Below are positions 1 through 64,000 of a stretch of 64,000 nucleotides of DNA, in pieces. How positions within the stretch are numbered: the stretch's first letter is position 1; every line of letters starts with the position of its first letter. The translations under genes were made by a program, and so were the position numbers. The notes beneath the pieces were generated by a model. The model made no database searches. It saw only the letters and a list, made by a program, of their open reading frames with translations, and had not been told where the DNA came from. This DNA is from Patescibacteria group bacterium. Lineage in GTDB: Bacteria; Patescibacteriota; Patescibacteriia; UBA2591; JAQUPP01. The stretch covers positions 413,046-477,045 of the forward strand of contig JAQUPP010000001.1 of assembly GCA_028716665.1 (NCBI GenBank), in the 5' to 3' direction.

Positions 1-2
1 GA

Positions 3-224
3 TTGGGAAAATCTTCCACCAGCGCTATTTCCGATGGTTTTGTTCATGCTTGGACAGCTATTTGTGATAGTAATATTACAACCCTAATTATTTGTTTTAT
101 TCTTTATCAATTAGGTTCAGGCACAGTAAGAGGATTTGGTTTAACTTTGGGCATAGGTATTTTAATCAGTATGTTCACGGCCATTACTGTTACCAGAACA
201 TTCTTAAAATTAGTAACTAAATAA
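3..224 (+). CDS. secD: protein translocase subunit SecD, C-terminal end (gene starts upstream of window)
   Basis: Last membrane helices with an SecD-like C-terminus, directly followed by secF. Confidence 0.5.
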   Translation: MGKSSTSAISDGFVHAWTAICDSNITTLIICFILYQLGSGTVRGFGLTLGIGILISMFTAITVTRTFLKLVTK

Positions 225-231
225 ATTATAT

Positions 232-1119
232 ATGTATAACATTATTGGTCATCGTAAAATTTTCTTTATTATTTCTGGCGTTATTTGCGGTTGTTCAATT
301 TTAGCTTTGATTTTTTGGGGTCTTAAGCCCGGTATTGATTTTACCGGCGGCTCATTAATGGAGATTAAATATTCAACAAACAAACCGGTAAATTCTGAAA
401 TTGTTCAGCAATTATCTCCTCTTAATTTGGGAGAAATTAATATTCAAACCATAGGACAAAATAGTTTTGTTTTAAGATTTAAAGAAATTAATGAGGACAC
501 GCATCAGGCTGTTTTAAGGGCATTAGGCAATAACGCGGAAGAATCTAAATTTGAATCCATTGGTCCGATTATTGGCGGAGAGTTGGTGAGAAAATCTCAA
601 TGGGCTATTATTTTAGCTTTAATGGCAATGTTTCTTTATATTGCTTGGGCTTTTAGAAAGTTGGCTAATTTCTCCCGTCAGGGCGAATATTGGAGATATA
701 GTAGTGGGGCTATAGTTGCTTTGCTGCATAATGTTTTAGTAATGTGTGGTTTTTTTGCTGTTTGGAGTCATTTTAAAGGAGTGGAAATTAATGCTAATTT
801 TATTACCGCTATTTTAACTGTTTTGGGTTATTCTATTAATGATACAATTGTGGTTTTTGACAGAATCAGAGAAAATGTTTTGCTTTATGGCACTCGCAGC
901 ATGGAAGAAACAATCAACAAGAGCATCAATGAAATAATCGTTCGATCTTTAAATACGGGCATGGCTGTAATTTTAGCCTTGATTGCGATTTATTTATTCG
1001 GTGGAGTTTCTCTTCAGGATTTTGCCATTGCAATGATCATCGGTATTAGTGTCGGAACTTATAGCTCCATTGCCATTGCCAGCCCATTTTTACTTTTATT
1101 TAGGAAATCCGCAAAATAA
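232..1119 (+). CDS. secF: protein translocase subunit SecF
   Basis: 295 aa multi-TM protein with the SecF periplasmic region and conserved C-terminal helices (INDTIVVFDRIRE). Confidence 0.75.
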   Translation: MYNIIGHRKIFFIISGVICGCSILALIFWGLKPGIDFTGGSLMEIKYSTNKPVNSEIVQQLSPLNLGEINIQTIGQNSFVLRFKEINEDTHQAVLRALGNNAEESKFESIGPIIGGELVRKSQWAIILALMAMFLYIAWAFRKLANFSRQGEYWRYSSGAIVALLHNVLVMCGFFAVWSHFKGVEINANFITAILTVLGYSINDTIVVFDRIRENVLLYGTRSMEETINKSINEIIVRSLNTGMAVILALIAIYLFGGVSLQDFAIAMIIGISVGTYSSIAIASPFLLLFRKSAK

Positions 1120-1137
1120 TTTTTTAAGAATTTTGGT

Positions 1138-2223
1138 ATGCGCGTAGCTTTGATTCATGATTTTTTAACTCAATATGGAGGCGCGGAAAAAGTTCTGGAA
1201 GTGTTCCATGAAATTTGGCCCGAAGCGCCGGTTTTTACTTTGCTCTATGACAAAGATACGATGGGCAAGCATTTCAAAGATTATGATATTAAAGTTTCAC
1301 CCATTCAAAATTTGCCTTTCGGCGTTAAAAAATACAGATGGTATCTTCCGTTAATGCAGGCGGCGATTGAAAGATTTAATTTGAATAATTTTGATTTGGT
1401 TATTTCCAATACTTCGGCATATTCCAAGGGAGTGATTACCAAACCTCATACCCGTTTTATCTGTTATTGTTTGACTCCAACTCGTTATTTATGGTCAGAT
1501 ACTTATGAATATCTTGAAGGCTTGACCGGAGCAGAGCGATTGGTGAAAAAATTTTTGCCTTCAATATTGACTGATTTGAGAAAATGGGATTTTATTGCCG
1601 CGCAAAGACCGGATTTCATGATCGCTATTTCAAAATTTGTCGCTCAGAGAATTCAAAAATATTATCGCCGTCAACCGGAAACGATAATTTACCCCCCGGT
1701 TGATACGGATAAATTTCATATCTCAAATGAAATAGGCGATTACTTTTTAATGGTTTCGCGATTCAGACCTTATAAAAAAGTTGATTTGGTTATTCAGACT
1801 TTTAATAAATTAAAAATACCTTTAAAACTTATCGGTATTGGCGAAGACAAAGCAATGAGAAAAATCGCCGGTCCGAATATAGAATTTTTGGGTTTTGTTT
1901 CAGAGAAAGAAAAAGCTCATTATTTATCACATTGCAAAGCGTTTATTCATCCACAAGAAGAAGATTTCGGTATTACGGTTGTTGAAGCAATGGCCAGCGG
2001 TCGACCCGTAATCGCTTATAAAGCGGGTGGCGCACTTGAAACCGTGATTGAAGGAGAAACCGGAGAATTTTTTGACGAGCAGAATTGGGAAAATTTAGCC
2101 GAAACCATTATTAAATTCAAACCGGAAAATTATAATCCGGAAAAAATCCGTTCTCATGCTTTGAAATTTAACAAAGAAAGATTTAAAAAAGAATTTTTAG
2201 AATTTATCAATTCCCATGTTTAA
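1138..2223 (+). CDS. glycosyltransferase family 1 (GT4-like)
   Basis: C-terminal EDFGITVVEAMASGRPVIA motif typical of GT4 retaining glycosyltransferases. Confidence 0.6.
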   Translation: MRVALIHDFLTQYGGAEKVLEVFHEIWPEAPVFTLLYDKDTMGKHFKDYDIKVSPIQNLPFGVKKYRWYLPLMQAAIERFNLNNFDLVISNTSAYSKGVITKPHTRFICYCLTPTRYLWSDTYEYLEGLTGAERLVKKFLPSILTDLRKWDFIAAQRPDFMIAISKFVAQRIQKYYRRQPETIIYPPVDTDKFHISNEIGDYFLMVSRFRPYKKVDLVIQTFNKLKIPLKLIGIGEDKAMRKIAGPNIEFLGFVSEKEKAHYLSHCKAFIHPQEEDFGITVVEAMASGRPVIAYKAGGALETVIEGETGEFFDEQNWENLAETIIKFKPENYNPEKIRSHALKFNKERFKKEFLEFINSHV

Positions 2224-3796
2224 AAGATTTTTTAAATTGGAATCAACCGTTGCCGGCGGAGCAATAATTATTGCTCTTTTTTCTATTTTGAGCCGCTTGC
2301 TCGGGCTCTTGAGAGATCGTTTATTAAGCGCTCATTTTGGCGCCGGTAAAATTCTGGACGCTTATTATGCCGCTTTCAGATTGCCGGATTTGGTTTTTAA
2401 TACTTTGGTTTTAGGAGCGCTCTCGGTTGCTTTTATTCCGGTTTTTTTGGAATATTTTGCCAAAGATAAAAAAGAGGCCTTTAAAGTTGCCAATTCCTTA
2501 TTAAATATTTTATTGACAGCCATTTTATTTTTAGTGGTTGTCTTTTTTATTTTTGCTCCCGTTTTGACTAAATTAATGGTGCCGGGTTTTGATTTGGAGA
2601 CCAGATTATTAACCATTAAATTGACAAGAATAATGCTGATTAGTATTTTATTTTTTACAATCAGCAATATCGCCGGCAGTATTTTAAATTCTTTCAAAAA
2701 ATGGTTAGCTTACAGTTTGGCATCAATAATGTATAATTTGGGAATTATTTTCGGTATTGTATTTTTGGTGAAAAAAATGGGATTTGTCGGTTTGGCTTGG
2801 GGCGTGGTTCTGGGCGCGTTTTTACATCTTTTAATTCAAATTCCAAGTCTTTTTAAAACCGGTTATCGGCCACAATTTATTTTCAATTGGCGACATCCGG
2901 CTGTTAAAAAAATCAGTGTTTTAATGTTGCCTCGTTGTTTTGCTTTGGGGATCAGGCAATTTAATTTGATTGCCACCACTTTTATTGCTTCTTCAATTGC
3001 CGTTGGCGCGGTGGCTGTTTACAATTTGGCTTTTAATTTGGTCAGTTTTCCAATCGGTATTTTTGGCGTTTCTTTGGCCTTGGCTGTTTTTCCGGTTTTA
3101 AGCCAAAGTTTTATTGACGGAGATAAAGCTCTTTTTACCCATCAAATTTCTAAAACAATAAGAAGAATTTTATATTTGATAATTCCCGCTACGGCCTTGT
3201 TTATTATTTTAAAAACTCAAATAGTCAGATTGATTTTAGGAACAGGCGCTTTTTCTCAGCAAGACATTATTTTAACCGCTCAAGCTTTGGCTTGGTTTTC
3301 AATTTCTTTATTTTCTGAAAGTTTAATTCCGGTTTTTGCCAGAGCTTTTTATGCCATTCAAGATACGAAAACTCCGACCATTATTGCCGCAGTCAGTTTT
3401 GTGATAAATATTATCGGTTGCATTATTTTTGGACACTTGATGAAAATCAGCGGTTTGGCATTGGCTTTTTCAATTTCTTCCGTTATAAATATCGGCTTGC
3501 TTTATTTTTATCTTAATAAAAAAATCGGCGATTTCGGAAAAAAAGAAATATTTTTATCATTTGGACGAATTATTTTTGTTTCTCTGGCTATGGCGAGTTT
3601 TGTCCAGATTATAAGTCATAAGATGGCATTACTGCTAAATCTACAAACTTTTACCGGCGTTTTAATTCAAAGTACTTGCGCTTTGATCGGCGGTATTTTA
3701 TTTTATTTGATTATTACTTTTATTTTGCAATTTCCGGAAGTGGAAATTGTTCATCAATTTGTTGTTAGAAAATTTAAGTTTCGTTCTAAAAATTAA
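2216..3796 (+). CDS. murJ: lipid II flippase MurJ (MviN family)
   Basis: 526 aa with about 14 TM helices and MurJ/MviN-like architecture and N-terminal region. Confidence 0.7.
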   Translation: MFKRFFKLESTVAGGAIIIALFSILSRLLGLLRDRLLSAHFGAGKILDAYYAAFRLPDLVFNTLVLGALSVAFIPVFLEYFAKDKKEAFKVANSLLNILLTAILFLVVVFFIFAPVLTKLMVPGFDLETRLLTIKLTRIMLISILFFTISNIAGSILNSFKKWLAYSLASIMYNLGIIFGIVFLVKKMGFVGLAWGVVLGAFLHLLIQIPSLFKTGYRPQFIFNWRHPAVKKISVLMLPRCFALGIRQFNLIATTFIASSIAVGAVAVYNLAFNLVSFPIGIFGVSLALAVFPVLSQSFIDGDKALFTHQISKTIRRILYLIIPATALFIILKTQIVRLILGTGAFSQQDIILTAQALAWFSISLFSESLIPVFARAFYAIQDTKTPTIIAAVSFVINIIGCIIFGHLMKISGLALAFSISSVINIGLLYFYLNKKIGDFGKKEIFLSFGRIIFVSLAMASFVQIISHKMALLLNLQTFTGVLIQSTCALIGGILFYLIITFILQFPEVEIVHQFVVRKFKFRSKN

Positions 3797-3797
3797 T

Positions 3798-5615
3798 ATG
3801 GAAACAAAACGGGTGCGCAATTTTTGCATTATCAGTCACGTAGATCACGGCAAATCAACTTTAGCCGATCGTTTTTTGGAATTTACTAATACAATCACCA
3901 AAGACAAAATGAAGCCCCAATATTTGGATTTGATGCCGCTGGAGAGAGAACGAGGCATAACCATTAAGCTTCAGCCCGTAACCATGAAATATTCTTATCA
4001 GGGAGAGGTTTATACTTTTAATTTGATTGATACACCCGGCCATGTTGATTTTTCTTATGAAGTTTCGCGTTCTTTAGCCGCGGTTGAAGGAGCGATTCTG
4101 TTGGTTGATATAAGTCAGGGGATTCAAGCTCAAACTTTGGCAAATCTTCATTTGGCCAAGAAACAAGGATTAACCATTATTCCGGTTGTTAATAAAATTG
4201 ATTTGCCTAATTTTGACTTGGAAGCTGTGAAAGAAGAATTGGCGAATCTTTTAAATATTGATAAATCTGAAATTATTTGCATTTCCGCCAAAAAAGGAAT
4301 CGGCATAGAAAAAGTTTTGGAAGCGGTGATAAAAAAAGTTCCTGAGCCGAAAGATGAATCAAAACAATCTTTTCAAGCTCTTATTTTTGATTCTCATTTT
4401 GACGAATATAAGGGAGTGCTTTTGCATGTCAGAGTGTTTAAAGGAGTTATTAAAATAGATAATAGAATTAAATTATTGGGTAGTGGAGTGATTTTTCCGA
4501 CCCTGGAAGTTGGTATTTTCAGTCCAAGTCTAAAAAAACAGGATAAACTTGAAGCGGGCGACATCGGTTACATAGTGACCGGTCTTAAAGAAATTGAAAA
4601 ATGTCGGGTCGGTGATACGGCCGCTTGTTTTCCATCCCAGATAACCGCGCTTGAAGGTTATAAAGAACCGCAACCAATGGTTTTTGCCAGTATTTATCCA
4701 AAAGAAGGAACCAAAAAAGAATTATTGCGCCAAGCTTTAAGCAAATTAAAATTAAATGATGCCAGTTTGACTTTTGAGCCGATCGGCTCAGTGGCTGATC
4801 AATCTGTCTTTGGAATGGGATTCAGGGTCGGTTTTCTCGGACTTTTGCATTTGGATATTGTAAAAGAAAGATTAAAAAGAGAATATGGACTTGATTTGGT
4901 TATCACTTCGCCGAGCGTATCTTATAATATAAAATTAAAAACAGGAAAAAGTAAACTTATTTATTCACCGACGGAATTTCCAGATCCGAGTCAGGTTGAT
5001 AAAATCGAAGAACCATGGGTTAAGATTGATATTGTCACGCCGATTACCTATATCGGTTCAATTATGGAATTGTTAAGAGGATATTTGGGGATTTTCTTGT
5101 CATTGGAATATATTTCCGGCGAAAAATATGGGAAATTTCAGAGGGCCGTTCTTCATTACGAAATGCCATTAGCTTTGCTTTTGGTTGATTTTTACGACAA
5201 ACTTAAAAGTATAACCAGCGGTTATACTTCTTACAGTTATGATTTTATGGGCTATCGGCCGACCGATGTGGTTAAACTGGACATATTGGTTGCCGGCGAC
5301 GTAATAGAGCAATTATCCAGCATTGTTTATAGAGATTGGGCTCTTCGTTCAGGCCGCAGAATTGTCGGATCCTTGAAAGAAATTCTGCCGCGTCAGCTTT
5401 TCGAAGTTAAACTTCAAGCCGCGGTTGGCGGAAAAATTTTAGCCTCGGAAAAAATATCACCTCTTCGTAAAGACGTGACGGCGAAATTATACGGAGGCGA
5501 CGTGACCCGCAAAAATAAATTATTGGATAAGCAAAAAAAAGGAAAACAAAAAATGGCGCGCTTGGGAAAAGTTGATATTCCACCAGAAGCATACTTGGCT
5601 ATCATAAAAAAATAG
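3798..5615 (+). CDS. lepA: elongation factor 4 (LepA)
   Basis: HVDHGKST G1, DTPGHVDF G3 and NKID G4 motifs plus the LepA C-terminal domain. Start placed at the internal METKRV Met of the track ORF. Confidence 0.9.
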   Translation: METKRVRNFCIISHVDHGKSTLADRFLEFTNTITKDKMKPQYLDLMPLERERGITIKLQPVTMKYSYQGEVYTFNLIDTPGHVDFSYEVSRSLAAVEGAILLVDISQGIQAQTLANLHLAKKQGLTIIPVVNKIDLPNFDLEAVKEELANLLNIDKSEIICISAKKGIGIEKVLEAVIKKVPEPKDESKQSFQALIFDSHFDEYKGVLLHVRVFKGVIKIDNRIKLLGSGVIFPTLEVGIFSPSLKKQDKLEAGDIGYIVTGLKEIEKCRVGDTAACFPSQITALEGYKEPQPMVFASIYPKEGTKKELLRQALSKLKLNDASLTFEPIGSVADQSVFGMGFRVGFLGLLHLDIVKERLKREYGLDLVITSPSVSYNIKLKTGKSKLIYSPTEFPDPSQVDKIEEPWVKIDIVTPITYIGSIMELLRGYLGIFLSLEYISGEKYGKFQRAVLHYEMPLALLLVDFYDKLKSITSGYTSYSYDFMGYRPTDVVKLDILVAGDVIEQLSSIVYRDWALRSGRRIVGSLKEILPRQLFEVKLQAAVGGKILASEKISPLRKDVTAKLYGGDVTRKNKLLDKQKKGKQKMARLGKVDIPPEAYLAIIKK

Positions 5616-5619
5616 ATTT

Positions 5620-6024
5620 ATGATAAAGAAGAAATCAAATTTTAGAAAAATAATTGCTTCCAGAAGTTTGTTTTATTTATTGATATTAGTTTTAATTTTC
5701 AGTTTGATAACGGCGATCCAAGAAATAAATCAGCAGATAAAATTGAAAAAAGAACTTTCAAAATTGGAAGCCCAAAATTCTTTATTGGAAAAAGAGAATA
5801 AAGAAGCCATTGATAAAATAGAGAAAATGCAAACTGATTATTTTCAAGAAAAAGTCGCTCGTGAAAAATTAGGCTTGCAAAAACCGGGAGAGCAGGTAGT
5901 GGTTATAACTTCTCAAAATACTCAAACTGACCAGACAGCAAAATCAATCAACAAAAGTTTTAATGAAAAAATATCTAATTTGAAAAACTGGTTTAATTAT
6001 TTTTTCCCAAATTCTTCCCGCTAA
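5620..6024 (+). CDS. septum formation initiator FtsB/DivIC family
   Basis: N-terminal TM, coiled coil, and the AREKLGLQKPGEQVV signature of the FtsB family. Confidence 0.6.
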   Translation: MIKKKSNFRKIIASRSLFYLLILVLIFSLITAIQEINQQIKLKKELSKLEAQNSLLEKENKEAIDKIEKMQTDYFQEKVAREKLGLQKPGEQVVVITSQNTQTDQTAKSINKSFNEKISNLKNWFNYFFPNSSR

Positions 6025-6235
6025 AAGCGGGACTAGAATTTGGAGAACCCTCACACCAAACTTAACATTAAACTTTTTATTTTAAACTAATAAAGCCGTA
6101 GGCGTTTCGCTCTACGGCTTTATTAGTTTGGATAATATAACGATGAGTTTGGTGTGCGGGGTTTAAATAAAAGTATTATAAATAATAAAATCGGAAGTTA
6201 AACTTCCGATTTTATTATTTTCTAAATTACTGATT

Positions 6236-7591
6236 TTAGTAAAGGTATCCCCAGGTTTGCAATTTGTCCGAATCTTCAGACCATTTTGATCCGATATCAA
6301 CCCGATAAAACATATTGGGCACCATAATATTTTTAATTCTTGAATAAACTTGTTCTCTGGCGTCGTCCATGGTTGTGCCGGAACCGGTAACAACCAACAA
6401 GCATCCTGAATCACCGGCAACTCGCCAAGCGCCCTCTGTCATTTTAACATCTTCTATATGAATGCCGTCCAAGTTGTCTGGTTTTTTGAAAAGTATCGGT
6501 AAGTCTTTATAAGTTTCAATTACTGATTTATCACTGGTAAAATAAGTTGGAAGCATAATTCTTGTTCCAATTTGAAATCCTTTTTTTGTTTTTAATTCAA
6601 AATTTTCTCCTTTGGCCAGTTTTTCCAGCCATTCGCCGGTTGGAGTGGTTATTCCCTCCAATTGAATTTGAAGGATTGGATAACCGAAGCGAGATGTAAA
6701 TTCAAGGGGATAAATACCTCGTCCATTAACTATACAATTTAAATCAATATAACCGCGATAACCGGATTGCGCCAAGGCGGGTTTCATTTTTTCCAAAGTT
6801 GCTTCAAAAATGGGATTGGTTTTAGCCCAAAATACAGCTGTACCCATTTCTCCGGTAAAAGGACCAAGGTCTCCGGGGAATAATCTTTTGTGTTCAAAAT
6901 TGACAATAACCGGTTTAATGAATTCTTGACCGTTGAAAAATGCTCCTACGGCAATTTCTACACCGGAGACGCATTTTTGAAGTTGGAAGACCGGTGCTTT
7001 TTTTTGCCAAACTTCTTTATTTTTTTCAAGCAAAGCTAAAATGTCGCGGCCATCATCCTCTTGTCCTAAAAATAACAATCCCTTGCCGCCGGACGGAGTA
7101 TTACCGGAAGGTTTAAAAACATAAAGGCCGGGATTGGTTTTAATAAAATTAATTGCCTCGTCATAATTTGAAAAATTATAATGAGGCAGAATGTTAATTC
7201 CGTATTTTTTTAATTCTGTTTGTCCGAATTCGCGATCTATTTCCAATTGATCAGTGTAAACAGAGCCGCCGATAACAGGTTTTCCGGCTTGGCGCAATTT
7301 TTCCGCATCAGGTCCGAATTCCACGTCGTCGAAAATAACAACATCGCACCAATCTACATATTTTTTCCAATCATCAATTTTTTCTACGAATCCGTCATAA
7401 GCATCTGCATCTGATTTGGCTTTAATATAGCATTTAACTTCATGTCCTTCTTTTTTTATTTGCCAAGCCAAATCGCCGCTTAAACTTTCCAATGAAATGA
7501 AAAGAAATTTTAATTTTTTCTTTTCTTGACTTCCATTAGTTTCGGAGATTTTTTCAGAACTGTTATTTTGTTTTTTTATTTCTTCTGTCAT
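6236..7591 (-). CDS. purD: phosphoribosylamine--glycine ligase-like ATP-grasp protein (PurD homologue)
   Basis: ATP-grasp core with HKRLFPGDLGPFTGEMG and NCRFGYP-like motifs alignable to PurD. N-terminus is divergent. Confidence 0.5.
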   Translation of the reverse strand: MTEEIKKQNNSSEKISETNGSQEKKKLKFLFISLESLSGDLAWQIKKEGHEVKCYIKAKSDADAYDGFVEKIDDWKKYVDWCDVVIFDDVEFGPDAEKLRQAGKPVIGGSVYTDQLEIDREFGQTELKKYGINILPHYNFSNYDEAINFIKTNPGLYVFKPSGNTPSGGKGLLFLGQEDDGRDILALLEKNKEVWQKKAPVFQLQKCVSGVEIAVGAFFNGQEFIKPVIVNFEHKRLFPGDLGPFTGEMGTAVFWAKTNPIFEATLEKMKPALAQSGYRGYIDLNCIVNGRGIYPLEFTSRFGYPILQIQLEGITTPTGEWLEKLAKGENFELKTKKGFQIGTRIMLPTYFTSDKSVIETYKDLPILFKKPDNLDGIHIEDVKMTEGAWRVAGDSGCLLVVTGSGTTMDDAREQVYSRIKNIMVPNMFYRVDIGSKWSEDSDKLQTWGYLY

Positions 7592-7668
7592 AATATTTTT
7601 AATTGTAAATCTTTTTTAACTATTCGTCAAAATTTTTTATGTGGATAAGTATGAAAAATTTTATTTAA

Positions 7669-7826
7669 CTTGACCCCATCACATTGGAAATTATAAAAAT
7701 TACTGTCTTTCGTTTTTTATATACATGTTAATTTCTAATCTGAATTGGATATTTATTTTAATTTTTACTTTTTAAATCGTAATTTTCAAGAAAGACAATA
7801 ATTTCCTTGTGATGGGGTTGACAAAT
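7669..7826. repeat. MITE-like inverted-repeat element E1 with promoter-bearing right arm (GGGGTTGACA)
   Basis: About 35-bp terminal inverted repeats TTGACCCCATCACA...TGTGATGGGGTTGACA, with inner IR TACTGTCTTTCG/GAAAGACAATAA. Confidence 0.6.
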
Positions 7827-7875
7827 TGAATTTTTTTGCTAACCTTTAAATATAAGATAAAAATAATTTAAACAT

Positions 7876-9024
7876 ATGTTTAAAGAGAAAATATTTTCTG
7901 AAAATCAAACAGAGAAAGAATCAGAAATTTTATTTTTGGGAAAAATTGAAGTTGCTAAAAAATCTTTAGAAAATTCTTTAAAATTAAAACCGGAAGAAAA
8001 AGTTTTATTTCTCAAGGATGAGAAAACCAATCTCGAAGTAGCTTCAATCTTAGAAAAAGCAGTTAGCGAGATAGGTTCTGAATTTCAAGAAATTTTATTG
8101 GATAAACAAACCAGAAGAGAAGAGATAAAAGAACTGCTTAAAAAATTCAAAGTTGTGATTGATGTATCTGAGAAAATGTACCCGGCTATTGATAATCTTT
8201 CAGACAAAGACATTGTAGAATATGGCAACCGCCTTTTGACCATTTTGGATCTGGGGGTTGATGCTTTTAAAAAAGATGGAGCATTAGATGAAAATTTAGA
8301 TGATTTAGAGTATAGGCTTAACAAAATGGAGGCGGTTTTGAAAGATGCCAGAGGTTTTAAGATTACTTCAAATTACGGGACAAATTTAGAAGTAGGATTG
8401 CGTCCATCTCATGAAAGACGGTGGTTTAAAGACGGGGGAGTTTTGGATAAACCTGGTCAATGGGGTAACTTTGTGGGTGGAGAAATTTTCACTACACCCG
8501 ACGAGAGAACAGTGAATGGAATTTTAATTTTACCTGTTTTAGAATCAATTATTACCTCGGATCAAGGAGTTGACGAGTTTGTTAAGATTAATATTAAAAA
8601 TGGATTAATTGCTTCTATCGAAGGCGGTAAATCAGCCGAAAAATTGAAGTCTGATTTAAAAGAGGATATGCAAGATGAGGTTAAAGAGAGCGGTAAACCG
8701 TTAAATGTTTTAAGAGTGGCGGAAATTGCATTTGGAGCAAACAGTAAGGCTCGGAGCACTGTTTCTGACCCCGAACAACCTTATGATTTTCCGGGTGTTT
8801 CAATAATTGAAGCGGAAAAAAGATTTGGAACAATGCATCTTGCTTTTGGTGATTCTAAGCATGGAGAGAAGGGTACTGAAGGATTTGAGACGGCTACTTC
8901 GCATTATGATTTTGTTATTCCAAGAAATGGTTTAACGGTTGAAATGTTTACCAGAGAAGAAGATTGGAAAAAGAAAAATAATGGTAAAAAAATAATTTCA
9001 AACGGCGGTTTAAATTTTTTCTAA
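7876..9024 (+). CDS. putative aminopeptidase (M29 / AmpS-like)
   Basis: Weak resemblance to thermophilic metalloprotease family (HLAFG-like motif, overall size). Uncertain. Confidence 0.3.
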   Translation: MFKEKIFSENQTEKESEILFLGKIEVAKKSLENSLKLKPEEKVLFLKDEKTNLEVASILEKAVSEIGSEFQEILLDKQTRREEIKELLKKFKVVIDVSEKMYPAIDNLSDKDIVEYGNRLLTILDLGVDAFKKDGALDENLDDLEYRLNKMEAVLKDARGFKITSNYGTNLEVGLRPSHERRWFKDGGVLDKPGQWGNFVGGEIFTTPDERTVNGILILPVLESIITSDQGVDEFVKINIKNGLIASIEGGKSAEKLKSDLKEDMQDEVKESGKPLNVLRVAEIAFGANSKARSTVSDPEQPYDFPGVSIIEAEKRFGTMHLAFGDSKHGEKGTEGFETATSHYDFVIPRNGLTVEMFTREEDWKKKNNGKKIISNGGLNFF

Positions 9025-9180
9025 AATAAAAAGTATTGACAAATTTTTATTTTTTTGTTATTATCAAGCGAGTGAGAGAAATGAAAATAATAGATTTTCA
9101 TTTCCGATCCGCCAGTTGGCGGAGCAGATATCAAATGGTTTAATAACCTTTATTATAAAATTAAATAAAAAGGAGGTGAA

Positions 9181-9351
9181 ATGAGTAAGAAAAAGGCAGG
9201 ATCGTCAGGGGGCGACAAAAGGATAAAGGAGTTGAATTATTTTCGCCGCAATCTGGTTAAGGGCGATATTAATCTGCGAAAGACTGATATCTCAAGACCT
9301 GTAAAACGGACATTGCAAAATTATTCACGCAGAAACGGATATTCAAAATAA
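9181..9351 (+). CDS. small basic protein, 56 aa, not in ORF track
   Basis: ATG 7 nt after AAAGGAGGTGAA, a TTGACA-N17-TATTAT promoter about 120 nt upstream, and a GTGCCCCGTATAAAACGGGGCAC-T-rich terminator after the stop. Confidence 0.35.
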   Translation: MSKKKAGSSGGDKRIKELNYFRRNLVKGDINLRKTDISRPVKRTLQNYSRRNGYSK

Positions 9352-9439
9352 TGTGATTGTGCCCCGTATAAAACGGGGCACTTTTTATATAATCAACTTG
9401 TCTACAAACTGATTATCTGATATAATAATTTTAATTGAT

Positions 9440-9967
9440 ATGGACTATTTTTTATTGATAAAAATTAATCATTTGGCCGGCGAGTGGATTGCATTTGATC
9501 AATTTGGCATTATTTGCGCTGATGGGTTGATTTTCTTTATCCCCCTGATTATTCTTTTGGTTTATTATTTATCACCCAGAAGAAAAGAAATCAGTTTAAT
9601 GGTTTTAAAAATAGTCGGAACTATCGCTTGCGGGCTCTTGATAAATAATTTTATTGGTTTATTTTGGCATCGTTTCCGTCCTTTTGTGGACCATAGAGAG
9701 GTTTTTCAGTTGATTAAATTTTTAGCCAGCCCGGAAGATTATTCTTTCCCGTCATATCACACGACTATCAGTTTTATCATGGCTCTGACCGTATTTAAAG
9801 ATTGGAAAAAATTCGGCATAATTTTATTGGTTTTAGCTTTATTGGTTGGCATTAGTAGAATTTTTGTCGGTGTTCATTGGCCAACTGATATTTTAGGAGG
9901 CATTATATCAGCAATTTTAAGCGTATTTATCACTCAAGCTATTTTTAAAAAATTATGGAAACTCTAA
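9440..9967 (+). CDS. PAP2 family phosphatase (undecaprenyl-diphosphatase-like)
   Basis: PSYHT and GVHWPTD motifs of type-2 phosphatidic acid phosphatases; membrane protein. Confidence 0.7.
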   Translation: MDYFLLIKINHLAGEWIAFDQFGIICADGLIFFIPLIILLVYYLSPRRKEISLMVLKIVGTIACGLLINNFIGLFWHRFRPFVDHREVFQLIKFLASPEDYSFPSYHTTISFIMALTVFKDWKKFGIILLVLALLVGISRIFVGVHWPTDILGGIISAILSVFITQAIFKKLWKL

Positions 9968-10860
9968 AAGATTTATTAAAAAAACCGGAACATTTTGCGC
10001 CCGGTCATCGAACTTGCCGCGGATGCGCTATCCCGATTATTGTTCGGTCTGTTTTGCGAGCAACTGATAATCCAGTGGTGGTGGTTAATGCCACGGGATG
10101 CATGGAAGTTACGACCACTCTTTATCCTCAAACTTCCTGGAATATGCCTTATATGCATAATGCTTTTGAAAACGCGCCGGCAACCATGAGCGGTATTTTG
10201 GCGGTTTATCAGCATTTAAAAGAAAAAAAGAAAATTCCTGAAAATGTTAAATTTGTTGTTTTTGGCGGTGACGGTTCCACTTATGATATCGGGCTTCAAT
10301 CACTTTCCGGAGCATGGGAAAGAGGAGATAATTTTTTATATGTTTGTTATGACAATCAAGTTTATAGCAATACCGGAGGACAAAGATCTTCTGCTACGCC
10401 ACTCGGCGCTTCAACTTCAACTACTCCGGCCGGAAAAATAGAATCCAGAAAAGATATTATGAAAATCGCCGCGGCTCATAATTTGCCTTATTTGGCTCAG
10501 GCCGCAATTCATAATTGGTTTGATTTGCACCAAAAAGCAAAAAAGGCCTTTAATACCAATGGCCCGACTTTTTTGAATATTTTATGTCCTTGCGTGGCGA
10601 ATTGGAAATATAATTCCGATTTGACTGTGAAAATGTCGCAACTTGCCACAGAAACTTGTTTTTGGCCGCTTTATGAAATAGAAAATGGCGTTTACAAATT
10701 AAATTATCAACCAAGAGAAAAACTTCCGGTTGAAGAATTTCTAAAATTTCAAGGAAGATTTAAAAATTTATTTTCTTCCAAAGATAAAAATAATTTAATT
10801 AAGATTCAGCAGGAGATTGATAAAAGGTGGCAGGAACTGACAGGGAAGTGTCCAAGGTAA
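9955..10860 (+). CDS. 2-oxoacid:ferredoxin oxidoreductase beta subunit (TPP-binding, PorB/KorB-like)
   Basis: N-terminal CRGCA, GGDGSTYDIG TPP motif, and strong similarity across the PFOR beta fold. Confidence 0.75.
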   Translation: METLKDLLKKPEHFAPGHRTCRGCAIPIIVRSVLRATDNPVVVVNATGCMEVTTTLYPQTSWNMPYMHNAFENAPATMSGILAVYQHLKEKKKIPENVKFVVFGGDGSTYDIGLQSLSGAWERGDNFLYVCYDNQVYSNTGGQRSSATPLGASTSTTPAGKIESRKDIMKIAAAHNLPYLAQAAIHNWFDLHQKAKKAFNTNGPTFLNILCPCVANWKYNSDLTVKMSQLATETCFWPLYEIENGVYKLNYQPREKLPVEEFLKFQGRFKNLFSSKDKNNLIKIQQEIDKRWQELTGKCPR

Positions 10861-10892
10861 AAAAAATATCCGCCGAAAAGGCGGATATTTTT

Positions 10893-11354
10893 TTACTTCG
10901 CGAGTTTTTGACTCGTCTTTTTTTTGAACAAAATTAAAATTAAACAAATCAGAAAAATTATTTGAATGGCGCACAAAAAGACGGGGTTATTTATTTTCTC
11001 CGGACAATGAATAATTTGATGTAAGTTATAAAATCCTTTTAAAAATTTTAAATTTAACCCATAATAAAAAAAAGTAAGTATGTCCGGCAGGGCAGATCCT
11101 AAAATTGCCCAGTAAATTTTTAGAGGATGAGTAGTCCGAGTAAAACGAAAGAAACAAAAGATAAAAATAATTGAAATAAAAATATCTATCAATGCCGCAT
11201 AGTAAAGATATTTTTGGATAAAAATTCCTTCATCAACATGAGTAATTGCGTCGAGTAAAAAATGTGATAAAAATCCAAACAAAAAAGCAAGAAACGGATT
11301 TGACGCGTACTTGCCAATAAAGATGCCAACAGCAGTGTGAACAGTTAAGGTCAT
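10893..11354 (-). CDS. membrane-bound metal-dependent hydrolase (DUF457 / YdjM-like)
   Basis: Small polytopic protein with the HFLLDAITH motif. Confidence 0.45.
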   Translation of the reverse strand: MTLTVHTAVGIFIGKYASNPFLAFLFGFLSHFLLDAITHVDEGIFIQKYLYYAALIDIFISIIFIFCFFRFTRTTHPLKIYWAILGSALPDILTFFYYGLNLKFLKGFYNLHQIIHCPEKINNPVFLCAIQIIFLICLILILFKKKTSQKLAK

Positions 11355-11369
11355 AAATATGATATAAAT

Positions 11370-11440
11370 AGCAGGGGCGGGGATCGAACCCGCGACGGCA
11401 CGCTTATGAAGCGTGTGCTCTACCGCTGAGCTACCCTGCC
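11370..11440 (-). tRNA. tRNA-Met (CAT), elongator type
   Basis: Cloverleaf folds with G1-U72 acceptor, anticodon loop TTCATAA, T-loop GGTTCGATCC. Confidence 0.8.
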
Positions 11441-11473
11441 ATCATTTTGTTAAGACCTGCTTAAAGTTTTAAT

Positions 11474-11544
11474 TGCGGGGGGGGGATTCGAACCCCCAAC
11501 CTCCAGGTTATGGGCCTGGCGAGCTGCCACTGCTCTACCCCGCG
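11474..11544 (-). tRNA. initiator tRNA-fMet (CAT)
   Basis: Begins CGCGGGG and ends CCCCGCA-A (C1:A72 mismatch); alignable base for base with E. coli tRNA-fMet; anticodon CAT. Confidence 0.8.
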
Positions 11545-11795
11545 TCATTAAGAAATCGATTAGTTATTCTTTTCTTTTCCAAATATCCTTTTGTCGATTT
11601 TAGAAAATATTCTCTTTTATAAGCTTCGTTTTTATCGGAATATTCTTCATGATAGACTAACTTCCATGGTCGGCGAAATTTTGTCGCCCAATCTTTGCCA
11701 CGTTGATGTTCACTAAATCTTCTCTGTAAGTTAGATGTGCAACCGATATAAAATTTATTATCTTTTAAACTTTGTAATATATAAACGTAATACAC
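11535..11795 (-). CDS. GIY-YIG nuclease family protein (small, YhbQ/UPF0213-like), copy 1
   Basis: VYIL...KFYIGCT...R..EH motif set. GTG start. The last 10 nt including the stop overlap the 5' end of tRNA-fMet. Confidence 0.8.
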   Translation of the reverse strand: MYYVYILQSLKDNKFYIGCTSNLQRRFSEHQRGKDWATKFRRPWKLVYHEEYSDKNEAYKREYFLKSTKGYLEKKRITNRFLNDAG

Positions 11796-11808
11796 AATAG
11801 ATTTTAAT

Positions 11809-11867
11809 TTATGGGCCTGGCGAGACCCGAAGGGTGGCCCTTGGCCCTGCCACTGCTCTACCCCGCG
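11809..11867 (-). repeat. partial duplicate of tRNA-fMet (positions 1-37) carrying a 22-nt GC-rich double-hairpin insertion
   Basis: CGCGGGGTAGAGCAGTGGCAG-[GGCCAAGGGCCACCCTTCGGGT]-CTCGCCAGGCCCATAA, then divergence from the tRNA. Confidence 0.7.
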
Positions 11868-12118
11868 TCATTAAGAAATCGATTAGTTATTCTTTTCTTT
11901 TCCAAATATCCTTTTGTCGATTTTAGAAAATATTCTCTTTTATAAGCTTCATTTTTATCTGAATATTCTTCATGATAGACTAACTTCCATGGTCGGCGAA
12001 ATTTTGTCGCCCAATCTTTGCCACGTTGATGTTCATTAAATCTTCTCTGCAAATTAGATGTGCAACCGATATAAAATTTATTATCTTTTAAACTTTGTAA
12101 TATATAAACGTAATACAC
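11858..12118 (-). CDS. GIY-YIG nuclease family protein, copy 2 (tandem 323-bp unit)
   Basis: One amino-acid difference from copy 1. Its 3' end overlaps the partial tRNA copy just as copy 1 overlaps the intact tRNA. Confidence 0.8.
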   Translation of the reverse strand: MYYVYILQSLKDNKFYIGCTSNLQRRFNEHQRGKDWATKFRRPWKLVYHEEYSDKNEAYKREYFLKSTKGYLEKKRITNRFLNDAG

Positions 12119-12131
12119 AATAGATTTTAAT

Positions 12132-12190
12132 CTATGGGCCTGGCGAGACCCGAAGGGTGGCCCTTGGCCCTGCCACTGCTCTACCCCGCG
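12132..12190 (-). repeat. second partial tRNA-fMet 5'-half copy with the same 22-nt insertion
   Basis: Same sequence as 11809-11867 apart from one substitution in the anticodon loop; no GIY-YIG gene follows. Confidence 0.7.
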
Positions 12191-12240
12191 TCATTAATCT
12201 ATAATGATACCTTAAATTTAATATTTCAGCAAATTGAATT

Positions 12241-12711
12241 TTAATATCGTGTTTTATTTTTTATTGACTTCCATTTTTTAAAAGGTTCCAAACATTCTTG
12301 TCGATTAACTTGTTTTGTTGTAACTTGTTTTCTTTTTGCCGTACCTTTTATGGCGTCATAAATAAATTTATCATCAAAGCCGATATTCGCCGCATCTTGT
12401 TGAGTGCAGCCATAATATAATTTTTTTATTTTTGCCCAATGAATAGCGGCAAAACACATTGGACAAGGCTCACATGAAGAATATATTTCACAATCAGAGA
12501 GATCAAATCTTTTAAGTTTTTTCGTGGCTTTTCTGATAGCAACAATTTCGGCATGAGCCGTCGGATCATTAGTCTTGATAACCTTGTTGTGACCCCGAGA
12601 TATAATTTTTTTATTGCGTACTATCACTACTCCAAAAGGGCCACCATCTTTTGTTTTTAGCGCTTTCCATGCTTCAAGCACGGCAATGCACATAAATTTA
12701 TTTTTCTCCAT
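12241..12711 (-). CDS. tadA: tRNA-specific adenosine deaminase TadA
   Basis: HAEIVAI and SCEPCPMC zinc-binding motifs. Start set at MEKNKFM; the longer track ORF runs into tRNA-Leu. Confidence 0.75.
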   Translation of the reverse strand: MEKNKFMCIAVLEAWKALKTKDGGPFGVVIVRNKKIISRGHNKVIKTNDPTAHAEIVAIRKATKKLKRFDLSDCEIYSSCEPCPMCFAAIHWAKIKKLYYGCTQQDAANIGFDDKFIYDAIKGTAKRKQVTTKQVNRQECLEPFKKWKSIKNKTRY

Positions 12712-12722
12712 AATTTTTTTTA

Positions 12723-12810
12723 TGGTGCCGCGGGAGGGAGTCGAACCCTCATGGGCGTAAAGCCCATACGATTTTGAGTCGTACGCGTATACCAGTTCCA
12801 CCACCGCGGC
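12723..12810 (-). tRNA. tRNA-Leu (CAA)
   Basis: GCCGCGG acceptor, anticodon loop CTCAAAA, long variable arm, GGTTCGACTCC T-arm, encoded CCA. Confidence 0.8.
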
Positions 12811-12874
12811 ATTCACAATATTTTAACATTTTTTTAAATCTTGTCAAACGTTTTAAAAGTGATAAACTAAACTT

Positions 12875-13633
12875 GTGAAAATTATCAGTGTTGTCAATCA
12901 AAAAGGCGGTACGGCTAAAACCACCACCTTAATAAATTTATCAGCTTATCTTGCCCGATTCGGCAAGAAAGTTTTGATTATTGATTTGGATCCGCAAGCC
13001 AATGCGAGTTCAGGATTGGGCGTGAGCGCGGAAAACAGAGACAAAGGGATTTATGAAATTTTAAGCGGAAAGATTCCTTTGACCGAAGGATTAATAGAAG
13101 TTAGAAAAAATTTTTGGCTTATTCCGGCAAATGAAAATTTAGCCGGAGCGAATATTGAAATAGTCAATTTGGAAGACAGAGAATTCCTTTTAACAAAAGC
13201 GCTTAAGCCTTTGGCAGATGATTTTGATTTTGTATTTTTTGACACTCCGCCTTCACTGGGATTAATGACCATTAACAGTTTAGTTGCTTCAAGTAGCGTT
13301 TTAATTCCAGTTCAAGCTGAATATTTCGCCCTGGAAGGATTGGGACAGCTCTTGAATACCATTAATTTGATAAAAGAAAATTTAAGACCGGATCTCAGTG
13401 TTTTAGGAGCAATCCTGACAATGTATGACACGCGCGGTAAATTGTCAGCTGATGTCTGGGAAGAATTATATAAATTTTTTCCGCATAAAATTTACAGAAC
13501 AGTTATTCCTCGCAATGTTTATTTGGCAGAAGCGCCGAGTTATGGCAAAACAATTTTAGAATATGCTCCTCGATCTCGCGGAGCAAAAGCCTACCATCGT
13601 TTAGCCAGAGAGTTTGTTTTTCACAATAAATAA
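12875..13633 (+). CDS. parA: chromosome partitioning ATPase ParA/Soj
   Basis: Deviant Walker A KGGTAKTTT and ParA family fold. GTG start. Confidence 0.85.
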   Translation: MKIISVVNQKGGTAKTTTLINLSAYLARFGKKVLIIDLDPQANASSGLGVSAENRDKGIYEILSGKIPLTEGLIEVRKNFWLIPANENLAGANIEIVNLEDREFLLTKALKPLADDFDFVFFDTPPSLGLMTINSLVASSSVLIPVQAEYFALEGLGQLLNTINLIKENLRPDLSVLGAILTMYDTRGKLSADVWEELYKFFPHKIYRTVIPRNVYLAEAPSYGKTILEYAPRSRGAKAYHRLAREFVFHNK

Positions 13634-13653
13634 AAATTTTAAATAATTTTACT

Positions 13654-14502
13654 ATGTCATTAGGAAGAGGACTGGGGGCGTTAATTCCTCCAAAAACAAT
13701 TCAAAAAATAACCGAAGAAACGTTAGCCGAAACAGGCGAGCGAGTTTTGGAAATTCCGCTTGAACAAATTGAAGCCAATCCGGATCAGCCGAGAAAAAAT
13801 TTTCCTCATCAAGAAATGGAAGGATTAATCAATTCTCTTCGCGAATACGGAATTATTCAACCTTTGATTTTAACTTCAATTGGTTGGGGAAAATATCAAA
13901 TAGTTGCGGGTGAACGTCGTTTTAGAGCGGCTAAGGTTTTGGAATTTAAAACTGTGCCGGCCATTATCAGATCAGTCAAAGACAGCGAAAAATTTGAAAT
14001 TTCTCTTTTGGAAAATATTCAAAGACAAGATTTAAACCCCATGGAAAGAGCCCGAGCTTACAAGCGATTGACCGATGAATTCAATTTGACTCAGGAAGAT
14101 ATTGCGAGAAAATTAGGAAAAGCCAGAACAAGCGTAGCAAATACTTTGCGCCTTTTAACTCTTGCCGAACCGATTCAGAGGGCGATTGAAGAAGAACAAA
14201 TTACCGAAGGCCATGCCAAGGCCTTGCTTTCCACGGAAGATCAGGAAAAACAAAAAATTTTATTGAAAAGAGTTTTAGGATTAAATTTAACCGTACGGGA
14301 AACGGAAAAAATTGTCGGCGGAAAAAGAGTCAGGAAAACCGTTGAATTGGATTCCATGCTTTTGGAAAACGAAAGGGAACTGGCGAAAATTTTGGACGCG
14401 AAAATAAAAATTATCAAAAAGAAAAAAGGCGGAAAAATCGTAATTGAAACTTTCAGCCAAGAAGATTTGGAAAAAATTATTCAAAAATTATTCAAGTGCT
14501 AA
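13654..14502 (+). CDS. parB: chromosome partitioning protein ParB/Spo0J
   Basis: ParB box GERRFRA and HTH region, directly downstream of parA. Confidence 0.85.
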   Translation: MSLGRGLGALIPPKTIQKITEETLAETGERVLEIPLEQIEANPDQPRKNFPHQEMEGLINSLREYGIIQPLILTSIGWGKYQIVAGERRFRAAKVLEFKTVPAIIRSVKDSEKFEISLLENIQRQDLNPMERARAYKRLTDEFNLTQEDIARKLGKARTSVANTLRLLTLAEPIQRAIEEEQITEGHAKALLSTEDQEKQKILLKRVLGLNLTVRETEKIVGGKRVRKTVELDSMLLENERELAKILDAKIKIIKKKKGGKIVIETFSQEDLEKIIQKLFKC

Positions 14503-14677
14503 AAGTTTAGTTTTAAAAGTCAAAATTTTGTGAATAACAAAGCTTGACTTTTTTATTTTTTTATGATAATTTTTAAAATGTCTTTCTGATACCAATCGGG
14601 GTAAAGGAAAAGTCCCCAATCACCTCGGGCAGAGGTGAAATAAATTTTCGGGCAAACAGCCTGAAAAAGGAGGAACA

Positions 14678-15571
14678 ATGAAATACGGGAACTGGACTAT
14701 GGGTGAGACAGAGGCGCTGATCAATATCTTGGGCGGACAGAGAATAGCCCTGGATATTCTAGGAGGTCAGCTGGAAGTGGAGGTTAGAGAGGCTAGCGTC
14801 AAGCTCTTTGATAAATATGGTCGTCATATTCCACACAGTCTTAAAAGCGATGTTTGCGATTTTGATCGCAATTTTCGACTTAATCAGCCAGAAATAGCAA
14901 CGGAAACTGACTATGCTAATAGAATTTTGCGTCTCCATAGCAATTTGGGAATCAATCCTAATGTTACGTGTTTTGAGTTCAAGCAAGAGACTGAACGTTT
15001 ATTACGTTTGATTAGAAATAACATACGAACAGCTAATATCGTCAATGGAGCTTGGCTTCCAATTATTTTGCCCAAATGGGAAGGTACACGTGGCCTTGGC
15101 ACTGTATTGGGAGAACAGTATCTCAAAGCAATTGGTAAGAGCTATAAAAAAGCTTTTCCCGGGAGGACATTTTGCAATTGTGAAAAATCTTTTGTAAATA
15201 AGGTGTTTATTGCTTCTAATAGTCGTCATAATTGTCTTATTGAGAGGATGGAGCAAGAAGCAGTAATCGGGATTTATTTTCCAACCGCTTTACAAGGATT
15301 TTCTATTGATGCTAGTCAGGAGTGTGTAGCGAAATTACCGAAAGAATTTATCCTCTCTGGACTGGATGCAATTATTGCAATGATTATGTATCCGGATATT
15401 TTGGCTCGAGATAAAGATACTCCCTGTTTGGATTTATCTGCTCTTTTCTGGCAAGACAATCGTTGTTCATTTTACTTTAAAGCTCGTGATGACAGACTTG
15501 AATTCGATATTTCTGGTCGCCAAAGAGATGCGCATACATGGGGTTCAAGTGGACTGCTGTTTATTGGGTAA
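14678..15571 (+). CDS. hypothetical protein on a compositionally foreign (GC-rich) segment
   Basis: Intact 297 aa ORF with SD AAAAAGGAGG; roughly 42-45% GC by eye against a much lower background; no recognised domain. Confidence 0.5.
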   Translation: MKYGNWTMGETEALINILGGQRIALDILGGQLEVEVREASVKLFDKYGRHIPHSLKSDVCDFDRNFRLNQPEIATETDYANRILRLHSNLGINPNVTCFEFKQETERLLRLIRNNIRTANIVNGAWLPIILPKWEGTRGLGTVLGEQYLKAIGKSYKKAFPGRTFCNCEKSFVNKVFIASNSRHNCLIERMEQEAVIGIYFPTALQGFSIDASQECVAKLPKEFILSGLDAIIAMIMYPDILARDKDTPCLDLSALFWQDNRCSFYFKARDDRLEFDISGRQRDAHTWGSSGLLFIG

Positions 15572-15703
15572 AGAAATTTAGTTTTTAAAATTACAGGGCG
15601 TAACATCGTTACGCCCTGCTTTTATTTTTTTATTTAAATAAACATTCTGACATTCTCAAGAATGTCAGAATGTTGTGATATATAATTTTTTTAAACCAAA
15701 GGA

Positions 15704-17938
15704 CTATTTTTGTGATTTGTGAGGATTATGCATGGAACATGCTTTATTACTGCATCTTTCGGGTATGGTTTTAGTTCCTTGCATCATTAAAGATCCGCAA
15801 AGGTCGCAGGTTTTTCCCGTTGGTCTGGATTTTATTATAAATTTGCATTTAGGATAATTGGAGCAGGAAAAAAACGGACCGAATCTTCCGCGGCGTTCCA
15901 CAATTTCCCCTTCGCATTTGGGGCATTTTACTCCGGTTTTTGCTTTGGCTTCTTCTTCAGCGCTTCTTTTAATAAATTTACATTTTGGATAATTGCTGCA
16001 AAAAATAAATTTACCAAAGCGGCCTTCGCGTTCCACAAGTTTACCCGTTGAACATTCAGGACACATTTCGCCGGTTTCTTTCGGACCTTCCATTATAGAG
16101 CCGTCTGCTTTTCTGGCGCCGGCGCATTCCGGAAATTTCGCGCAGCTTAAAAATTTTCCGGTTTTGGATAATTTTATGACCATCGGGCCGTTGCAAACCG
16201 GGCATTTGAATTTTTCATCAGCATCTCCAAGATTGGTTACCTTGTCTATTTTTTCTTTTGATTTAACGTCTTTGGAAAATGGTCCGTAAAAATCTTTTAA
16301 AACTTTTTCATATTTTATTTTTCCTTCAGCTATTTCATCAAGTTCGTTTTCCATTTCCGCGGTAAAGGAATCGCTGATATATTTTGGAAAATTATTTTCA
16401 AGAAAATCACTGACCACTTCGCCGGTGTCGGTGGGGTGGAGCGTTTTGCCGTCTTTAGTCACATATCCGCGGTCATTGATTGTTTTAATAATGTAAGCAT
16501 AAGTGCTCGGTCTTCCGATTTCGCGTTTTTCCAATTCTTTCACCAATCCGGCTTCCGTGTAGCGGCCGGGCGGTTCTGTTTGTTTCCCTTGGCTTTCAAG
16601 ATTCAATAATTCTAATTTTTCATCTTTGGATAATTTTGGTATTTGAACTTCTTCGCCCTGAGCTTCCACGTCTGCCGCGAGCCATCCCGGAAAAACAGTG
16701 ATGCTTCCGACAACGGAAAAATTAGGAATTATTCCTTCTTTATTTATATTGGCGGAAATTTTTGTTCTGAGCATTTTGGCATCAGTCATTTGAGAAGAAA
16801 TCGTTCTCGCCCAAATTAATCCGTATAATCTTTCCTGTTCTTCGTTTATGCCGGCGCTTTTTAATCCGATGTTTGTCGGACGGATGGCTTCGTGCGCTTC
16901 TTGAGCGCTTTTGCTTTTTGTTTTATAAATTCGCGGTTCTAAATATTTTTTACCGAAAGTTTTTTCTATTTCTTGATGGATTACAGGCAAGGCTTCTTTG
17001 CTGATAATCACGCTGTCGGTTCTCATGTATGTAATCAAGCCTTGTTCATAAAGTTTTTGAGCCACCATCATTGTGCGCGAAGGGGAAAATCCGAGTCGGG
17101 AACTGGCTGTTTGTTGAAGCGTTGAAGTGGTAAATGGCGCGCGAGGGGAACGTTTGGCTTCGGTTTGTTTTATTTCAGCTATATGCCAGGGATTGGCGCG
17201 GCCGGCTTCTAAAATTCTATTGGTTTCTTTTTCATCAGCCGGTTCTTTGTCGCAAGTTAAAATAATTTTATCTTGTGCTGAGCTTGCCTGTTCTGAGCTT
17301 GTCGAAGGCGTCGAAGCATCTTTTTTTTCTGTCTGGAATTCTCCGGTTAAAACCCAATAATTTTCCGGTATAAACGCTCTGATTTCGCGTTCTCTTTCCA
17401 TAATAATGCGCAATGCAGGTGATTGAACGCGTCCGGCCGAAAGTCCATAACGGACTTTTTTCCAAATAAGGCCGCTCAAATCATAACCGACAAGACGATC
17501 CAAAACTCGGCGCGCTTCTTGAGCTTGCCGCAAATTTTCGTCAATTTCGCGCGGATGATTTATCGCTTCTTTAATCGCGTTTTCGGTGATTTCATGAAAA
17601 ACAATTCTTTTTGGATTTTTCAAACCGCAAGTTTCTTTCAAATGCCAAGCAATCGCTTCTCCTTCGCGGTCAGGATCTGTCGCGAGCAGCACTTCGCTTG
17701 AGTTTTTGGCGAGACTTTTAATTTTGGAAACAACATCTTCTTTTCCTTTGGTGATTTCATAATGAGGAATAAATCCCGCTTTGATATCAATGGCTTTTTT
17801 ATTGCTTTTCGGAAGATTGCGAATATGTCCGTAAGAAGATTCAATTAAAAATTCATCTCCCAAAAAATGAGAAATGGTTTTTGATTTTGTCGGCGACTCA
17901 ACAATGATTAATTTTTTTTGATTTTTAGTTTTTGACAT
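15704..17938 (-). CDS. topA: DNA topoisomerase I
   Basis: TOPRIM and catalytic Tyr domain with multiple C-terminal C4 zinc ribbons; 744 aa. Confidence 0.9.
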   Translation of the reverse strand: MSKTKNQKKLIIVESPTKSKTISHFLGDEFLIESSYGHIRNLPKSNKKAIDIKAGFIPHYEITKGKEDVVSKIKSLAKNSSEVLLATDPDREGEAIAWHLKETCGLKNPKRIVFHEITENAIKEAINHPREIDENLRQAQEARRVLDRLVGYDLSGLIWKKVRYGLSAGRVQSPALRIIMEREREIRAFIPENYWVLTGEFQTEKKDASTPSTSSEQASSAQDKIILTCDKEPADEKETNRILEAGRANPWHIAEIKQTEAKRSPRAPFTTSTLQQTASSRLGFSPSRTMMVAQKLYEQGLITYMRTDSVIISKEALPVIHQEIEKTFGKKYLEPRIYKTKSKSAQEAHEAIRPTNIGLKSAGINEEQERLYGLIWARTISSQMTDAKMLRTKISANINKEGIIPNFSVVGSITVFPGWLAADVEAQGEEVQIPKLSKDEKLELLNLESQGKQTEPPGRYTEAGLVKELEKREIGRPSTYAYIIKTINDRGYVTKDGKTLHPTDTGEVVSDFLENNFPKYISDSFTAEMENELDEIAEGKIKYEKVLKDFYGPFSKDVKSKEKIDKVTNLGDADEKFKCPVCNGPMVIKLSKTGKFLSCAKFPECAGARKADGSIMEGPKETGEMCPECSTGKLVEREGRFGKFIFCSNYPKCKFIKRSAEEEAKAKTGVKCPKCEGEIVERRGRFGPFFSCSNYPKCKFIIKSRPTGKTCDLCGSLMMQGTKTIPERCSNKACSMHNPHKSQK

Positions 17939-18788
17939 AATTTCCGCCTCCCAGGTTTTTCACTTTGCCGTTTATTTCCATTAATGTCAAGATGGCAATG
18001 GCCTGACTGGTGCTAAATTTACTTGATTTAATTAATTGGTCAATATGCACGGGCTCGTGACTTAAAAATTTCCATAATATTTTTTCTTCCGGCAAAGTCG
18101 GTTCGGGTGTTTCGGAAATTTTTTCCGACAGTTCCAAATTAAAAGCGTCTAAAATATCTTCGGCTTTGGTAACCGCTTTCGCGCCCATTTTAATCAGTTG
18201 ATTGCAGCCGGCTGAATTCGGATTGTAAATGCTGCCTGGCACGGCGAAAACTTCCCGTCCTTGATCCAAAGCTGAATGCGCGGTAATCAATGCTCCGGAT
18301 TTTTCCGGTGCTTCTATCACCAAAGTTCCCAAAGAAAGTCCGGCGATAATTCTGTTTCTGGCTGGAAAAGTCCATCTGGTCGGGGAGGTGGTCGGTTGAT
18401 ATTCAGAAACTATTGCTCCGTTATTTTTAATAATATTTTTTGCCAAGGTTCTGTGAAGCGGCGGATAAATAATATCAGGACTTGAACCCAAAACCGCGAT
18501 TGTTCGGCCGCCATTATCCAAAGTTGTTTGATGAGCCAATCCGTCCACACCCAAAGCCAAACCGCTGACAATGGTTAATCCGGCCTTGACCAAATCTTTG
18601 GTTAAGGAAACGGTAATTTGCTTTCCATAACTTGAAACTTTTCTTGTCCCGACAATTGCCAAGGGATAATTTTCTTCCGCTTTGATTTTGCCGATGGCAT
18701 ACAGATTTTGAGGCGGGTCATAAATTTCTTTCAGCAGTTTCGGATAGTTTTTATCTTTGAGATTAATTTTTAAAACAGGGCTTGACAT
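17925..18788 (-). CDS. dprA: DNA processing protein DprA (Smf)
   Basis: Rossmann-like DprA domain (GLALGVDGLAH, VPGSIYNPNSAGCNQLIKMGA). Confidence 0.8.
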   Translation of the reverse strand: MSSPVLKINLKDKNYPKLLKEIYDPPQNLYAIGKIKAEENYPLAIVGTRKVSSYGKQITVSLTKDLVKAGLTIVSGLALGVDGLAHQTTLDNGGRTIAVLGSSPDIIYPPLHRTLAKNIIKNNGAIVSEYQPTTSPTRWTFPARNRIIAGLSLGTLVIEAPEKSGALITAHSALDQGREVFAVPGSIYNPNSAGCNQLIKMGAKAVTKAEDILDAFNLELSEKISETPEPTLPEEKILWKFLSHEPVHIDQLIKSSKFSTSQAIAILTLMEINGKVKNLGGGNYVKN

Positions 18789-18876
18789 TTTTCAATTTTT
18801 ATGCTAATATTTAATCAGTTCATTTATAACAAAAATAGCAAATAGCAAATTAATTGTCAATTAAAAAGGGGGAAAA

Positions 18877-19272
18877 GTGGAAAAAAAAGTAGATAAAGTT
18901 ATAAAAGATGAAAATAGAGAAATAATTGAAGTAGTAATGATCGTTGGAGGACATACTAAAAAATATAGAAAAATTGACGGAAAAATTACTGAGGTTGAAA
19001 TTGAAAAATCATTTGTTATTCCTCCTGATATTAAGAAGAAAGTTGAACAGCAGGTTTGGGCAATTTTTCATTCTGTTTCGAAGAAAGTTGTAAAAAGTAA
19101 AATGAACTCGTATCAGGTAATATTAAAAGGAAGAACAGAAGAGTTCGATATTAATGTGGGTGCGCCAATTTGTGCTACCAGTCCCGAAGAGGCAATAGAA
19201 AGTGTGAAAGAATATGCAAAACGAATGAAATTACCGATAGAGAGCAGAAAATTAATTGCTGTACAGTTATAG
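18877..19272 (+). CDS. hypothetical small protein
   Basis: GTG start after AAAAGGGGGAAAA; first of three tightly spaced small genes. Confidence 0.4.
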   Translation: MEKKVDKVIKDENREIIEVVMIVGGHTKKYRKIDGKITEVEIEKSFVIPPDIKKKVEQQVWAIFHSVSKKVVKSKMNSYQVILKGRTEEFDINVGAPICATSPEEAIESVKEYAKRMKLPIESRKLIAVQL

Positions 19273-19282
19273 GAGGTGGAAG

Positions 19283-19432
19283 ATGGGAGACAAAAAAATC
19301 CTGCGTGTTAAGGGATACAGTAACATCGATAAAATTTGTTGGAGCAAATTTTCGCCCAACGAATATAAGATAGAAGACGTTTGGTTTATGGGACACTATA
19401 TATGGAAAGTAGTATTAGTCAGAAAAGCCTAA
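19283..19432 (+). CDS. small ORF, 49 aa, not in ORF track
   Basis: ATG 6 nt after AGGAGGTGGAAG; lies between the two flanking small genes. Confidence 0.3.
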   Translation: MGDKKILRVKGYSNIDKICWSKFSPNEYKIEDVWFMGHYIWKVVLVRKA

Positions 19433-19443
19433 AGGAGGCAAAG

Positions 19444-19728
19444 ATGAATAAATATCAAGTGATGGTAGAAGGCGGAAGTGTAACCGTTTGTGGAGATAGA
19501 AAAACACCAAGGTGTGTGCTTAGAAAAAAGGCAAAGAAAACTGGTGGCGAAGATTTTCAACCCGCAGATTATACTTATATAGGAAATGGAGAGTGGATGG
19601 TAAGAGAAAAAGACGTCAAAATAGGCAAACCAATTGAGGTTCAGACTAGTCGAGAAGCGGTGAGAAAAGTGGCCCTCTTAGAAAGGATGTCGCAAACTAA
19701 TTTGTTTGCGGTTAAAGTGCCAAAATAA
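19444..19728 (+). CDS. hypothetical small protein
   Basis: ATG after AAAGGAGGCAAAG; shares an MNxYQV N-terminal motif with the C-terminal half of 18877-19272; terminator hairpin follows. Confidence 0.4.
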   Translation: MNKYQVMVEGGSVTVCGDRKTPRCVLRKKAKKTGGEDFQPADYTYIGNGEWMVREKDVKIGKPIEVQTSREAVRKVALLERMSQTNLFAVKVPK

Positions 19729-19807
19729 AAAAATTTTTAGCGCCCGTTTATAAAAAACGGGCGCTATTTTTTTGGACAAATTTTTTAAAAATAGTATTAT
19801 AAATGGT

Positions 19808-20869
19808 ATGAGAATATTTTTAAGCGGCGGCGGCACAGGCGGTTCGGTCAGTCCGCTTTTAGCCATCAGCCAAGAAATAAAGAAACATAATCCGGAAGCA
19901 AAATTTTTATTTATCGGAACTCGCCAAGGTTTGCCGGAGAGGGAATTGGCTCAATCATACAATATTCCTTATCAACCGATTTTTTCCGGTAAATTGAGCC
20001 GTTATTTTTGTTGGCGCAATTTTGTTTCTCCATTTTTAATTATTGCAGGTTTTTTACAATCTGTTTTTTTAATTTTAAAATTTAAGCCAAAAGCTATTGT
20101 TTCGGCCGGGGGATTTGTCGCCGTGCCATTGGTTTGGGCCGGTTGGTTTTTCAGAACGCCGATTTTTATCCATCAACAAGATGTTATTCCGGGTTTAGCC
20201 AATAAATTAATGGCTCCTTTTGCTAAAATTATCACCGTCAGTTTGGAAAAATCGTTGAATGATTTTCTGAAAGAAAAAACCGTTTTGACCGGTAATCCGG
20301 TTCGCCCGGACATAAAAAATTATTCTCGAGAAAGAGCGATTAAAAGATTTGATTTGGAAACTAATTTGCCGACATTATTGGTTATCGGCGGCGGCACAGG
20401 CGCGGAAAATATCAATAAATTGATTAATAAAATTATTCCCGAATTGGTTAAATTTTGTCAGATAATTCACATAACAGGGAAAAGAAAAATACAAGTTGCG
20501 CAAACTCTAACTCATTATCATCAATACGAATTTTTAAACGAAGCGATGCCAGATGCTTTAACGATTGCCGATTTGATTATCAGCCGAGCCGGAATGGGAT
20601 TTCTAACCGAATTGTCAATTTTGGGAAAACCGGCGATTATAATTCCAATGCCGAATTCGCACCAAGAAATTAATGCTCAATATTTTGCCGAACAAAAGGC
20701 GATTGTTTTAATGGAAGAAAAAAATATCAATCATAAAATTTTATTTGATAAAATTCATCAATTGATTTTTGCCGCCAGCGAACGTTCTGTTTTGAGTTTG
20801 AATATTTCCAAATTGGCCAAGCCTGATGCCGCTTCCAAAATTGCGGAAATTATTTTGAAGAACATTTGA
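19808..20869 (+). CDS. murG: undecaprenyldiphospho-muramoylpentapeptide beta-N-acetylglucosaminyltransferase MurG
   Basis: N-terminal GGTGG motif and GT28 two-domain fold. Start placed at MRIFLSGGG. Confidence 0.8.
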   Translation: MRIFLSGGGTGGSVSPLLAISQEIKKHNPEAKFLFIGTRQGLPERELAQSYNIPYQPIFSGKLSRYFCWRNFVSPFLIIAGFLQSVFLILKFKPKAIVSAGGFVAVPLVWAGWFFRTPIFIHQQDVIPGLANKLMAPFAKIITVSLEKSLNDFLKEKTVLTGNPVRPDIKNYSRERAIKRFDLETNLPTLLVIGGGTGAENINKLINKIIPELVKFCQIIHITGKRKIQVAQTLTHYHQYEFLNEAMPDALTIADLIISRAGMGFLTELSILGKPAIIIPMPNSHQEINAQYFAEQKAIVLMEEKNINHKILFDKIHQLIFAASERSVLSLNISKLAKPDAASKIAEIILKNI

Positions 20870-20943
20870 CAAAAAGTAATAGTAGAATATAATAAGCAAT
20901 AGAAAAATAAAAAGTTTGCTCATTGGCAGACAAGGGGGATAAA

Positions 20944-21543
20944 ATGGCTCTTTTAAATTTTTTAGGTTTTTTAGGTCTTTGGTATGTTAAAGTAGTGATT
21001 TCGTTGTTTATTATTTTCATGATAATTTGTTTTATTCAGTCTATTGGGAATAAAATTTTGAAAAAACGTTTTCCCGATGACGCAGCTTTCATTAAGTACA
21101 TGAGACAATTCTATGGTTTCAAAGTTCTCCTTGATTATGCTGAATCAAAGGGTATAACCGTGAAAATGGGTGGAAGAAGAAATGGAAGTTGGGATATGGA
21201 AAATAAAATTATTACGATTGATATTGATACTGTTTTTAAGGAAAAATATCGGTTAATGGGGATGGCATTTTTCGCTCATCAAATCGGACACATTGAATCG
21301 TTTGATCCGCAAATTTCCGAATGCAGAAATAAATTAAGGGAAAAAAATTCCGATACGTACTTCATCTGTTACTATGAAGAAAAAATGGCATGGGAGGCAG
21401 GAAGTAAAATTTTGGATTGTTTGGAACTATTAATTCCCGAATATTGGCGATATTATGAACGTCAATGTCTAAATAATTTATGCCCTGATTTTCCTTGTCC
21501 CTTTTTCGAAAAGAATAATACCAAAGAGCCTCAAACAACATGA
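20944..21543 (+). CDS. membrane-anchored DUF955 (ImmA/IrrE-like) domain protein, degenerate HQxxH
   Basis: N-terminal TM, KGITVKMG...ITIDIDT...FAHQIGHIE pattern of ImmA/IrrE metallopeptidases, Cys-rich C-terminus. Confidence 0.45.
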   Translation: MALLNFLGFLGLWYVKVVISLFIIFMIICFIQSIGNKILKKRFPDDAAFIKYMRQFYGFKVLLDYAESKGITVKMGGRRNGSWDMENKIITIDIDTVFKEKYRLMGMAFFAHQIGHIESFDPQISECRNKLREKNSDTYFICYYEEKMAWEAGSKILDCLELLIPEYWRYYERQCLNNLCPDFPCPFFEKNNTKEPQTT

Positions 21544-21665
21544 TAACGTGAAATTAAAAAATGCCCTCTGAAATCAGAGGGCATTTTAATATCTTGACAA
21601 AAACCGAAAAATGTGCTTAAATAATAGTAATCCAGACAATAAAGTTTGGAAACCAGGAGGAAATA

Positions 21666-22391
21666 ATGGATCTTTTAAAATCATTTATATTGGCAGTATT
21701 TATTGTTTCAATACCAAAGATATTAGAGGGAATGAGTTGGGTTCTTGCGTATATGGAAGTATTCATGAAATATTGGGTTTTTAGGCCGATTTATTACAAT
21801 CAGGTTTCTCGTCGACTTTATCCCAGACAAAATCGGAAACTGAAAAAATATCTGAGAAATTCACCGGTTTTTTCCAAGCTTTTGGCTTATGCCACATTAA
21901 ATGGGATAAAAGTGGAGAAGGGATGTTCTCGCAATCCTAACTGTGATTGGTCTGCTTGTACTTCAATCAGTACAGTTAAAGTTTACAATGTTAATGATGT
22001 TTATAGATTTAAACGTCAAGAAGAGGGGGTTTATTCTTTCGCGCACGAAATAGGGCATATTGAATTTCACAGAAATAAACCTACTCCAAAATGTTGGGAT
22101 GAGATGGAAAAAATTGAAGATCCTCCGCTCAGTTTTAAAGAAAAACTTGAAGCCTGGATAAAGAAAGATTCTGACAAATCTTGCGGATGTTTTTGGGACG
22201 AGTGGATGGGGTGGATATATGGTTATAATGCTCTCAGATCCGCGGGCGTGCCAATTAATGAAAAAAAATATTGGCGAATTGCTTTGAATTGTATTCCCCA
22301 ACATGAAGTTTGTCCTCTTTGGCCATTCGGATGCGAAAAGTTTAACGCCATTCAAACTCTAGAGAAGAAATATAGAGAAAAATTAAAATAA
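21666..22391 (+). CDS. membrane-anchored ImmA/IrrE family metallopeptidase (HEIGH)
   Basis: Paralogue of the preceding gene with an intact HExxH (FAHEIGHIEFH); Cys-rich C-terminal region. Confidence 0.5.
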   Translation: MDLLKSFILAVFIVSIPKILEGMSWVLAYMEVFMKYWVFRPIYYNQVSRRLYPRQNRKLKKYLRNSPVFSKLLAYATLNGIKVEKGCSRNPNCDWSACTSISTVKVYNVNDVYRFKRQEEGVYSFAHEIGHIEFHRNKPTPKCWDEMEKIEDPPLSFKEKLEAWIKKDSDKSCGCFWDEWMGWIYGYNALRSAGVPINEKKYWRIALNCIPQHEVCPLWPFGCEKFNAIQTLEKKYREKLK

Positions 22392-22553
22392 AAAGCCTCC
22401 TGAATTATAGGGGGCTTTTTTATATTATAATAATGCATTAATTTAAAAATTGGTCTTGACATTTTTGAAAAAATATGCTACAATAATATCAATACTGAGA
22501 AAGTTTTTGGCATAAAGCCAATGATTTAAAACTCGGTATAAATGGGGGAAACG

Positions 22554-23210
22554 ATGGATAAAAAATCTATCGGCGCAGAAACGGCCAAATTGGCTGGTCT
22601 GCATATGGACTGCAATATGAAGATCAAAGATCTTCAACTCGGTTTAGACGAATATGAATGTTTTCTAAACCTGACTTCAGAACAGCGTCAACAAGCCTTA
22701 GCACCTTTCAAAAAGGATTCGCGCTTCAAATTGGCTAATGCGTTTGAAATTGTCGTGCCAAAGGGGTATGACCACGCCACTCGTTTGACTGTTTTCAAAG
22801 CAACACACGGTAAAGAGTTTTATTATTACAATCCTGAAATCACTGACAAGAATTTTGATAAAGCGACGACAAAACTTTTACCCGGTCGGAAATTTAAAGT
22901 AAAAGTTTTTCAGATTACGGAAACAGTAAATTCAGAGGACTGTTTGAAATTTCTCAAAACGCAGAAAGCTGTTTTAACCGGAGCTCAGGGCGCGTCATTG
23001 GTTTATGAACTTGCCAAAAACAAGTTGCCAAAGGGCCATTGGTATATTTCATTTGATAAGAAAGATTCTCTTTGGATTGAATCTGGCGGTGTTCACCGCG
23101 TGCCGGGCGTCTTCCGCCGCTCGGATGGCGACTTCGAGTTCTACCTCGGCAACTTTGAGCATGGCTGGGACGACGACTGCTGCTTGCTCTGCTTCTGCGA
23201 CTGTGATTGA
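22554..23210 (+). CDS. hypothetical protein with GC-rich 3' end encoding a Cys-rich tail
   Basis: SD GGGGGAAACG-ATG. The last ~125 nt is conspicuously GC-rich and encodes ...GWDDDCCLLCFCDCD; terminator hairpin follows. Confidence 0.45.
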   Translation: MDKKSIGAETAKLAGLHMDCNMKIKDLQLGLDEYECFLNLTSEQRQQALAPFKKDSRFKLANAFEIVVPKGYDHATRLTVFKATHGKEFYYYNPEITDKNFDKATTKLLPGRKFKVKVFQITETVNSEDCLKFLKTQKAVLTGAQGASLVYELAKNKLPKGHWYISFDKKDSLWIESGGVHRVPGVFRRSDGDFEFYLGNFEHGWDDDCCLLCFCDCD

Positions 23211-23286
23211 TTAGAAAATTAAATTCAGACCTCCTGTTTCGACAGGAGGTCTTTTTTATTTATAAAAAAAGTGTAGAATATTAATC

Positions 23287-23556
23287 ATGCCCGCCCAAAT
23301 TTTTTATTACGTATACATTTTGCGCAGTTTAAAAGATAGTAAATTTTATATTGGCTTTACAAAAGATTTAAGAAGAAGACTAGAAGAACACAATAATAAA
23401 ATGTCTACATCTACTAAATCAAGAGCGCCATTTACTTTGGTTTATTATGAAGCATATCTTCATTCAGGAGATGCCAAAGAACGAGAAAGATTTTTTAAAT
23501 CTGGGTGGGGTAGAAATTATATTAAAAAATCACTTAAACGTTATTTATGTCAATAA
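23287..23556 (+). CDS. GIY-YIG nuclease family protein, copy 3
   Basis: YYVYILRS...KFYIGFT motif set. The stop overlaps the murC start. Flanked by the two halves of a 34-nt palindrome. Confidence 0.8.
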   Translation: MPAQIFYYVYILRSLKDSKFYIGFTKDLRRRLEEHNNKMSTSTKSRAPFTLVYYEAYLHSGDAKERERFFKSGWGRNYIKKSLKRYLCQ

Positions 23557-25022
23557 AAAATTTAGGCGGGAAAAAAATACATTTTATCGGCTTGGGTGGA
23601 ATCGGGGTAAGCGCTCTGGCAAAAATGATGATTCAACAGGGCAAAAAAGTTTTTGGCTCTGATTTGAATTCTTCCGAAATAATCAAGAAACTGGAAAAAA
23701 TGGGAGTTAAATTTTATCAAGGCCATAAAGCGGAAAATTTGTCAGCTGATATTGATTTGGTTATTTATTCGCCGGCCGTGGAAAAAAATAATCCGGAAAG
23801 AATAAAAGCGAAAAAATTATCCATTCCCGAATTTTCTTATCCGGAATTTTTAGGAGAATTAAGCAAAGAAAAATTCACTATTGCTGTCAGCGGCACGCAT
23901 GGCAAATCAACCACTACGGCGATTTTGGGTTTGATTTTGGAACAAGCCAAATTGGATCCGTTAGTGATTGTCGGAAGTAAGGTGCCTCAATGGAATGGAA
24001 ATTTACGCATATCACGGACTAATACGGACTCAACGCGGACCAACACGGACAGTCAGCGTAAGTCAGTGTCAGGTCAGTGTCAGTCTGTGTTTGTGGTGGA
24101 AGCTTGCGAATGGCGGGCGCATATGTTGAATTTATCGCCCAAAATGATTGTTTTGAATAATTTGGAATTGGATCATACTGATTATTATAAAGACATCGAT
24201 CATTTAATTAGAACTTTTAAAACATATATTAAAAAATTGCCCAAAGACGGAGTTATAATTTTAAACGTTGACGATGTTAATTTGACCAAGCTTAAATCAA
24301 AAAACAAGACCATAACTTTTGGCATTAAAAATCACGCCGAAGTAATGGCGAAAAATATTATTACCAAACACGGCGAGCAAATTTTTGATTTATGTTTTAA
24401 GGGTAAAACTTACAATTTCCGGTTGAAAGTTCCGGGAATTTTTAATGTTTATAATGTTTTGGCGGCAACAGCCGGCGCTTTGGCATTGGGCGTTAAACCC
24501 GAAATAATTAAAAAATCCGTAGAAAATTTCTACGGGATTTGGCGAAGATTTGAGAAAATAGGGGAATATAAAAAAGCGATTATTATTTCCGATTATGCTC
24601 ATCATCCGACTGCTGTTTCCGGCACTATTCAAGCGGCTAAAGAATTTTACCCAGGAAAAAGAATCGTGGCAATATTTCAGCCTCATCATCACAATCGGAC
24701 TAAAAAATTATTTAAGGAGTTTATCAAGTGTTTTAAAGGCGCTGACCTGACAATCATTTCGGAAATTTACGATGTAGCGGGTCGAGAAGAAGAAAAAGAT
24801 CAAGATGTCAGTTCAAAAGATTTGGTTAAAGCAATCCGCGCCAGATATGAAAAAATTCCAAATTCCAAATTCCAAATTCCAAATTCTAAAAATGTTTTAT
24901 ATGCTAAAAATTTAGTAGAAGTTAAACAACTAATATTAAAGAACATAAAGCCAGGTGACGTAATCCTTGTCATGGGCGCAGGGGATATTTATCAAATTGC
25001 CAATGATTTGGTAAAAAGATAA
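23547..25022 (+). CDS. murC: UDP-N-acetylmuramate--L-alanine ligase MurC
   Basis: GIGGIGVSALA and GTHGKSTTT motifs and the Mur ligase C-terminal domain. Contains two odd in-frame repeat insertions (see findings). Confidence 0.85.
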   Translation: MSIKNLGGKKIHFIGLGGIGVSALAKMMIQQGKKVFGSDLNSSEIIKKLEKMGVKFYQGHKAENLSADIDLVIYSPAVEKNNPERIKAKKLSIPEFSYPEFLGELSKEKFTIAVSGTHGKSTTTAILGLILEQAKLDPLVIVGSKVPQWNGNLRISRTNTDSTRTNTDSQRKSVSGQCQSVFVVEACEWRAHMLNLSPKMIVLNNLELDHTDYYKDIDHLIRTFKTYIKKLPKDGVIILNVDDVNLTKLKSKNKTITFGIKNHAEVMAKNIITKHGEQIFDLCFKGKTYNFRLKVPGIFNVYNVLAATAGALALGVKPEIIKKSVENFYGIWRRFEKIGEYKKAIIISDYAHHPTAVSGTIQAAKEFYPGKRIVAIFQPHHHNRTKKLFKEFIKCFKGADLTIISEIYDVAGREEEKDQDVSSKDLVKAIRARYEKIPNSKFQIPNSKNVLYAKNLVEVKQLILKNIKPGDVILVMGAGDIYQIANDLVKR

Positions 25023-25056
25023 TTGGGATTTATTTGAAAAAGTTTTCCACAGATTA

Positions 25057-25083
25057 TTAGCACTCGGACTTGACGAGTGCTAA
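25057..25083. promoter_or_regulatory. CIRCE operator (HrcA binding site) overlapping a TTGACG-N17-TACAAT promoter
   Basis: Perfect TTAGCACTC-N9-GAGTGCTAA inverted repeat upstream of hrcA-grpE-dnaK. Confidence 0.85.
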
Positions 25084-25240
25084 TTTTTAGTCTACAATAT
25101 TTTTTTGTATGCCAGGTAGTGAAAATTTGGTTAATAATCAATAAAGACAAGATTTTTACAAGCTGGCTTTTTAAAGAAATAAATTTATATTTTAAAAATA
25201 AATATAAAATTTAATAAATATCAAATTTCTACTACCTGGT

Positions 25241-25975
25241 ATGTTAACTCAAAGGCAAAATCAATTGCTTAAAACCATTGTCTCTCAATATATTAAAACC
25301 GCGGAGCCGGTTAGTTCAGAGTCATTGGCTGATAAATATAGATTGTCGGCCCAAGGCCGATCCGCCTCGGGCGGAAAAATAAGTCCGGCTACTATTCGCA
25401 ATGAGATGATGGAATTAACCAAAGAAAATTTTTTAATCCAGCCGCATACTTCGGCCGGCCGTATTCCCACTGAGAAGGCCTATCATTATTATATTAAAAA
25501 TTTTTTACAGCAAGAAGAAGTCAGCCAAATTGAAAAAAGAAAATTAAACAGCGCCAGAAAAGAAAATCAGTCTTTGGAAATTTCAGCCAAGAGAATCGGC
25601 GAGAAAATAGCGGAGTTGACCAACGGATTGGTTATTTTGGCTTTTGATAAAGATAATTTTTATTACACCGGCCTTTCTTCCTTGTTTAGCCAACCAGAAT
25701 TCAATCAAATGGAAGTTGTTTATAATGTTTCGCAAATTATAGATCATTTGGATCAAACCGTTGCCAAAATTTTTGACGAAATAGAAAGCAATCACCGCGT
25801 TTTTTTGGGACGAAGCAACCCGTTTGGTGATTTTTGCGGAACAATTTTAATCAAATATCATACACCAAATCAAAAAAGGGGCGTAGTATTGGGTCTTTTG
25901 GGACCGATGAGAATGGATTACAACAGAAATATCGCTTTAATAGAATATGCCAAAGAGATATTGGACAAAGTTTAG
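25241..25975 (+). CDS. hrcA: heat-inducible transcription repressor HrcA
   Basis: N-terminal wHTH alignable to B. subtilis HrcA (SPATIRNEM) with an 11-aa in-frame insertion; CIRCE lies upstream. Confidence 0.85.
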   Translation: MLTQRQNQLLKTIVSQYIKTAEPVSSESLADKYRLSAQGRSASGGKISPATIRNEMMELTKENFLIQPHTSAGRIPTEKAYHYYIKNFLQQEEVSQIEKRKLNSARKENQSLEISAKRIGEKIAELTNGLVILAFDKDNFYYTGLSSLFSQPEFNQMEVVYNVSQIIDHLDQTVAKIFDEIESNHRVFLGRSNPFGDFCGTILIKYHTPNQKRGVVLGLLGPMRMDYNRNIALIEYAKEILDKV

Positions 25976-25992
25976 AAATTAAAAATTTTATT

Positions 25993-26286
25993 ATGCCAGG
26001 TAGTGAAACTTTGATAACGATTATGTTTTATTATGTCTATGTTTTACAAAGTATAAAAAATAATGGCCTTTATGTGGGTTATACTTTAGATTTAAAGAAA
26101 AGATTACAAGAACATAATCGTAAATTAAATTTTTCTACCAAAGCAAATATCCCATGGAAACTTATTCACTATGAAGCCTATCTTAATAAAGACGATGCGC
26201 AACGTCGAGAGAAATATCTCAAAACTTCTCAAGGAGCCAGATTATTAAAGCGCATGCTTAAAGAATATTTTTATAATAATAAATAA
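25993..26286 (+). CDS. GIY-YIG nuclease family protein, copy 4 (between hrcA and grpE)
   Basis: MFYYVYVLQS...LYVGYT motif set; ATG embedded in the left terminal inverted repeat. Confidence 0.7.
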   Translation: MPGSETLITIMFYYVYVLQSIKNNGLYVGYTLDLKKRLQEHNRKLNFSTKANIPWKLIHYEAYLNKDDAQRREKYLKTSQGARLLKRMLKEYFYNNK

Positions 26287-26306
26287 TCAAAGTTCTACTA
26301 CCTGGT

Positions 26307-26837
26307 ATGTCAGATGAAGAAATAAAAAAATTGCAAGAAGAAATCGAATTAATGAAGCAACAAGCGGAAGAATATTTAAACGGCTGGAAAAGAACCAAGG
26401 CCGATTATCTTAATCGCGAAAAAGAAATTGATAAAGAAAAAATTGAATGGATAAAATTCGCCAATTTGGAATTAATTTTGAATTTTTTGCCGATTATGGA
26501 CAGCTTTGATCACTCGGTAAAAAATTTAACGGAAATAGAAAACAGTGGTTTGACAAGCTCACCACGAGATGGTTCGACTTCTTCGACAAGCTCAGGGCAA
26601 GCAAGCTCACCACAAGGCGAGTGGGCAAATGGCGTTTTAAAAATCAAAGACCAATTTGAAAGTTTTTTAAAAGCGCAGGGCGTTGAAAAAATAAAAACTT
26701 TGGGAGAAAAATTCGACCCCATGTTTCACGAAGCAATTGGCAAACAAGGGGAAGAGAATGAAATTGTTGAAGAAATTCAAAGCGGATACGTGATGCACGG
26801 CCGAGTTATCAGACCGGCGAAAGTAATAATTAAGTAA
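26307..26837 (+). CDS. grpE: nucleotide exchange factor GrpE
   Basis: GrpE coiled-coil and beta domain (FLPIMDSFD, FDPMFHEAIG) with a 23-aa in-frame insertion. Confidence 0.85.
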   Translation: MSDEEIKKLQEEIELMKQQAEEYLNGWKRTKADYLNREKEIDKEKIEWIKFANLELILNFLPIMDSFDHSVKNLTEIENSGLTSSPRDGSTSSTSSGQASSPQGEWANGVLKIKDQFESFLKAQGVEKIKTLGEKFDPMFHEAIGKQGEENEIVEEIQSGYVMHGRVIRPAKVIIK

Positions 26838-26868
26838 ATTTAATAATTAATTTGTAAATAATAAATAT

Positions 26869-28809
26869 ATGTCAAAAATTATAGGAATTGACTTAGGAAC
26901 ATCTAACTCAGCTGCTTCTTACATGGAAGCGGGCAAATCAAAAATAATTCCCTCAGCCGAAGGGACAACTTTAGTTGGCGGAAAAGCTTTTCCGTCATAC
27001 GTCGCTTTCACAAAAGAAGGCGAACTTTTAGTCGGTGAACCGGCTCGTCGTCAAGCAGTGGCTAATCCGGAAGGCACAATTTTGGCCGCAAAAAGAAAAA
27101 TGGGCACTGACTTCAAATATAATATTTTCGGCAAAGAATACACGCCTCAGCAAATTTCCGCTTTTATTTTGCAAAAAATAAAAAAAGACGCGGAAATGTA
27201 TTTGGGCGATAAAGTGGAAAAAGCGGTTGTGACCGTGCCGGCTTATTTTAATGACGCGCAAAGACAAGCAACCAAAGATGCCGGAGCGATTGCCGGACTT
27301 GAAATCGTCCGTTTGGTTAATGAACCGACCGCGGCCAGTTTGGCTTACGGTTTGGATAAAGTTCAGGAAAAAGATCAGCAAGTTTTGGTTTTTGATCTCG
27401 GCGGCGGAACATTGGATGTGACGATTATGAATTTCGGCCAAGGCGTTTTTGAAGTTCGTTCCACTTCCGGCGACACCAAACTCGGCGGCACGGATATGGA
27501 TGAATCTTTGATAAATTATATAATTGATGAATTTAAAAAAGAGCAAGGCGTTGATTTGAAAGCTGACAAAATGGTAACCCAGAGAGTCAAGGAAGCGGCT
27601 GAAAAAGCGAAAATTGAATTGTCTTCAGCTCTGGAAACGGAAATTAATTTGCCGTTTATTACCGCCACCAACGAAGGACCGAAACATTTATTGATGAAAA
27701 TCACCCGGGCGAAATTGGAAGAATTGGTTAAACCGATTGTTGATCGCTGTCGTGTTTCAATTGAACAGGCGATTTCAGACGCCAAACTTACCCCCGCTAA
27801 TATTGAAAAAGTTATTTTAGTCGGCGGTCCGACCAGAATGCCGATTGTCCAGAAATTTATTGAAAATATTTTCGGCCCGAAAATCGCTCGAGGCGTTGAC
27901 CCGATGGAATGCGTGGCCATGGGCGCGGCAATTCAAGGCGCGATTTTAGCCGGCGAAACAGAAGTCAAAGACGTTCTATTATTGGACGTCACGCCGCTTA
28001 CTTTAGGCATTGAAACTTTAGGCGGAGTAATGACGCCGATTATTGACCGCAATGCGACTATTCCAACTTCAAAATCTCAGGTTTTTTCTACTGCAGCTGA
28101 CAATCAAACTTCAGTGGAAATTCATGTTTTGCAGGGAGAAAGACCGATGGCCGGCGACAACCGGACTTTAGGTAGATTTATTTTGGACGGCATTCCGCCG
28201 TCTCCAAGAGGCATTCCTCAAGTTGAAGTCGGTTTTGATTTGGACGCAAACGGTATTTTAACCGTCACGGCAAAAGATAAGGCCACTTCAAAATCTCAGC
28301 ATATTACCATTAAAGATACTTCCGCGCTTTCCAAAGAAGAAATTGAAAAAATGAAAAAAGCAGCCGAGCAATTTGCCGCTGAAGACAGAAATAAAAAAGA
28401 AATAATCGAATTGAGAAATCAATCCGACACTTTAATTTATACTTGCGAAAAAAGTTTAAAAGACGGCGGCGATAAAATTCCGGCTGATGTCAAAAAGCAA
28501 GTTGAAGACAAGGTTGCTGAATTGAAAAAAGTCAAAGACGCGAATGATATTGAAGTGATTAAAAAAGCGATTCAAGATTTGGGCGACACGGTTCAAAAAA
28601 TCGGCGCGGCGATGTATGGTTCGACCTCTTCGACAGGCTCAGAGCAAGCAGGCTCACCACAAGATGGTTCGGCCTCTTCGACAGGCTCAGAGCAAGCAGG
28701 CTCACCACAAGCCCCGGGTGCTCAACCAGAAGCCGGTCCGACAGAAGAAAAAAAGAAGGATGAAGGACCGATTGAAGGGGAATATACGGAAGAAAAACCT
28801 AAATCCTAA
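26869..28809 (+). CDS. dnaK: molecular chaperone DnaK (Hsp70)
   Basis: [28 protein letters not shown] signatures; 646 aa with two tandem 16-aa repeats in the C-terminal tail. Confidence 0.95.
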
Positions 28810-28880
28810 TATCTAAAAAATTTTAATGTCTAAACTCAAAAAGTTTAGACATTAAAATTTTGAGTTAATTAATAAAAAAT

Positions 28881-29501
28881 ATGAAGGGAAATAATCAAAT
28901 AGATTTTAATGTAATTGAAAAAGAAATGGATGAATTATGGGAGATGTATAAAAGATGTAAATCTCATCATTCTTATAGGGAGGATAATGTTATAGGATTA
29001 AAATGTATAGAACCAGGAGAATATTATTCTAATAGAAATAAATTTTCTATTTGTTATGATAATCCAATAACACAAGAAGACAAAAAAGAAAATAATAAAA
29101 TTTCAAATTGGATAAATGAAAATTTTATTGTTCGTTTATGTTCTATATTAGATTGCTATCAAATTTGTTCTAATAGACAGAAGATAGATCACAAAATTAA
29201 TAATTGGCAGGATATTAATTTTATAAGACAATTAAGGAATATATTTTGTCATACTACGGAAAGTAATTTTGACAAAAAATATCAAAAAATTATTAAAAAA
29301 ATAGGAGAATATTTAAAATTATCAAAGAATGATTTTGGTTTATCAATTGATAAAGTTATTGAACCATTATTTAATGGTTGTAAAGAATATATTAAAATTT
29401 TAAAAAACCAGAAATTATCGTTTCCATCTCCATTTTTTAATTTTATTCTTAAAATAAAATATCTATGGCAAAAGTTTTTGGACAAAAAAGTAAATATTTA
29501 A
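28881..29501 (+). CDS. hypothetical protein, possibly HEPN/Abi-like (Rx4H motif RNIFCH)
   Basis: Only a motif-level hint (LRNIFCHT); context is next to NERD and a toxin-antitoxin pair. Confidence 0.3.
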   Translation: MKGNNQIDFNVIEKEMDELWEMYKRCKSHHSYREDNVIGLKCIEPGEYYSNRNKFSICYDNPITQEDKKENNKISNWINENFIVRLCSILDCYQICSNRQKIDHKINNWQDINFIRQLRNIFCHTTESNFDKKYQKIIKKIGEYLKLSKNDFGLSIDKVIEPLFNGCKEYIKILKNQKLSFPSPFFNFILKIKYLWQKFLDKKVNI

Positions 29502-30223
29502 TTAAAAAAGATTTTATTCATGGGTGGGGTTATGGCGTTATAATACCTTCAATAGTTATTATTATTGTAGGTATTTTGTTTATACGTTTTGGGTTAATAA
29601 TTAATCCGGTCTTAATTAAAACGGGAGGAATTATTGGTTTGATTCTAATGACTGTGCCGCTTATAATTTTAGTAAATCTAGGCAATAAGTTGGATGATTT
29701 TTCCCTTAAGCATAATCATATTTCTAATCAATTTTATCGCGGACGATGGGGCGAAAAAGATGTTTTGGATGAGCTTAAAAAATTGCCCAATGAATACACT
29801 ATTTTTCAAGACGTTCAATTTCCTGAGAGTAGAGGGAATATAGATTTTGTTTTAATCGGCCCGACCGGTATTTTTGCCCTTGAAGTTAAAAGTCATATAG
29901 GATTTGTTGGTTATCATAACGATGAATTAACTCTTAATAATTGGATTTTTAAAGAAAAAAATATTTTAAAACAAGCTTTTTCCGGCGCTATGCAACTTCA
30001 TGATTATCTTAAATTTAAAATCGGCAAAGATATTTTTGTTAATGCTGCTCTGGTTTTTTCTCACCGTTTAGCCAAAATGCGCTTTGGCTTCAATCCGGTT
30101 GACAATGTTTTTGTCGTGCAAAAAGCATTTTTACTTCAATTGATTACCCAACAACCGCCAAGACTTGATCCGCAAACCATCTTAATTCTTGTAGAAAATC
30201 TCAAACCTTTGGTAAAAATTTAA
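29465..30223 (+). CDS. NERD (nuclease-related domain) protein with N-terminal TM helices
   Basis: GNIDFVLIGPTGIFALEVKSH matches the NERD core. Confidence 0.65.
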   Translation: MAKVFGQKSKYLIKKDFIHGWGYGVIIPSIVIIIVGILFIRFGLIINPVLIKTGGIIGLILMTVPLIILVNLGNKLDDFSLKHNHISNQFYRGRWGEKDVLDELKKLPNEYTIFQDVQFPESRGNIDFVLIGPTGIFALEVKSHIGFVGYHNDELTLNNWIFKEKNILKQAFSGAMQLHDYLKFKIGKDIFVNAALVFSHRLAKMRFGFNPVDNVFVVQKAFLLQLITQQPPRLDPQTILILVENLKPLVKI

Positions 30224-30361
30224 GAAATTATTTATATTTTTAACGAGCCTTGTACTCGTTTTTTTATTTGATTTAATTTATATATTTGTTATAATTAATA
30301 CTTAATAAGTTTTAATAAATAAAAAGTTATCCACAATATATAATATTGACACATATCATAT

Positions 30362-30739
30362 ATGATATATACTAATAATAGTGAATATAAAGTTAAATTC
30401 TATAAAGATAGTCGAACCGGAGATAGTCCAGTGTTAGAATATATTGATAATTTATCAGAAAAAGAAAGGACAAAGGTTTTTAAATATATTGAATTCTTGC
30501 GAGAACATCAAGGGGTTTTAGATGAACCTTATTCTAAACACATTAAAAGTAAAATTAGAGAATTGCGGGTTGATTTCGCTCGTCAAAGGCATAGAATTTT
30601 TTACTTTACATTTATAAAAAAGACCATAATTTTGCTTCATGCTTTTTTAAAGACAACAGCCAAAACTCCTCAATCAGAAATAAAAATGGCAGAAGAAAAT
30701 TATAATGATGTTTTAAATAATGAAGAAATATATGAATAA
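30362..30739 (+). CDS. type II toxin, HigB-like (phage Gp49 / DUF891 family)
   Basis: KVKFYKD...VLEYIDNL...ELRVDF...RIFYF pattern of Gp49-like RelE/ParE toxins; overlaps the downstream HTH gene. Confidence 0.6.
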   Translation: MIYTNNSEYKVKFYKDSRTGDSPVLEYIDNLSEKERTKVFKYIEFLREHQGVLDEPYSKHIKSKIRELRVDFARQRHRIFYFTFIKKTIILLHAFLKTTAKTPQSEIKMAEENYNDVLNNEEIYE

Positions 30740-31034
30740 AATTAAAAAATCACAAAAGGCGGTAGATTTTCAAGAATATCTCGCCGAACAATTAAAAAAT
30801 CGCAAATTTAAAAAATACTATGATGAATATGGTAAACAATTAGAAATTGCTTATCAAATTTTGCAATTGCGCAAACAAAGAGGAATATCCCAGGCTGAGT
30901 TAGCGAAAAAAATAGGGACAAAGCAAAGCAATATTGCCAGAATGGAAACCGGCCAACAGAATTTAACCATCAGCATGCTTCAAGAAGTTGCCAAAGCATT
31001 AAATCGAGATTTTAAGATTGTATTTATTAGATAA
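30720..31034 (+). CDS. HTH XRE-family antitoxin (HigA-like)
   Basis: LRKQRGISQAELAKKIGTKQSNIARMETG helix-turn-helix. Confidence 0.7.
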   Translation: MKKYMNKIKKSQKAVDFQEYLAEQLKNRKFKKYYDEYGKQLEIAYQILQLRKQRGISQAELAKKIGTKQSNIARMETGQQNLTISMLQEVAKALNRDFKIVFIR

Positions 31035-31174
31035 AATAAAATTTAATTGTCCGACAAAAAATCGAGTCTAGTGCTCGGTTTTTATTATCTCTTGACAAAA
31101 AGTGATTTTTGCGCTATGATGTTAATAATTCTGAGCGATTAGGTTTGGAATTAAAAAAAAGAAAGGAGGGGGAA

Positions 31175-31465
31175 ATGGAGGGTCAAAATATCTATACAAT
31201 CAATTTTTGCAATACTGATGACGATAGTATTCGAAGTCAAGTCATACTTTGCCATCAGAAAAAAATTTCGCAGAAAGTATTTGCAACGAAAATCGGTTTA
31301 ATCATAGAGAAGTTTAAAGCCAGTCCCGATTTTAATGATCAGGAATTTCGTCCTCACAAAGGAACTCGGATTCTTGACCAAAAATGGAGCAATATAATTA
31401 CAGACGGTCTGTGTAAACAAGGATTTTCTGTAATTTCACCGATTGGAAGTTATAAAACGTATTGA
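31175..31465 (+). CDS. hypothetical protein
   Basis: ATG after AAAGGAGGGGGAA, own TTGACA promoter; start placed at internal MEGQN of the track ORF. Confidence 0.35.
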   Translation: MEGQNIYTINFCNTDDDSIRSQVILCHQKKISQKVFATKIGLIIEKFKASPDFNDQEFRPHKGTRILDQKWSNIITDGLCKQGFSVISPIGSYKTY

Positions 31466-31587
31466 ATATAAATTAAGGGGTGTTTAAAAACCGCCCCTTT
31501 TTTAATTGACAAATCATAATTTTTTTACTCTTGACATTTTCTGAAAAAATGCTATAATATAAATAATTAAAAAAAAGGGGGTGAAAA

Positions 31588-31962
31588 ATGGGAAAAGGAG
31601 TTAAGAGGCCATATTCGCTTTTAGAAACAATAATAGATGTCACTGAATTTTTCGGAGCTAAACCCGAAAAATGGCTACAAATACCAAATAGTTCTTGGGA
31701 AGGAGGAGCACGAGTAAAATTTGAAGCCGATGGAAATAAAATAGAAGTAAGATTGTTTCCGGATAAAGTTGGTTTTTTTAGAGTCAAAAAGGCATTAGAT
31801 CACAATGATTCTGATAAATCAGACATAGATATTCTTTTCAGGGATATCTGGTACGTTGCGTATATTAACGTAGCGGGAATTGGAGAGAGTGTCCGATTTG
31901 TCAATACAAAAGATCAGACCCTAACAATCAATAAAAAGGGCAATTGTATTTTAGAAATTTAA
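31588..31962 (+). CDS. hypothetical protein
   Basis: TTGACA-N17-TATAAT promoter, SD AAAGGGGGTGAAAA, and terminator hairpin after the stop. Confidence 0.4.
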   Translation: MGKGVKRPYSLLETIIDVTEFFGAKPEKWLQIPNSSWEGGARVKFEADGNKIEVRLFPDKVGFFRVKKALDHNDSDKSDIDILFRDIWYVAYINVAGIGESVRFVNTKDQTLTINKKGNCILEI

Positions 31963-32018
31963 GTTTATAGGGGTTAAATAAAAAATATTTAACCCCTATT
32001 TTTTTTCTCTTGACCCCC

Positions 32019-32144
32019 TCACCAAAACGTTGATATTTATTAATAATAAGTCCGTCTTTATTAAAATTTATTTTATTATGTAAAAATTAAAAAATACAGA
32101 TATTAATTATTTTCATCAGCGTTATAGGTGAGGGGGTTGACAAA
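32019..32144. repeat. MITE-like element E5 (TTGACCCCCTCACC...GGTGAGGGGGTTGACA)
   Basis: Same terminal structure as E1; right arm forms the -35 of the promoter for 32256-33134. Confidence 0.55.
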
Positions 32145-32255
32145 ACACGAAAAATATGCTTAAATAATAGCAATATTTTAGAAATAGTTCTTTAAATATA
32201 TGCGGTAAAATTGCCGCATAAATAAAGTTGTCCCTAAAAGGGAAGGGGGTTTCAT

Positions 32256-33134
32256 ATGGAAACGAGGAAAATTGCTCTTGCTTGTTTTATCGGCGGAGCG
32301 CTTTGCTGCGCAGTTGCGTTATTTGCCGCACCAATGTATTGGTGGTTGGGTCTTCTGGCGGGATTTGCCGGCGGTTATCTCAGTTATGAGTTTCGCGGAG
32401 TTTGCAAAGCAGCACCAGTTGCTTTGAGGATTGCCACAAAAGAAAGCCGTAAAATTTATCAAAGTGAAATTGTCAGAACAAAAGAGTGGTTTTCTAAGAA
32501 CCACCCATTTGCTTATCTCAATATAATTTTGGCTGTGATATTCGGTCTTTATCTTATTCCTTATGATTGGATTATCGCAGATACATATCCGAACATATCA
32601 CACTATATGCGAGCTTTAATTACGTATTTTTCGATACAGGCGTTGGCTGTTTTTGGCGCGCCATTCCTTTTTTCTTTTTGGGGCGCAAGATTTGTTGATA
32701 AATGTTATTGGATATCAAAAGGGGAAGATGCATATTTAAAGGAAGCGAATAATCCGGATATATGGAGATACAAACTTAAACAAAAACCGCTGACTTATTT
32801 AAACGTTCTGCGTTGGATGGTATTAGGTGCTGGATTTTTTATTTGGACACCATGCAAATTTTGTCTTAAAATAGTTTGGACAATACTTTGTTTCTTGGGC
32901 CGTTTTGCCTGGCATCTCTTTCGGTTGATTCATTCAAACAAGAGGGTGCTTTGCGCAATTGACGGAACACTTGGCGGACTTATCAGTTATTTTTATTTTA
33001 TTTCCATGCCAATGCCATTTGGAAGCAAAATAATGTTCATTATTTTTGGAGGACTTTTGGGAGGAGTATTCGGCATTATAAGTTACGAGATAATCTCAAA
33101 AAGAATTCTTCACCTGAATGCGGCGACAACTTAG
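32256..33134 (+). CDS. hypothetical multi-TM membrane protein
   Basis: Promoter supplied by MITE-like element E5, SD GGGAAGGGGG, 292 aa with about 8 TM segments. Confidence 0.45.
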   Translation: METRKIALACFIGGALCCAVALFAAPMYWWLGLLAGFAGGYLSYEFRGVCKAAPVALRIATKESRKIYQSEIVRTKEWFSKNHPFAYLNIILAVIFGLYLIPYDWIIADTYPNISHYMRALITYFSIQALAVFGAPFLFSFWGARFVDKCYWISKGEDAYLKEANNPDIWRYKLKQKPLTYLNVLRWMVLGAGFFIWTPCKFCLKIVWTILCFLGRFAWHLFRLIHSNKRVLCAIDGTLGGLISYFYFISMPMPFGSKIMFIIFGGLLGGVFGIISYEIISKRILHLNAATT

Positions 33135-33303
33135 TAAAATAAATATACTGGCGGTTAGATAAATATCTTCCCGCCAGTTTTTTTACTCTTGGCCCACTTT
33201 CATAATTTACCATTAGGGGTTGACATTTTGGCAAAAATATGCTATTTTAAAGACAATTAGAGTTCGTTTAAAAAGCTTGTTTATTAACAAACAAGGAGGT
33301 AAG

Positions 33304-34104
33304 ATGCCGAAAAAGAATAAAGAAATTATTCGTTTACGGGGTCATCATTTAGATCTTTTAATGACTTTATTTAAGCGACCTAAAATCGGAGCAGGCATGA
33401 TCAAAAACGCCATTATATCTGAAAAAGATTATGGTTTTAAACAGCAAAGAATAGTGTTGGCCGAAAGAATAATTCAAGTTCTAAAGGAAATTCTTCGAGG
33501 ACAAACAAGGGTTAAGCTCATCGACGGAATAGATGATATCTGTCAGAAATGCAAGAGAAAAAGAACAAAGGAATGCAGTTGTTGTTATGCGGGAAGCGCG
33601 GAGGATAGACGAATAGTTGGACGTTATGGATTAGAAATGGATAAAATTTATCCAGCTGCTGAAATTATAAATGCTTTAGCAATGGCTCGAAATGGTATTC
33701 GCTTGAGAGGAACTCATTTAAGACTGTTGGATTTTTTTATTCGCCATCCCAAAACTGCAGTTGAAACAATTAAAACTCTTAAAGAGTTCGGCAAGAAACA
33801 TATTGAAGAGACTCTTAAGATTTTAGAGATGGCTAAAAAGAAGGGTGTTTACATTCAGATTATTTGGGAAATAGATGATATTTGTCGAAATTGTAAAGAA
33901 AGGGTAAATTTTAACAGGAATGCGGATTGTATTGATGGTTGGAGAGTTTGCTGGTATCAAAATTTTTTATTAGAATATTCTTCTTACCAGCCACCGGATG
34001 ATTCAAATGTGACTCAATTGTTGGGTTTAAAGAGAAATAAATTTTATCCGGCTGATAAAATTGTCGAAAAATTAAAGGAATATAAAAATAAATTGAGGGG
34101 TTAA
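33304..34104 (+). CDS. hypothetical Cys-rich protein with an internal two-fold repeat
   Basis: Repeated LRG(H/T)HL.LL...DDIC..CK modules; conserved cassette leader upstream. Confidence 0.45.
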   Translation: MPKKNKEIIRLRGHHLDLLMTLFKRPKIGAGMIKNAIISEKDYGFKQQRIVLAERIIQVLKEILRGQTRVKLIDGIDDICQKCKRKRTKECSCCYAGSAEDRRIVGRYGLEMDKIYPAAEIINALAMARNGIRLRGTHLRLLDFFIRHPKTAVETIKTLKEFGKKHIEETLKILEMAKKKGVYIQIIWEIDDICRNCKERVNFNRNADCIDGWRVCWYQNFLLEYSSYQPPDDSNVTQLLGLKRNKFYPADKIVEKLKEYKNKLRG

Positions 34105-34143
34105 ATAACCCCTCAATTTTTAATTTTTGTTATTGGCAAAAAC

Positions 34144-35361
34144 CTACCCCATTTTTATTTCTAATTTTTTTCTTTTATATCTTACCGAAAAATAAATTAA
34201 CGGTAGGGCTAAAATTAAAAATCCGGCAAGCAGAAAACCTTGCCTTGCCGTTATAAAACCAAGCATAAAACCGGCAACAGGCGCGCCGATTATTGACGCA
34301 AGAGATTCAAACATTGATTTGATTGATAAAATCGCAGCTCGATTTTCGCTTTTAACAAATTCGTTCGTCAGGGCTTCTTCAAGTGGTAAAAATATTTCGT
34401 CTATTGAACTGAATAAAGTGAATAATATAACGGTAAATAATATTAAACTTGTTTTTGCGGCCGCGAATAATAAAATTGCATAGCCGAGCGCCAAGAAAAA
34501 TAAAATAAATAATTTACTTTTTTTCTTAAGAAAAAATTCCGCGACAAGAGGCAAAATTATTCCAAGTCCCGCGATTATTGAAAAAAGATAGCCGATCATT
34601 GGAAGGCTTAAACCTATTTTTTCAAGATGAGGCGTCCAAATTAAAGAGGTGATTTCATCAACAAAAAAGAAAACAAATATTCCTGAAAATAACAAGATGA
34701 TGATTTTGTGGCTTAGGGCGGTTTTTATGGCTGTTTTTGAATCTTGAAAAATATTACAGAATTTTTTTTGCGCAATTGGTTTATCTTGCTCATGTTTTCT
34801 TATTTCTTTTCCAAAAAAGAGAATTAAGGTTGAAACAAAAATTCCGGCGGCAAAAACGAACCAAAGATTTCTCATATTTGAGGTCGCGACGATATAGCCG
34901 CCAATTAACGGAGCTGCGACCATCCCGATATTTCTGAACATTCTGGTTTTTAAAAAATATTTATCAACCAATGACTTGTCCGTGTTTTCCATGAGATCCA
35001 CTGCCCAAGCGCGATCAGCGCCACTAACAAGTGTTTCAAAGAGCGCGTCAAAAGCAAAAATTATCGCCACAATATAAAATTTATCCCAAACAGGGATAAG
35101 CGCTAAAGAAATAGCGGTTAACAAATATCCCAGGATTACGCTATTTTTTCGTCCATACTTGTCGGCTATAACTCCGGTTGGTATTTCAAAAATAAGCGTA
35201 ACAACGCTTCGGATACTGCTTATTAACGCGATTTGGAAAAAATTAAATCCGATATGCAAAAAATACAAGACATAAAACGGCATTATGACTTTAGATAAAT
35301 TGAAAATCAGAGAATGGGCGTAAAACGGAAAAAGTAATTTTATTTCATTTTTCTTAAACAT
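34144..35361 (-). CDS. MFS transporter
   Basis: 12-TM protein with an MFS-like GxxADKYGRK loop-2 motif. Confidence 0.65.
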   Translation of the reverse strand: MFKKNEIKLLFPFYAHSLIFNLSKVIMPFYVLYFLHIGFNFFQIALISSIRSVVTLIFEIPTGVIADKYGRKNSVILGYLLTAISLALIPVWDKFYIVAIIFAFDALFETLVSGADRAWAVDLMENTDKSLVDKYFLKTRMFRNIGMVAAPLIGGYIVATSNMRNLWFVFAAGIFVSTLILFFGKEIRKHEQDKPIAQKKFCNIFQDSKTAIKTALSHKIIILLFSGIFVFFFVDEITSLIWTPHLEKIGLSLPMIGYLFSIIAGLGIILPLVAEFFLKKKSKLFILFFLALGYAILLFAAAKTSLILFTVILFTLFSSIDEIFLPLEEALTNEFVKSENRAAILSIKSMFESLASIIGAPVAGFMLGFITARQGFLLAGFLILALPLIYFSVRYKRKKLEIKMG

Positions 35362-35540
35362 ATCGAAGCAAAATTTAAGGCAGTTAGTGAATTAATTATA
35401 ACACAGAAGAAAAATAGAAAGAAGTGCAGAGGATTATTTTAAGTTTTTTTGCAAGGTTGACAAAAATAATTTTTTTTGATACATTTAAAATAATTAAAGT
35501 TCTTTTAAAAAGCCTGCTTATCGGCAGACAGGGAGGAGAA

Positions 35541-35792
35541 ATGAGAAATGCAATAGTGTCTTTTATAGCTCTTTTTATTCTTTGGGGAGTTGGCTGGTTG
35601 GAAAATTATTTCGGCCTTATTGACGTTAATCAGCTGGTGAGTCAAAAACATTTTTATTGCGCTTTTTCCGCCTATTTTGTTTGCGGCGGATTAACCGTAA
35701 TTTTAGCTGTAACGATGTTATTTGCATTTATTTGTTTTCTCGGTTTTTTCTGTGCGCTCTTGGATGGTACTATAGACGATCACTGTTGGTAA
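35541..35792 (+). CDS. small membrane protein
   Basis: Conserved cassette leader and GGGAGG SD in front of the ATG; two TM helices. Confidence 0.4.
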   Translation: MRNAIVSFIALFILWGVGWLENYFGLIDVNQLVSQKHFYCAFSAYFVCGGLTVILAVTMLFAFICFLGFFCALLDGTIDDHCW

Positions 35793-35827
35793 AAATTTGA
35801 TATATTTAAAATAAAAGGGGGCATGTC

Positions 35828-36316
35828 ATGAGCAGAAAAGAATTTAAAGATCAGCATGAAATAGGCGCAGTTTTGAACATTTTTCCATTTATGAAAGAAA
35901 TTGTTGATGAGATTAAAATTTCTCGTCAACGAATCCATCTTATTTGGATTGAACCGGGTGAAGAAGTAGTTAAAGAAAGCACGATTTGCGCGCAGGGGTT
36001 CAATTATACCGGTTGGATTTACACGATAAAGGACGGGAAGATTTACAAAAAAGCTACATGGGAAGAAATTCGCAAACAGAGAAAAGATCTTCATCTTCCG
36101 GATGCGTCTGACAATAACGCTCAAACGTTGTTGGACGGCAGCGAAAACGCCTGCATCTTTATTCACCAACACGGAGAACATGACCAAGGAGAAGGACCGA
36201 CAAGATTTTCCATTACCATGTTTAATTGTCGAGGGCACAGTTTATTCAGAGATTATGATAACGTGATGATTTGGCTAAAGGAAGTAAAGGTTTATCAAGA
36301 ACTTCAAAAATTTTAA
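35828..36316 (+). CDS. hypothetical protein
   Basis: SD AAAGGGGGC before the ATG; terminator AAAAGGGGCAAAAAATATTGCCCCTTTT follows. Confidence 0.4.
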   Translation: MSRKEFKDQHEIGAVLNIFPFMKEIVDEIKISRQRIHLIWIEPGEEVVKESTICAQGFNYTGWIYTIKDGKIYKKATWEEIRKQRKDLHLPDASDNNAQTLLDGSENACIFIHQHGEHDQGEGPTRFSITMFNCRGHSLFRDYDNVMIWLKEVKVYQELQKF

Positions 36317-36409
36317 AAAAATAAAAGGGGCAAAAAATATTGCCCCTTTTTTTTATTTGACAAAATTTCAGTTTGTGATAAATTATAAATAATTGAAAAG
36401 GAGGTGAAA

Positions 36410-36583
36410 ATGTTTAACAATCAGTATAAGATAAAAATAAAACATCCGCTGATTCGTTCCGGAATTACAATAGAAACAAACGTTTCGGAAAAGTATTTGG
36501 TGCCTGTACTGATGAAGGCGATGGAAAAAGTCAGAGAGTTTAATAAAAAGCAGGCAGAATTGGAAGAAAAAAATAGTCAATAA
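36410..36583 (+). CDS. small protein, 57 aa, not in ORF track
   Basis: TTGACA-N17-TAAATTATAAAT promoter, SD AAAAGGAGGTGAAA, terminator GGGCGGCTTTTAAAGCCGCCC. Confidence 0.35.
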   Translation: MFNNQYKIKIKHPLIRSGITIETNVSEKYLVPVLMKAMEKVREFNKKQAELEEKNSQ

Positions 36584-36739
36584 TTTAAGGGCGGCTTTTA
36601 AAGCCGCCCTTTTTTTATTTGATTGACGTTTATTGAGGGACGGAGTATAATTATATAAATCATATGATGATTCAAGTTAAGAATCTGACAAAAAAATTTA
36701 ATGGTTTAATTATTTATAATTAATTTAAATATTATTTTT

Positions 36740-37504
36740 ATGGAAACAACAACAAATGTAAAATTTATTCCTCAGCCGCCTAAATTCGCCATTATATTGT
36801 GTGGCGTTTTAGCTCTTTTTTGGGTCGTTTTGTCAGTCGATAAAATTGTGGATATTAAAAATGGGTTAGAGGTAAATACTATTACTGTCAGCGGTGAAGG
36901 AAAGGTCATTAGTATTCCTGATGTAGCTTCTATTAGTTTTTCAGTCATTTCCGATAAAATGACTGCCAAAGAAGCAATGAGCGACAATTCGCAAAAAATG
37001 AACGCGGTTATCAAATCTATTAAAGATTTAGGCGTTGCAAGTAAAGATTTAAAAACAACAGGCTATAATTTGGCTCCGCTTTATGATTGGCCAAGAGGTC
37101 AAAGAATTTTTAAAGGTTATGAATTGACTTCTACCTTATCTGTTAAAATCAGAGATTTTGATAAAATCAGCGATATTATTGATGGCGCGATTATGCAAGG
37201 AGCAAATCAGGCCGGCGATATCCAATTTGTAGTTGATAAACCTGAGATATTGCAAGCCGAAGCGAGAGACAAGGCTATTCAACAAGCCAAGGACAAGGCC
37301 GCGGCAATCGCCAAGGCATCCGGTTTTAAGCTCGGCAAAGTTGTTTCTTTTTCAGAATCAGGCACAGACAGATATTATCCGCAACCAATGTATGCGGAAA
37401 AAAGTTTAGGCGCAGGGGATTCTGCTATGATTTCAGCTCCGGCTATTGAAAGCGGCAGTCAAGAAATTCAAACCACAGTTTCTTTGGTTTTCAGAATCAG
37501 ATAA
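36740..37504 (+). CDS. SIMPL / DUF541 family periplasmic protein (YggE-like)
   Basis: N-terminal TM then the SIMPL domain pattern (VSGEG...GYEL...IDGAI). Confidence 0.6.
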   Translation: METTTNVKFIPQPPKFAIILCGVLALFWVVLSVDKIVDIKNGLEVNTITVSGEGKVISIPDVASISFSVISDKMTAKEAMSDNSQKMNAVIKSIKDLGVASKDLKTTGYNLAPLYDWPRGQRIFKGYELTSTLSVKIRDFDKISDIIDGAIMQGANQAGDIQFVVDKPEILQAEARDKAIQQAKDKAAAIAKASGFKLGKVVSFSESGTDRYYPQPMYAEKSLGAGDSAMISAPAIESGSQEIQTTVSLVFRIR

Positions 37505-37718
37505 AAATTATTAAAGTTGAATCATCAAAAGAGGAGTGTTTTTTTTGAAAGATACTCCTCTTTGTCATCCCTTGACATTTCATCAAAAATTTGATATTAT
37601 AAAGATAATAAAAGTTCGTTAAAAAGTCTGTCCATTGGCAGGCAGGGAGGAAAAATGAAATTACCATTAAAAGATAAATTTCCATTGGAGAGAGAGGATT
37701 TTATAGAAATTATTCCAT

Positions 37719-38114
37719 TTGTTGAATTTTTTGTTTGAGATTCTTGGTTTTAAACCCGGTTATGGCGGAAGAGGTATAGCAATTTTCCCAACAGATCCAA
37801 CTCATTTTCCGGAAAAACAAATTGTGAAGGCCAGTTGGCTACAACAAGCCAGTTATGAATTAGGAGAATTTATGTGTCGAAGCATTCCGGAAACAGTAGA
37901 TAAAAAATTCCTTGTCATGGCTTCTCAATTTAAAATCAGAAAAGTTGTTTCTCAGTTCAATTCTATTTTTCTTATTGCCATTGTAAAAATGAATAAAGGT
38001 TTTACTCATGGCAAAGTTACAATAGAGGGCCGTATTAATGATAAGGATTTGGATCTGGCGCTTGAAGGAGAATTTACTTTTTGTCTAAAAGATAAGGATG
38101 TTGTTTCGTCCTAG
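37719..38114 (+). pseudogene. hypothetical protein, probably frameshifted from a 27-codon leader ORF (about 37655-37738) at a T6 run
   Basis: Consensus cassette leader and SD sit before ATG ~37655 in another frame; a 1-nt indel in TTTTTT would fuse the two ORFs. Confidence 0.35.
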
Positions 38115-38122
38115 GGGGAAAA

Positions 38123-38290
38123 ATGATTCCTGATTTAATTTGGAAAATTTGGGTAGTTGGCGCTGTAATTATTTGTTCCGGACTAATGTGTATATGGTGG
38201 CCGCCACACTCACACAAGAAAATCGGCAAAGGATTGATTAAGATTGGCCTATTTGTCATCCTCGTAGGGATTATAAAAATGATAAGTTAA
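38123..38290 (+). CDS. small membrane protein, 55 aa, not in ORF track
   Basis: SD TAGGGGGAAAA before the ATG; two hydrophobic helices. Confidence 0.3.
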   Translation: MIPDLIWKIWVVGAVIICSGLMCIWWPPHSHKKIGKGLIKIGLFVILVGIIKMIS

Positions 38291-38318
38291 AGAAAGATTT
38301 TGCCTTAAAGGAGGAAAA

Positions 38319-38600
38319 ATGGGTAAAAGTTTTTGGGTAAAGTTTTCTGTCATATGGATAGTAATGTGGGTAATTTGGTTCTTTTTAATTTGGGGTAGTG
38401 TCAAATTGGATTTATTTTTTAACCCATGGTTAAAAGGAGTACTTTTTCACTGGTATCAATTTTTTACCACACATCATTATCTGACGATTCTGTATCAAAG
38501 TAATTTTAAAAACTTTCTGGTAGCGATAGGCATATTCAGTTTTATTATAAGTTTTTTCTTTTCATTGTTCGTTGCATTAAAGTTTGAAGAGAATAATTAA
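38319..38600 (+). CDS. small membrane protein
   Basis: SD AAAGGAGGAAAA-ATG; terminator AGCCGAGAGAAAAATCTCTCGGCT follows. Confidence 0.35.
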   Translation: MGKSFWVKFSVIWIVMWVIWFFLIWGSVKLDLFFNPWLKGVLFHWYQFFTTHHYLTILYQSNFKNFLVAIGIFSFIISFFFSLFVALKFEENN

Positions 38601-38708
38601 AAATCAGCCGAGAGAAAAATCTCTCGGCTTTTTATTTTATTCGCCCATGGACAGATTTATAAATTTGAAATAATATGATATGATAAATTATAATTTAATT
38701 TTTATTTT

Positions 38709-39386
38709 ATGACTGTTAAAGAAATCATCGCTTATTTTAAAAAACATTCTTGCCTTCGCGATAAAGAGGGAATGGCGAGATTTGGCATTAATCCGCAATA
38801 TGCTCTGGGAGTGAGAATTCCGGTTTTAAGAAGTTTGGCGAGAAAAATCGGTAAAAATCATAAACTGGCCATTGATTTGTGGAAAACCAAGATTCACGAA
38901 GCGAGAATCTTTGCCACCATGATTGACGAGCCGCAAAAATTAACCGAGAAACAAATGGAACAATGGGTGAGAGGATTTAATTCGTGGGATTTGTGCGACC
39001 AGTGCTGTTCCAATTTATTTTGCAGAATACCCGTTGCTTGGAAAAAAGCAGAAAAGTGGGCCGATAAAAAAGAAGAATTCGTGAGAAGAGCAGGGTTTGC
39101 TTTAATGGCGTATTTGGCCTGCCACGATAAAAAAGCCAAAAACAAAGATTTTGAAAAATTTTTTCCGCTTATCAAAAAATATTCCACTGATAAAAGAAAT
39201 TTTGTCAGAAAAGCGGTTAATTGGGCGTTAAGGCAAATTGGAAAAAGAAATTTGAATTTGAATAAAAAGGCGATTATCATTGCCAAAGAAATTAAAAAAA
39301 TAAATTCTCCTGTCGCGCATTGGATCGCGATTGACGCAATCAGGGAATTAACCGATAAAAAGATTCAAAAAAGATTATTGAAATAA
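38709..39386 (+). CDS. DNA alkylation repair enzyme (AlkD/AlkC-like HEAT-repeat glycosylase)
   Basis: Family-typical N-terminus (IIAYFKKHS...KEGMARFGIN) and WDLCDQ motif. Confidence 0.6.
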   Translation: MTVKEIIAYFKKHSCLRDKEGMARFGINPQYALGVRIPVLRSLARKIGKNHKLAIDLWKTKIHEARIFATMIDEPQKLTEKQMEQWVRGFNSWDLCDQCCSNLFCRIPVAWKKAEKWADKKEEFVRRAGFALMAYLACHDKKAKNKDFEKFFPLIKKYSTDKRNFVRKAVNWALRQIGKRNLNLNKKAIIIAKEIKKINSPVAHWIAIDAIRELTDKKIQKRLLK

Positions 39387-39466
39387 TTTTTCTGATTATT
39401 GACAAAAATTGAAAATACGATATATTTTTATATAAGATCAGATCTTTATAAACAAGGAGGAAAAAA

Positions 39467-39612
39467 TGGAAATATTTTGGCCGGGCATAGGGGTTGGCCT
39501 AATAGTAATGTGGATAGGATTTTATTATCATTGTAATAAAAAAAGAGAAATTGGTGATTCTTTAATGTTTTTGGGCCTGGTTCTTGCAGTAATTTCTGTT
39601 TGGTCTATTTAA
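39467..39612 (+). CDS. small membrane protein, 48 aa, not in ORF track
   Basis: SD ACAAGGAGGAAAAA-ATG; terminator hairpin follows. Confidence 0.25.
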
Positions 39613-39703
39613 GATTTAATTTTAAGCTCCGGGAGACAAAGTCTTCCGGAGCTGTTTATTTCCATATTGTCTTTTAATTGGAAATTGTCTATAATTACTA
39701 TAT

Positions 39704-40570
39704 ATGTCAGAACCGTTGTATATCATTAATTTAACCGGAGAGAAAGAGTTATTCTCTCCTAAAAAAGTTTTTCGCAGCGCCCAGCGATCAGGCGCTTCAA
39801 ATCTTTTAGCCGAGAAAATAGCCAAAATTATCACCAAGGAAGTTTATCCTGATATGCCGACCAAGCGTATTTTCAGCCGGATCAAAACTTTACTTAAACA
39901 AGATGACCCGCAAGCTGCTTTAAAATTCAGTTTAAAAGAAGCTTTAAGAAAATTAGGGCCAAGCGGTTTTCCGTTTGAAAAATATATTGCTTCCATTTTA
40001 ACGAGAAACGGCTACGAAGTGAAAATTAATCAAATTGTCGGCGGGCGATGCGTAAACTACGAAATTGATTTTTTGGCAAAAAGAAACGGAACGGTTTTTA
40101 TCGGCGAATGCAAATATCATCATTTGCCGGGCACGACACTTGATTTAAAAGTGGCTTTGGCGAATTATGCCAGATTCTTGGATTTATCAGCCGGCAGTTT
40201 TTTTAAGAAGAAAGAATATCAAAATTTTAAACTTCAAAGTATTTTAGTGACTAACACGAAATTTACCAGCCAAGCCATTCAATATTCCGAATGCGTCGGG
40301 GTTGATTTATTGGGTTGGCATTATCCGGTAAAAAAAGGACTCGAGTATTTTATTGAAAATCAAAAATTATATCCCATCACCATTTTGCCGTCCATGAAAG
40401 ATTATTTGCTGCAAATTTTTGTTTCGAAAGGTTTAATGCTGGTGGAAGATATTTTAAATTTAGATTTAGCGAAATTTACCGAATGCACGGGCGTAAAACC
40501 AAATCAAATTTCAGCTTTAATCAAAGAGGCAGGACTTTTGTTTAAAAATAATTCATTAACAAAAAATTAA
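39704..40570 (+). CDS. ATP-cone plus restriction-endonuclease-like (Mrr-type) domain protein
   Basis: N-terminal ATP-cone-like region; central IDFLAKRNGTVFIGECKYH resembles a PD-(D/E)xK nuclease core. Confidence 0.4.
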   Translation: MSEPLYIINLTGEKELFSPKKVFRSAQRSGASNLLAEKIAKIITKEVYPDMPTKRIFSRIKTLLKQDDPQAALKFSLKEALRKLGPSGFPFEKYIASILTRNGYEVKINQIVGGRCVNYEIDFLAKRNGTVFIGECKYHHLPGTTLDLKVALANYARFLDLSAGSFFKKKEYQNFKLQSILVTNTKFTSQAIQYSECVGVDLLGWHYPVKKGLEYFIENQKLYPITILPSMKDYLLQIFVSKGLMLVEDILNLDLAKFTECTGVKPNQISALIKEAGLLFKNNSLTKN

Positions 40571-40577
40571 TTATTAT

Positions 40578-41645
40578 ATGAAAATTGACAAAAAACAGAT
40601 CAAAATCTTGGCTTCCGCTTTTTTAGTGTTTATTACCGCTATTCTTTTTTGGCAGCAATTATTTTCGTTGTTTTCCAATAATGATATTAAGCCCCGTCAT
40701 TTTCTCAGTTTGGGAATATTTTCTGTTATTTTCATTTCTTTTATTTTATTATTTTTCATTTTGATTAAAGATCGCAAAATTATTTATTTAACAATAATTA
40801 TTTCGTCCGGATTTTTCTTTATCTTTCCCAAATTTAATTATATTTATTTATTCGGGATTTTAATTTTTATTTTATTCTTAATTTCCGCTTATGAAAGAAT
40901 ACGGAGAGAAAAAGAAGATCGACTCAAGCTTTCACTCAGGATGATTTTATCCAGAGGTTTGTGTTTTATCGTCATTGGCATAGCTTTAATAACCTCAATA
41001 ACTTATTATTTTAATCCGTGGCTTAAATTCGGTCAGAATGAAACAATTATAGACCCCGGAATAATCAAATCTTTAATAAAACCATTAACCGGCATTTTTG
41101 CTCAATCAATACCTTTTTACAGTCCGGAGATGACAATTGATCAAATTATAACCGTTCAAGTAATGATTTCTGATCCGTCTTTAAAATCATTAAATTTACC
41201 GCAGGATTTAATGGCAAATTTAAAATCAAAAATAAAAATTGATAAAAATGGGAAAACCGATATTAACACCTTAATTAAAGATCCAGATGCAAGTTCTCTG
41301 ATGAAAGAGATATTTAACAGTCAGAAAATTGACCAGAAATTACTTGTTCAACAAAGAACGGCAATGGCTAAAACATTCGGAGGGGTTGAATTAAAAGGAG
41401 ACGAAACCTTAGATACAATTTTTGTTAAATTAATAAATTCCAAGCTTAGTCAATTTATCGGTCCTTATGTCGAACAAATTTCCATCGCGATTGCTGCGAG
41501 TTTATTTTTCTTTTTATGGTTTATAGAATATATCCTTGCTTTTATGGCGGTAATTTTGTCTCAAATTATTTTTCTTATCCTCAAACTTTGCAAAGTTGTC
41601 AGTATTGAGAAGGTGATGAAAGAAGGGCAAGAGGTTGCGTTTTAG
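40578..41645 (+). CDS. hypothetical membrane protein
   Basis: Multiple TM helices; no recognised domain. Confidence 0.4.
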   Translation: MKIDKKQIKILASAFLVFITAILFWQQLFSLFSNNDIKPRHFLSLGIFSVIFISFILLFFILIKDRKIIYLTIIISSGFFFIFPKFNYIYLFGILIFILFLISAYERIRREKEDRLKLSLRMILSRGLCFIVIGIALITSITYYFNPWLKFGQNETIIDPGIIKSLIKPLTGIFAQSIPFYSPEMTIDQIITVQVMISDPSLKSLNLPQDLMANLKSKIKIDKNGKTDINTLIKDPDASSLMKEIFNSQKIDQKLLVQQRTAMAKTFGGVELKGDETLDTIFVKLINSKLSQFIGPYVEQISIAIAASLFFFLWFIEYILAFMAVILSQIIFLILKLCKVVSIEKVMKEGQEVAF

Positions 41646-41795
41646 GGATTTGTCCGCCCAAGTTTTTTGCAGAAAAATTTAGGCGGATTGACAAATTTTT
41701 TAAACTTGTTAAAATAATCATTACTTAATTAATTTTATATTTCAGCCCTGAGATAGAGATATTACTTCCTATCGAGGGTGTTTATCAATTTTTTT

Positions 41796-42365
41796 ATGCC
41801 AACTAAAACAAAAACAACGCCAAAAAAAGAAAAAGTTATCGGTGAAAAACCAAAAAAGAAAGTTATTAAAAAAACCGCTCCATCTCATAAAAAAGAAGAA
41901 GTTCAAGAAGTAACTCCTGAAATTATCAAAGAACCGGTTAAAATTCACAAAGCAATAGAGCATAAACCTGTTAAAGACGCAGGTATTTGGTCAACCGGAA
42001 AACGCAAAACAGCTATTGCCAGAATACAGCTTTTCAAAAATGGTAATGGAGAAATAACCGTTAATAACAAAACATTTAAAGATTATTTCCCATATTTTGA
42101 ATTGCAAAATATAGTTTTGTCTCCGCTCTGTCTAACGAATCAGGAAAAAAGTTTTAATTTCAGAATAATGATCAAAGGAGGCGGATTCAAGAGTCAAGCC
42201 GAAGCGGTCAGACTCGGAATTTCTCAGGCCTTGGTTGAATTGGACCCTGAATGCCGTAAAGCTTTAAAAACAGTTAAATTTTTAACTCGCGATTCCAGAG
42301 TAAAAGAAAGAAAGAAACCTGGTTTGAAAAGAGCTCGTCGCGCTCCACAATGGAACAAGAGATAG
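41796..42365 (+). CDS. rpsI: 30S ribosomal protein S9 with Lys-rich N-terminal extension
   Basis: C-terminal GGGFKSQAEAVRLGISQAL...LTRDSRVKERKKPGLKRARRAPQWNKR is canonical uS9. Confidence 0.85.
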   Translation: MPTKTKTTPKKEKVIGEKPKKKVIKKTAPSHKKEEVQEVTPEIIKEPVKIHKAIEHKPVKDAGIWSTGKRKTAIARIQLFKNGNGEITVNNKTFKDYFPYFELQNIVLSPLCLTNQEKSFNFRIMIKGGGFKSQAEAVRLGISQALVELDPECRKALKTVKFLTRDSRVKERKKPGLKRARRAPQWNKR

Positions 42366-42491
42366 TTTCTGATTAAAAAAATAACAGTTCATTTTGTCCG
42401 AAAAATATGCCAGAGCAAAGCTTATCCTTGAGAAAAATATAAATTTTTCGGTATGTTTTGTTCTGGCATATTTGTTTTAAAGAATTAAAAT

Positions 42492-43817
42492 ATGGATAAA
42501 AAATCATTGGAAATTGTAATGTTCAATATGTCGAGCTTTTCAGAATGGGAAGGCGGCATTGTGAATCGCAATTATCATATTTTCAATAAATTATCGCAAG
42601 ATGAAAAAGTAAAACGGATAATTGCCGTTGATTTTTTGCCTTTTACTTTCAGAAGAGCTTTGAGAAATTATTTGGAAAATATTTTGAAAACCACAAATTA
42701 CAAATCTAATGCAGACATAAAAGTTACAAATATTTATCGGGATTTTACCACTAAATGCGTGAAAATTGTTGGATTGGCGCCGGCTGAAATTTATGTTTTT
42801 TCAACCATTGATTCAATATTTACCCGCCCAAATTTTTTGAAGAAAAATTTAGGCGGTTTTTCTTCTCATCAAATAGTTTTAAAAAAATTAAACAAGATAT
42901 TGATTAAAATCAACAAGAATCAGCCGGAAAAAACCAAGAGAGTTATTTGGTCATATTTTCCGATGTTTGTTGACTATTTCTCGGCCCAAGGCCGATCCGC
43001 CTCGGGCGGAAATGGCATACCCGCTGATTTGACGGTTTTCGACGCAGTGGACAATTGGATTGAACATCCTTCTTTCGCGCGCTATAAAAAATTATTAGAG
43101 AAAAATTATAAAATAATTTCCCAAAAAAGCGATTTAATTTTCACCGTAGCGGAAAATTTGGTGGAATTTTTTAAAAATTTAGGCAGGAACAAAGATGTCT
43201 ATTGGATCGCCAACGGCGTTGAACCCAAGCATTTTGCCAAGGAACAGTCTGTGCTTAAAAATGATCCCATTTTAATGATTTCTCGTCCGATTATCGGTTA
43301 TGTCGGGACAATTCAAAACAGGGTTGATTTTAATCTTTTGGAATATTTGGCTCAGCAAAATCCTGATAAATCTTTTGTCTTGATTGGTCCGCTTTGGCCG
43401 GTCTTTTTGAGAAAATTGCGCCGACCGACTACGGAAATAAAAAAATTGAAAAAATACAAAAATATTCATTTATTGGGCCGCCGACCATATGATTTGACAC
43501 CGGCTTATATTAAATTTTTTGACGTGGCGATTAATCCTCATAAACTCGATGAATTTATAAAATACACAGATTCTTTAAAGGTTTTGGAATATTTGGCTTG
43601 CGGTATGCCAGTGGTAACTACGCCGCCCTCGGGCGTGGAAAAATTTTCTCACCTTCTTTATATTGCCGCAGATTACCAAGATTTTAATAAAAATATTGAG
43701 ACAGCTCTTGCCGAAAATCAGCCGGAATTAAAAGAGAAAAGATTAATAAGAATAAAAGAAGAGGATTGGGACAATAAACTTTTAGAAATGATGAATATTT
43801 TAAAAACTAAGATTTAA
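42492..43817 (+). CDS. glycosyltransferase family 1 (GT4-like)
   Basis: C-terminal LEYLACGMPVVTTP. Contains the 34-nt palindrome and the 32-nt double-hairpin insert, both in frame. Confidence 0.55.
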   Translation: MDKKSLEIVMFNMSSFSEWEGGIVNRNYHIFNKLSQDEKVKRIIAVDFLPFTFRRALRNYLENILKTTNYKSNADIKVTNIYRDFTTKCVKIVGLAPAEIYVFSTIDSIFTRPNFLKKNLGGFSSHQIVLKKLNKILIKINKNQPEKTKRVIWSYFPMFVDYFSAQGRSASGGNGIPADLTVFDAVDNWIEHPSFARYKKLLEKNYKIISQKSDLIFTVAENLVEFFKNLGRNKDVYWIANGVEPKHFAKEQSVLKNDPILMISRPIIGYVGTIQNRVDFNLLEYLAQQNPDKSFVLIGPLWPVFLRKLRRPTTEIKKLKKYKNIHLLGRRPYDLTPAYIKFFDVAINPHKLDEFIKYTDSLKVLEYLACGMPVVTTPPSGVEKFSHLLYIAADYQDFNKNIETALAENQPELKEKRLIRIKEEDWDNKLLEMMNILKTKI

Positions 43818-43840
43818 TTTTTAATTTTAGTGAAGCGCTT

Positions 43841-44713
43841 ATGATACTTTCTATTATTATCGTCAGTTGGAATGTTAAAAAATTATTGGAGAAATGTTTG
43901 AATTCCATTTTTAAAAATGTTGACGGTTTGGATTATGAAGTTTGGGTGATTGATAATAATTCGGCAGACGGTTCAAGGGAATATTTAAAAAGCTTGATCG
44001 GTCAAAATCAAAACTTAAAAGTGATTTTCAATGAGCAAAATATCGGTTTTGCCAAAGCAAATAATCAAGCTCTCAAAGAAGCTAGTGGAGAATTTATTTT
44101 ACTTTTAAATCCGGATACGGAAATTATCGGTGATACTTTGCAAAAAACGATTCAATTCATGCAATATAATCAGGAGTGCGGCATTTTGGGCAGTAAAATA
44201 ATCGGTCCGGACGATAAAATACAAAATTCCGTCAGAAGTTTCCCGACAATTATTTCGCAGGCAATGATTTTTTTAAAACTTCATCGTCTTTTCCCCGGAA
44301 CGAAAATTTTAAAAGATTATTTTCAAGCTGATTTCAATTACGAAAAAATAAGCGAAGTTGATCAGGTAATGGGTGCTTTTTTAATGACTAAAAGAGAAGT
44401 TTTGGAAAAAGTCGGTTTATTGGACGAAAAATTTTGGTTATGGTTTGAGGAAGTTGATTTTTGCAAAAGAGTGAAAGAGGAGGGTTATAAAATAATTTAT
44501 TATCCCAATGCCGCGATATTCCATTACGGCGCGCAAAGTTTCCGCCAAATGTTGTCTTGTCCAAAGCAGAGCACTTATAATCGAAGCACTATTTATTATT
44601 TTAAAAAACATTCTCACTTTGTTTTATATTGGCCGCTTTTGATTTTAAATCCAATCAGCTTATTTTTAGCTTGTTTAGTTCAAATTTTTTCTTTTCGCCA
44701 TGAAAGTCGTTAA
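43841..44713 (+). CDS. glycosyltransferase family 2
   Basis: LSIIIVSWN...DNNSADGS...LLLNPD GT2 N-terminal motifs. Confidence 0.65.
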   Translation: MILSIIIVSWNVKKLLEKCLNSIFKNVDGLDYEVWVIDNNSADGSREYLKSLIGQNQNLKVIFNEQNIGFAKANNQALKEASGEFILLLNPDTEIIGDTLQKTIQFMQYNQECGILGSKIIGPDDKIQNSVRSFPTIISQAMIFLKLHRLFPGTKILKDYFQADFNYEKISEVDQVMGAFLMTKREVLEKVGLLDEKFWLWFEEVDFCKRVKEEGYKIIYYPNAAIFHYGAQSFRQMLSCPKQSTYNRSTIYYFKKHSHFVLYWPLLILNPISLFLACLVQIFSFRHESR

Positions 44714-46130
44714 TTTAGATAAAAAAATTTTATTTGTTGTTTTGGGTTTTTTTCTTTTTCAAATTTTGTCATTTTTGGGTTATTTATGGCCTATTTTGGC
44801 AAATATTATTTTTTTATTGATTGTTTTGTCGGCAATTTTTCTGTCCGTATATAAAATAGAATACGGATTTTTTATTCTGGCTTTTGAATTTTTGTCCGGC
44901 CATGGCGGACTTTTATTTGAATTTAAAGGAATTTCTTTGCGGCTTGCCTTATTTATAGTAGTGATGCTCGTTTGGGTAATCAAAAAATTCTTTTCGGAAA
45001 AATGGGAAAATCTGTTTTTTCAAAAAAAATCTCCATTTTGTATTTTATTTTTAGTTTTTATAATTTTAATTTTATTCGGCTTGATTCAGGGAATTGCCAG
45101 GAATGACAGTATCTTGGCCATTAAAGATTTTATCAATTATTCTTATTTTCTTTTATTTTTTCCTCTAACAGATATTTTAAAAAAGGATAAATCCGATCAA
45201 AAAATTTTCAGTTTGGCTCAAGGCGCGACTATCGGTATTGGGATTTCAACCATTATTGTTTTGATTTTATTCGGTTCCGGACTGGTCCAAGTCCATGACA
45301 GTTTTTATTGGTGGTGGCGGAACGTGGTGGTGGGCAAAGCGACTTTTATGAGTGGAAATTTTTTCCGTATTGTTACGCCGGCCCATTTGATAATTTTGCC
45401 TTTATTCCTGGTTTATTTAAGCTTGTTGTTTGAGACAAAATTAAAATTAAAAAAACAATTCTTTTTTTTCTGGTTGGCGGCGTTAAGCAGTTTGGCGATT
45501 TTGATTAATTTCTCCCGCGCTTATTTGTTGGGATTTTTTGTCGGATTGATATTTTTGGCCAAAGAATTAAACAAGAAAAAATGGCTGATTTTTTCTTTAT
45601 CAATGATTTTAATTTTAATTTTTGAATTTTGTTTCATTTACACTCTTTTTGGCGGCGAAGGGATGTTGAATGGATTCGGTTTTTTCAAAAATCGTTTAGG
45701 CACGATAATTTCACCGGAAGAAGAAACCAGCTCTCTGACGCGAATGGTGATTTTGCCGATTTTAACTCAAAAAATAAAACTTGATCCGATTTTCGGTTCA
45801 GGACTTGGCGGCGTAGTTTCTTATTTGGATCCGGTTACAAAACAAATTCAAAGCACTTTTCATCTGGATTGGGGATATTTGGAAATTTGGTCTGAGCTTG
45901 GATTGATCGGACTTTTGATTTTTTTATCACTGTTTGGATTTGTTTTTTATCAGGGTTTTAAAATGATAAAGATTTTTTCTCAAGATATTTTTAAAAAAAG
46001 GATTATCATAGGATTGATGGGTGGTCTGGCCGCTTTAATGGTTGCCAGTTTGACCGGTCCGTTTATTTTTCATCCTTTGGGTATTTTTTATTTTACTTTT
46101 ACCGCCGCTTATTTAATAAAGGGTATTTAA
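44700..46130 (+). CDS. O-antigen ligase / Wzy-like polymerase family membrane protein
   Basis: About 12 TM helices with a large loop; sits between glycosyltransferases. Confidence 0.4.
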   Translation: MKVVNLDKKILFVVLGFFLFQILSFLGYLWPILANIIFLLIVLSAIFLSVYKIEYGFFILAFEFLSGHGGLLFEFKGISLRLALFIVVMLVWVIKKFFSEKWENLFFQKKSPFCILFLVFIILILFGLIQGIARNDSILAIKDFINYSYFLLFFPLTDILKKDKSDQKIFSLAQGATIGIGISTIIVLILFGSGLVQVHDSFYWWWRNVVVGKATFMSGNFFRIVTPAHLIILPLFLVYLSLLFETKLKLKKQFFFFWLAALSSLAILINFSRAYLLGFFVGLIFLAKELNKKKWLIFSLSMILILIFEFCFIYTLFGGEGMLNGFGFFKNRLGTIISPEEETSSLTRMVILPILTQKIKLDPIFGSGLGGVVSYLDPVTKQIQSTFHLDWGYLEIWSELGLIGLLIFLSLFGFVFYQGFKMIKIFSQDIFKKRIIIGLMGGLAALMVASLTGPFIFHPLGIFYFTFTAAYLIKGI

Positions 46131-46211
46131 ACCCTTTTTTGCCTGCCCTCGCTCGGAAAAGAAAATAAATTTTCTTTTCCCTCGCTCGCTTGGCAATAAA
46201 TTTAAATCAAG

Positions 46212-47282
46212 ATGAAAGAACAAATTCCTAAAATTTCCATTCAAATTGTTACTTGGAACAGCAGGCGATATATCAAGGAATGTCTTGATTCTGTCCTGGC
46301 GCAAACTTATAAGAATTTTTCCGTTTTAATTATTGATAATGCTTCTTGCGACAGCACGGTTGAATTTGTGGAAAGAAATTATCCAAACCCAACCGGCTCA
46401 TTGGCCAAAGCTAAAAAAATATTAAATTCCAGACCTTCTATTTTTATTTTTAGAAATATTAAAAATTTGGGATTTTCCGGAGCTCATAATTTAGGACTAA
46501 CTTTGGGTCAAGCGGATTTTGTTTTAGTGATGAATCCGGATATAATTTTGGAACCTGATTTTTTGGAAAAAATAATAAAAACCGCTCAGGAAAATGAATC
46601 AACGGCCAGTTTCGGGGGAAAAATGCTTAAAATTAAATTTGATCAAGAGGAACTGGCGGAAAAAATAAAAACAAATATTTTAGACAGCACCGGACTTTTA
46701 TTTTTAAAAAACAGCCGTATAATTGACAGGGGAGAAAACGAAGAAGATAATGGACAATATGACAGAAAAGAAGAAGTTTTTGGCATTTCCGGCGCTTGTG
46801 TTTTATACAGAAAAAGCGCTTTGGAAGAAATTAAAATTAAAACCGATTTTTCAAAGGCGGAAAATGAATATTTTGACGAACAATTTTTCGCTTATAAAGA
46901 AGATGTGGACCTGGCTTGGCGATTGCGCTTGGCCGGATTTGGGGCGATTTACGAACCAAAAGCAAAAGCTTACCATTTTCGCCAAGGAGCGCCGAAAGAC
47001 AGGCGTTTTTACCAGTCGCAAACGGTTAATTTTTTCTCATACAGAAATCATTTGTGGATGGTTTTAAAAAATATTTATTGGAAAAATTTTTTCTCCCAAT
47101 TTTTATTTATTTTGTGGTATCAGCTTTTAAAAACATTTTATTTATTTTTTCGCCAACCCAGGAATTTATTTTTATCCAAACTGTCTTTCTTTAGAGGATT
47201 ATCGGAAATGTTTAGAAAAAGAAAATATATTATTAAAATGGCGAAAGTCGGGCCGGAAGAAATCAAAAAATGGACAAAATAA
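46212..47282 (+). CDS. glycosyltransferase family 2
   Basis: ISIQIVTWNS...DNASCD...VMNPD motifs. Confidence 0.6.
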   Translation: MKEQIPKISIQIVTWNSRRYIKECLDSVLAQTYKNFSVLIIDNASCDSTVEFVERNYPNPTGSLAKAKKILNSRPSIFIFRNIKNLGFSGAHNLGLTLGQADFVLVMNPDIILEPDFLEKIIKTAQENESTASFGGKMLKIKFDQEELAEKIKTNILDSTGLLFLKNSRIIDRGENEEDNGQYDRKEEVFGISGACVLYRKSALEEIKIKTDFSKAENEYFDEQFFAYKEDVDLAWRLRLAGFGAIYEPKAKAYHFRQGAPKDRRFYQSQTVNFFSYRNHLWMVLKNIYWKNFFSQFLFILWYQLLKTFYLFFRQPRNLFLSKLSFFRGLSEMFRKRKYIIKMAKVGPEEIKKWTK

Positions 47283-47291
47283 TTATATTAT

Positions 47292-48092
47292 ATGTTATCC
47301 ATAATCATTGTTAATCACAATCATCGAAATTATTTAAAGCAATGTTTGAAAAATATTGTTGAGGCCAATATCAATCTTGATTTTGAGGTGATTATTATTG
47401 ATAATAATTCAAAAGATACAAGCAAAAAGTTTTTGTCAGAATTTAATATGCCGTCTCTAAAATTCAGAGTTATTTTAAATAATAAGAATTATGGTTTTGC
47501 CAAGGCTAATAATCAGGGGATTAAATTGGCTCAAGGAAAATATGTTTTAGTTTTAAATCCGGACGTGATTGTTTTAAAAGATTCAGTGGAAAAACTTTAT
47601 AAATTTTTAGGAGAAAATAATGAAGCGGCAATGGTTGGTCCCAAGCTTTTAAATCCCAACGGAACGATTCAGTATTCTTGTTGTAAATTTCCTTACTGGT
47701 ATATGCCGATTCTCCGCCGAACTTTTTTAGGGAAGCTTCCTTTTTTGAAAAATAAATTGGGTAAATATTTAATGTCAGATTGGAAACACAATGAAGCAAG
47801 AGAAGTGGATTGGCTTTTGGGCGCGGCCTTGATGATTAAAAAAGAAGTTTTGGAAAAAATCAATTATTTTGATGAAAGATTTTTTCTTTATTTCGAAGAC
47901 ACTGATTTAGCGAGACGGATTTGGAAATTCGGCAAGAAAGTTTATTACTTGCCAGAAGCTCAAATGTATCATTTTCATCAGCGGCTCTCGGCGGAACGCA
48001 GCGCCAGTCCGACTTTATTGTCCAGAATTACCTGGATTCATATTGCCAGCGGAATCAAATATTTTTGTAAATGGCTTAACCCTCGGCTGTAG
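47292..48092 (+). CDS. glycosyltransferase family 2
   Basis: LSIIIVNHN...DNNSKD...LVLNPD motifs; a GC-rich hairpin lies at its 3' end. Confidence 0.65.
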   Translation: MLSIIIVNHNHRNYLKQCLKNIVEANINLDFEVIIIDNNSKDTSKKFLSEFNMPSLKFRVILNNKNYGFAKANNQGIKLAQGKYVLVLNPDVIVLKDSVEKLYKFLGENNEAAMVGPKLLNPNGTIQYSCCKFPYWYMPILRRTFLGKLPFLKNKLGKYLMSDWKHNEAREVDWLLGAALMIKKEVLEKINYFDERFFLYFEDTDLARRIWKFGKKVYYLPEAQMYHFHQRLSAERSASPTLLSRITWIHIASGIKYFCKWLNPRL

Positions 48093-48207
48093 CCTTACGG
48101 GCGAAGAAAATAATTTGCCAAATTTTGAAAATTTGTTATAATAATTTTAATATTGCGGGATCGTCCCTCGGCCGTAGCCAGTAGGCTACTGCCTACGGGC
48201 GAGGCTA

Positions 48208-48462
48208 ATGGTAAATAAAACAATGCATACAATTTATGTTTTAAGAAGTCTGAAAGATGATAATTTATATATAGGCTGTACTTCTGATTTACAGAAGAGA
48301 TTAAGAGAACATAGAAATAAAAAAGTTTTTTCTACTCGCAATAGGTTGCCAATGAAGTTAATTTATTTTGAAAATTACCCTGATAAATATGAAGCTTATA
48401 GAATGGAAAGATTTTATAAAACCGCTAAAGGTAAAAAAATAATTAAAAACAAAATAATATAA
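48208..48462 (+). CDS. GIY-YIG nuclease family protein, copy 5 (immediately 5' of tRNA-Gln)
   Basis: IYVLRS...LYIGCT motif set; flanked by 12-nt direct repeats TGCGGGATCGTC. Confidence 0.75.
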   Translation: MVNKTMHTIYVLRSLKDDNLYIGCTSDLQKRLREHRNKKVFSTRNRLPMKLIYFENYPDKYEAYRMERFYKTAKGKKIIKNKII

Positions 48463-48469
48463 TAAATAA

Positions 48470-48545
48470 TGCGGGATCGTCTAATGGTAGGACTCCAGCC
48501 TTTGGAGCTGGCTATGATGGTTCGAATCCATCTCCCGCAGCCAAA
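48470..48545 (+). tRNA. tRNA-Gln (TTG)
   Basis: U1-A72 acceptor typical of bacterial tRNA-Gln, anticodon loop CTTTGGA, GGTTCGAATCC T-arm, encoded CCA. Confidence 0.8.
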
Positions 48546-48695
48546 AAAATAACCCTTTATTTAAGAGGTTATTTTTTTATGCCCCATCATGGATTAGTAG
48601 AATTTTTTTAAAAAAGGGGAGTAGTCTAACGAAAATTTACTTTTGATTTTTTTATAAATATGGTACTTTTGAATAAAAAATGATATTATAAGAAT

Positions 48696-49286
48696 ATGGA
48701 AATTAAAAATACACTTTACGTAATCAATAGAAATAATTGGCGAAAATGGCTGATAAAAAATCATAAAAATCAGAAAGAAGTTTGGCTTATATATTATCGC
48801 AAAGAAACCGGAAAACCTCGTATTTCATATGACAATGCGGTCCTGGAAGCTCTTTGTTATGGGTGGATTGACAGTACTGTCAAAAAGATTGATAAAGAGC
48901 GTTTCGCGCAACGTTTTTCACCGCGTCAACCAAAAAGCGGTCTTTCGCAAATGAATAGAGAACGCATATACGAACTCATAAAAGAAAAAAAGATGACAAA
49001 ATGGGGATTCAAGGCCATTGCGCATGCATTCAATCCGAAAATAGATGAATCCAATAAATTCGTAATTTCCAAAGATATTTATAAGGCATTGCGGGCAAAC
49101 AAGAATGCTTGGAAATATTTTCAAAAATTTCCGCTTTCTTATCGGCGCATCAGAATTGCGTACATTGAGGATCGCAAAGGGTACGATATGGATGTGTACA
49201 AAAAAACACTCGCTCATTTTATAAAAATGACAGCGCAAAATAAGCGGATAGGATTTGTAAAAGAGAGAAGAGATGCTATGATATAA
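48696..49286 (+). CDS. YdeI/OmpD-associated family protein (DUF1801-like)
   Basis: Family-like N-terminus (WRKWL...EVWLIYYRKETGKP...CYGWIDS). Confidence 0.45.
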   Translation: MEIKNTLYVINRNNWRKWLIKNHKNQKEVWLIYYRKETGKPRISYDNAVLEALCYGWIDSTVKKIDKERFAQRFSPRQPKSGLSQMNRERIYELIKEKKMTKWGFKAIAHAFNPKIDESNKFVISKDIYKALRANKNAWKYFQKFPLSYRRIRIAYIEDRKGYDMDVYKKTLAHFIKMTAQNKRIGFVKERRDAMI

Positions 49287-49379
49287 ATATAATAATGGAT
49301 ATTTTTTTAAAAATGTCTTGACGGAATTGTAAAATTATGATATATTTTAAATAATTAAAAAAAAAGGGGGGGGATTAAA

Positions 49380-49802
49380 ATGAAAGAAAAAGTTCTTTAC
49401 CAAAAAGAATGGGAACAAGTCAAGGAGATTTTAAAAAAAGAACAGGATACACTGAGATTAGCCAAAGAAGATGGCACTTTCTATGCCGTACAAGTTCAAG
49501 AGAACACCCTGGAACAAATATTCAAGGCTCTGCAAGCGGTTAAGTATTCGGATCAACCTGCCAAGATAGATGGGTTAGTAATGAGTTGTAAGTTAGGGCT
49601 TCAGGACTACCTGTGGGAGCTTGAGAAAGTAAAGAAAGATGAAATATCGCGCCGAAGTCTGATTCGTAGTATTTTCAGTATTTTAGAAGTAATGGTTCAA
49701 GAAGAGAAACCGTTCCGGTTGGTGGCAGTGGATTTTCAATGCCGCGTCATTAAATCAATCATAGAATCATTGTTCCCCAATGTGAAGATTAGAATTTTAT
49801 AA
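49380..49802 (+). CDS. hypothetical protein
   Basis: SD AAAGGGGGGGATTAAA-ATG; terminator after the stop. Confidence 0.4.
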   Translation: MKEKVLYQKEWEQVKEILKKEQDTLRLAKEDGTFYAVQVQENTLEQIFKALQAVKYSDQPAKIDGLVMSCKLGLQDYLWELEKVKKDEISRRSLIRSIFSILEVMVQEEKPFRLVAVDFQCRVIKSIIESLFPNVKIRIL

Positions 49803-49906
49803 AAAATAAATGAGGAAAGGCAAAAGCTTTTCCTCATTTTAAATTTATTCAGAGCAAGCTGCTGTATTTTTTCTTTAAATTTGTTATACTAAAAGTATAA
49901 AATATT

Positions 49907-50239
49907 ATGGAAAACAAAAATATAAAAATTAAAGTTCTTGGTTCCGGCTGTCCCAATTGTAAAAGATTGGAAGCTAATGCGCAAAAAGCAGTGGAGGAAT
50001 TAAATTTGGGAGCCGTAATTGAGAAAGTAACTGACATGGATTTAATTATGAGTTATGGGATAATAAGCACTCCGGCTTTGGTAATTAATGAACAAGTGGT
50101 AAGTTATGGCCGTATTCCTGATGTTGCCGAAATTAAAGCGATGTTGGTCAACCCGGAAATAATTAAACCTTTCGATAATAATTCCGCATCAAAAACAGGT
50201 GGTTGCAATTGCGGGTGTAAATGCGGAGGCAAATGTTAA
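49907..50239 (+). CDS. thioredoxin-like redox-active disulfide protein 2 family
   Basis: KVLGSGCPNC active site at the N-terminus; Cys/Gly-rich C-terminal tail. Confidence 0.6.
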   Translation: MENKNIKIKVLGSGCPNCKRLEANAQKAVEELNLGAVIEKVTDMDLIMSYGIISTPALVINEQVVSYGRIPDVAEIKAMLVNPEIIKPFDNNSASKTGGCNCGCKCGGKC

Positions 50240-51212
50240 TTATATGAGTATATTTTATCCGATACAATTATTGGCCGATTGGCTAACTTATGATATTTTT
50301 GGCATCACACCGAAAACATTATTGGCCGGAGCGGTTAATTTTTTTATTTTTGATACGATTAAAATTTTTATTTTGCTAACAATAATTATTTTTGTTGTTT
50401 CAATAATCAGATCTTTCTTACCACCTGAAAAAATTCGCAATATTTTATCTCACAAACATAAATTTGTCGGTAATATTTTAGCCGCATTATTCGGTATTAT
50501 CACTCCATTTTGTTCTTGCTCGGCTGTGCCTTTGTTTTTGGGTTTTGTGGAAGCAGGAGTGCCGCTTGGAGTTACTTTTTCTTTTTTAGTGTCATCACCT
50601 ATGATTAACGAGGTTGCTTTAGTTTTATTGCTCGGTATGTTTGGCTGGAAAATCGCCGGTATTTATGTAGTCAGCGGTCTTGCAATTGCCGTTATCTCAG
50701 GTTTAGTGATAAGCAAGCTGCCGGTTGAACATTTACTCGCCGATTTTGTGCGTAAAAATCAGGCCAAAAACAATTTGCAATTGCCGAAAATGAATTGGTC
50801 TCAAAGATGTAATTATGCCAAGAGTTATACTAGGGACATAGTTAAAAAAGTTTGGCTGTATATTTTAATTGGGGTTGGTGTCGGCTCTTGGATCCATGGT
50901 TATGTGCCGGCTGATTTTTTGGCAAAATATGCCGGAGCGGATAAATGGTACGCCGTACCCTTGGCTGTAATTATTGGTATTCCTTTATATTCTAATGCCG
51001 CCGGTGTTATTCCTTTGGTAAGTGCTTTAACCGAAAAAGGCGTGGCCATTGGCACAACACTGGCCTTTATGATGGCTGTAACCGCCTTATCATTGCCTGA
51101 ATTTATGATTTTAAAAAAGGTGATGAAAACAAAATTGATAATTATTTTTGCCTCAATTGTTGGTATGGGTATTATTTTTACCGGGTATTTATTTAATGCT
51201 ATTTTGAAATAA
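50199..51212 (+). CDS. ArsP/DUF318-family permease (TPFCSCS motif)
   Basis: IITPFCSCSAVPLF motif and 8-TM permease architecture; commonly partnered with redox-active disulfide protein 2. Confidence 0.5.
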   Translation: MVAIAGVNAEANVNYMSIFYPIQLLADWLTYDIFGITPKTLLAGAVNFFIFDTIKIFILLTIIIFVVSIIRSFLPPEKIRNILSHKHKFVGNILAALFGIITPFCSCSAVPLFLGFVEAGVPLGVTFSFLVSSPMINEVALVLLLGMFGWKIAGIYVVSGLAIAVISGLVISKLPVEHLLADFVRKNQAKNNLQLPKMNWSQRCNYAKSYTRDIVKKVWLYILIGVGVGSWIHGYVPADFLAKYAGADKWYAVPLAVIIGIPLYSNAAGVIPLVSALTEKGVAIGTTLAFMMAVTALSLPEFMILKKVMKTKLIIIFASIVGMGIIFTGYLFNAILK

Positions 51213-51218
51213 TAATTT

Positions 51219-51680
51219 ATGAATAAAAAGATTGTTATTGGATTATTAATTACTTTTGGAATAATAATAGTTTTATGGGTTGTTAGTTTGGGCTCACCTA
51301 AATCAAAAACTGTTTCAGTTATTCAAAATCAACCGCAAAAACAATCAGCTGATAAGGTTGAAGTTTTTCTTTTTCATACAACTCGACGTTGTGCGACTTG
51401 TATTGCGATTGGTCAATTGGCGGGCGAAACGGTTAACGAGTATTTTCAGCCGGAACTTAGAGACGGCAAAATTGAATTTAGAGAGATCAATATTGATTTG
51501 CCGGAAAACAAAGAATTGGCGCAAAAATTTCAGGCCAGTGGTTCATCGTTATTTATTAATGTTATTTCTAATGGAGGAAATAACATTACCGAAGATGTGA
51601 ATGTTTGGCGTTTAACCCAGAATGAAGTTCAATTTAAAAGTTATTTAAAAGACAAAATAAATAATTTCTTGGGAAAATAA
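51219..51680 (+). CDS. exported CxxC (thioredoxin-like) protein
   Basis: Signal/anchor peptide then RRCATCIAIG CxxC motif. Confidence 0.4.
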   Translation: MNKKIVIGLLITFGIIIVLWVVSLGSPKSKTVSVIQNQPQKQSADKVEVFLFHTTRRCATCIAIGQLAGETVNEYFQPELRDGKIEFREINIDLPENKELAQKFQASGSSLFINVISNGGNNITEDVNVWRLTQNEVQFKSYLKDKINNFLGK

Positions 51681-51681
51681 T

Positions 51682-52380
51682 ATGGATTGGATTAATAGTT
51701 TAATTGATAATTATAATATTCCGCTTTTAACTGCTTTTTTATTGGGCATTCTGACTTCTATCAGCCCTTGCCCATTGGCTACCAATATTACCGCTATTGC
51801 TTACATTTCTCGTGAACTGAAAACCGTCAAAAATACTCTTTTGAATGGTTTATTTTATACCATGGGTCGAGGGATCAGTTATACACTTTTAGGATTACTT
51901 ATATATTTTGGTTTATCATCTTTCCAAATATCAAAAATTTTTCAAGGTTGGGGAGATAAAGTTTTGGGTCCGATTTTGATAATTATCGGCCTTATTATGT
52001 TCGGAATAATTAAGATAAATTTCGTAGGTCAGAATAAAAAAACAGAAAAATTAGAACAGTGGCTTTCCAGTAAAGGTTATTTAGGCTCTCTACTTTTGGG
52101 CGTATTATTTGCTTTGGCTTTTTGTCCATACAGCGGAGTATTGTTTTTTGGCGCGTTAATACCGCTGGTTCTTAAATCAACCGGCGGAATATTTTTGCCT
52201 TTGTTATTTGCTCTTGGCACAGGTTTGCCGGTGATAATTTTTTCTTTTTTTATCGCTTTTGGCGTACAAAAAGTAGCAAAGGCATTTAAAATTGTGCAGA
52301 AAATTGAGAAGATAATGCGTTACAGCGTGGCATCAATATTTATTTTAACCGGGATTTATTATATTATATACAATATTTGA
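51682..52380 (+). CDS. cytochrome c biogenesis CcdA/DsbD-like thiol-disulfide transporter
   Basis: Six TM helices with SPCPLA and AFCPYSG cysteines in TM1 and TM4. Confidence 0.6.
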   Translation: MDWINSLIDNYNIPLLTAFLLGILTSISPCPLATNITAIAYISRELKTVKNTLLNGLFYTMGRGISYTLLGLLIYFGLSSFQISKIFQGWGDKVLGPILIIIGLIMFGIIKINFVGQNKKTEKLEQWLSSKGYLGSLLLGVLFALAFCPYSGVLFFGALIPLVLKSTGGIFLPLLFALGTGLPVIIFSFFIAFGVQKVAKAFKIVQKIEKIMRYSVASIFILTGIYYIIYNI

Positions 52381-52395
52381 TTTATAATTTAAATT

Positions 52396-53076
52396 ATGTT
52401 GATTTTAATTTTGTGGATTATCGGAATAACGAGTTTTACGCTATTGGGCAGTTGGTATGTCAAAAAATACAATAAGCCCGATTTGTTAATCGCGCTTTAC
52501 GTGACCTTTATTTTGGTCGCCCAGATATTGGCGGTAAAAATTTCCGCTTTTGATTTGGGATTCAAGACATTTTTTGCGCCAAGCGGAATTCTTGTTTTTT
52601 CCATCACTTATCTTTTGACGGATATCGTGAATGAAAAATTCGGCAGAAGGGAAGTCCAAAAAATGATTTTAATCGCTTTTATTTCTCAGGTGGCGATGGT
52701 GTTTTTCTTTTGGCTGGGAGTGATATTTCCGGCCGCGCCTTTTTGGCAGATGCAAGATGTTTGGAAACAGATATTCGGATTGGTACCGCGGATCGTGGCG
52801 GCAAGCTGGATTGCCTTTTTAATTAGTGAAAATATTGATGCCATTATTTTTTCATATTTTAAAGCAAAAACAAAAGGAAAATATTTGTGGATGAGAAACG
52901 CATTCAGTTCTTTGCCGGCACTCGCCTTGGACTCAATTCTTTTTATAACCATCGCTTTTCTGGGAGTTTCGCCGATTTGGCCGTTAATCTTGGGTCAGAT
53001 CGTAGTTAAATGGCTGGTGGGGTTGGTTAATATACCTTTTATGTATTTCAATAAATGGGTGATGGGAAATAAATAA
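52396..53076 (+). CDS. queuosine precursor transporter-like (YhhQ/DUF165, VUT family)
   Basis: About 220 aa, six TM helices, conserved DIVNEKFGRR loop. Confidence 0.5.
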   Translation: MLILILWIIGITSFTLLGSWYVKKYNKPDLLIALYVTFILVAQILAVKISAFDLGFKTFFAPSGILVFSITYLLTDIVNEKFGRREVQKMILIAFISQVAMVFFFWLGVIFPAAPFWQMQDVWKQIFGLVPRIVAASWIAFLISENIDAIIFSYFKAKTKGKYLWMRNAFSSLPALALDSILFITIAFLGVSPIWPLILGQIVVKWLVGLVNIPFMYFNKWVMGNK

Positions 53077-53147
53077 AATATTTTGGATAAAATAAAATAG
53101 GGTTTGATTGTTCTCAATCAAACCCTATTATTTTGAAAAAATTATCA

Positions 53148-53603
53148 TCAGAAGTAAGCGAAAAATCCGCCGAGAATTATCCAAGGAGAATTCTCATAAG
53201 TGTTGTACGGATTTACCAACTTTGATCCTGGTGTATCTCCTGCAAGTCGATGGCCTAGTCCCACTTCAAATTTTAAATGGGCACAGATATCACTGCCACC
53301 ACCAAATGAGGCAAAGACCCCTGTAGGACCACCGTCTATATTGGATTTACCAATACCTCCAAAGAGATAACTGATATTTTTATCAGTTCCAGAATTAATG
53401 AGGTATACCGCCTCCCACCTGTTTTGCCACAGTATTTTGCTGTGATTAGCAGGCTGCGGAAGTCCGCTTAAGGTATATTGGCAACCCCATGGACCGTTTG
53501 TTAATACGATCTTTCCTCCAAGGAAATCCGGCCCCCCCGTTAGTCCACATTGCATATTTAGGTTTAAAGGAGCAGCCACCAACATCATTAAAAATGTAAA
53601 CAT
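53148..53603 (-). CDS. secreted Gly-rich hypothetical protein
   Basis: Signal peptide; promoter provided by the inverted MITE-like element E2; SD GGAGGTGAAGT-ATG. Confidence 0.45.
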   Translation of the reverse strand: MFTFLMMLVAAPLNLNMQCGLTGGPDFLGGKIVLTNGPWGCQYTLSGLPQPANHSKILWQNRWEAVYLINSGTDKNISYLFGGIGKSNIDGGPTGVFASFGGGSDICAHLKFEVGLGHRLAGDTPGSKLVNPYNTYENSPWIILGGFFAYF

Positions 53604-53688
53604 ACTTCACCTCCTTCCTTCTTTCTACTTTTTTTGGTTTTTAAATTATCAATTTACTATACATCTAAAATATCACATTTTTCGATTT

Positions 53689-53843
53689 TTGTCAAGCCCC
53701 CCACATGGGGATTATTGTCTTTCTTAAAAATTATGATTTAATAAGGTTGACTAAAATAAATGTTTAATTAAGATAAAATTAGAGTGGATATAAGAAACGA
53801 AAGACAGTAATTTTAATAATCCCTCTATGTGGGGGGCTCAAGT
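53689..53843. repeat. MITE-like element E2, opposite orientation (promoter fires leftward into 53148-53603)
   Basis: CAAGCCCCCCACATGGGGATTATTGTCTTTC ... GAAAGACAGTAATTTTAATAATCCCTCTATGTGGGGGGCTCAAG, same family as E1. Confidence 0.6.
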
Positions 53844-53877
53844 GGATAAAAATGTGTTATTATTTTGAATAATCAAT

Positions 53878-54447
53878 ATGAATATAATTTTAGGTTCAGC
53901 TTCAAAATCACGAAAACGAGTCATGGAAAGGGCTGGTTGGAAATTTACCATAATAACCGCTGATATTGACGAAAAGGCGATTCGTTTTGATGACCCCAAA
54001 GATTTGGTGATGGCTCTTGCTAGTGCCAAAGCCGATGCGATTCTGCCGAAAATTAAAGAAAAAGCTTTTTTAATAACCGCGGATCAAGTGGTGGTTTGCA
54101 ATAATGAAATCAGAGAAAAACCCATTGATGAAAAACAAGCCAGAGAATATTTGCGAAGCTATGCTGATTATCCGGCCGAGGCGGTTAACGGAATCGCGAT
54201 TGTGAATACTGAGACAAAAGAGAGAATGGTAAAATTGGAAATATCCAAGATAAAATTCAAACAGATTCCGGAAACAATCATTGATCAATTGATTTCCAAG
54301 GGAGATATTTTTTCACAAGCCGGATCATTTTCCGCGGAAGATCCTTTATTAATTCCGTATATTGATTATATAGAAGGAACATTAGACAGCGTCGAGGGAT
54401 TGCCAATAGAATTAATTGAAGATTTGATCAATAAAATGAATAAATAA
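53878..54447 (+). CDS. maf: Maf-like nucleoside triphosphate pyrophosphatase
   Basis: ILGSASKSR N-terminus and Maf fold, 189 aa. Confidence 0.75.
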   Translation: MNIILGSASKSRKRVMERAGWKFTIITADIDEKAIRFDDPKDLVMALASAKADAILPKIKEKAFLITADQVVVCNNEIREKPIDEKQAREYLRSYADYPAEAVNGIAIVNTETKERMVKLEISKIKFKQIPETIIDQLISKGDIFSQAGSFSAEDPLLIPYIDYIEGTLDSVEGLPIELIEDLINKMNK

Positions 54448-54501
54448 ATTATCAATTATAAAGTAAAAGAGGCGGAAATTATATCCGCCTCTTTTTTATT
54501 T

Positions 54502-54948
54502 TTATCTTAATGGCCAGGACTGGGTGATAGATCCGATTGTTGATCTTAATCCTTCTCTGATAAACTCCTGAGACATTATGTGCTCAGAAGTGATAATAGC
54601 AACTATTGTCAGAGAATTCGATTTCGGCGTTAATCCCATCACCAGGGTTTGTTTGTCTTTGATTTTAAAAATCGGACTTCTACTTTTATCAGGATTGTTT
54701 ATTTTTTCGAACCTTTCCTTCAAGATTTCTTCATTTATTTTTTCACTCAGAGATTTAATTTTATATTTGAAATCAACATATACCTTGCGAGGATTGACCA
54801 CGAAAGTAGCTTTCAAATTAAAATTGTTTTTACCGGTTTTTAGTGGAATAGTAGTCCTTATTTCTCCACTATTATAAATGATTTTTCTATCCCTGTAGCC
54901 CAGTTCTTCGAGTGCCTTAAGCAATCGATTGTTGTACTTTTTACTCAT
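54502..54948 (-). CDS. hypothetical protein
   Basis: SD GGAGGAG-ATG on the minus strand, TTGACA promoter upstream, terminator after the stop. Confidence 0.4.
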   Translation of the reverse strand: MSKKYNNRLLKALEELGYRDRKIIYNSGEIRTTIPLKTGKNNFNLKATFVVNPRKVYVDFKYKIKSLSEKINEEILKERFEKINNPDKSRSPIFKIKDKQTLVMGLTPKSNSLTIVAIITSEHIMSQEFIREGLRSTIGSITQSWPLR

Positions 54949-55125
54949 TTCTCCTCCTTTTTAAGATGCGTTAAACCTTTATGGTTTAAATTTATATATA
55001 TTTAAGCATATCTGTGTTTTTTGTCAAGTCCCTCGCAAGACCCTCTCGTTGAATAATAAATTTAATGGAATTTACCTATTGACTTTTTCTAATTTTTATG
55101 CTATGCTTTTAATAAGGAGGCAACA

Positions 55126-55344
55126 ATGGATGCAATAAATAATGTAGGTCATCAAGGCTATCAGCAAATTGCGACCAATCCCAATAAAGTGATTGAAACT
55201 GACGAAATTGATAAGACAATAAAAGAGATTGAACAAGCCAAAAAGAGACTGGAGACTCAGCCGATAGAACCGATTTCCGCTTGTTCCAGCGCGGATAAAC
55301 CAAAAGAAGAAAAGACGGGAACTAATATTGACTTGTATGGATAA
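55126..55344 (+). CDS. hypothetical small protein
   Basis: SD AATAAGGAGGCAACA-ATG; terminator GGCGCGATTATTACGCC on the other side. Confidence 0.3.
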   Translation: MDAINNVGHQGYQQIATNPNKVIETDEIDKTIKEIEQAKKRLETQPIEPISACSSADKPKEEKTGTNIDLYG

Positions 55345-55478
55345 GAAGGCGTAATAATCGCGCCTTCTTTTTATATTGACAAAATTCAGAAATATGCTAT
55401 TATTAAAACATATAAAGGATATAGTTCATTCAAATAAAAAGAAAAAAGTCTTGCTTATCGGCAGACAGGGAGGAAAAA

Positions 55479-55988
55479 ATGGAAATAAAGAAAGATCGGA
55501 TAATCGCCGGATGCAGTCCTAGCTTTGAGGATACCGACGAAGAAGTTGAAGTAAAGGCAATTTGGGAAATTTTACCGCTTGTTCTTGATATCAATCTTTC
55601 TGAAGATATCAATATTTTGAAAAAAGTAGATATATGGAGTTTGATTATTCATCGCATTTCCGATGATACGAATATTGATTTACCGGTTTTAGAGGTGAAT
55701 AGAGAAGAAGACGAAGAAGTGTTTCTAAGAGATGGAAGATTTTGCGCGTATTCTTTTAAAGATAACAAGCTTTGCACGAATGCGATTTTCAGGAATATTA
55801 AAGATCTTGATATAAAACTTTTTAACGGCAACGAGCACGTATGCGTCTTAATTTTTCCGGAATTGGATCTCGCTCTCGAATATACGAATATTATCATTAT
55901 TCGTTGTCCATGGGGGAAAACTTTCATGGATTTTCCGAATGTTTGCGAATCCATTGAAAAATGGATTAAACAATTTGGTAAGAAATAA
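55479..55988 (+). CDS. hypothetical acidic protein
   Basis: Conserved cassette leader and SD; terminator GGGGCGACAAAAAGTCGCCCC after the stop. Confidence 0.45.
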   Translation: MEIKKDRIIAGCSPSFEDTDEEVEVKAIWEILPLVLDINLSEDINILKKVDIWSLIIHRISDDTNIDLPVLEVNREEDEEVFLRDGRFCAYSFKDNKLCTNAIFRNIKDLDIKLFNGNEHVCVLIFPELDLALEYTNIIIIRCPWGKTFMDFPNVCESIEKWIKQFGKK

Positions 55989-56063
55989 GCCAATAATAGG
56001 GGGCGACAAAAAGTCGCCCCTTTAACTTATCCCCAAAAAGGGGGTTGACCCCCTCACAAGGAA

Positions 56064-56216
56064 AACCATTGTCTTCCTTAGAAATTACAGTTTAATAGGC
56101 ATAAAGTTAAAAATAATCATTTAGATAAGATAAAATCATTGTATATATAAAAAAATGAAAGACAGTATACCCTTTATGGTTTTCCACATGTGAGGGGGTT
56201 GACAAATTTCAAAAAT
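56064..56216. repeat. MITE-like element E3 (TTGACCCCCTCACAAGGAAAACCATTGTCTTCC ... GGGGGTTGACA)
   Basis: Same family; right arm is the -35 for 56328-56777. Confidence 0.6.
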
Positions 56217-56327
56217 ATGCTATTATATATAACACAATAGTTCTTTACATAGCTAAAGCGATCCGGGCTAGATCTCTCAAAAGATCAAAAATGGATCGCA
56301 TAATAGTAGAAAGAAAAAGGGGGAAAA

Positions 56328-56777
56328 ATGAAAAAACTAAACAAAATTTTTGTTGTAGCCGTATTAATGACATTATTTGCCGAAGCGTATGGCGAACCGC
56401 CAACCTTGGAAAACAAGTTTGTACCGGTTCAAAAAACCGTAGTGGTTATGCCGGAAAATCAGGTCAACATATTGTCAGTTAATCCGGCAGAAGAGATAAA
56501 TACGGCAAATGAATTTGTAAAAAGATCTGCAATTATATTGATCGCACAGAACCTTGTGCCACCGGTAAAAAAAGTTCAAGATCAAATTGACTTGGGATTA
56601 CCCAAGATAAAAAATACTGCGATACGCAGCGAAAAGGTTTTTTCAAATTACCAAGTTCTGTCTCTACAAAAAGTAGGGATTGAGAATAATGGAGATACTG
56701 CCGTTTCTCGAGCCAAGAAAGAGCTCGACAAAAGAAACAAAGAAATGGCCAAGCCGATAGAATTGGCTTGCAAATAA
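56328..56777 (+). CDS. secreted hypothetical protein
   Basis: Signal peptide, SD AAAAAGGGGGAAAA-ATG, promoter from element E3. Confidence 0.45.
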   Translation: MKKLNKIFVVAVLMTLFAEAYGEPPTLENKFVPVQKTVVVMPENQVNILSVNPAEEINTANEFVKRSAIILIAQNLVPPVKKVQDQIDLGLPKIKNTAIRSEKVFSNYQVLSLQKVGIENNGDTAVSRAKKELDKRNKEMAKPIELACK

Positions 56778-56828
56778 GAATTATTGAGGGCGCGGAAAAA
56801 TCCGCGCCCATTTTTTTATTATTTATTT

Positions 56829-56976
56829 CTTGACCCCACCACCTTGAAATTATAATGCTCAATTTTATATTTTCTGATTTAAAAATATTTTTTAATCAGA
56901 AAGGTTTAATAAATTATAAATTTAATTTTATACCTCGCATTTTTAAAATATAATTTCTAGGTGGTGGGGTTGACAG
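56829..56976. repeat. MITE-like element E4 (TTGACCCCACCACC...GGTGGTGGGGTTGACA)
   Basis: Same terminal family with a different inner hairpin; right arm is the -35 for 57064-57468. Confidence 0.55.
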
Positions 56977-57063
56977 ATTTTATTTTTTTGTTATAATCAA
57001 AAACAGACTTAAGGGCATGGTACCTTAAAAAAAGTCTGTCTATTGGCAGACAAGGAGGAGAAA

Positions 57064-57468
57064 ATGAGAAATTTTTTGAAGCTGGGAGTGTTGGTTGTCT
57101 TGGGATTTATCTTTTGCAGTATTTTTCTGACCAATCAAGTCAGAGCAGAAGTAAATGTCCCAAATGCAATGACTATAACACAGTCAACCAATATTGATTC
57201 CATAACAAGCCCGAAATGTTGTATTATCGCTGACAGCATAATATTCAATATTACGGAAAAGAAAGTAATTATTAAAAATGGCATCCTTACATATTTTAAT
57301 TCTAAGGATGAAAAAAGCTTGAACATAGTGATGAAAGAGGGTGTTTTTAATTTAGATAACACGTGGAATACGATATACTCGATTAAAAATTTTTCGGATA
57401 TAGAAGTATTTACCGTTATTAACGGTAAATATAAAAAGATTATCGACGATAAGTTAGAAAATTATTAA
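57064..57468 (+). CDS. secreted hypothetical protein
   Basis: Conserved cassette leader; signal peptide (LGVLVVLGFIFCSIFLTNQVRA). Confidence 0.45.
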   Translation: MRNFLKLGVLVVLGFIFCSIFLTNQVRAEVNVPNAMTITQSTNIDSITSPKCCIIADSIIFNITEKKVIIKNGILTYFNSKDEKSLNIVMKEGVFNLDNTWNTIYSIKNFSDIEVFTVINGKYKKIIDDKLENY

Positions 57469-57742
57469 AAATCAGGCTGAGAGAAAATTCTCTCAGCCTT
57501 TTTGTTTTTAAGTATTGACTGATATTTTGATATCAGTTATCATATACTCTATAGTTTAAAAATTTTAGTTTATGTTTTACAGGCGGAAGAAAAAATTTAT
57601 TTTCATTCAAAGCTCTGATTAATAAAAAAGAGACGGGTTAAAACCCGCCTCTTTTTCTTTTAGGATAATTTAATTAATTTAAAATTTAAAATTATGGAAG
57701 ACTTTATTTTGAAGTACGACACCGCCAAATACACGGAGAGAG

Positions 57743-58567
57743 GTGGTGCCGGTGAACACTCTCCAGCTTTTTATCACCAACCGATGCAACCTTCGTTGCA
57801 AAGGATGTTTCTACGCCCATAAATTAGGCGCCAAGGAAATGAGTTTAAGAGAGTATCAGGATTACATTTTGAAATATTTGCCAGAAATTCAAAAAGTAAT
57901 TCTTTTAGGAGGAGAGCCGACGATGCATAAAAATCTGCCGCAAATGCTTAAGTTTAACAATCAATATGGCCTGAAAACCACGATTTATTCCAATGGTTTT
58001 AATTTAGAGCAATTCAAGGGTAAGAATTTTGATAATGTTCAAATCAGGGTCGGAGTTTACGGATCTTATTCCAGTGAAAAACCGTTGTCTAAAATAGATA
58101 AAATTGATTTGCCAATGACCATTGTTTATATGTTAAGAAAAGACAATATTAATGAATTAATGGAAACGGCCGAAATGGCGGAAAAAAATTTCAATTGCGA
58201 TAATTTTTATATTTCCAGCATCAGAGATATTGCCGTTACCGATGATTTTTGGAAAGATACTCCGGAAACGATTCCTATGGACGAATATGCTGAAATTATT
58301 CAGGAGTTTGTCAATAAATATTCAGGCAATATCAAAAAACTTCATTTGGCGACAAGAGGCGTTGTTGTAACAAAAAAACAGAATTTTATGAAATTTCATA
58401 AATGCCGTTTTGGAAATATTTTCCCCGATAAAGAAAAAATCATTTGCCCTTTTGATATTTCAAAAAAGATTTTAACCAAGGATTTATTATTTAATCAGCG
58501 GAATTGCACTAAGCATCGCAAATGCATTTTGCAAAAAATTGTTTTGGAAAAGGTGCCGGGAAAATAA
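57743..58567 (+). CDS. radical SAM protein with C-terminal Cys cluster (possible auxiliary Fe-S / SPASM-twitch-like)
   Basis: CNLRCKGC (Cx3Cx2C) and GGEP motifs; C-terminal C..C......C...C pattern. GTG start after GGAGAGAGG. Confidence 0.6.
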   Translation: MVPVNTLQLFITNRCNLRCKGCFYAHKLGAKEMSLREYQDYILKYLPEIQKVILLGGEPTMHKNLPQMLKFNNQYGLKTTIYSNGFNLEQFKGKNFDNVQIRVGVYGSYSSEKPLSKIDKIDLPMTIVYMLRKDNINELMETAEMAEKNFNCDNFYISSIRDIAVTDDFWKDTPETIPMDEYAEIIQEFVNKYSGNIKKLHLATRGVVVTKKQNFMKFHKCRFGNIFPDKEKIICPFDISKKILTKDLLFNQRNCTKHRKCILQKIVLEKVPGK

Positions 58568-58969
58568 TCCACAATAAAAGACTTGACAAATTCTGAAAAT
58601 ATGCTATTATTTATTACATAATAAAGGGGGTGGTTTTTATGTATGAAAGCACTGGCTGTGAGCGCTAGCCAGATCCTGAAAATGGATTAAATTTGAGCGC
58701 TATCCCTAAAATTGCCAATAAAGGAGGTTAAATGTCCCACACGGGCTTACCGCCTTAAAATAACAAATAGGACTTCAGGCCGAGAGCAATCTCGGCCATT
58801 TTATTTATTATTTTACTCTTGACAATTTTCTAAAATTTGCTATATTTATTCACATAAACCAGGAGGTGATTAAGTAATGGTTCTTTAAAATGGCTTAAGC
58901 GATCCCGGCCAAATCCCGAGGAAGGATTAGAGCGGATTTGCAAATTAAAACAAGAAAAGGAGGTATCAG

Positions 58970-59938
58970 ATGTTGGGTCTTCTGAAATTTTTGATTTTTT
59001 TGGCGGTATTCGTATTCTGTATCTTTTTAAGTGTCAAATTTAACTTTAAGGAAAATAAAAAATTTGGCACAAAAGAGTTTGAGGGTGTCGGAATAAAGCC
59101 AAAAGGATTAATTTTGGGAATAGCTTTGTTCTTTTTAGCTCTTATCATATTGCCGGCGATTGGAGCGATTCCGGCCGGATACAGAGGCGTAGTACTGAAA
59201 TTCGGAGCTGTTACCGGTCGTGTTTTAGGTGAAGGAATTTATACGGTTCATCCTTTTACAGAGACGGTAAAATTAATGTCCGTGAAAGTAGAAGCATACG
59301 AGGTGCAAGTAGAAGCTGCCTCAAAAGACCTTCAAGATGTCAATGCCAAAATTACTTTGAATTATTTTCTTGAATCAAGAGTAGTGGGCAGGACATATCA
59401 AACTCTGGGATATGATTATCAGACTCGTATTATTTCACCCGCTATTCAAGAAGCCGTGAAATCTTCAACTGCTCAGTTTGACGCGACTGAATTAATTACC
59501 AAAAGACCGCTTGTAAAAGAAAAAATTGAATCATTTTTAAAAGAAAGAATCGCTATTCATGGGATAATAATGGATGCTGTTTCAATCACGGATTTTAAAT
59601 TTTCGCCTAAATTTTCCGAAAGTATTGAAAATAAGGTAAGAGCCGCGCAAGATGTTTTAACCGCCCAAAATAATTTAGAAAAAATAAAAATAGAGGCGGA
59701 TCAAAAAGTGGCGCAAGCACAAGCAGAAGCAGAAGCACTAAGACTTCAGAAACAACAAGTGACGCCGGAATTAATCGCATTGCGTAAAATTGAAGTTCAG
59801 CGTTTGGCCATTGAAGTTCAACTTGCAGCTGTAGGAAAATGGAATGGACAATTGCCGAATGTAACAGGCGGGGTTATACCATTTCTCGATGTTAACCAAC
59901 AGAGTGTTAAAGCAGACGTTAAAACAGATACTAAATAA
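58970..59938 (+). CDS. SPFH / band-7 (prohibitin/HflK-like) domain protein
   Basis: N-terminal TM, SPFH core (GYRGVVLKFG...TVHPF) and C-terminal coiled coil. Confidence 0.7.
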   Translation: MLGLLKFLIFLAVFVFCIFLSVKFNFKENKKFGTKEFEGVGIKPKGLILGIALFFLALIILPAIGAIPAGYRGVVLKFGAVTGRVLGEGIYTVHPFTETVKLMSVKVEAYEVQVEAASKDLQDVNAKITLNYFLESRVVGRTYQTLGYDYQTRIISPAIQEAVKSSTAQFDATELITKRPLVKEKIESFLKERIAIHGIIMDAVSITDFKFSPKFSESIENKVRAAQDVLTAQNNLEKIKIEADQKVAQAQAEAEALRLQKQQVTPELIALRKIEVQRLAIEVQLAAVGKWNGQLPNVTGGVIPFLDVNQQSVKADVKTDTK

Positions 59939-60073
59939 GTAATGAAATATTTTTTGAAACTATAAAAAAGGAGGTGATTAGAATGTCTCGAAATAAGGGA
60001 ACGCCACCTTAAAAACAAAAAAATAATGGGGCCGAGAGAAATTACTCTCGGCCATTTTATTTGTTTTAACGGG

Positions 60074-60197
60074 GTTGACCCCGTCAGAAGTTTGGCGCAA
60101 GTCTTTATATTTTAAATAGTCATAACCGCAAAGCGGCTTCGCCTTAAGCTTTTCTATATCAATAATTTATAGATGAACTTTTAACGGGGTTGACAAA
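60074..60197. repeat. MITE-like element E6 (AACGGGGTTGACCCCGTCAG...AACGGGGTTGACA)
   Basis: Terminal repeats around GGGGTTGAC; right arm is the -35 for 60255-60905. Confidence 0.5.
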
Positions 60198-60254
60198 AAT
60201 AGATTTTTTTGATTAAATTATAAATAAGATATAGTTCTTTAAAAGGAGGTCTTA

Positions 60255-60905
60255 ATGAAAAATTCAAGAAGGGTAAAAGATTTAAAAAGAGTGAAAGATT
60301 TTGAGCCCAAGTATGTATATCCGGCTGTAGCACGCGAGATTATGAAGAGAAATATTTTCGGCATTGAAGAGGTGATAAAACATTTCCATCTTCATCCAAC
60401 CGACGAAGATCTTGCGATTTTATCGCAAGTACCATATTCAGAAAAAGTATTAAGAGTTTTTAAAGATAGCCATATTCTGGTTGTTAATTATGGCGAATCA
60501 ATTATTGATCAGAGAGATTTAAGTCCACAATTTTTTTATGGCAGCAAAAACGCCTGGTATAATTCCGAAGAATTTGCCAAAAACCCGGGAAAGATAGGAT
60601 GGAATTTAATAAGGAAGACAGAAATTCCGGGTTCTATCAATAAATCTTGGAGCGATCAAATGTCATTGCTTCGCGAAAATGAGAAAGTGCCGACAGCGCA
60701 AGAATTCGTAAATGCCATAGTGGCATTCAGTATTTTAGGGGAAAGACTGTTTAAGCATCGGCTTCTGAGGGTCTACGATATAGACAGATATGGCAATTGC
60801 GTTTACATCGGTAATCCCAGACCGACAAATATTCGGATATATAAATATGAAAAGAGTGTTCGTTTAGAGGGAGTAGGCCTGGCAAGCCAGATAATACCAA
60901 CATGA
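60255..60905 (+). CDS. hypothetical protein
   Basis: Promoter from element E6, SD AAAAGGAGGTCTTA-ATG, terminator after the stop. Confidence 0.4.
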   Translation: MKNSRRVKDLKRVKDFEPKYVYPAVAREIMKRNIFGIEEVIKHFHLHPTDEDLAILSQVPYSEKVLRVFKDSHILVVNYGESIIDQRDLSPQFFYGSKNAWYNSEEFAKNPGKIGWNLIRKTEIPGSINKSWSDQMSLLRENEKVPTAQEFVNAIVAFSILGERLFKHRLLRVYDIDRYGNCVYIGNPRPTNIRIYKYEKSVRLEGVGLASQIIPT

Positions 60906-61046
60906 TAAATATTCAGAGTCCTTGTTTATAATAAAACAAGGACTCTTTTTTATTCACCCCCTAACTTCTTGACGAAGATTATGGATGGATTATAATATGA
61001 TTTGTATGAAATATCATATAAATCATATTATTTTAAAGAAAAATTT

Positions 61047-61283
61047 ATGAAAAAAGATTTTTTTGAAAGCATAATTTGTTTTGATACTGCCACGGTTGGC
61101 GAGCGGGGACAGATTGTAGTCCCGGCCGAAATCCGCAAAAAATTAAAAATGAAAAGCGGCGATAAAATGGTGGCTTTTTTAACTCCGGCAGAAACAATAA
61201 TTCTTATTCCGAGCAATAAATTCGGCAAGATTGTTTCCGTGTTCCATAAAAAACTTGATAAATTAACAGAATTAATTAAATAA
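61047..61283 (+). CDS. AbrB/MazE (SpoVT-AbrB) family DNA-binding protein
   Basis: GQIVVPAEIRKKLKMKSGDKM swapped-hairpin motif. Confidence 0.6.
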   Translation: MKKDFFESIICFDTATVGERGQIVVPAEIRKKLKMKSGDKMVAFLTPAETIILIPSNKFGKIVSVFHKKLDKLTELIK

Positions 61284-61297
61284 TAAATAAATAAAAT

Positions 61298-62932
61298 ATG
61301 CGTTTACCCAAATTTAACAAAAAATTAATCATTTTGATAATCATTATTATTTTGGCGATCGGCGGTTTTATTATTTCTCGTCGGCCGCAAAAATTACAGT
61401 TTGAATCCATAACACTGAGCAAGCGAAATATTATCCAAGAAGTCAGTGTCACCGGTCATATCAAGCCCGTGGAAACAGTTGATCTGGCTTTTGAAAAAAA
61501 TGGCAAAGTGACTGAAGTTAATGTGAAAATCGGCGATAAGATAGAAAAAGGAAAAGTATTGGTTAAACTTGACAATACGGAAGTTTTAACAGAGCTTCGT
61601 CAAAATCAAGCTAATTTGGAAAGCGCCAAGGCTCAGCTTAATCAATATCAAGCCGCGCTTGACTCTCAAAAATCAAAACTGACTGAAATGGAAAGCGGCA
61701 CGAGAATAGAAGAAATTCAGGTTCAAGAAATCAAAGTGGCAAATGCCAAGATATCTTTAACAAACGCCAAAAACGACTTGATTGATAAATTGAAAGATGC
61801 TTACACAAAATCAGATGATTCGATTAAAAATAAAATCGATCAAATGTTTAATAATCCAACTTCCGCGGATCCGCAATTTAATTTTTCATTGAATAATTTC
61901 AGTTTGGAAATAGAGCTTGAACAAGACAGAATGTCAATTGAAAGTATGCTGGCCGATTGGAATAATTCTTTGAGTAAAATTTCCGCTTCAAGCGATTTAA
62001 ATATTTATTCATCTCAGGCTGAAAAAAATTTAGACCAAATTAATTCTTTTTTGGAACAAATCGCCAATGTGGTCAACGGTTTAATGCCGACGATGTCGGG
62101 TCTCTCTCAGACGACGATTGACACTCATAAATCAAATACTTCAATTGCCAGAACAAATATGAATACGGCGGTTGTCAATTTGAGCGCCGCGGAGGAAGGA
62201 ATTAAAACCGCTCAATCAAATCTCAGTTTGGTAGAACAAGAACTTATTTTGAGCAAGGCGGGGACAGTCAAGGAACAAATTGATTCTCAAAAATTTCAAA
62301 TAAAACAAGCCGAGGCCAATGTTGTTTCGCAGCAAGCAAAAATTAATCAAGCCGAAGCGAGTGTGGAAAACACCAGAGTTCAAATGGAAAAATTGATTTT
62401 GCGTTCGCCGATTTCCGGCGTTGTCACCAAACAAGAAGCCAAAGTGGGAGAATTTGTTACCGCCAATACGATAATGGTCGGAATAATGAGCGATAAAAAT
62501 TTTGAGATGGAAACAAATATTCCCGAAGCGGATATTGCCAAAGTTAAAATCGGAAATCTGGCCAATGTAACTCTTGATGCTTATGGTTCAAGCGTTGTTT
62601 GGCAAGCTGAATTGGTAAAAATTGATCCGTCGGAAACAATGATTGAGGGAGTTTCAACTTACAAAACAACTTTTCAATTTAAAAATGAAGATGAAAGAAT
62701 TAAATCCGGGATGACGGCCAATATTGATATTATTGCCGCCCAGCATGATAATGTGATTTCTGTTCCTCAAAGAGCGATTACTGATAAAGACGGCAAGAGA
62801 ATGGTGAAAATTGTTGACGGCGACGGATTTAAAGAAGTGGAAGTGGAAACCGGAATGCGCGGTTCGGAAGGAGAAATAGAAATTCTCAAAGGACTTAATG
62901 AAGGAGATAAAGTCATTACTTCTAAGAAGTAG
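61298..62932 (+). CDS. HlyD/MacA-family periplasmic adaptor (membrane fusion protein) with long coiled coil
   Basis: N-terminal anchor, biotinyl-like lipoyl hairpin (KIGDKIEKGKVLVKLD), long coiled coil, C-terminal beta-barrel. Confidence 0.7.
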   Translation: MRLPKFNKKLIILIIIIILAIGGFIISRRPQKLQFESITLSKRNIIQEVSVTGHIKPVETVDLAFEKNGKVTEVNVKIGDKIEKGKVLVKLDNTEVLTELRQNQANLESAKAQLNQYQAALDSQKSKLTEMESGTRIEEIQVQEIKVANAKISLTNAKNDLIDKLKDAYTKSDDSIKNKIDQMFNNPTSADPQFNFSLNNFSLEIELEQDRMSIESMLADWNNSLSKISASSDLNIYSSQAEKNLDQINSFLEQIANVVNGLMPTMSGLSQTTIDTHKSNTSIARTNMNTAVVNLSAAEEGIKTAQSNLSLVEQELILSKAGTVKEQIDSQKFQIKQAEANVVSQQAKINQAEASVENTRVQMEKLILRSPISGVVTKQEAKVGEFVTANTIMVGIMSDKNFEMETNIPEADIAKVKIGNLANVTLDAYGSSVVWQAELVKIDPSETMIEGVSTYKTTFQFKNEDERIKSGMTANIDIIAAQHDNVISVPQRAITDKDGKRMVKIVDGDGFKEVEVETGMRGSEGEIEILKGLNEGDKVITSKK

Positions 62933-63069
62933 AAGTAATTAAAATCAAAATTAAAAAATCAAAATGCAAAATGACAATGTAAAATTCAAAATTAAAATTA
63001 ATTTTTTTAAACATTTTAACATTTTGAAATGTCATTTTAATTTTTGATATTTACATTTTAAATTTCATT
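62933..63069. repeat. ~130-nt intergenic repeat, copy A, immediately 5' of the ABC ATPase start codon
   Basis: Near-identical to 63788-63912; contains three TGTAAAAT/ATTTTACA half-sites and an AAAATGACA...TGTCATTTT inverted repeat. Confidence 0.6.
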
Positions 63070-63789
63070 ATGGCTTTAATTGAAGTTAAAAATTTGGAAA
63101 AAATTTATCATACGGACAGCGTGGAAACGCCTGCCTTGATTGATACTTCTTTTAAGATAGAAAAAGGAGAATTTGTGGCAATCATGGGGCCGTCAGGTTC
63201 CGGGAAATCAACCTTGCTTCATATTTTGGGATTTTTGGATGAACCGACCGGCGGCGAATATTATTTTGACGGGAAATCACTCAGTGATTATTCACAAAAA
63301 GAAATAGCTATGGTCAGAAATAAAAAAATGGGATTTATTTTTCAGACTTTTAATTTACTCAGCCGAACTAGTGTTTTGGAAAATGTAAAATTGCCGCTTC
63401 TTTATTCTGATATTAAAGAATCGCTTTGGAATGAAATGGCGAAAAAGGCGATTGAGTCAGTCGGACTTTCGCATAGAATCAATCATTTGCCTTCGCAGCT
63501 TTCCGGCGGAGAAAAACAAAGAGTGGCCATTGCCAGAGCTTTGATTAATAATCCGCAAGTTATTTTTGCCGATGAACCGACCGGTAATCTTGATTCAAAA
63601 TCAGGACAAATTATCATGGAAATCATTCAGCGATTAAACGAGAAAGAAGGCAAAACAATTATTTTAATCACTCATGAAACCAATACGGCTGAACATGCTC
63701 AAAGAATTATTCATATGTTGGACGGACAAATTGACAGCGACAGAAATGTAGAAAATCGCAGGACAGCCCAAGATAGTTTTATTAAGTAA
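63070..63789 (+). CDS. ABC transporter ATP-binding protein (MacB/LolD-like)
   Basis: Walker [10 protein letters not shown], signature [15 protein letters not shown], Walker [13 protein letters not shown]. Confidence 0.85.
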
Positions 63790-63912
63790 TTTAAAATTCA
63801 AAAATCAAAGTGTAAAATGACAATGTAAAATTTAAAATTTTAATTTTCAAAAACATTTTAACATTTTGATTTGTCATTTTAATTTTTGATATTTACATTT
63901 TACATTTTTAAT
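63788..63912. repeat. ~125-nt intergenic repeat, copy B, immediately 5' of the FtsX-like permease start codon
   Basis: Same sequence family as copy A. Confidence 0.6.
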
Positions 63913-63913
63913 C

Positions 63914-64000
63914 ATGAACATAAAATACAGCATTAAAACATCTTTAACCGGATTGAAAACAAATAAATCAAGATCATTCTTGACTATTTTGGGTATTGTT
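63914..64000 (+). CDS. ABC transporter permease (FtsX/MacB-like), N-terminal fragment
   Basis: MNIKYSIKTSLTGLKTNKSRSFLTILGIV is the typical FtsX-family N-terminus; continues beyond the window. Confidence 0.5.
   Translation, partial: MNIKYSIKTSLTGLKTNKSRSFLTILGIV

Follow-up and report, generated by a model that had tools for sequence, protein, structure and literature searches.

A short GC-rich repeat that occurs in frame within dnaK, grpE and topA in a Patescibacteria genome belongs to a family found in at least eight phyla

Repeat copies in dnaK, grpE and topA

The 64-kb stretch of DNA analysed here, referred to as the window, carries five copies of a short repeat inside three genes that were identified by their Pfam domains as dnaK, grpE and topA (Table 1). 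An earlier note on this DNA had described a dispersed 48-nt repeat in frame in these genes, with two copies in dnaK, and exact and fuzzy matching confirmed this arrangement. The unit was matched exactly at 28616-28663 and again with 1 mismatch at 28664-28711, with 0 matches expected from shuffled sequences. Fuzzy matching recovered further units at 26569-26616 (4 mismatches) and, on the minus strand, at 17272-17319 (8 mismatches). A fuzzy search of the whole 64 kb detected no additional unit beyond the copies in dnaK, grpE and topA. The full unit of grpE stood as described, but the sequence next to it that had been read as a partial copy proved to be a complete 24-nt short form, GGTTTGACAAGCTCACCACGAGAT. 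The dnaK doublet is itself a local tandem, reported by Tandem Repeats Finder with a period of 48, 2.0 copies and 97%. The topA product of the window is 100% identical to a protein from a Patescibacteria MAG.

Table 1. Host genes and repeat copies in the window
Feature	Position	Strand	Description
topA (host)	15704..17938	-	Pfam Toprim, Topoisom_bac and 3 zinc ribbons (Zn_ribbon_Top1)
topA full unit	17270..17317	-	48-nt nested unit, ASTPSTSSEQASSAQD
grpE (host)	26307..26837	+	Pfam GrpE, E 2.6e-37
grpE short form	26547..26570	+	24 nt, single-core, GG-TTTGACAAGCTCA-CC-ACGAGAT, peptide GLTSSPRD
grpE full unit	26571..26618	+	48-nt nested unit, GSTSSTSSGQASSPQG
dnaK (host)	26869..28809	+	Pfam HSP70, E 2.9e-225
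dnaK tail copy 1	28618..28665	+	48-nt nested unit, outer half-sites TGG-TTCGAC ... GCTCA-CCA
dnaK tail copy 2	28666..28713	+	In tandem with copy 1, 45/48 nt shared in codon register

Taken in codon register, as in Table 1, the 48-nt copies share 37-45 of 48 nt pairwise, and the GC content of the copies is 54-62% as compared to 34.8% for the window. Every copy in the window lies in sense orientation and in the frame of its host gene. Plain local duplication of host sequence fails to account for copies that lie in three genes, on both strands and up to 11 kb apart, of a unit that is also present in other phyla. The copies are also more alike as DNA than similar low-complexity peptides would require. 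The grpE and topA copies use identical codons at 9 of 11 positions where 3.1 were expected from the peptide (P = 1.5e-4), and across copy pairs 8-14 codons are identical compared to 3-4.6 expected. Codon identity this far above the peptide expectation indicates that the copies are homologous as DNA.

The inserts had been predicted to sit in loops or linkers, and the structural comparisons agreed. In the AF2 model of the topA product, residues 206-221 have a pLDDT below 50 and fall between strands 193-203 and 224-229, so that the model places the insert in a loop of low confidence with a beta strand on either side. In GrpE, the insert separates the two blocks that could be aligned to solved structures of this protein. 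The insert positions, in loops and tails, are structurally tolerant.

Module structure and distribution of the family

The repeat is built from a basic module that consists of an invariant 13-nt core, TTCGAC-AR-GCTCA, enclosed by complementary flanks and followed by a CAAG-type tail. The flanks are 3-4 nt long (longer in some phyla), are complementary to each other and vary from copy to copy. A single such module makes up the 24-nt form, and the 48-nt form is a module placed exactly between the TTCGAC and the AR-GCTCA of another. The nested copies accordingly have two levels of flanks, TGG...CCA on the outside and CTC...GAG on the inside, and in dnaK copy 1 the complete inner core reads CTC-TTCGACAGGCTCA-GAG. 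In topA the outer pair reads TGC...GCA instead, which differs from the dnaK and grpE copies by a compensatory change.

The -2/+2 flanks formed Watson-Crick pairs in 89% of 229 cores where 57% were expected, and the cores comprised at least 12 stem types. In a formal test, for which covariation was counted on the gap-free 56-nt element set only, the score was 0.318 compared to 0.144 in shuffles (0/500 as high), and slid controls scored 0.08-0.18. In 76 clusters two 5' half-sites precede two 3' half-sites, and 18 clusters have a single 5' half-site, a sample tilted toward double forms as the collection scans demanded two 3' half-sites. The outer flanks were fully paired in 46 of the 76 clusters, and crossed pairings were complete in 12-13 of the 76. 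Stems of about 10 bp (CCGTTCRYGC...GCRYGAACGG) were present in some Chloroflexota copies. DNA folding of the window copies resulted in z-scores of -0.45, +0.07 and -0.29, with -1.28 for the tandem pair. The window copies therefore fold no better than shuffles and are not palindromic elements in the sense of the RPE of Rickettsia, and the term hairpin as used here rests on the covariation of 3-4 bp. Rfam searches of 8 loci at E values up to 1 returned no match overlapping the element, only tRNAs and noise. Because GGTTCGA and AGCTCAG look like T- and D-arm boxes, an origin from a tRNA was weighed as well, and was set aside by reasoning as their order and spacing do not fit.

The unit is not private to the source lineage. 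The core was found unchanged in Chloroflexota, Planctomycetota, Pseudomonadota, Acidobacteriota, Actinomycetota, Bacteroidota, Verrucomicrobiota and CPR, and a 27-mer pattern matched at least 120 loci in at least 8 phyla among the matches listed, with an expected count estimated at ~0.01. The element is part of a multi-phylum family. In other phyla it forms REP/BIME-like intergenic arrays of alternating orientation (loci L072, L007 and L108), and the Chloroflexota and Pseudomonadota copies are mostly intergenic. IMG/VR and phage genomes returned 0 matches each and plasmids returned 1, a Variovorax chromid. Protein searches consisted of phmmer with the 32-aa dnaK doublet, a short and low-complexity query that had 0 matches among 1.84 billion representatives, and a word-indexed search with a 49-aa consensus that returned 11 candidates, none of them scored. 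As short low-complexity peptides cannot reach significance, the breadth of hosts was taken from the DNA scans. A literature search for the DNA core, its reverse complement and three peptide readings returned nothing relevant, other literature searches brought up only general papers on REP, RPE and RAYT, and neither the PMC6006769 REP tables nor the PMC3733652 supplements list the family.

The foreign composition of the inserts in a 35% GC genome is what an assembly or binning artefact, such as the chimeric insertion of foreign GC-rich reads, could produce. We regard this explanation as hardly credible, as the same inserts are present in assemblies that were made independently (ENA for P0002 and P0003, JGI for L122), are always in frame and a multiple of 3 long, and belong to a family whose loci include isolates (Conyzicola, Variovorax and Sinomicrobium) and closed long-read chromosomes.

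Reading frames, gain and loss, and mode of spread

Inside genes the family is nearly always read in the S/T/G/Q-rich frame, STSSGQA, and this holds for many unrelated proteins. Hosts confirmed by Pfam included UvrD, IMPDH, ProA, YkuD, L22, S16, kinases, KsgA, DnaG, transketolase, DnaJ and DnaK. At low-GC loci the STSSGQ frame was used in 9 of 14 confident intragenic copies among the matches listed (P = 4e-4), and approximately 24 of 30 strict metagenome copies used the same frame. This strong bias to one frame and to the sense orientation, together with a DnaK tail that has been hit repeatedly in several lineages, would be expected if the repeat were kept for its peptide, as an S/T/G/Q-rich linker or as a phosphorylation or glycosylation site, with the DNA likeness as a by-product. 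Such a role is improbable, as differences between copies are mainly non-synonymous in the host frame (23 vs 8 synonymous), identical rare codons are retained in a 35%-GC genome (TCG makes up only 7% of serines), the host proteins have unrelated functions, near-identical strains differ in whether they carry the insert, and the Chloroflexota and Pseudomonadota copies are mostly intergenic and in alternating arrays.

The earlier note had further proposed that the unit starts with ATG and encodes a conserved basic peptide in a second frame. The ORF that the note connects with this frame does exist at 28616-28816 (66 aa, MVRPLRQAQ...), but as a mechanical ORF, and a second mechanical ORF runs antisense at 28559-28708. 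The alternative-frame peptide is indeed alike between copies, and this likeness follows from the conservation of the DNA in a stretch with few stop codons. Differences in this frame were 11 synonymous and 19 non-synonymous, no better than in the host frame and without a sign of selection. The ATG is supplied by host or junction bases (TAT/GG and GAT/GG, where the slash here and below marks the junction) and is missing in most family members, and elsewhere the frame is used only as the host frame, and rarely (L085 and L109). We consider it very improbable that the element carries a small gene of its own that overlaps the host gene.

Filled and empty sites were compared in two relatives, L121 and L122, with ~93% DNA identity to the window. 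Both have a precise 48-nt gap in topA, and the empty site contains no proto-sequence (AAAAAAGAC/AAAATT). The topA insert was found in the window and in two orthologues at 97-98% identity and was missing in 42 of 44 orthologues, two of which also align at 97-98%. The dnaK tail holds 0 copies in L121, 1 in L122 and 2 in the window. In grpE, L122 has no copy, L121 has the short form alone with a 48-nt gap, and the window has both the short form and the full unit. The TopA protein P0020 carries a separate 27-nt single-core copy (PSTGLRTSK) after ATAGAC/, and in P0017, which lacks this copy, the site reads ATAGAT/AAGGAG. The P0020 copy is a further independent event. Gain and loss at the three loci are recent.

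The insertions had been predicted to be lineage-specific, which was borne out for topA. For the dnaK tail a single event did not hold up, as the site contains the same repeat family in orthologues that are only 74-77% identical, and an unrelated GC-50% DnaK also carries a family member at its tail. A site that is filled in distant orthologues suggests a hotspot, or an old site with turnover, rather than one recent event, and the dnaK pattern could equally be the result of an old insertion followed by losses. The presence patterns of the window, L121 and L122 conflict with each other, and homoplasy or recombination is needed to reconcile them. Neither terminal inverted repeats nor a consistent target-site duplication were seen at the junctions in topA, dnaK and grpE. 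The topA junction is ambiguous over AAGAT only, and nothing comparable was seen at dnaK or grpE.

The repeat could have spread without a transposase, by template-switching in replication, microhomology-mediated repair or gene conversion from other copies, with slippage between the two TTCGAC and the two ARGCTCA sequences enlarging, shortening and tandemly duplicating the units. This would be consistent with the internal 9-nt and 15-nt periodicity of the unit and with short and double forms interconverting by deletion between repeats. In grpE, AAGCTCACCAC repeats border the 48 nt by which L121 differs from the window, the native dnaK flank CAGCAAGC resembles the CARGCARGC tract of the element, and the ambiguous topA junction also fits. 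A transposase was not found in the window, the loci of the relatives, the listed loci or the neighbouring ORFs. An HUH-Y1 motif scan detected no ORF in the 64-kb window or in the loci of relatives L121-L125, and all-against-all clustering of 2885 neighbouring ORFs returned housekeeping families only. RAYT-like ORFs in L029 and L120, two among at least 120 loci, were rejected as partners as they are flanked by other canonical REP families, and a methyltransferase cluster was rejected as the similarity was merely distant and at the family level. Against transposase-free spread, the empty sites of topA and P0020 share at most GAY/AA with the element yet gained complete units, slippage cannot make an inner module with a different yet likewise complementary stem, and covarying flanks imply selection for structure or symmetry. 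We view spread without a transposase as unlikely, though it deserves serious consideration.

The reading that we favor is that the five segments probably represent a non-autonomous repeat, short and GC-rich, of the REP or hairpin type, of which only copies that are in frame and tolerated in loops survive. New sites would receive copies pasted from other genomic copies, and insertion into or next to existing copies would produce nesting and tandem copies. As the 35%-GC genome is densely packed with genes, almost all survivors would be those with a length that is a multiple of 3, in sense orientation and read in the Ser/Thr/Gly/Gln/Ala/Pro frame, and they would land in disordered tails or surface loops where the peptide may act as a neutral spacer. 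An enzyme of the HUH/Y1, RAYT or IS200 type would act in trans to mobilise the copies. Such an enzyme may recognise a single-stranded hairpin with a sequence-specific loop and may paste after A-Y sites such as GAC/AA, a putative target rule drawn from ~5 sites. More tentatively, the family as a whole may be a selfish mini-hairpin element that spans many phyla, with an invariant 13-nt loop, covarying stems and self-insertion, acting as a recurring source of disordered STSSGQA-type loops and tails in unrelated proteins. The candidate mover in that case would be an unrecognised HUH-type nuclease or a conserved host enzyme that nicks TTCGAC/AR.

If the favored reading is true, essential CPR proteins (DnaK, GrpE and topoisomerase I) gain loops and tail segments from a selfish repeat, and the window would present a clean and datable case in which filled and empty alleles still coexist among strains. 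A core that is identical across phyla 40 GC points apart is hard to square with REPs that co-evolve privately with a resident RAYT. The inserts also give rise to spurious ORFs in other frames and enlarge the 'low-complexity' regions of protein databases, and they are usable as strain-level markers.

Comparison with known repeat systems

The inserts had been likened to RPE, which are described as repeats in frame in Rickettsia genes (Ogata et al. 2000, summarised in PMC3184786 and PMC3733652) and are ~105-146 bp long and palindromic (PMC3184786). The likeness held for in-frame insertion into essential genes but not for the palindromic fold. Like RPE, the present element is a dispersed repeat of non-coding type that lies in frame in functional, often essential, genes of a reduced genome, its presence or absence varies between close relatives and its peptide sits at tolerant positions. 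Unlike RPE, which are reported from Rickettsia, the units in the window are 24 or 48 nt and lack a stable stem-loop, and the core extends to at least 8 phyla.

MITEs with ORFs fused to genes include ERIC, YPAL, Correia/NEMIS and Nezha (Delihas reviews, PMC3184786). MITEs are 70-300 bp long with terminal inverted repeats of 15-30 bp and target-site duplications, none of which is present here. Like them, the present repeat is small and non-autonomous and can be read in frame as a fused part of a host ORF.

In the 'peel and paste' transposition of IS200/IS605 elements and their miniature derivatives a single-stranded hairpin is recognised and insertion takes place 3' of a short specific sequence without target duplication. 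A mode of this type may fit the present repeat, by analogy, as nesting occurs exactly at TTCGAC/AR and the empty sites read AAGAC/AAAA and ATAGAT/AAGG. Unlike IS200/IS605, the repeat had no transposase gene in the loci searched and lacks subterminal hairpins paired between its left and right ends.

REPs, which are mobilised by RAYT (TnpA-REP) HUH-Y1 transposases, have by definition a GT[AG]G foot and a paired stem of at least 7 bp. They are mostly extragenic, their sequences are usually species- or genus-specific, and the cognate RAYT gene (PF01797 type) usually has the repeats on its flanks. Like REP, BIME and REPIN sequences, the family consists of short GC-rich structured repeats that in other phyla form alternating intergenic clusters. 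The window subfamily ends in CCAC, or GTGG when read from the opposite strand, and recalls the GT[AG]G foot or 'double foot' of REPs; 4 of the 5 window copies end in GCTCA-CCAC and the topA copy ends in GCAC. GTAG is also present in some Chloroflexia and Vicinamibacteria copies. As a feature of the whole family the foot was rejected, since only 18 of the 273 cores had GT[AG]G at a distance of 16 nt or less. In contrast to REPs, it is the loop that is invariant here and the short stem that varies, with 3-4 complementary nt per level in the window. The window copies, all in direct orientation, lie inside genes. A link to RAYT was not detected in the window, in L121-L125 or in the listed loci, and the core is identical across phyla. 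Intragenic REPs that preserve the frame have been described in Opitutus, Thauera and R. conorii and inside tnpA-REP itself (PMC3733652, PMC6006769).

The repeats that flank class 3 HUH-Y1 genes are atypical, weakly structured, without GTAG and of high copy number (Quentin et al. 2018, PMC6006769), and are found with nearly the same sequence in Legionella, Planctomyces and Solibacter (PMC6006769). Although the sequence differs from that of the present family (CnGAGCCGCGACCGTnAGGGAGCG), the class 3 repeats are a precedent for REP-like repeats that cross phyla, with a patchy distribution that overlaps with that of the present family in Planctomycetes, Acidobacteria and Proteobacteria.

Copies of the unit and their host genes

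Exact and fuzzy searches confirmed the sites at which the earlier note had placed a 48-nt unit, two in dnaK and others in grpE and topA, and the hosts were genuine dnaK, grpE and topA ORFs. The fuzzy search found no other copy of the 48-nt unit in the 64-kb window. The additional grpE sequence described as a partial copy was real and proved to be a complete 24-nt short form. The 48-nt copies matched each other at 37-45/48 nt, had a GC content of 54-62% as compared to 34.8% for the window, and read peptides in codon register that included ASTPSTSSEQASSAQD. A Patescibacteria MAG encodes, on a 640-kb contig, a protein 100% identical to the window TopA, whose named relatives were Wolfebacteria, Minisyncoccota and Parcubacteria.

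Repeat copies, host genes and neighbouring features, in window coordinates
Feature	Position	Strand	Location	Detail
48-nt unit, exact copy	28616-28663		dnaK	motif search; 0 expected in shuffles
48-nt unit, tandem copy with 1 mismatch	28664-28711		dnaK	motif search; 0 expected in shuffles
48-nt unit, 4 mismatches	26569-26616		grpE	fuzzy search
48-nt unit, 8 mismatches	17272-17319	minus	topA	fuzzy search
24-nt short form	26547-26570		grpE	GGTTTGACAAGCTCACCACGAGAT (GLTSSPRD)
dnaK, host ORF	26869-28809
grpE, host ORF	26307-26837			hrcA upstream
topA, host ORF	15704-17938	minus
ORF in second frame	28616-28816			mechanical
Antisense ORF	28559-28708			mechanical
Second mini-element	25346-25377		hrcA (ORF 25241-25975)	core GGCCGATCCGCCTCGGGCGGA at 25355-25375
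Second mini-element	42981-43012		ORF 42492-43817	identical core at 42990-43010
In-frame ~10-nt repeats	24013-24084		murC-like ORF 23547-25022	CACGGACTAA..., then GTCAGT..., reading SRTNTDSTRTNTDSQRKSVSGQCQS
323-bp tandem repeat	11524-12197			2.1 copies, 98%
tRNA-Met gene	11473-11544	minus
GC-rich inverted repeat	48150-48212		intergenic, between ORFs ending 48092 and starting 48696	CCCTCGGCCGTAGCCAGTAGGCTACTGCCTACGGGCGAGG, isolated in AT-rich spacer; contains GTAG motifs
AT-rich segment, 148 nt	7675-7822			bounded by inverted repeats CCCATCACA...TGTGATGGG

Residues shared between grpE and topA used the same codon in 9/11 cases (3.1 expected from codon usage, P = 1.5e-4) and those shared between dnaK and grpE in 11/12 (3.6 expected, P = 5e-6), with TCG, used by only 7% of serines in this genome, kept among the conserved codons. 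The copies were thus more alike in DNA than similar peptides require, and this codon test shows them to be homologous DNA and not convergent peptides. Differences between copies were mostly non-synonymous in every frame (synonymous:non-synonymous 8:23 in the host frame, 11:19 in the alternative and 3:28 in the third); no selection is apparent on the host-frame peptide or on the basic peptide of the alternative frame. The second-frame ORF reported earlier does exist, but its basic peptide showed no sign of selection; both this ORF and the antisense ORF exist because the stretch has few stops.

Filled and empty sites among relatives

When 45 TopA orthologues were aligned, the 16-residue insert was present only in the window protein and two proteins 97-98% identical to it and was missing in the 42 others, two of which also aligned at 97-98%, bearing out the proposal that this insert is lineage-specific. 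The contigs of these two insert-free relatives, L121 and L122, were syntenic with the window at topA and hrcA-grpE-dnaK, with 87-94% nucleotide identity over the three genes (~93% for topA and dnaK). Both topA genes had an exact 48-nt gap relative to the window, the empty site reading GAAAAAAAAGAC|AAAATT and the filled site ...AAGAT[48 nt ending ...CAAGAT]AAAATT. The dnaK tail held no copy in L121 (…AAMYQQAPGPQAPGAQ…), one in L122 and two in the window, while grpE held no copy in L122, the short form alone in L121 and the short and full forms in the window. The dnaK insert is common to the window and L122, and the grpE short form to the window and L121, so one or more losses, parallel gains or recombinations must have occurred. 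Judged from these alignments, the window inserts are polymorphic and appear to be recent. The TopA orthologue P0020 carried a 27-nt single-core copy (CCTTCGACTGGGCTCAGGACAAGCAAA, PSTGLRTSK) directly after ATAGAC|, a site that reads ATAGAT|AAGGAG in the 89% identical P0017; the P0020 copy is a further independent event.

Lineage specificity held only in part for dnaK. The element was missing in most of 120 DnaK orthologues, but the same site was occupied in orthologues of 74-77% identity: P0135 (77%) had the complete nested unit following ATGTAT|, as in the window, P0227 (74%) had the short form at the window's tail site, seen in DNA, and P0210 (74%) had a short-form peptide like that of P0227. 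An unrelated metagenomic DnaK on a GC-50% contig carried the element after the equivalent …ELY. The DnaK tail is therefore either an insertion hotspot or an old site whose copies turn over.

Other inserts were also observed. Both copies of a second in-frame GC-rich mini-element read SAQGRSASGG and contained a perfect hairpin (TCCGCC-TCGG-GCGGA); the hrcA copy was missing in L121 and L122, and the GGSASGG peptide formed lineage-specific inserts in other CPR TopA and DnaK orthologues. CPR TopAs elsewhere had unrelated small inserts at the turn where the window insert sits, and their alignment showed numerous short, lineage-specific inserts that recurred at particular positions (KGGSASGGE, SARGGLASGW, NAEQRGTYAEPRG, FPISKQ, QQPITNNQQPITNDQ, GLPVRSQAEE), which suggests that in-frame repeat insertion is general in these genomes. 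The murC-like tract differed in length in L121 and L122 (indels 9-29 nt) and is therefore another variable coding repeat. Missing in the window were GC-rich in-frame inserts in L122 grpE (33 nt) and topA (30 nt, GGLPTGASAKA), and in L121 GC-rich in-frame inserts of 28 nt and 14 nt in a murG-like gene (murG region of L121 and L122, window about 19882-19895) and, at L121 14600-15184, a LAGLIDADG-type ORF together with 149 nt of GC-rich sequence inserted between grpE and dnaK. Within this clade, several insert families of this kind seem to be turning over. The 148-nt AT-rich segment was missing in L121 and looks like a MITE-type insertion. The 323-bp repeat starts inside the 3' part of the tRNA-Met gene and duplicates the tRNA fragment GGGCCTGGCGAG...CTGCCACTGCTCTACCCCGCG, with two tRNA-Met genes and one tRNA-Leu gene nearby. 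The GC-rich inverted repeat could represent one more family of REP-like hairpin, or a terminator.

Core, paired flanks and distribution

Across 229 cores the 13-nt sequence TTCGAC-AR-GCTCA was fixed and the 3 nt on either side were variable yet mutually complementary (CCC/GGG 84, GGC/GCC 13, CGC/GCG 9, TGC/GCA 8, TCC/GGA 7, GCC/GGC 6, then TAC/GTA, CAC/GTG, TGG/CCA and others), with position -2/+2 Watson-Crick in 89% as compared to 57% expected. The 48-nt unit is the 24-nt form with 24 nt set exactly between TTCGAC and AR-GCTCA, giving the nested layout O5-TTCGAC-I5-TTCGAC-AR-GCTCA-I3-CARGC-AR-GCTCA-O3. Clusters containing two 3' half-sites had two 5' half-sites in 76 cases and one in 18; in the 76, outer flanks paired with outer (perfect in 46) and inner with inner, and crossed combinations paired perfectly in only 12-13. 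In a covariation test of 54 gap-free elements, 67.7% of cells were paired vs 56.7% in shuffles and the score was 0.318 vs 0.144 (0/500 shuffles reached either value) and 0.08-0.18 with slid partners; pairs 8-49 and 9-48 each had at least 3 pair types in quantity. The window copies conform to this layout: the dnaK and grpE 48-nt copies have TGG…CCA as outer flanks, with CTC…GAG (dnaK) or TTC…GGG (grpE) inside, and topA has TGC…GCA as outer flanks, a compensatory change. The outer stem reached ~10 bp in some Chloroflexota copies. The window copies (3-4 bp per level) folded no better than shuffled sequence, so the structural claim rests on covariation and not on thermodynamics.

The pattern TTCGACARGCTCAGNNCARGCARGCTC matched at least 120 loci in a database of one genome per GTDB species (~0.01 chance matches expected by our estimate). 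The matches listed included Chloroflexota, Planctomycetota, Pseudomonadota, Acidobacteriota, Actinomycetota, Bacteroidota, Verrucomicrobiota and Desulfobacterota, the CPR groups Harrison-, Yanofsky- and Kaiserbacteria, and isolates and closed chromosomes, at contig GC of 31-72%. The window unit belongs to a repeat family present in many phyla, and this distribution and the invariant loop are its surprising features. The family pattern had 0 matches in IMG/VR, 0 in phage genomes and 1 in plasmids; no Rfam family matched the element in the 8 loci scanned, and searches of the searchable literature and of REP tables from two surveys recovered no instance of the DNA motif or of its translations. 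Array-forming cores were frequent in other phyla, in alternating orientation (locus L072, 15 cores in 900 nt, some after GTAG); GT[AG]G lay near only 18/273 cores and is not family-wide. The short form beside the double form, as in the window grpE, was also seen in the unrelated metagenome contigs L128 and L134/L147 (…GSTSSPQAGSTHSTSSGQASSPQA… and …GSTPSTSSGQASSPQAGSTSSPQA…), suggesting a preference for insertion beside an existing copy.

Reading frame, insertion and known repeat classes

The inserts lay in loops or tails. TopA residues 206-221 had pLDDT <50 and joined strands 193-203 and 224-229 (AlphaFold model, mean pLDDT 68), the GrpE insert fell between two blocks aligning to solved GrpE chains, and the DnaK insert formed the start of the variable C-terminal tail. 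In low-GC loci where an ORF of at least 250 aa runs through the element, 9/14 intragenic copies used the STSSGQ frame, which gives the Ser/Thr/Gly/Gln-rich peptide (P = 4e-4 against 1 in 5). When metagenomes were scanned strictly for the GG…CC double form, 30 copies turned up on 29 contigs, ~24 of them in this frame. Pfam-confirmed hosts were UvrD, homocysteine methyltransferase (two inserts), L,D-transpeptidase, IMPDH, ProA, ribosomal proteins L22 and S16 (tails), Ser/Thr kinases, DsbD, glycosidases, KsgA, HlyD, DnaG, transketolase, DnaJ, DnaK and sirohaem synthase. The spacer between two TTCGAC was preferentially 3 nt in coding and 2 nt in intergenic copies, and in P0020 an extra base inside the core was compensated to keep 27 nt in total; filtering for length and frame would be expected to produce both patterns.

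Complete units occurred at sites formerly without related sequence and inside or beside other units, and flank complementarity was retained through sequence change. We infer a copy-and-paste process that would recognise a short hairpin (or symmetric flank) with a sequence-specific loop and paste 3' of an A-Y dinucleotide, a target rule drawn from five sites (TTCGAC|AA (self), AAGAC|AAAA, ATAGAT|AAGG, ATGTAT|CAGC and GATAAT|GAAT), at which no target duplication was seen. HUH-Y1 motif scans of the window and loci and clustering of neighbouring ORFs found no mobilising enzyme, and it is possible that template-switching or gene conversion spreads the copies. The proposed hairpin-guided pasting without target duplication is in the style of the HUH-Y1 enzymes (IS200/IS605, RAYT). 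Repeats associated with class 3 HUH genes are nearly identical between Legionella, Planctomyces and Solibacter (PMC6006769), indicating that REP-like repeats can be conserved across phyla. The likeness to Rickettsia palindromic elements (RPEs) drawn in the earlier note stands in substance, as an in-frame repeat, but the element lacks the size and palindrome that define RPEs. It likewise lacks the long stem of canonical REPs; their GT[AG]G foot is no family-wide feature here, and the loci scanned gave no RAYT link. Nor does it have the terminal inverted repeats and target duplication of MITEs. We therefore group it with small structured repeats that insert in frame, outside any named family.

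Follow-up and report, generated by a model that had tools for sequence, protein, structure and literature searches.

A candidate homing-type GIY-YIG nuclease cassette with a GC-rich palindromic element at the 5' end of a tRNA-Gln gene in a Patescibacteria genome

Genomic islands and prophages that target tRNA genes use tyrosine integrases, and their att sites are usually duplicates of the tRNA 3' part. In fungal mitochondria, free-standing GIY-YIG ORFs enter the ends of genes, part of the gene being duplicated. Palindromic mini-elements are represented by REP sequences with their RAYT partners (REPtrons), Rickettsia palindromic elements and yeast mitochondrial GC clusters. The catalytic residues of GIY-YIG enzymes are the Tyr of GIY, the Tyr/Gly of YIG, an Arg, a His/Tyr and a Glu. 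Stand-alone UPF0213/YhbQ-type GIY-YIG proteins are common in bacterial genomes and their structures have been solved, but we know of no role for them. Stand-alone Slx1-like domains of prokaryotes represent the minimal form of the GIY-YIG domain (PMC1564403), and the free-standing GIY-YIG homing genes of the T4 SegB type are found in phages without an intron and beside tRNA genes (PMC2330249; review PMC2988022).

Here, we analyzed a 64-kb stretch of a Patescibacteria contig (hereafter the window), in which a GIY-YIG gene lies between a partial copy of tRNA-Gln (the stub) and the intact tRNA gene. We consider that the locus is best explained, with a probability of roughly 55%, as a homing-type selfish cassette plus a palindromic element, together 316 nt (48166-48481 or, equivalently, 48154-48469) and nested at the 5' end of tRNA-Gln. 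In the open-access literature searched, no description of this design (GIY-YIG gene, tRNA stub and hairpin) was found, and a prior account may exist elsewhere; the literature searched also gave no description of a function or genomic behaviour of UPF0213-type proteins, or of a link to tRNA genes, stubs or hairpins.

Architecture of the locus and its nuclease gene

The features of the locus are listed in Table 1. The original prediction of a GIY-YIG ORF followed by an intact tRNA was correct in order and coordinates, except that the gap after the stop codon is 7 nt and not 8. It had also reported a 12-nt copy of the tRNA-Gln start upstream of the ORF, and this copy is indeed present. TGCGGGATCGTC occurs exactly twice in the 64-kb window, in the stub and at the tRNA start (48470-48481), against a chance expectation of about 0.07 matches with one mismatch allowed, and chance is excluded because the palindrome-split stub recurs at the nearest homologous loci as well as in 31 distinct contexts from metagenomes. 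Twelve nucleotides are contiguous, but the match picks up again right after the 39-nt palindrome with CTAATGGTA, so the duplicate amounts to 20 nt of the tRNA-Gln 5' end. The hairpin is not fused to the repeat, as had been described; it interrupts the repeat and is a separate mobile element with 76 solo contexts. Nor can the repeats be a 12-nt target-site duplication, since the duplicate is 20 nt here and variable elsewhere, which a fixed staggered cut does not fit.

Table 1. Features of the tRNA-Gln locus (positions in the window)
Feature	Position	Strand	Basis or remark
Short-form GC palindromic element	48076..48106	+	in the last codons of the GT2 gene; alignment with loci L007 and L003, arm matches
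Sigma-70-type promoter, TTGCCA-16 nt-(TG)TATAAT	48115..48142	+	predicted
Stub part 1, TGCGGGATCGTC, exact copy of tRNA-Gln nt 1-12	48154..48165	+	
Long-form 39-nt GC palindromic element	48166..48204	+	placed after C12 of the stub
Stub part 2, CTAATGGTA, tRNA-Gln nt 12-20	48205..48213	+	stub ends in the D loop
GIY-YIG nuclease ORF	48208..48462	+	Pfam PF01541
Intact tRNA-Gln(UUG)	48470..48543	+	ARAGORN; Rfam 63.4 bits
AT-rich hairpin with T run, terminator-like, 3' of the tRNA	48543..48578	+	inverted repeat I3

The predicted promoter has 11 of 12 consensus matches plus an extended -10 TG, ends 11 nt before the stub and is 94% identical between the window and the related locus L007. Presumably it was originally the promoter of tRNA-Gln and is now so placed that stub, hairpin, ORF and tRNA would be transcribed together from it; being near-consensus, it could serve as the driver of the ORF. 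The terminator-like hairpin behind the tRNA, which a consensus terminator scan did not call, is conserved in L007 and also in L003, an allele with an empty site (see below), so the insertion does not reach beyond the tRNA. No 3' tRNA fragment lies downstream of tRNA-Gln in the window, and an element carrying the whole tRNA was rejected here on this ground; such fragments are present downstream of the tRNA in several other lineages. The 316-nt insert contains the GIY-YIG ORF alone, with no tyrosine or serine recombinase gene. A group I intron or a split tRNA was likewise rejected: Rfam finds no ribozyme even at E <= 1, the insert is taken up by the ORF, and the tRNA behind it is complete.

The ORF encodes 84 aa from the ATG at 48208, which sits within the duplicated D-loop sequence, or 79 aa from the ATG at 48223 (MHTIYVLRS...). 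The start codon conserved among relatives is the latter (ATGCAT), making 48223 the likely start. Pfam PF01541 matches residues 6-76 of 84 (E = 1.2e-15; 58 bits, cut-off 22.6), spanning nearly all residues; the protein consists of the catalytic core alone, and no DNA-binding module for sequence specificity could be recognized in its 79-84 aa. Y10, Y21, G23, R31, H35 and E67, which we take as the catalytic residues of GIY-YIG enzymes, do not vary among the five diverged GIY-YIG copies of the window and align with UPF0213 structures. The best PDB matches are 1ZG2 (E = 7.7e-7) and 1YWL (1.8e-4), both UPF0213 proteins, followed by SLX1, and the NCBIfam group I intron endonuclease model scores far below its cut-off (23 vs 56 bits). 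By similarity, the protein is a stand-alone member of the Slx1/UPF0213-type branch, closer to UPF0213/SLX1 than to UvrC or I-TevI. The contigs found to encode an identical protein were all of the same strain (GCA_028690995.1). Compared with the L007 copy (94% nucleotide identity of the ORF), dN/dS is 0.24, and the intact ORF is under purifying selection.

Sister genomes, tRNA stubs and the spread of the family

An inserted GIY-YIG unit had been proposed for this site, with the suggestion that related genomes be searched for an empty one, and this is what a close relative contains. In L003, the GT2 gene (92% protein identity) runs from its stop straight to the promoter and a tRNA-Gln identical to that of the window, with no ORF and no hairpins. 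L007 is a filled allele with the same cassette and an extra nested hairpin that is absent from the window. The 316-nt block is thus an insertion/deletion polymorphism. As GT2 identity is 91.7% between L007 and L003 and 90.4% and 89.8% for either against the window, L007 and L003 are slightly closer to each other, and the empty site of L003 may reflect precise loss rather than the ancestral state. Hairpin positions differ among the three sister genomes, the hairpin at the GT2 end being absent from both L007 and L003, and hairpin copies have been gained independently within about 10% sequence divergence. A filled allele without a hairpin was not found.

The parallel that had been drawn with the tRNA-fMet array of the window was borne out, as the same design exists at many other tRNAs. 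The array consists of two units (stub nt 1-37, a 22-nt GC insert and an ORF) followed by the intact tRNA; its 22-nt GC insert is not supported as a strong hairpin (z = +0.2). Among 80 homologous loci from many phyla, collected by protein similarity, the tRNA starts no more than 80 nt downstream of the ORF in 26, and the nine nearest homologues (54-90% identity) are all followed, after 0-43 nt, by tRNA-Gln or tRNA-Glu. Upstream of the ORF, stubs of tRNA-Ser, Trp, Phe, His, Pro, Met and Tyr were seen, with GC hairpins of a type specific to each lineage. The family also occurs away from tRNAs in many phyla, where its members are bracketed by conserved inverted repeats with compensatory changes.

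One could ask whether such a gene simply serves its host, as a currently immobile, tRNA-linked factor (for example, in tRNA or RNA metabolism) whose stub and hairpin form a 5' leader that stabilizes or regulates the mRNA, with the genome differences being ordinary deletions. All 70 tRNAs found at these loci are co-oriented with the ORF, which lies just upstream; selection on the ORF, the retention of the cassettes at both 48208 and 23287 in the sister genome and the presence of a GC hairpin between promoter and ORF in every lineage would fit such a role as well, and a GIY-YIG/TrmH fusion has led to the suggestion of an RNA role for prokaryotic Slx1-like proteins (PMC1564403). We regard this explanation as quite improbable, because five diverged copies are present within 64 kb, because ORF-deleted relics (L126 and the second unit of L101) and tandem arrays (L101/L136, L091 and the fMet array) exist, as do the family members with bracketing repeats away from tRNAs, and because the identical tRNA works without a cassette in L003. 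In addition, the hairpin of this locus occurs in protein-coding genes in both orientations, which argues against an RNA-level device. Relics and arrays would instead be signs of a selfish life cycle.

The length of the stub varies. Within the Gln/Glu lineage, most loci have a stub end at nt 20-29 and the sub-lineage L009/L108 has one at nt 13, whereas stubs of other lineages measure 13, 15, 18, 36, 37 or 51 nt (overall range 11-51 nt). A junction at nt 12/13 recurs, with the hairpin located there in the main lineage and the ORF junction at nt 13 in L009/L108. The stub 12-mer matches the resident tRNA in 20 of 30 loci, in seven sequence variants including tRNA-Glu, and tRNA-Glu loci have Glu-type sequence on either side of the hairpin; the stub is target-derived in a broad sense, or homogenized to its target. 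Mismatches between stub and tRNA fall on both hairpin sides without asymmetry, and hence homing and in-situ duplication are not separated by the side on which the original tRNA 5' end lies.

Such stubs might also arise by cut-and-insert transposition, which generalizes the target-site-duplication idea. An Slx1-like nuclease would cut a cloverleaf-extruded tRNA gene at structural junctions, on one strand at the base of the acceptor stem and on the other in a loop; the cassette would be ligated in and fill-in would duplicate nt 1 to the loop, giving a structure-defined target duplication. This agrees with the start of the duplicate 0-3 nt from tRNA nt 1 in most Gln/Glu loci, with stub ends in or near loops in several lineages (D loop nt 20-21 here; anticodon loop nt 35-38 for Ser, fMet and Trp), with stubs that follow the resident tRNA on both hairpin sides, with the structure-specific activity of SLX1 relatives and with the bracketing repeats elsewhere in the family, which resemble transposon ends. 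Nevertheless, we think it unlikely. Stub ends within one lineage span nt 13 to 29, many of them outside loops, and some duplications extend into the upstream flank by 11 to 40 nt or more (L058, L045 and L034). Neither conserved cassette ends nor a ligation function is evident, so that an 84-aa protein would need to do everything, and the identical hairpins within tandem arrays indicate that whole units were copied rather than formed by fresh duplication with a fresh hairpin.

We give very little credence to another role for the stub, in which the stub-plus-hairpin transcript would base-pair with tRNA genes and, as a guide or scaffold RNA, direct the nuclease to them. In favour of this, the stub has the same sequence as the tRNA coding strand and lies on either side of an invariant structured element, and the protein lacks a DNA-binding domain of its own; yet several stubs are degenerate with respect to any tRNA (L008, L012 and L128), hairpin sequence and position are wholly different in other lineages, solo hairpins have no guide-like flanks, and we are aware of no precedent for RNA guidance in GIY-YIG enzymes.

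A family of GC-rich palindromes near the gene and on its own

The long-form palindrome, CCTCGGCCGTAGCCAGTAGGCTACTGCCTACGGGCGAGG, folds as a 16-bp stem with two symmetric mismatches and is followed by one extra C (48205). A 62-nt stretch containing it has a free energy of -28.4 kcal/mol (z-score -2.4). Its arms, CCTCGGCCGTAG and CTACGGGCGAGG, are conserved together with a G.G mismatch, and the family as a whole conserves the arms CCTCGGCCGTAG...CTAYGGGCGAGG. The same arms, in the same position and orientation, are present in L007, L008, L010-L015 and L017, and in 31 distinct metagenomic D-arm contexts. No intrinsic terminator is formed, as no T run lies behind the hairpin and the scan was negative, and a phage origin was rejected, the hairpin pattern having 0 matches in viral contigs. 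In the Ser lineage, hairpins leave a 35-37-nt perfect repeat intact, which means that breaking the repeat cannot be the general role of the hairpin.

At the GT2 stop, the original prediction had placed a second copy of one half of the hairpin. The location overlapping the stop holds (core CCTCGGCTGTAG-CC-TTACGGGCGAAG, 48081-48106), whereas the copy proved to be a diverged but complete 26-nt short form. In the alignment with L007 and L003, it corresponds to a 27-nt insertion restricted to the window, with boundaries ambiguous by a few nucleotides since native L007 already has GGCGAGG at the junction. GT2 takes its stop codon (TAG, 48090-48092) from the element, and its C-terminus becomes KWLNPRL in place of KWRGK or KWRK. 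As a structured element in itself it was rejected, its fold being no better than shuffled (z = -0.3), and this copy is recognizable solely by its sequence family. The 26-nt (+1 C) class is also the commonest solo form in metagenomes.

Solo hairpins were found in 76 distinct metagenomic contexts, with an element size of 26-53 nt. They are flanked by C at -1 in 76/76 and at +1 in 74/76, and the main classes add 27 or 54 nt. At least 19 of the 52 solo copies checked lie in-frame within long ORFs, and both orientations relative to host ORFs occur. A GIY-YIG gene is present in the fetched flank of eight of the 76, leaving 68 without one, and some are on contigs of 59-66% GC, unlike the AT-rich hosts of the cassette. 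The orientations, the 68 copies and the GC-rich contigs could mean that the hairpin moves independently, as a miniature palindromic element served by another enzyme or by host repair, and that its presence in stubs was inherited from an ancestor of the Gln/Glu cassette with no tie to the nuclease. To us this seems unlikely. Every Gln/Glu-lineage locus has identical arms while the adjacent stub bases decay, and the Glu-type flanks of tRNA-Glu stubs imply that the hairpin re-entered or was maintained. Tandem and nested copies adjoin the gene (four in L093; also L013, L141 and L007), and both copies in the 64-kb window are within 130 nt of the ORF. Moreover, the Gln/Glu-lineage arms are absent from loci of other lineages, each of which has its own hairpin type at the equivalent place.

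Proposed life cycle and comparison with known systems

The reading that we favour, a selfish homing-type cassette with a palindromic element, would have two components. The first would be the minimal free-standing GIY-YIG gene between the leftover stub (nt 1-20) and the tRNA, which a second copy of nt 1-20, at the right-hand end of the insert, makes complete. The second would be the GC-rich palindromic element (39 nt plus one C), which would have entered after C12 of the dispensable stub, with its second, short copy in the last GT2 codons. The nuclease would break or nick the D-arm region of a cassette-free tRNA-Gln/Glu gene, probably near nt 12/13, and the break would be repaired from a filled copy, with the tRNA providing the homology arms, on the left the stub and on the right the intact tRNA. 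Repair would copy the cassette in, rebuild the tRNA and leave a stub, and repeated events or unequal exchange would give tandem arrays. The cassette may be expressed as a stub-hairpin-ORF-tRNA co-transcript from the tRNA promoter, from which normal processing would free the tRNA. The hairpin would be a non-autonomous partner, recognized or mobilized by the same nuclease lineage; it would enter beside a C, add one C, prefer sites near the gene and survive solely where tolerated, in stubs, at gene ends and in-frame within genes.

Several observations count against this reading. The tRNA of the filled allele equals that of the empty site, so that the filled allele has no obvious immunity to its own nuclease; only the stub copy is disrupted, by the hairpin. 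The homology arms are very short (12 + 8 nt on the left), the protein is a bare core, and the Glu-type sequence around the hairpin in tRNA-Glu loci would make local target duplication simpler than the import of a Gln-type unit. Against the pairing of hairpin and nuclease stands the majority of solo hairpins without a nearby GIY-YIG gene.

If it is correct, the analysis suggests that many UPF0213/YhbQ-type proteins are products of selfish genes at tRNA genes, harmless through the rebuilt tRNA, driven by the tRNA promoter and travelling with palindromes. One recurring origin of tRNA pseudo-fragments would be explained for reduced genomes, such as those of Patescibacteria, the contig breaks seen beside some loci might be accounted for, and two concrete nuclease substrates would be at hand, the tRNA-Gln/Glu gene with its D arm and the CCTCGGCCGTAG...CTAYGGGCGAGG hairpin. 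A GIY-YIG-based system would join the known nuclease/palindrome pairs, and a new source of 9- and 18-codon protein inserts would be recognized. More tentatively, and with less than even odds, the UPF0213/COG2827 cores of 80-90 aa could be the nucleases of a new two-component class of mobile DNA, each lineage recognizing and spreading its own palindrome, with autonomous copies in tRNA genes rebuilt by partial duplication or in the loop of their own palindrome, and with palindromes also in-frame in protein genes. Such elements would rank with the smallest known autonomous mobile elements and form a GIY-YIG counterpart to REP/RAYT.

With regard to described systems, bacterial Slx1-like/UPF0213 proteins (1ZG2, 1YWL; PMC1564403) share the domain, size and conserved residues. 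Unlike a group I intron in a tRNA gene (as in PMC13011429), the locus has no ribozyme core, and Rfam finds the intact tRNA alone. Classical transposons and insertion sequences differ in that no fixed-length target-site duplication (20 nt here, 13-29 within the lineage and 13-51 across lineages) and, at this copy, no terminal inverted repeats are present, although other family members have the bracketing repeat. In common with tRNA-targeting islands, insertion is harmless through a partial duplicate that rebuilds the tRNA, and a displaced fragment marks the other end; however, there is no integrase here, this lineage has the 5' part in duplicate, and the element measures about 0.3 kb. As with the fungal mitochondrial ORFs, host gene function is saved by a duplicated segment and a displaced pseudogene fragment remains, but those ORFs affect organelle protein genes, often by in-frame fusion, and encode larger enzymes, whereas bacterial tRNA genes are involved here.

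Like the palindromic mini-elements, the hairpins are short GC-rich palindromes dispersed in an AT-rich genome. As in REPtrons, they are concentrated beside a small nuclease gene that could mobilize them; REPtrons differ in having a Y1 (HUH) transposase flanked by palindromes, in contrast to a GIY-YIG core with palindromes on one side only, in a tRNA stub, and the resemblance is functional and not one of membership. In-frame insertion in protein-coding genes is shared with Rickettsia palindromic elements, from which the hairpins differ in size and to which they have no sequence relationship. Of the features of a free-standing homing endonuclease gene, presence/absence polymorphism was found (L003 empty; the window and L007 filled), but neither an altered, protective target in the filled allele nor a DNA-binding module. 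With the T4 SegB type, the locus shares the lack of an intron, the position beside tRNA genes, the presence or absence that differs among related genomes, and a spread presumed to occur by break repair with flank co-conversion. It differs from that type in having a bare Slx1/UPF0213 core of 79-84 aa, where Seg proteins exceed 200 aa and have DNA-binding domains, and in being chromosomal in bacteria, with a duplicated 5' target part, a companion palindrome and a cleavage that is presumed.

Layout and allelic states of the tRNA-Gln locus

The tRNA-Gln locus of the AT-rich window (~34% GC) is identical throughout to contig JAQVAD010000009.1 of GCA_028690995.1, and homologs of GT2, the gene upstream of the locus, carry the source label Patescibacteria. 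The original prediction of a 12-nt tRNA-Gln duplicate next to a hairpin was confirmed and extended: the 12-mer is present and its exact sequence occurs in the 64 kb only here and at the tRNA start (~0.07 matches expected by chance with one mismatch allowed), but it is incomplete, as the full duplicate (the stub) comprises tRNA nt 1-20 and is split by the palindrome. The last ORF codons and the spacer (48454-48469) contain TATAATAA 6 nt 5' of tRNA-Gln, resembling the TATAATAA found upstream of the stub; the -10 box may perhaps have been included in the duplication, giving tRNA-Gln its own promoter.

Features of the tRNA-Gln and tRNA-fMet loci in the window
Feature	Position	Strand
GT2 gene	47292-48092	+
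Short GC palindrome, GT2 stop codon inside	48081-48106	+
Near-consensus promoter, TTGCCA-16 nt-(TG)TATAAT	48115-48142	+
Stub part 1, tRNA-Gln nt 1-12	48154-48165	+
39-nt palindrome	48166-48204	+
Stub part 2, CTAATGGTA, tRNA-Gln nt 12-20	48205-48213	+
GIY-YIG ORF	start 48208 or 48223, end 48462	+
Spacer between ORF and tRNA-Gln	7 nt	+
Intact tRNA-Gln(UUG)	48470-48543	+
AT-rich terminator-like hairpin	3' of tRNA-Gln	+
tRNA-fMet array, two near-identical units (stub and ~82-aa ORF) ahead of the intact tRNA-Met, minus strand	11473-12210	

Using the GT2 protein as query, we retrieved P0001 (92% identical). In one contig encoding it (L003), the GT2 stop is followed by a 56-nt promoter-like spacer and a tRNA-Gln identical to that of the window, and ORF, stub and hairpin are all absent between the two genes. 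This is the empty site that had been proposed as a check, and it identifies the GIY-YIG block as an insertion. A second sister genome from the GTDB species set (L007, JBAZMD010000001.1) has the filled architecture, with a GIY-YIG protein 90% identical to that of the window. GT2-region identities among the three genomes are similar (90.4%, 89.8% and 91.7%), L007 and L003 being marginally the closest pair; therefore, the empty site could be either the ancestral state or a precise loss. Judging from these alleles, the block comes and goes among sister genomes as an insertion/deletion polymorphism. The ORFs of the window and L007 are 94% identical with a dN/dS of 0.24, and the ORF is thus maintained as a gene. 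Alignment of all three genomes also revealed two distinct hairpin events: the final GT2 codons of the window alone hold a 27-nt copy, which changes the C-terminus to KWLNPRL*, and the long hairpin of L007 alone holds a nested 26-nt copy.

Two independent assemblies of the genotype with the empty site (L001 and L002) end ~35 nt past the GT2 stop, inside a tandem TGTTATAAT promoter repeat before the tRNA; these breaks may be caused by the repeat itself or by a mix of filled and empty alleles. At the GIY-YIG copy at 23287, the murC side is syntenic and conserved in sister genome L063 (90.6% identity), and a ~0.9 kb indel (window 21908-23248 versus L063 994-1462) lies just upstream, adjoining the cassette.

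Relatives with and without a neighboring tRNA

A homology search with an alignment of the five window GIY-YIG copies yielded 80 loci from many phyla (230 kb in total). All 70 tRNA genes in these loci lie on the same strand as the ORF, 59 of them within 400 nt of it, and in 26 of the 80 loci a tRNA starts within 80 nt 3' of the ORF. In all nine of the nearest homologs (54-90% identity), a tRNA-Gln or tRNA-Glu gene follows 0-43 nt downstream. Stubs of the downstream tRNA are common 5' of the ORF and were found for tRNA-Ser(CGA/UGA) (nt 1-37, six deltaproteobacterial loci), tRNA-Trp (nt 1-36), tRNA-His (nt 1-51), tRNA-Phe (nt 1-18), tRNA-Pro (nt 1-13, twice) and tRNA-Met (nt 1-15). The tRNA-Asn lineages have the mirror layout, with the intact tRNA on the upstream side and a 3' fragment on the downstream side. 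In every lineage, GC-rich hairpins of a lineage-specific type interrupt or terminate the stub, such as the double hairpin CCCGGCATGCGCCGGGCG plus TCCGGCGAATGCCGGACG in the anticodon loop of Ser stubs.

The suggested parallel with the tRNA-fMet array also held, one design being common to both loci. Each fMet unit joins a stub of nt 1-37 to an ORF, and the stub runs from tRNA nt 1-21 through a 22-nt GC insert (GGCCAAGGGCCACCCTTCGGGT) to nt 22-37; this insert folds no better than shuffled sequence. On the 3' side lie the intact tRNA-Met (11544-11473) and a second tRNA-Met (11441-11368).

Several non-Gln lineages carry tRNA 3' fragments 100-350 nt downstream of the intact tRNA (L036, L051, L059, L062, L067, L073, L030, L023 and L019), e.g. 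the last 21 nt ending in CCA, sometimes twice. This may mean that an entire tRNA travels with the mobile unit in these lineages, or that the tRNA is also a target for other elements. Two cassettes occur in archaeal-labelled bins, one of the bacterial tRNA-Gln type (L009, Woesearchaeota) and one of the inverted-repeat type (L027), reflecting either cross-domain spread or binning contamination.

Among 43 GIY-YIG loci without a nearby tRNA, ~17 from many phyla carry a conserved inverted repeat around the ORF, TTTACCCCGT(G/T)AGATA ... TATCT(C/A)ACGGGGTAAA, ~5-40 nt on either side (including L020, L021, L024, L027, L028, L031, L033, L040, L052, L053, L055, L069, L077, L081 and L083). Substitutions in the two arms compensate each other (G>T with C>A; G>A with C>T), and L055 has additional solo arm pairs without an ORF. 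Such loci seem to form a second class of this element, one that is transposon-like or that holds its ORF in the loop of a hairpin. A 19-nt inverted repeat (CCAGGTAGTGAAACTTTGA, 25996-26014; TCAAAGTTCTACTACCTGG, 26287-26305), to which motif CCCGGTAGTGAA in L078 is related, brackets the window copy at 26023-26286, which has no tRNA nearby and lies between an hrcA-like and a grpE-like gene.

The palindromic element and the origin of the duplicate

In the Gln/Glu lineage, the hairpin arms CCTCGGCCGTAG and CTA(C/T)GGGCGAGG are invariant, G.G mismatch included, around a variable center; they were absent from the retrieved loci of other lineages. The hairpin is placed after nt 12 of the stub and oriented like the ORF, except in a sub-lineage (L009, L108 and L157) with an inverted hairpin at nt 4/5 and the ORF junction at nt 13. 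Since nt 12/13 is used repeatedly, by the hairpin in the main lineage and by the ORF junction in the sub-lineage, a break site may lie there.

A palindrome pattern scan matched at least 120 stretches in metagenome contigs and none in viral contigs. The metagenome matches listed include at least 31 distinct D-arm contexts, 21 of which still have the ORF, and at least 76 distinct solo contexts, mainly of 26 and 53 nt, flanked by C at -1 in 76/76 and at +1 in 74/76. Compared with the empty tRNA, an insertion consists of the element plus one C (GTC|TAA to GTC-element-C-TAA), so that the two solo classes lengthen their host sequence by 27 and 54 nt. Of 52 solo copies examined, at least 19 are in-frame inserts within long ORFs in either orientation, where the 26-/53-nt CCTCGGCCGTAG...CTAYGGGCGAGG palindrome adds 9 or 18 codons (peptides such as LGRSPTGEA, ASPVGLRPR and LARRATAEG) in contigs of 34-66% GC. 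In-frame loci among L087-L206 include L089, L094, L100, L111, L115, L120, L122, L135, L146 and L153. Copies also occur inside tRNA T loops (L017 and L106) and in tandem beside the ORF (four identical copies in L093, two each in L013 and L141). From its distribution, the hairpin appears to be a mobile family of its own. Its invariant arms, fixed polarity beside the ORF, local multiplication and lineage specificity, together with the location of both window copies within 130 nt of the ORF, argue that nuclease lineage and palindrome are functionally paired, like RAYT and REP. The hairpin cannot simply serve to break the direct repeat, since Ser stubs retain 35-37 nt unbroken.

ORF-less units represent internal ORF deletions (L126, junction ATGCATATAG|AAAATTGAAAG; the second unit of L101), and full and deleted units with identical hairpins form arrays (L101/L136 and L091). 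Decay, arrays and a patchy distribution are the expected traces of a selfish gene, not of a housekeeping factor.

The duplicate had been read as a 12-nt target-site duplication, which its 20-nt length contradicts; stub ends within the Gln/Glu lineage vary from nt 13 to 29, ruling out a fixed staggered cut as well. Most Gln/Glu duplicates start 0-3 nt before tRNA nt 1, and some in other loci extend 11 to 40 or more nt into the upstream flank. The stub 12-mer equals that of the resident tRNA in 20/30 loci, across seven sequence variants including tRNA-Glu. We rank first homing by break repair, with the tRNA itself as both homology arms: the whole unit, hairpin included, would be copied and the stub would tend to the recipient type. 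It fits the arrays with identical hairpins, although the left homology arm is very short, the protein lacks any DNA-binding domain and the filled allele would have no immunity, because the rebuilt tRNA does not differ from that of the empty site. Ranked second is duplication of the local target at insertion with later entry of the hairpin, which fits the Glu loci, where the bases following the hairpin are likewise Glu-type.

The GIY-YIG protein and comparison with known systems

Nearly the full length of the protein is covered by a match to Pfam GIY-YIG (E = 1.2e-15), and the residues that we take to be catalytic are invariant in all five window copies. Among solved structures, two functionally uncharacterized UPF0213 proteins (1ZG2 and 1YWL) come closest, followed by SLX1; in NCBIfam, the only match, to the N-terminus of group I intron endonucleases, stayed below threshold. 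The protein is the stand-alone Slx1-like minimal form described previously (PMC1564403), for which no account of function or genomic behavior was found in the searchable literature.

GIY-YIG genes, hairpins and duplicated fragments all go unmentioned in a recent survey of Patescibacteria tRNA introns (PMC13011429), and we found no description of such a cassette with a palindrome in the searchable literature. The description that suits the locus best is a homing-type selfish GIY-YIG cassette accompanied by a palindromic element; we see a considerable chance, roughly one in three, that the locus stands for a new class of mobile DNA built on a nuclease and a palindrome. In behavior, its closest known counterparts are integrase-type islands, which rebuild the tRNA entered, and mitochondrial GIY-YIG ORFs, which come with partial gene duplications. 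They also include palindrome systems (REP/RAYT, Rickettsia palindromic elements and mitochondrial GC clusters) and homing endonuclease genes of the free-standing GIY-YIG kind, for example T4 segB among tRNA genes (PMC2330249). Compared feature by feature, each known system departs from the locus on at least one defining point, the only two exceptions being the GIY-YIG superfamily and its UPF0213/Slx1-like branch, to which it belongs.
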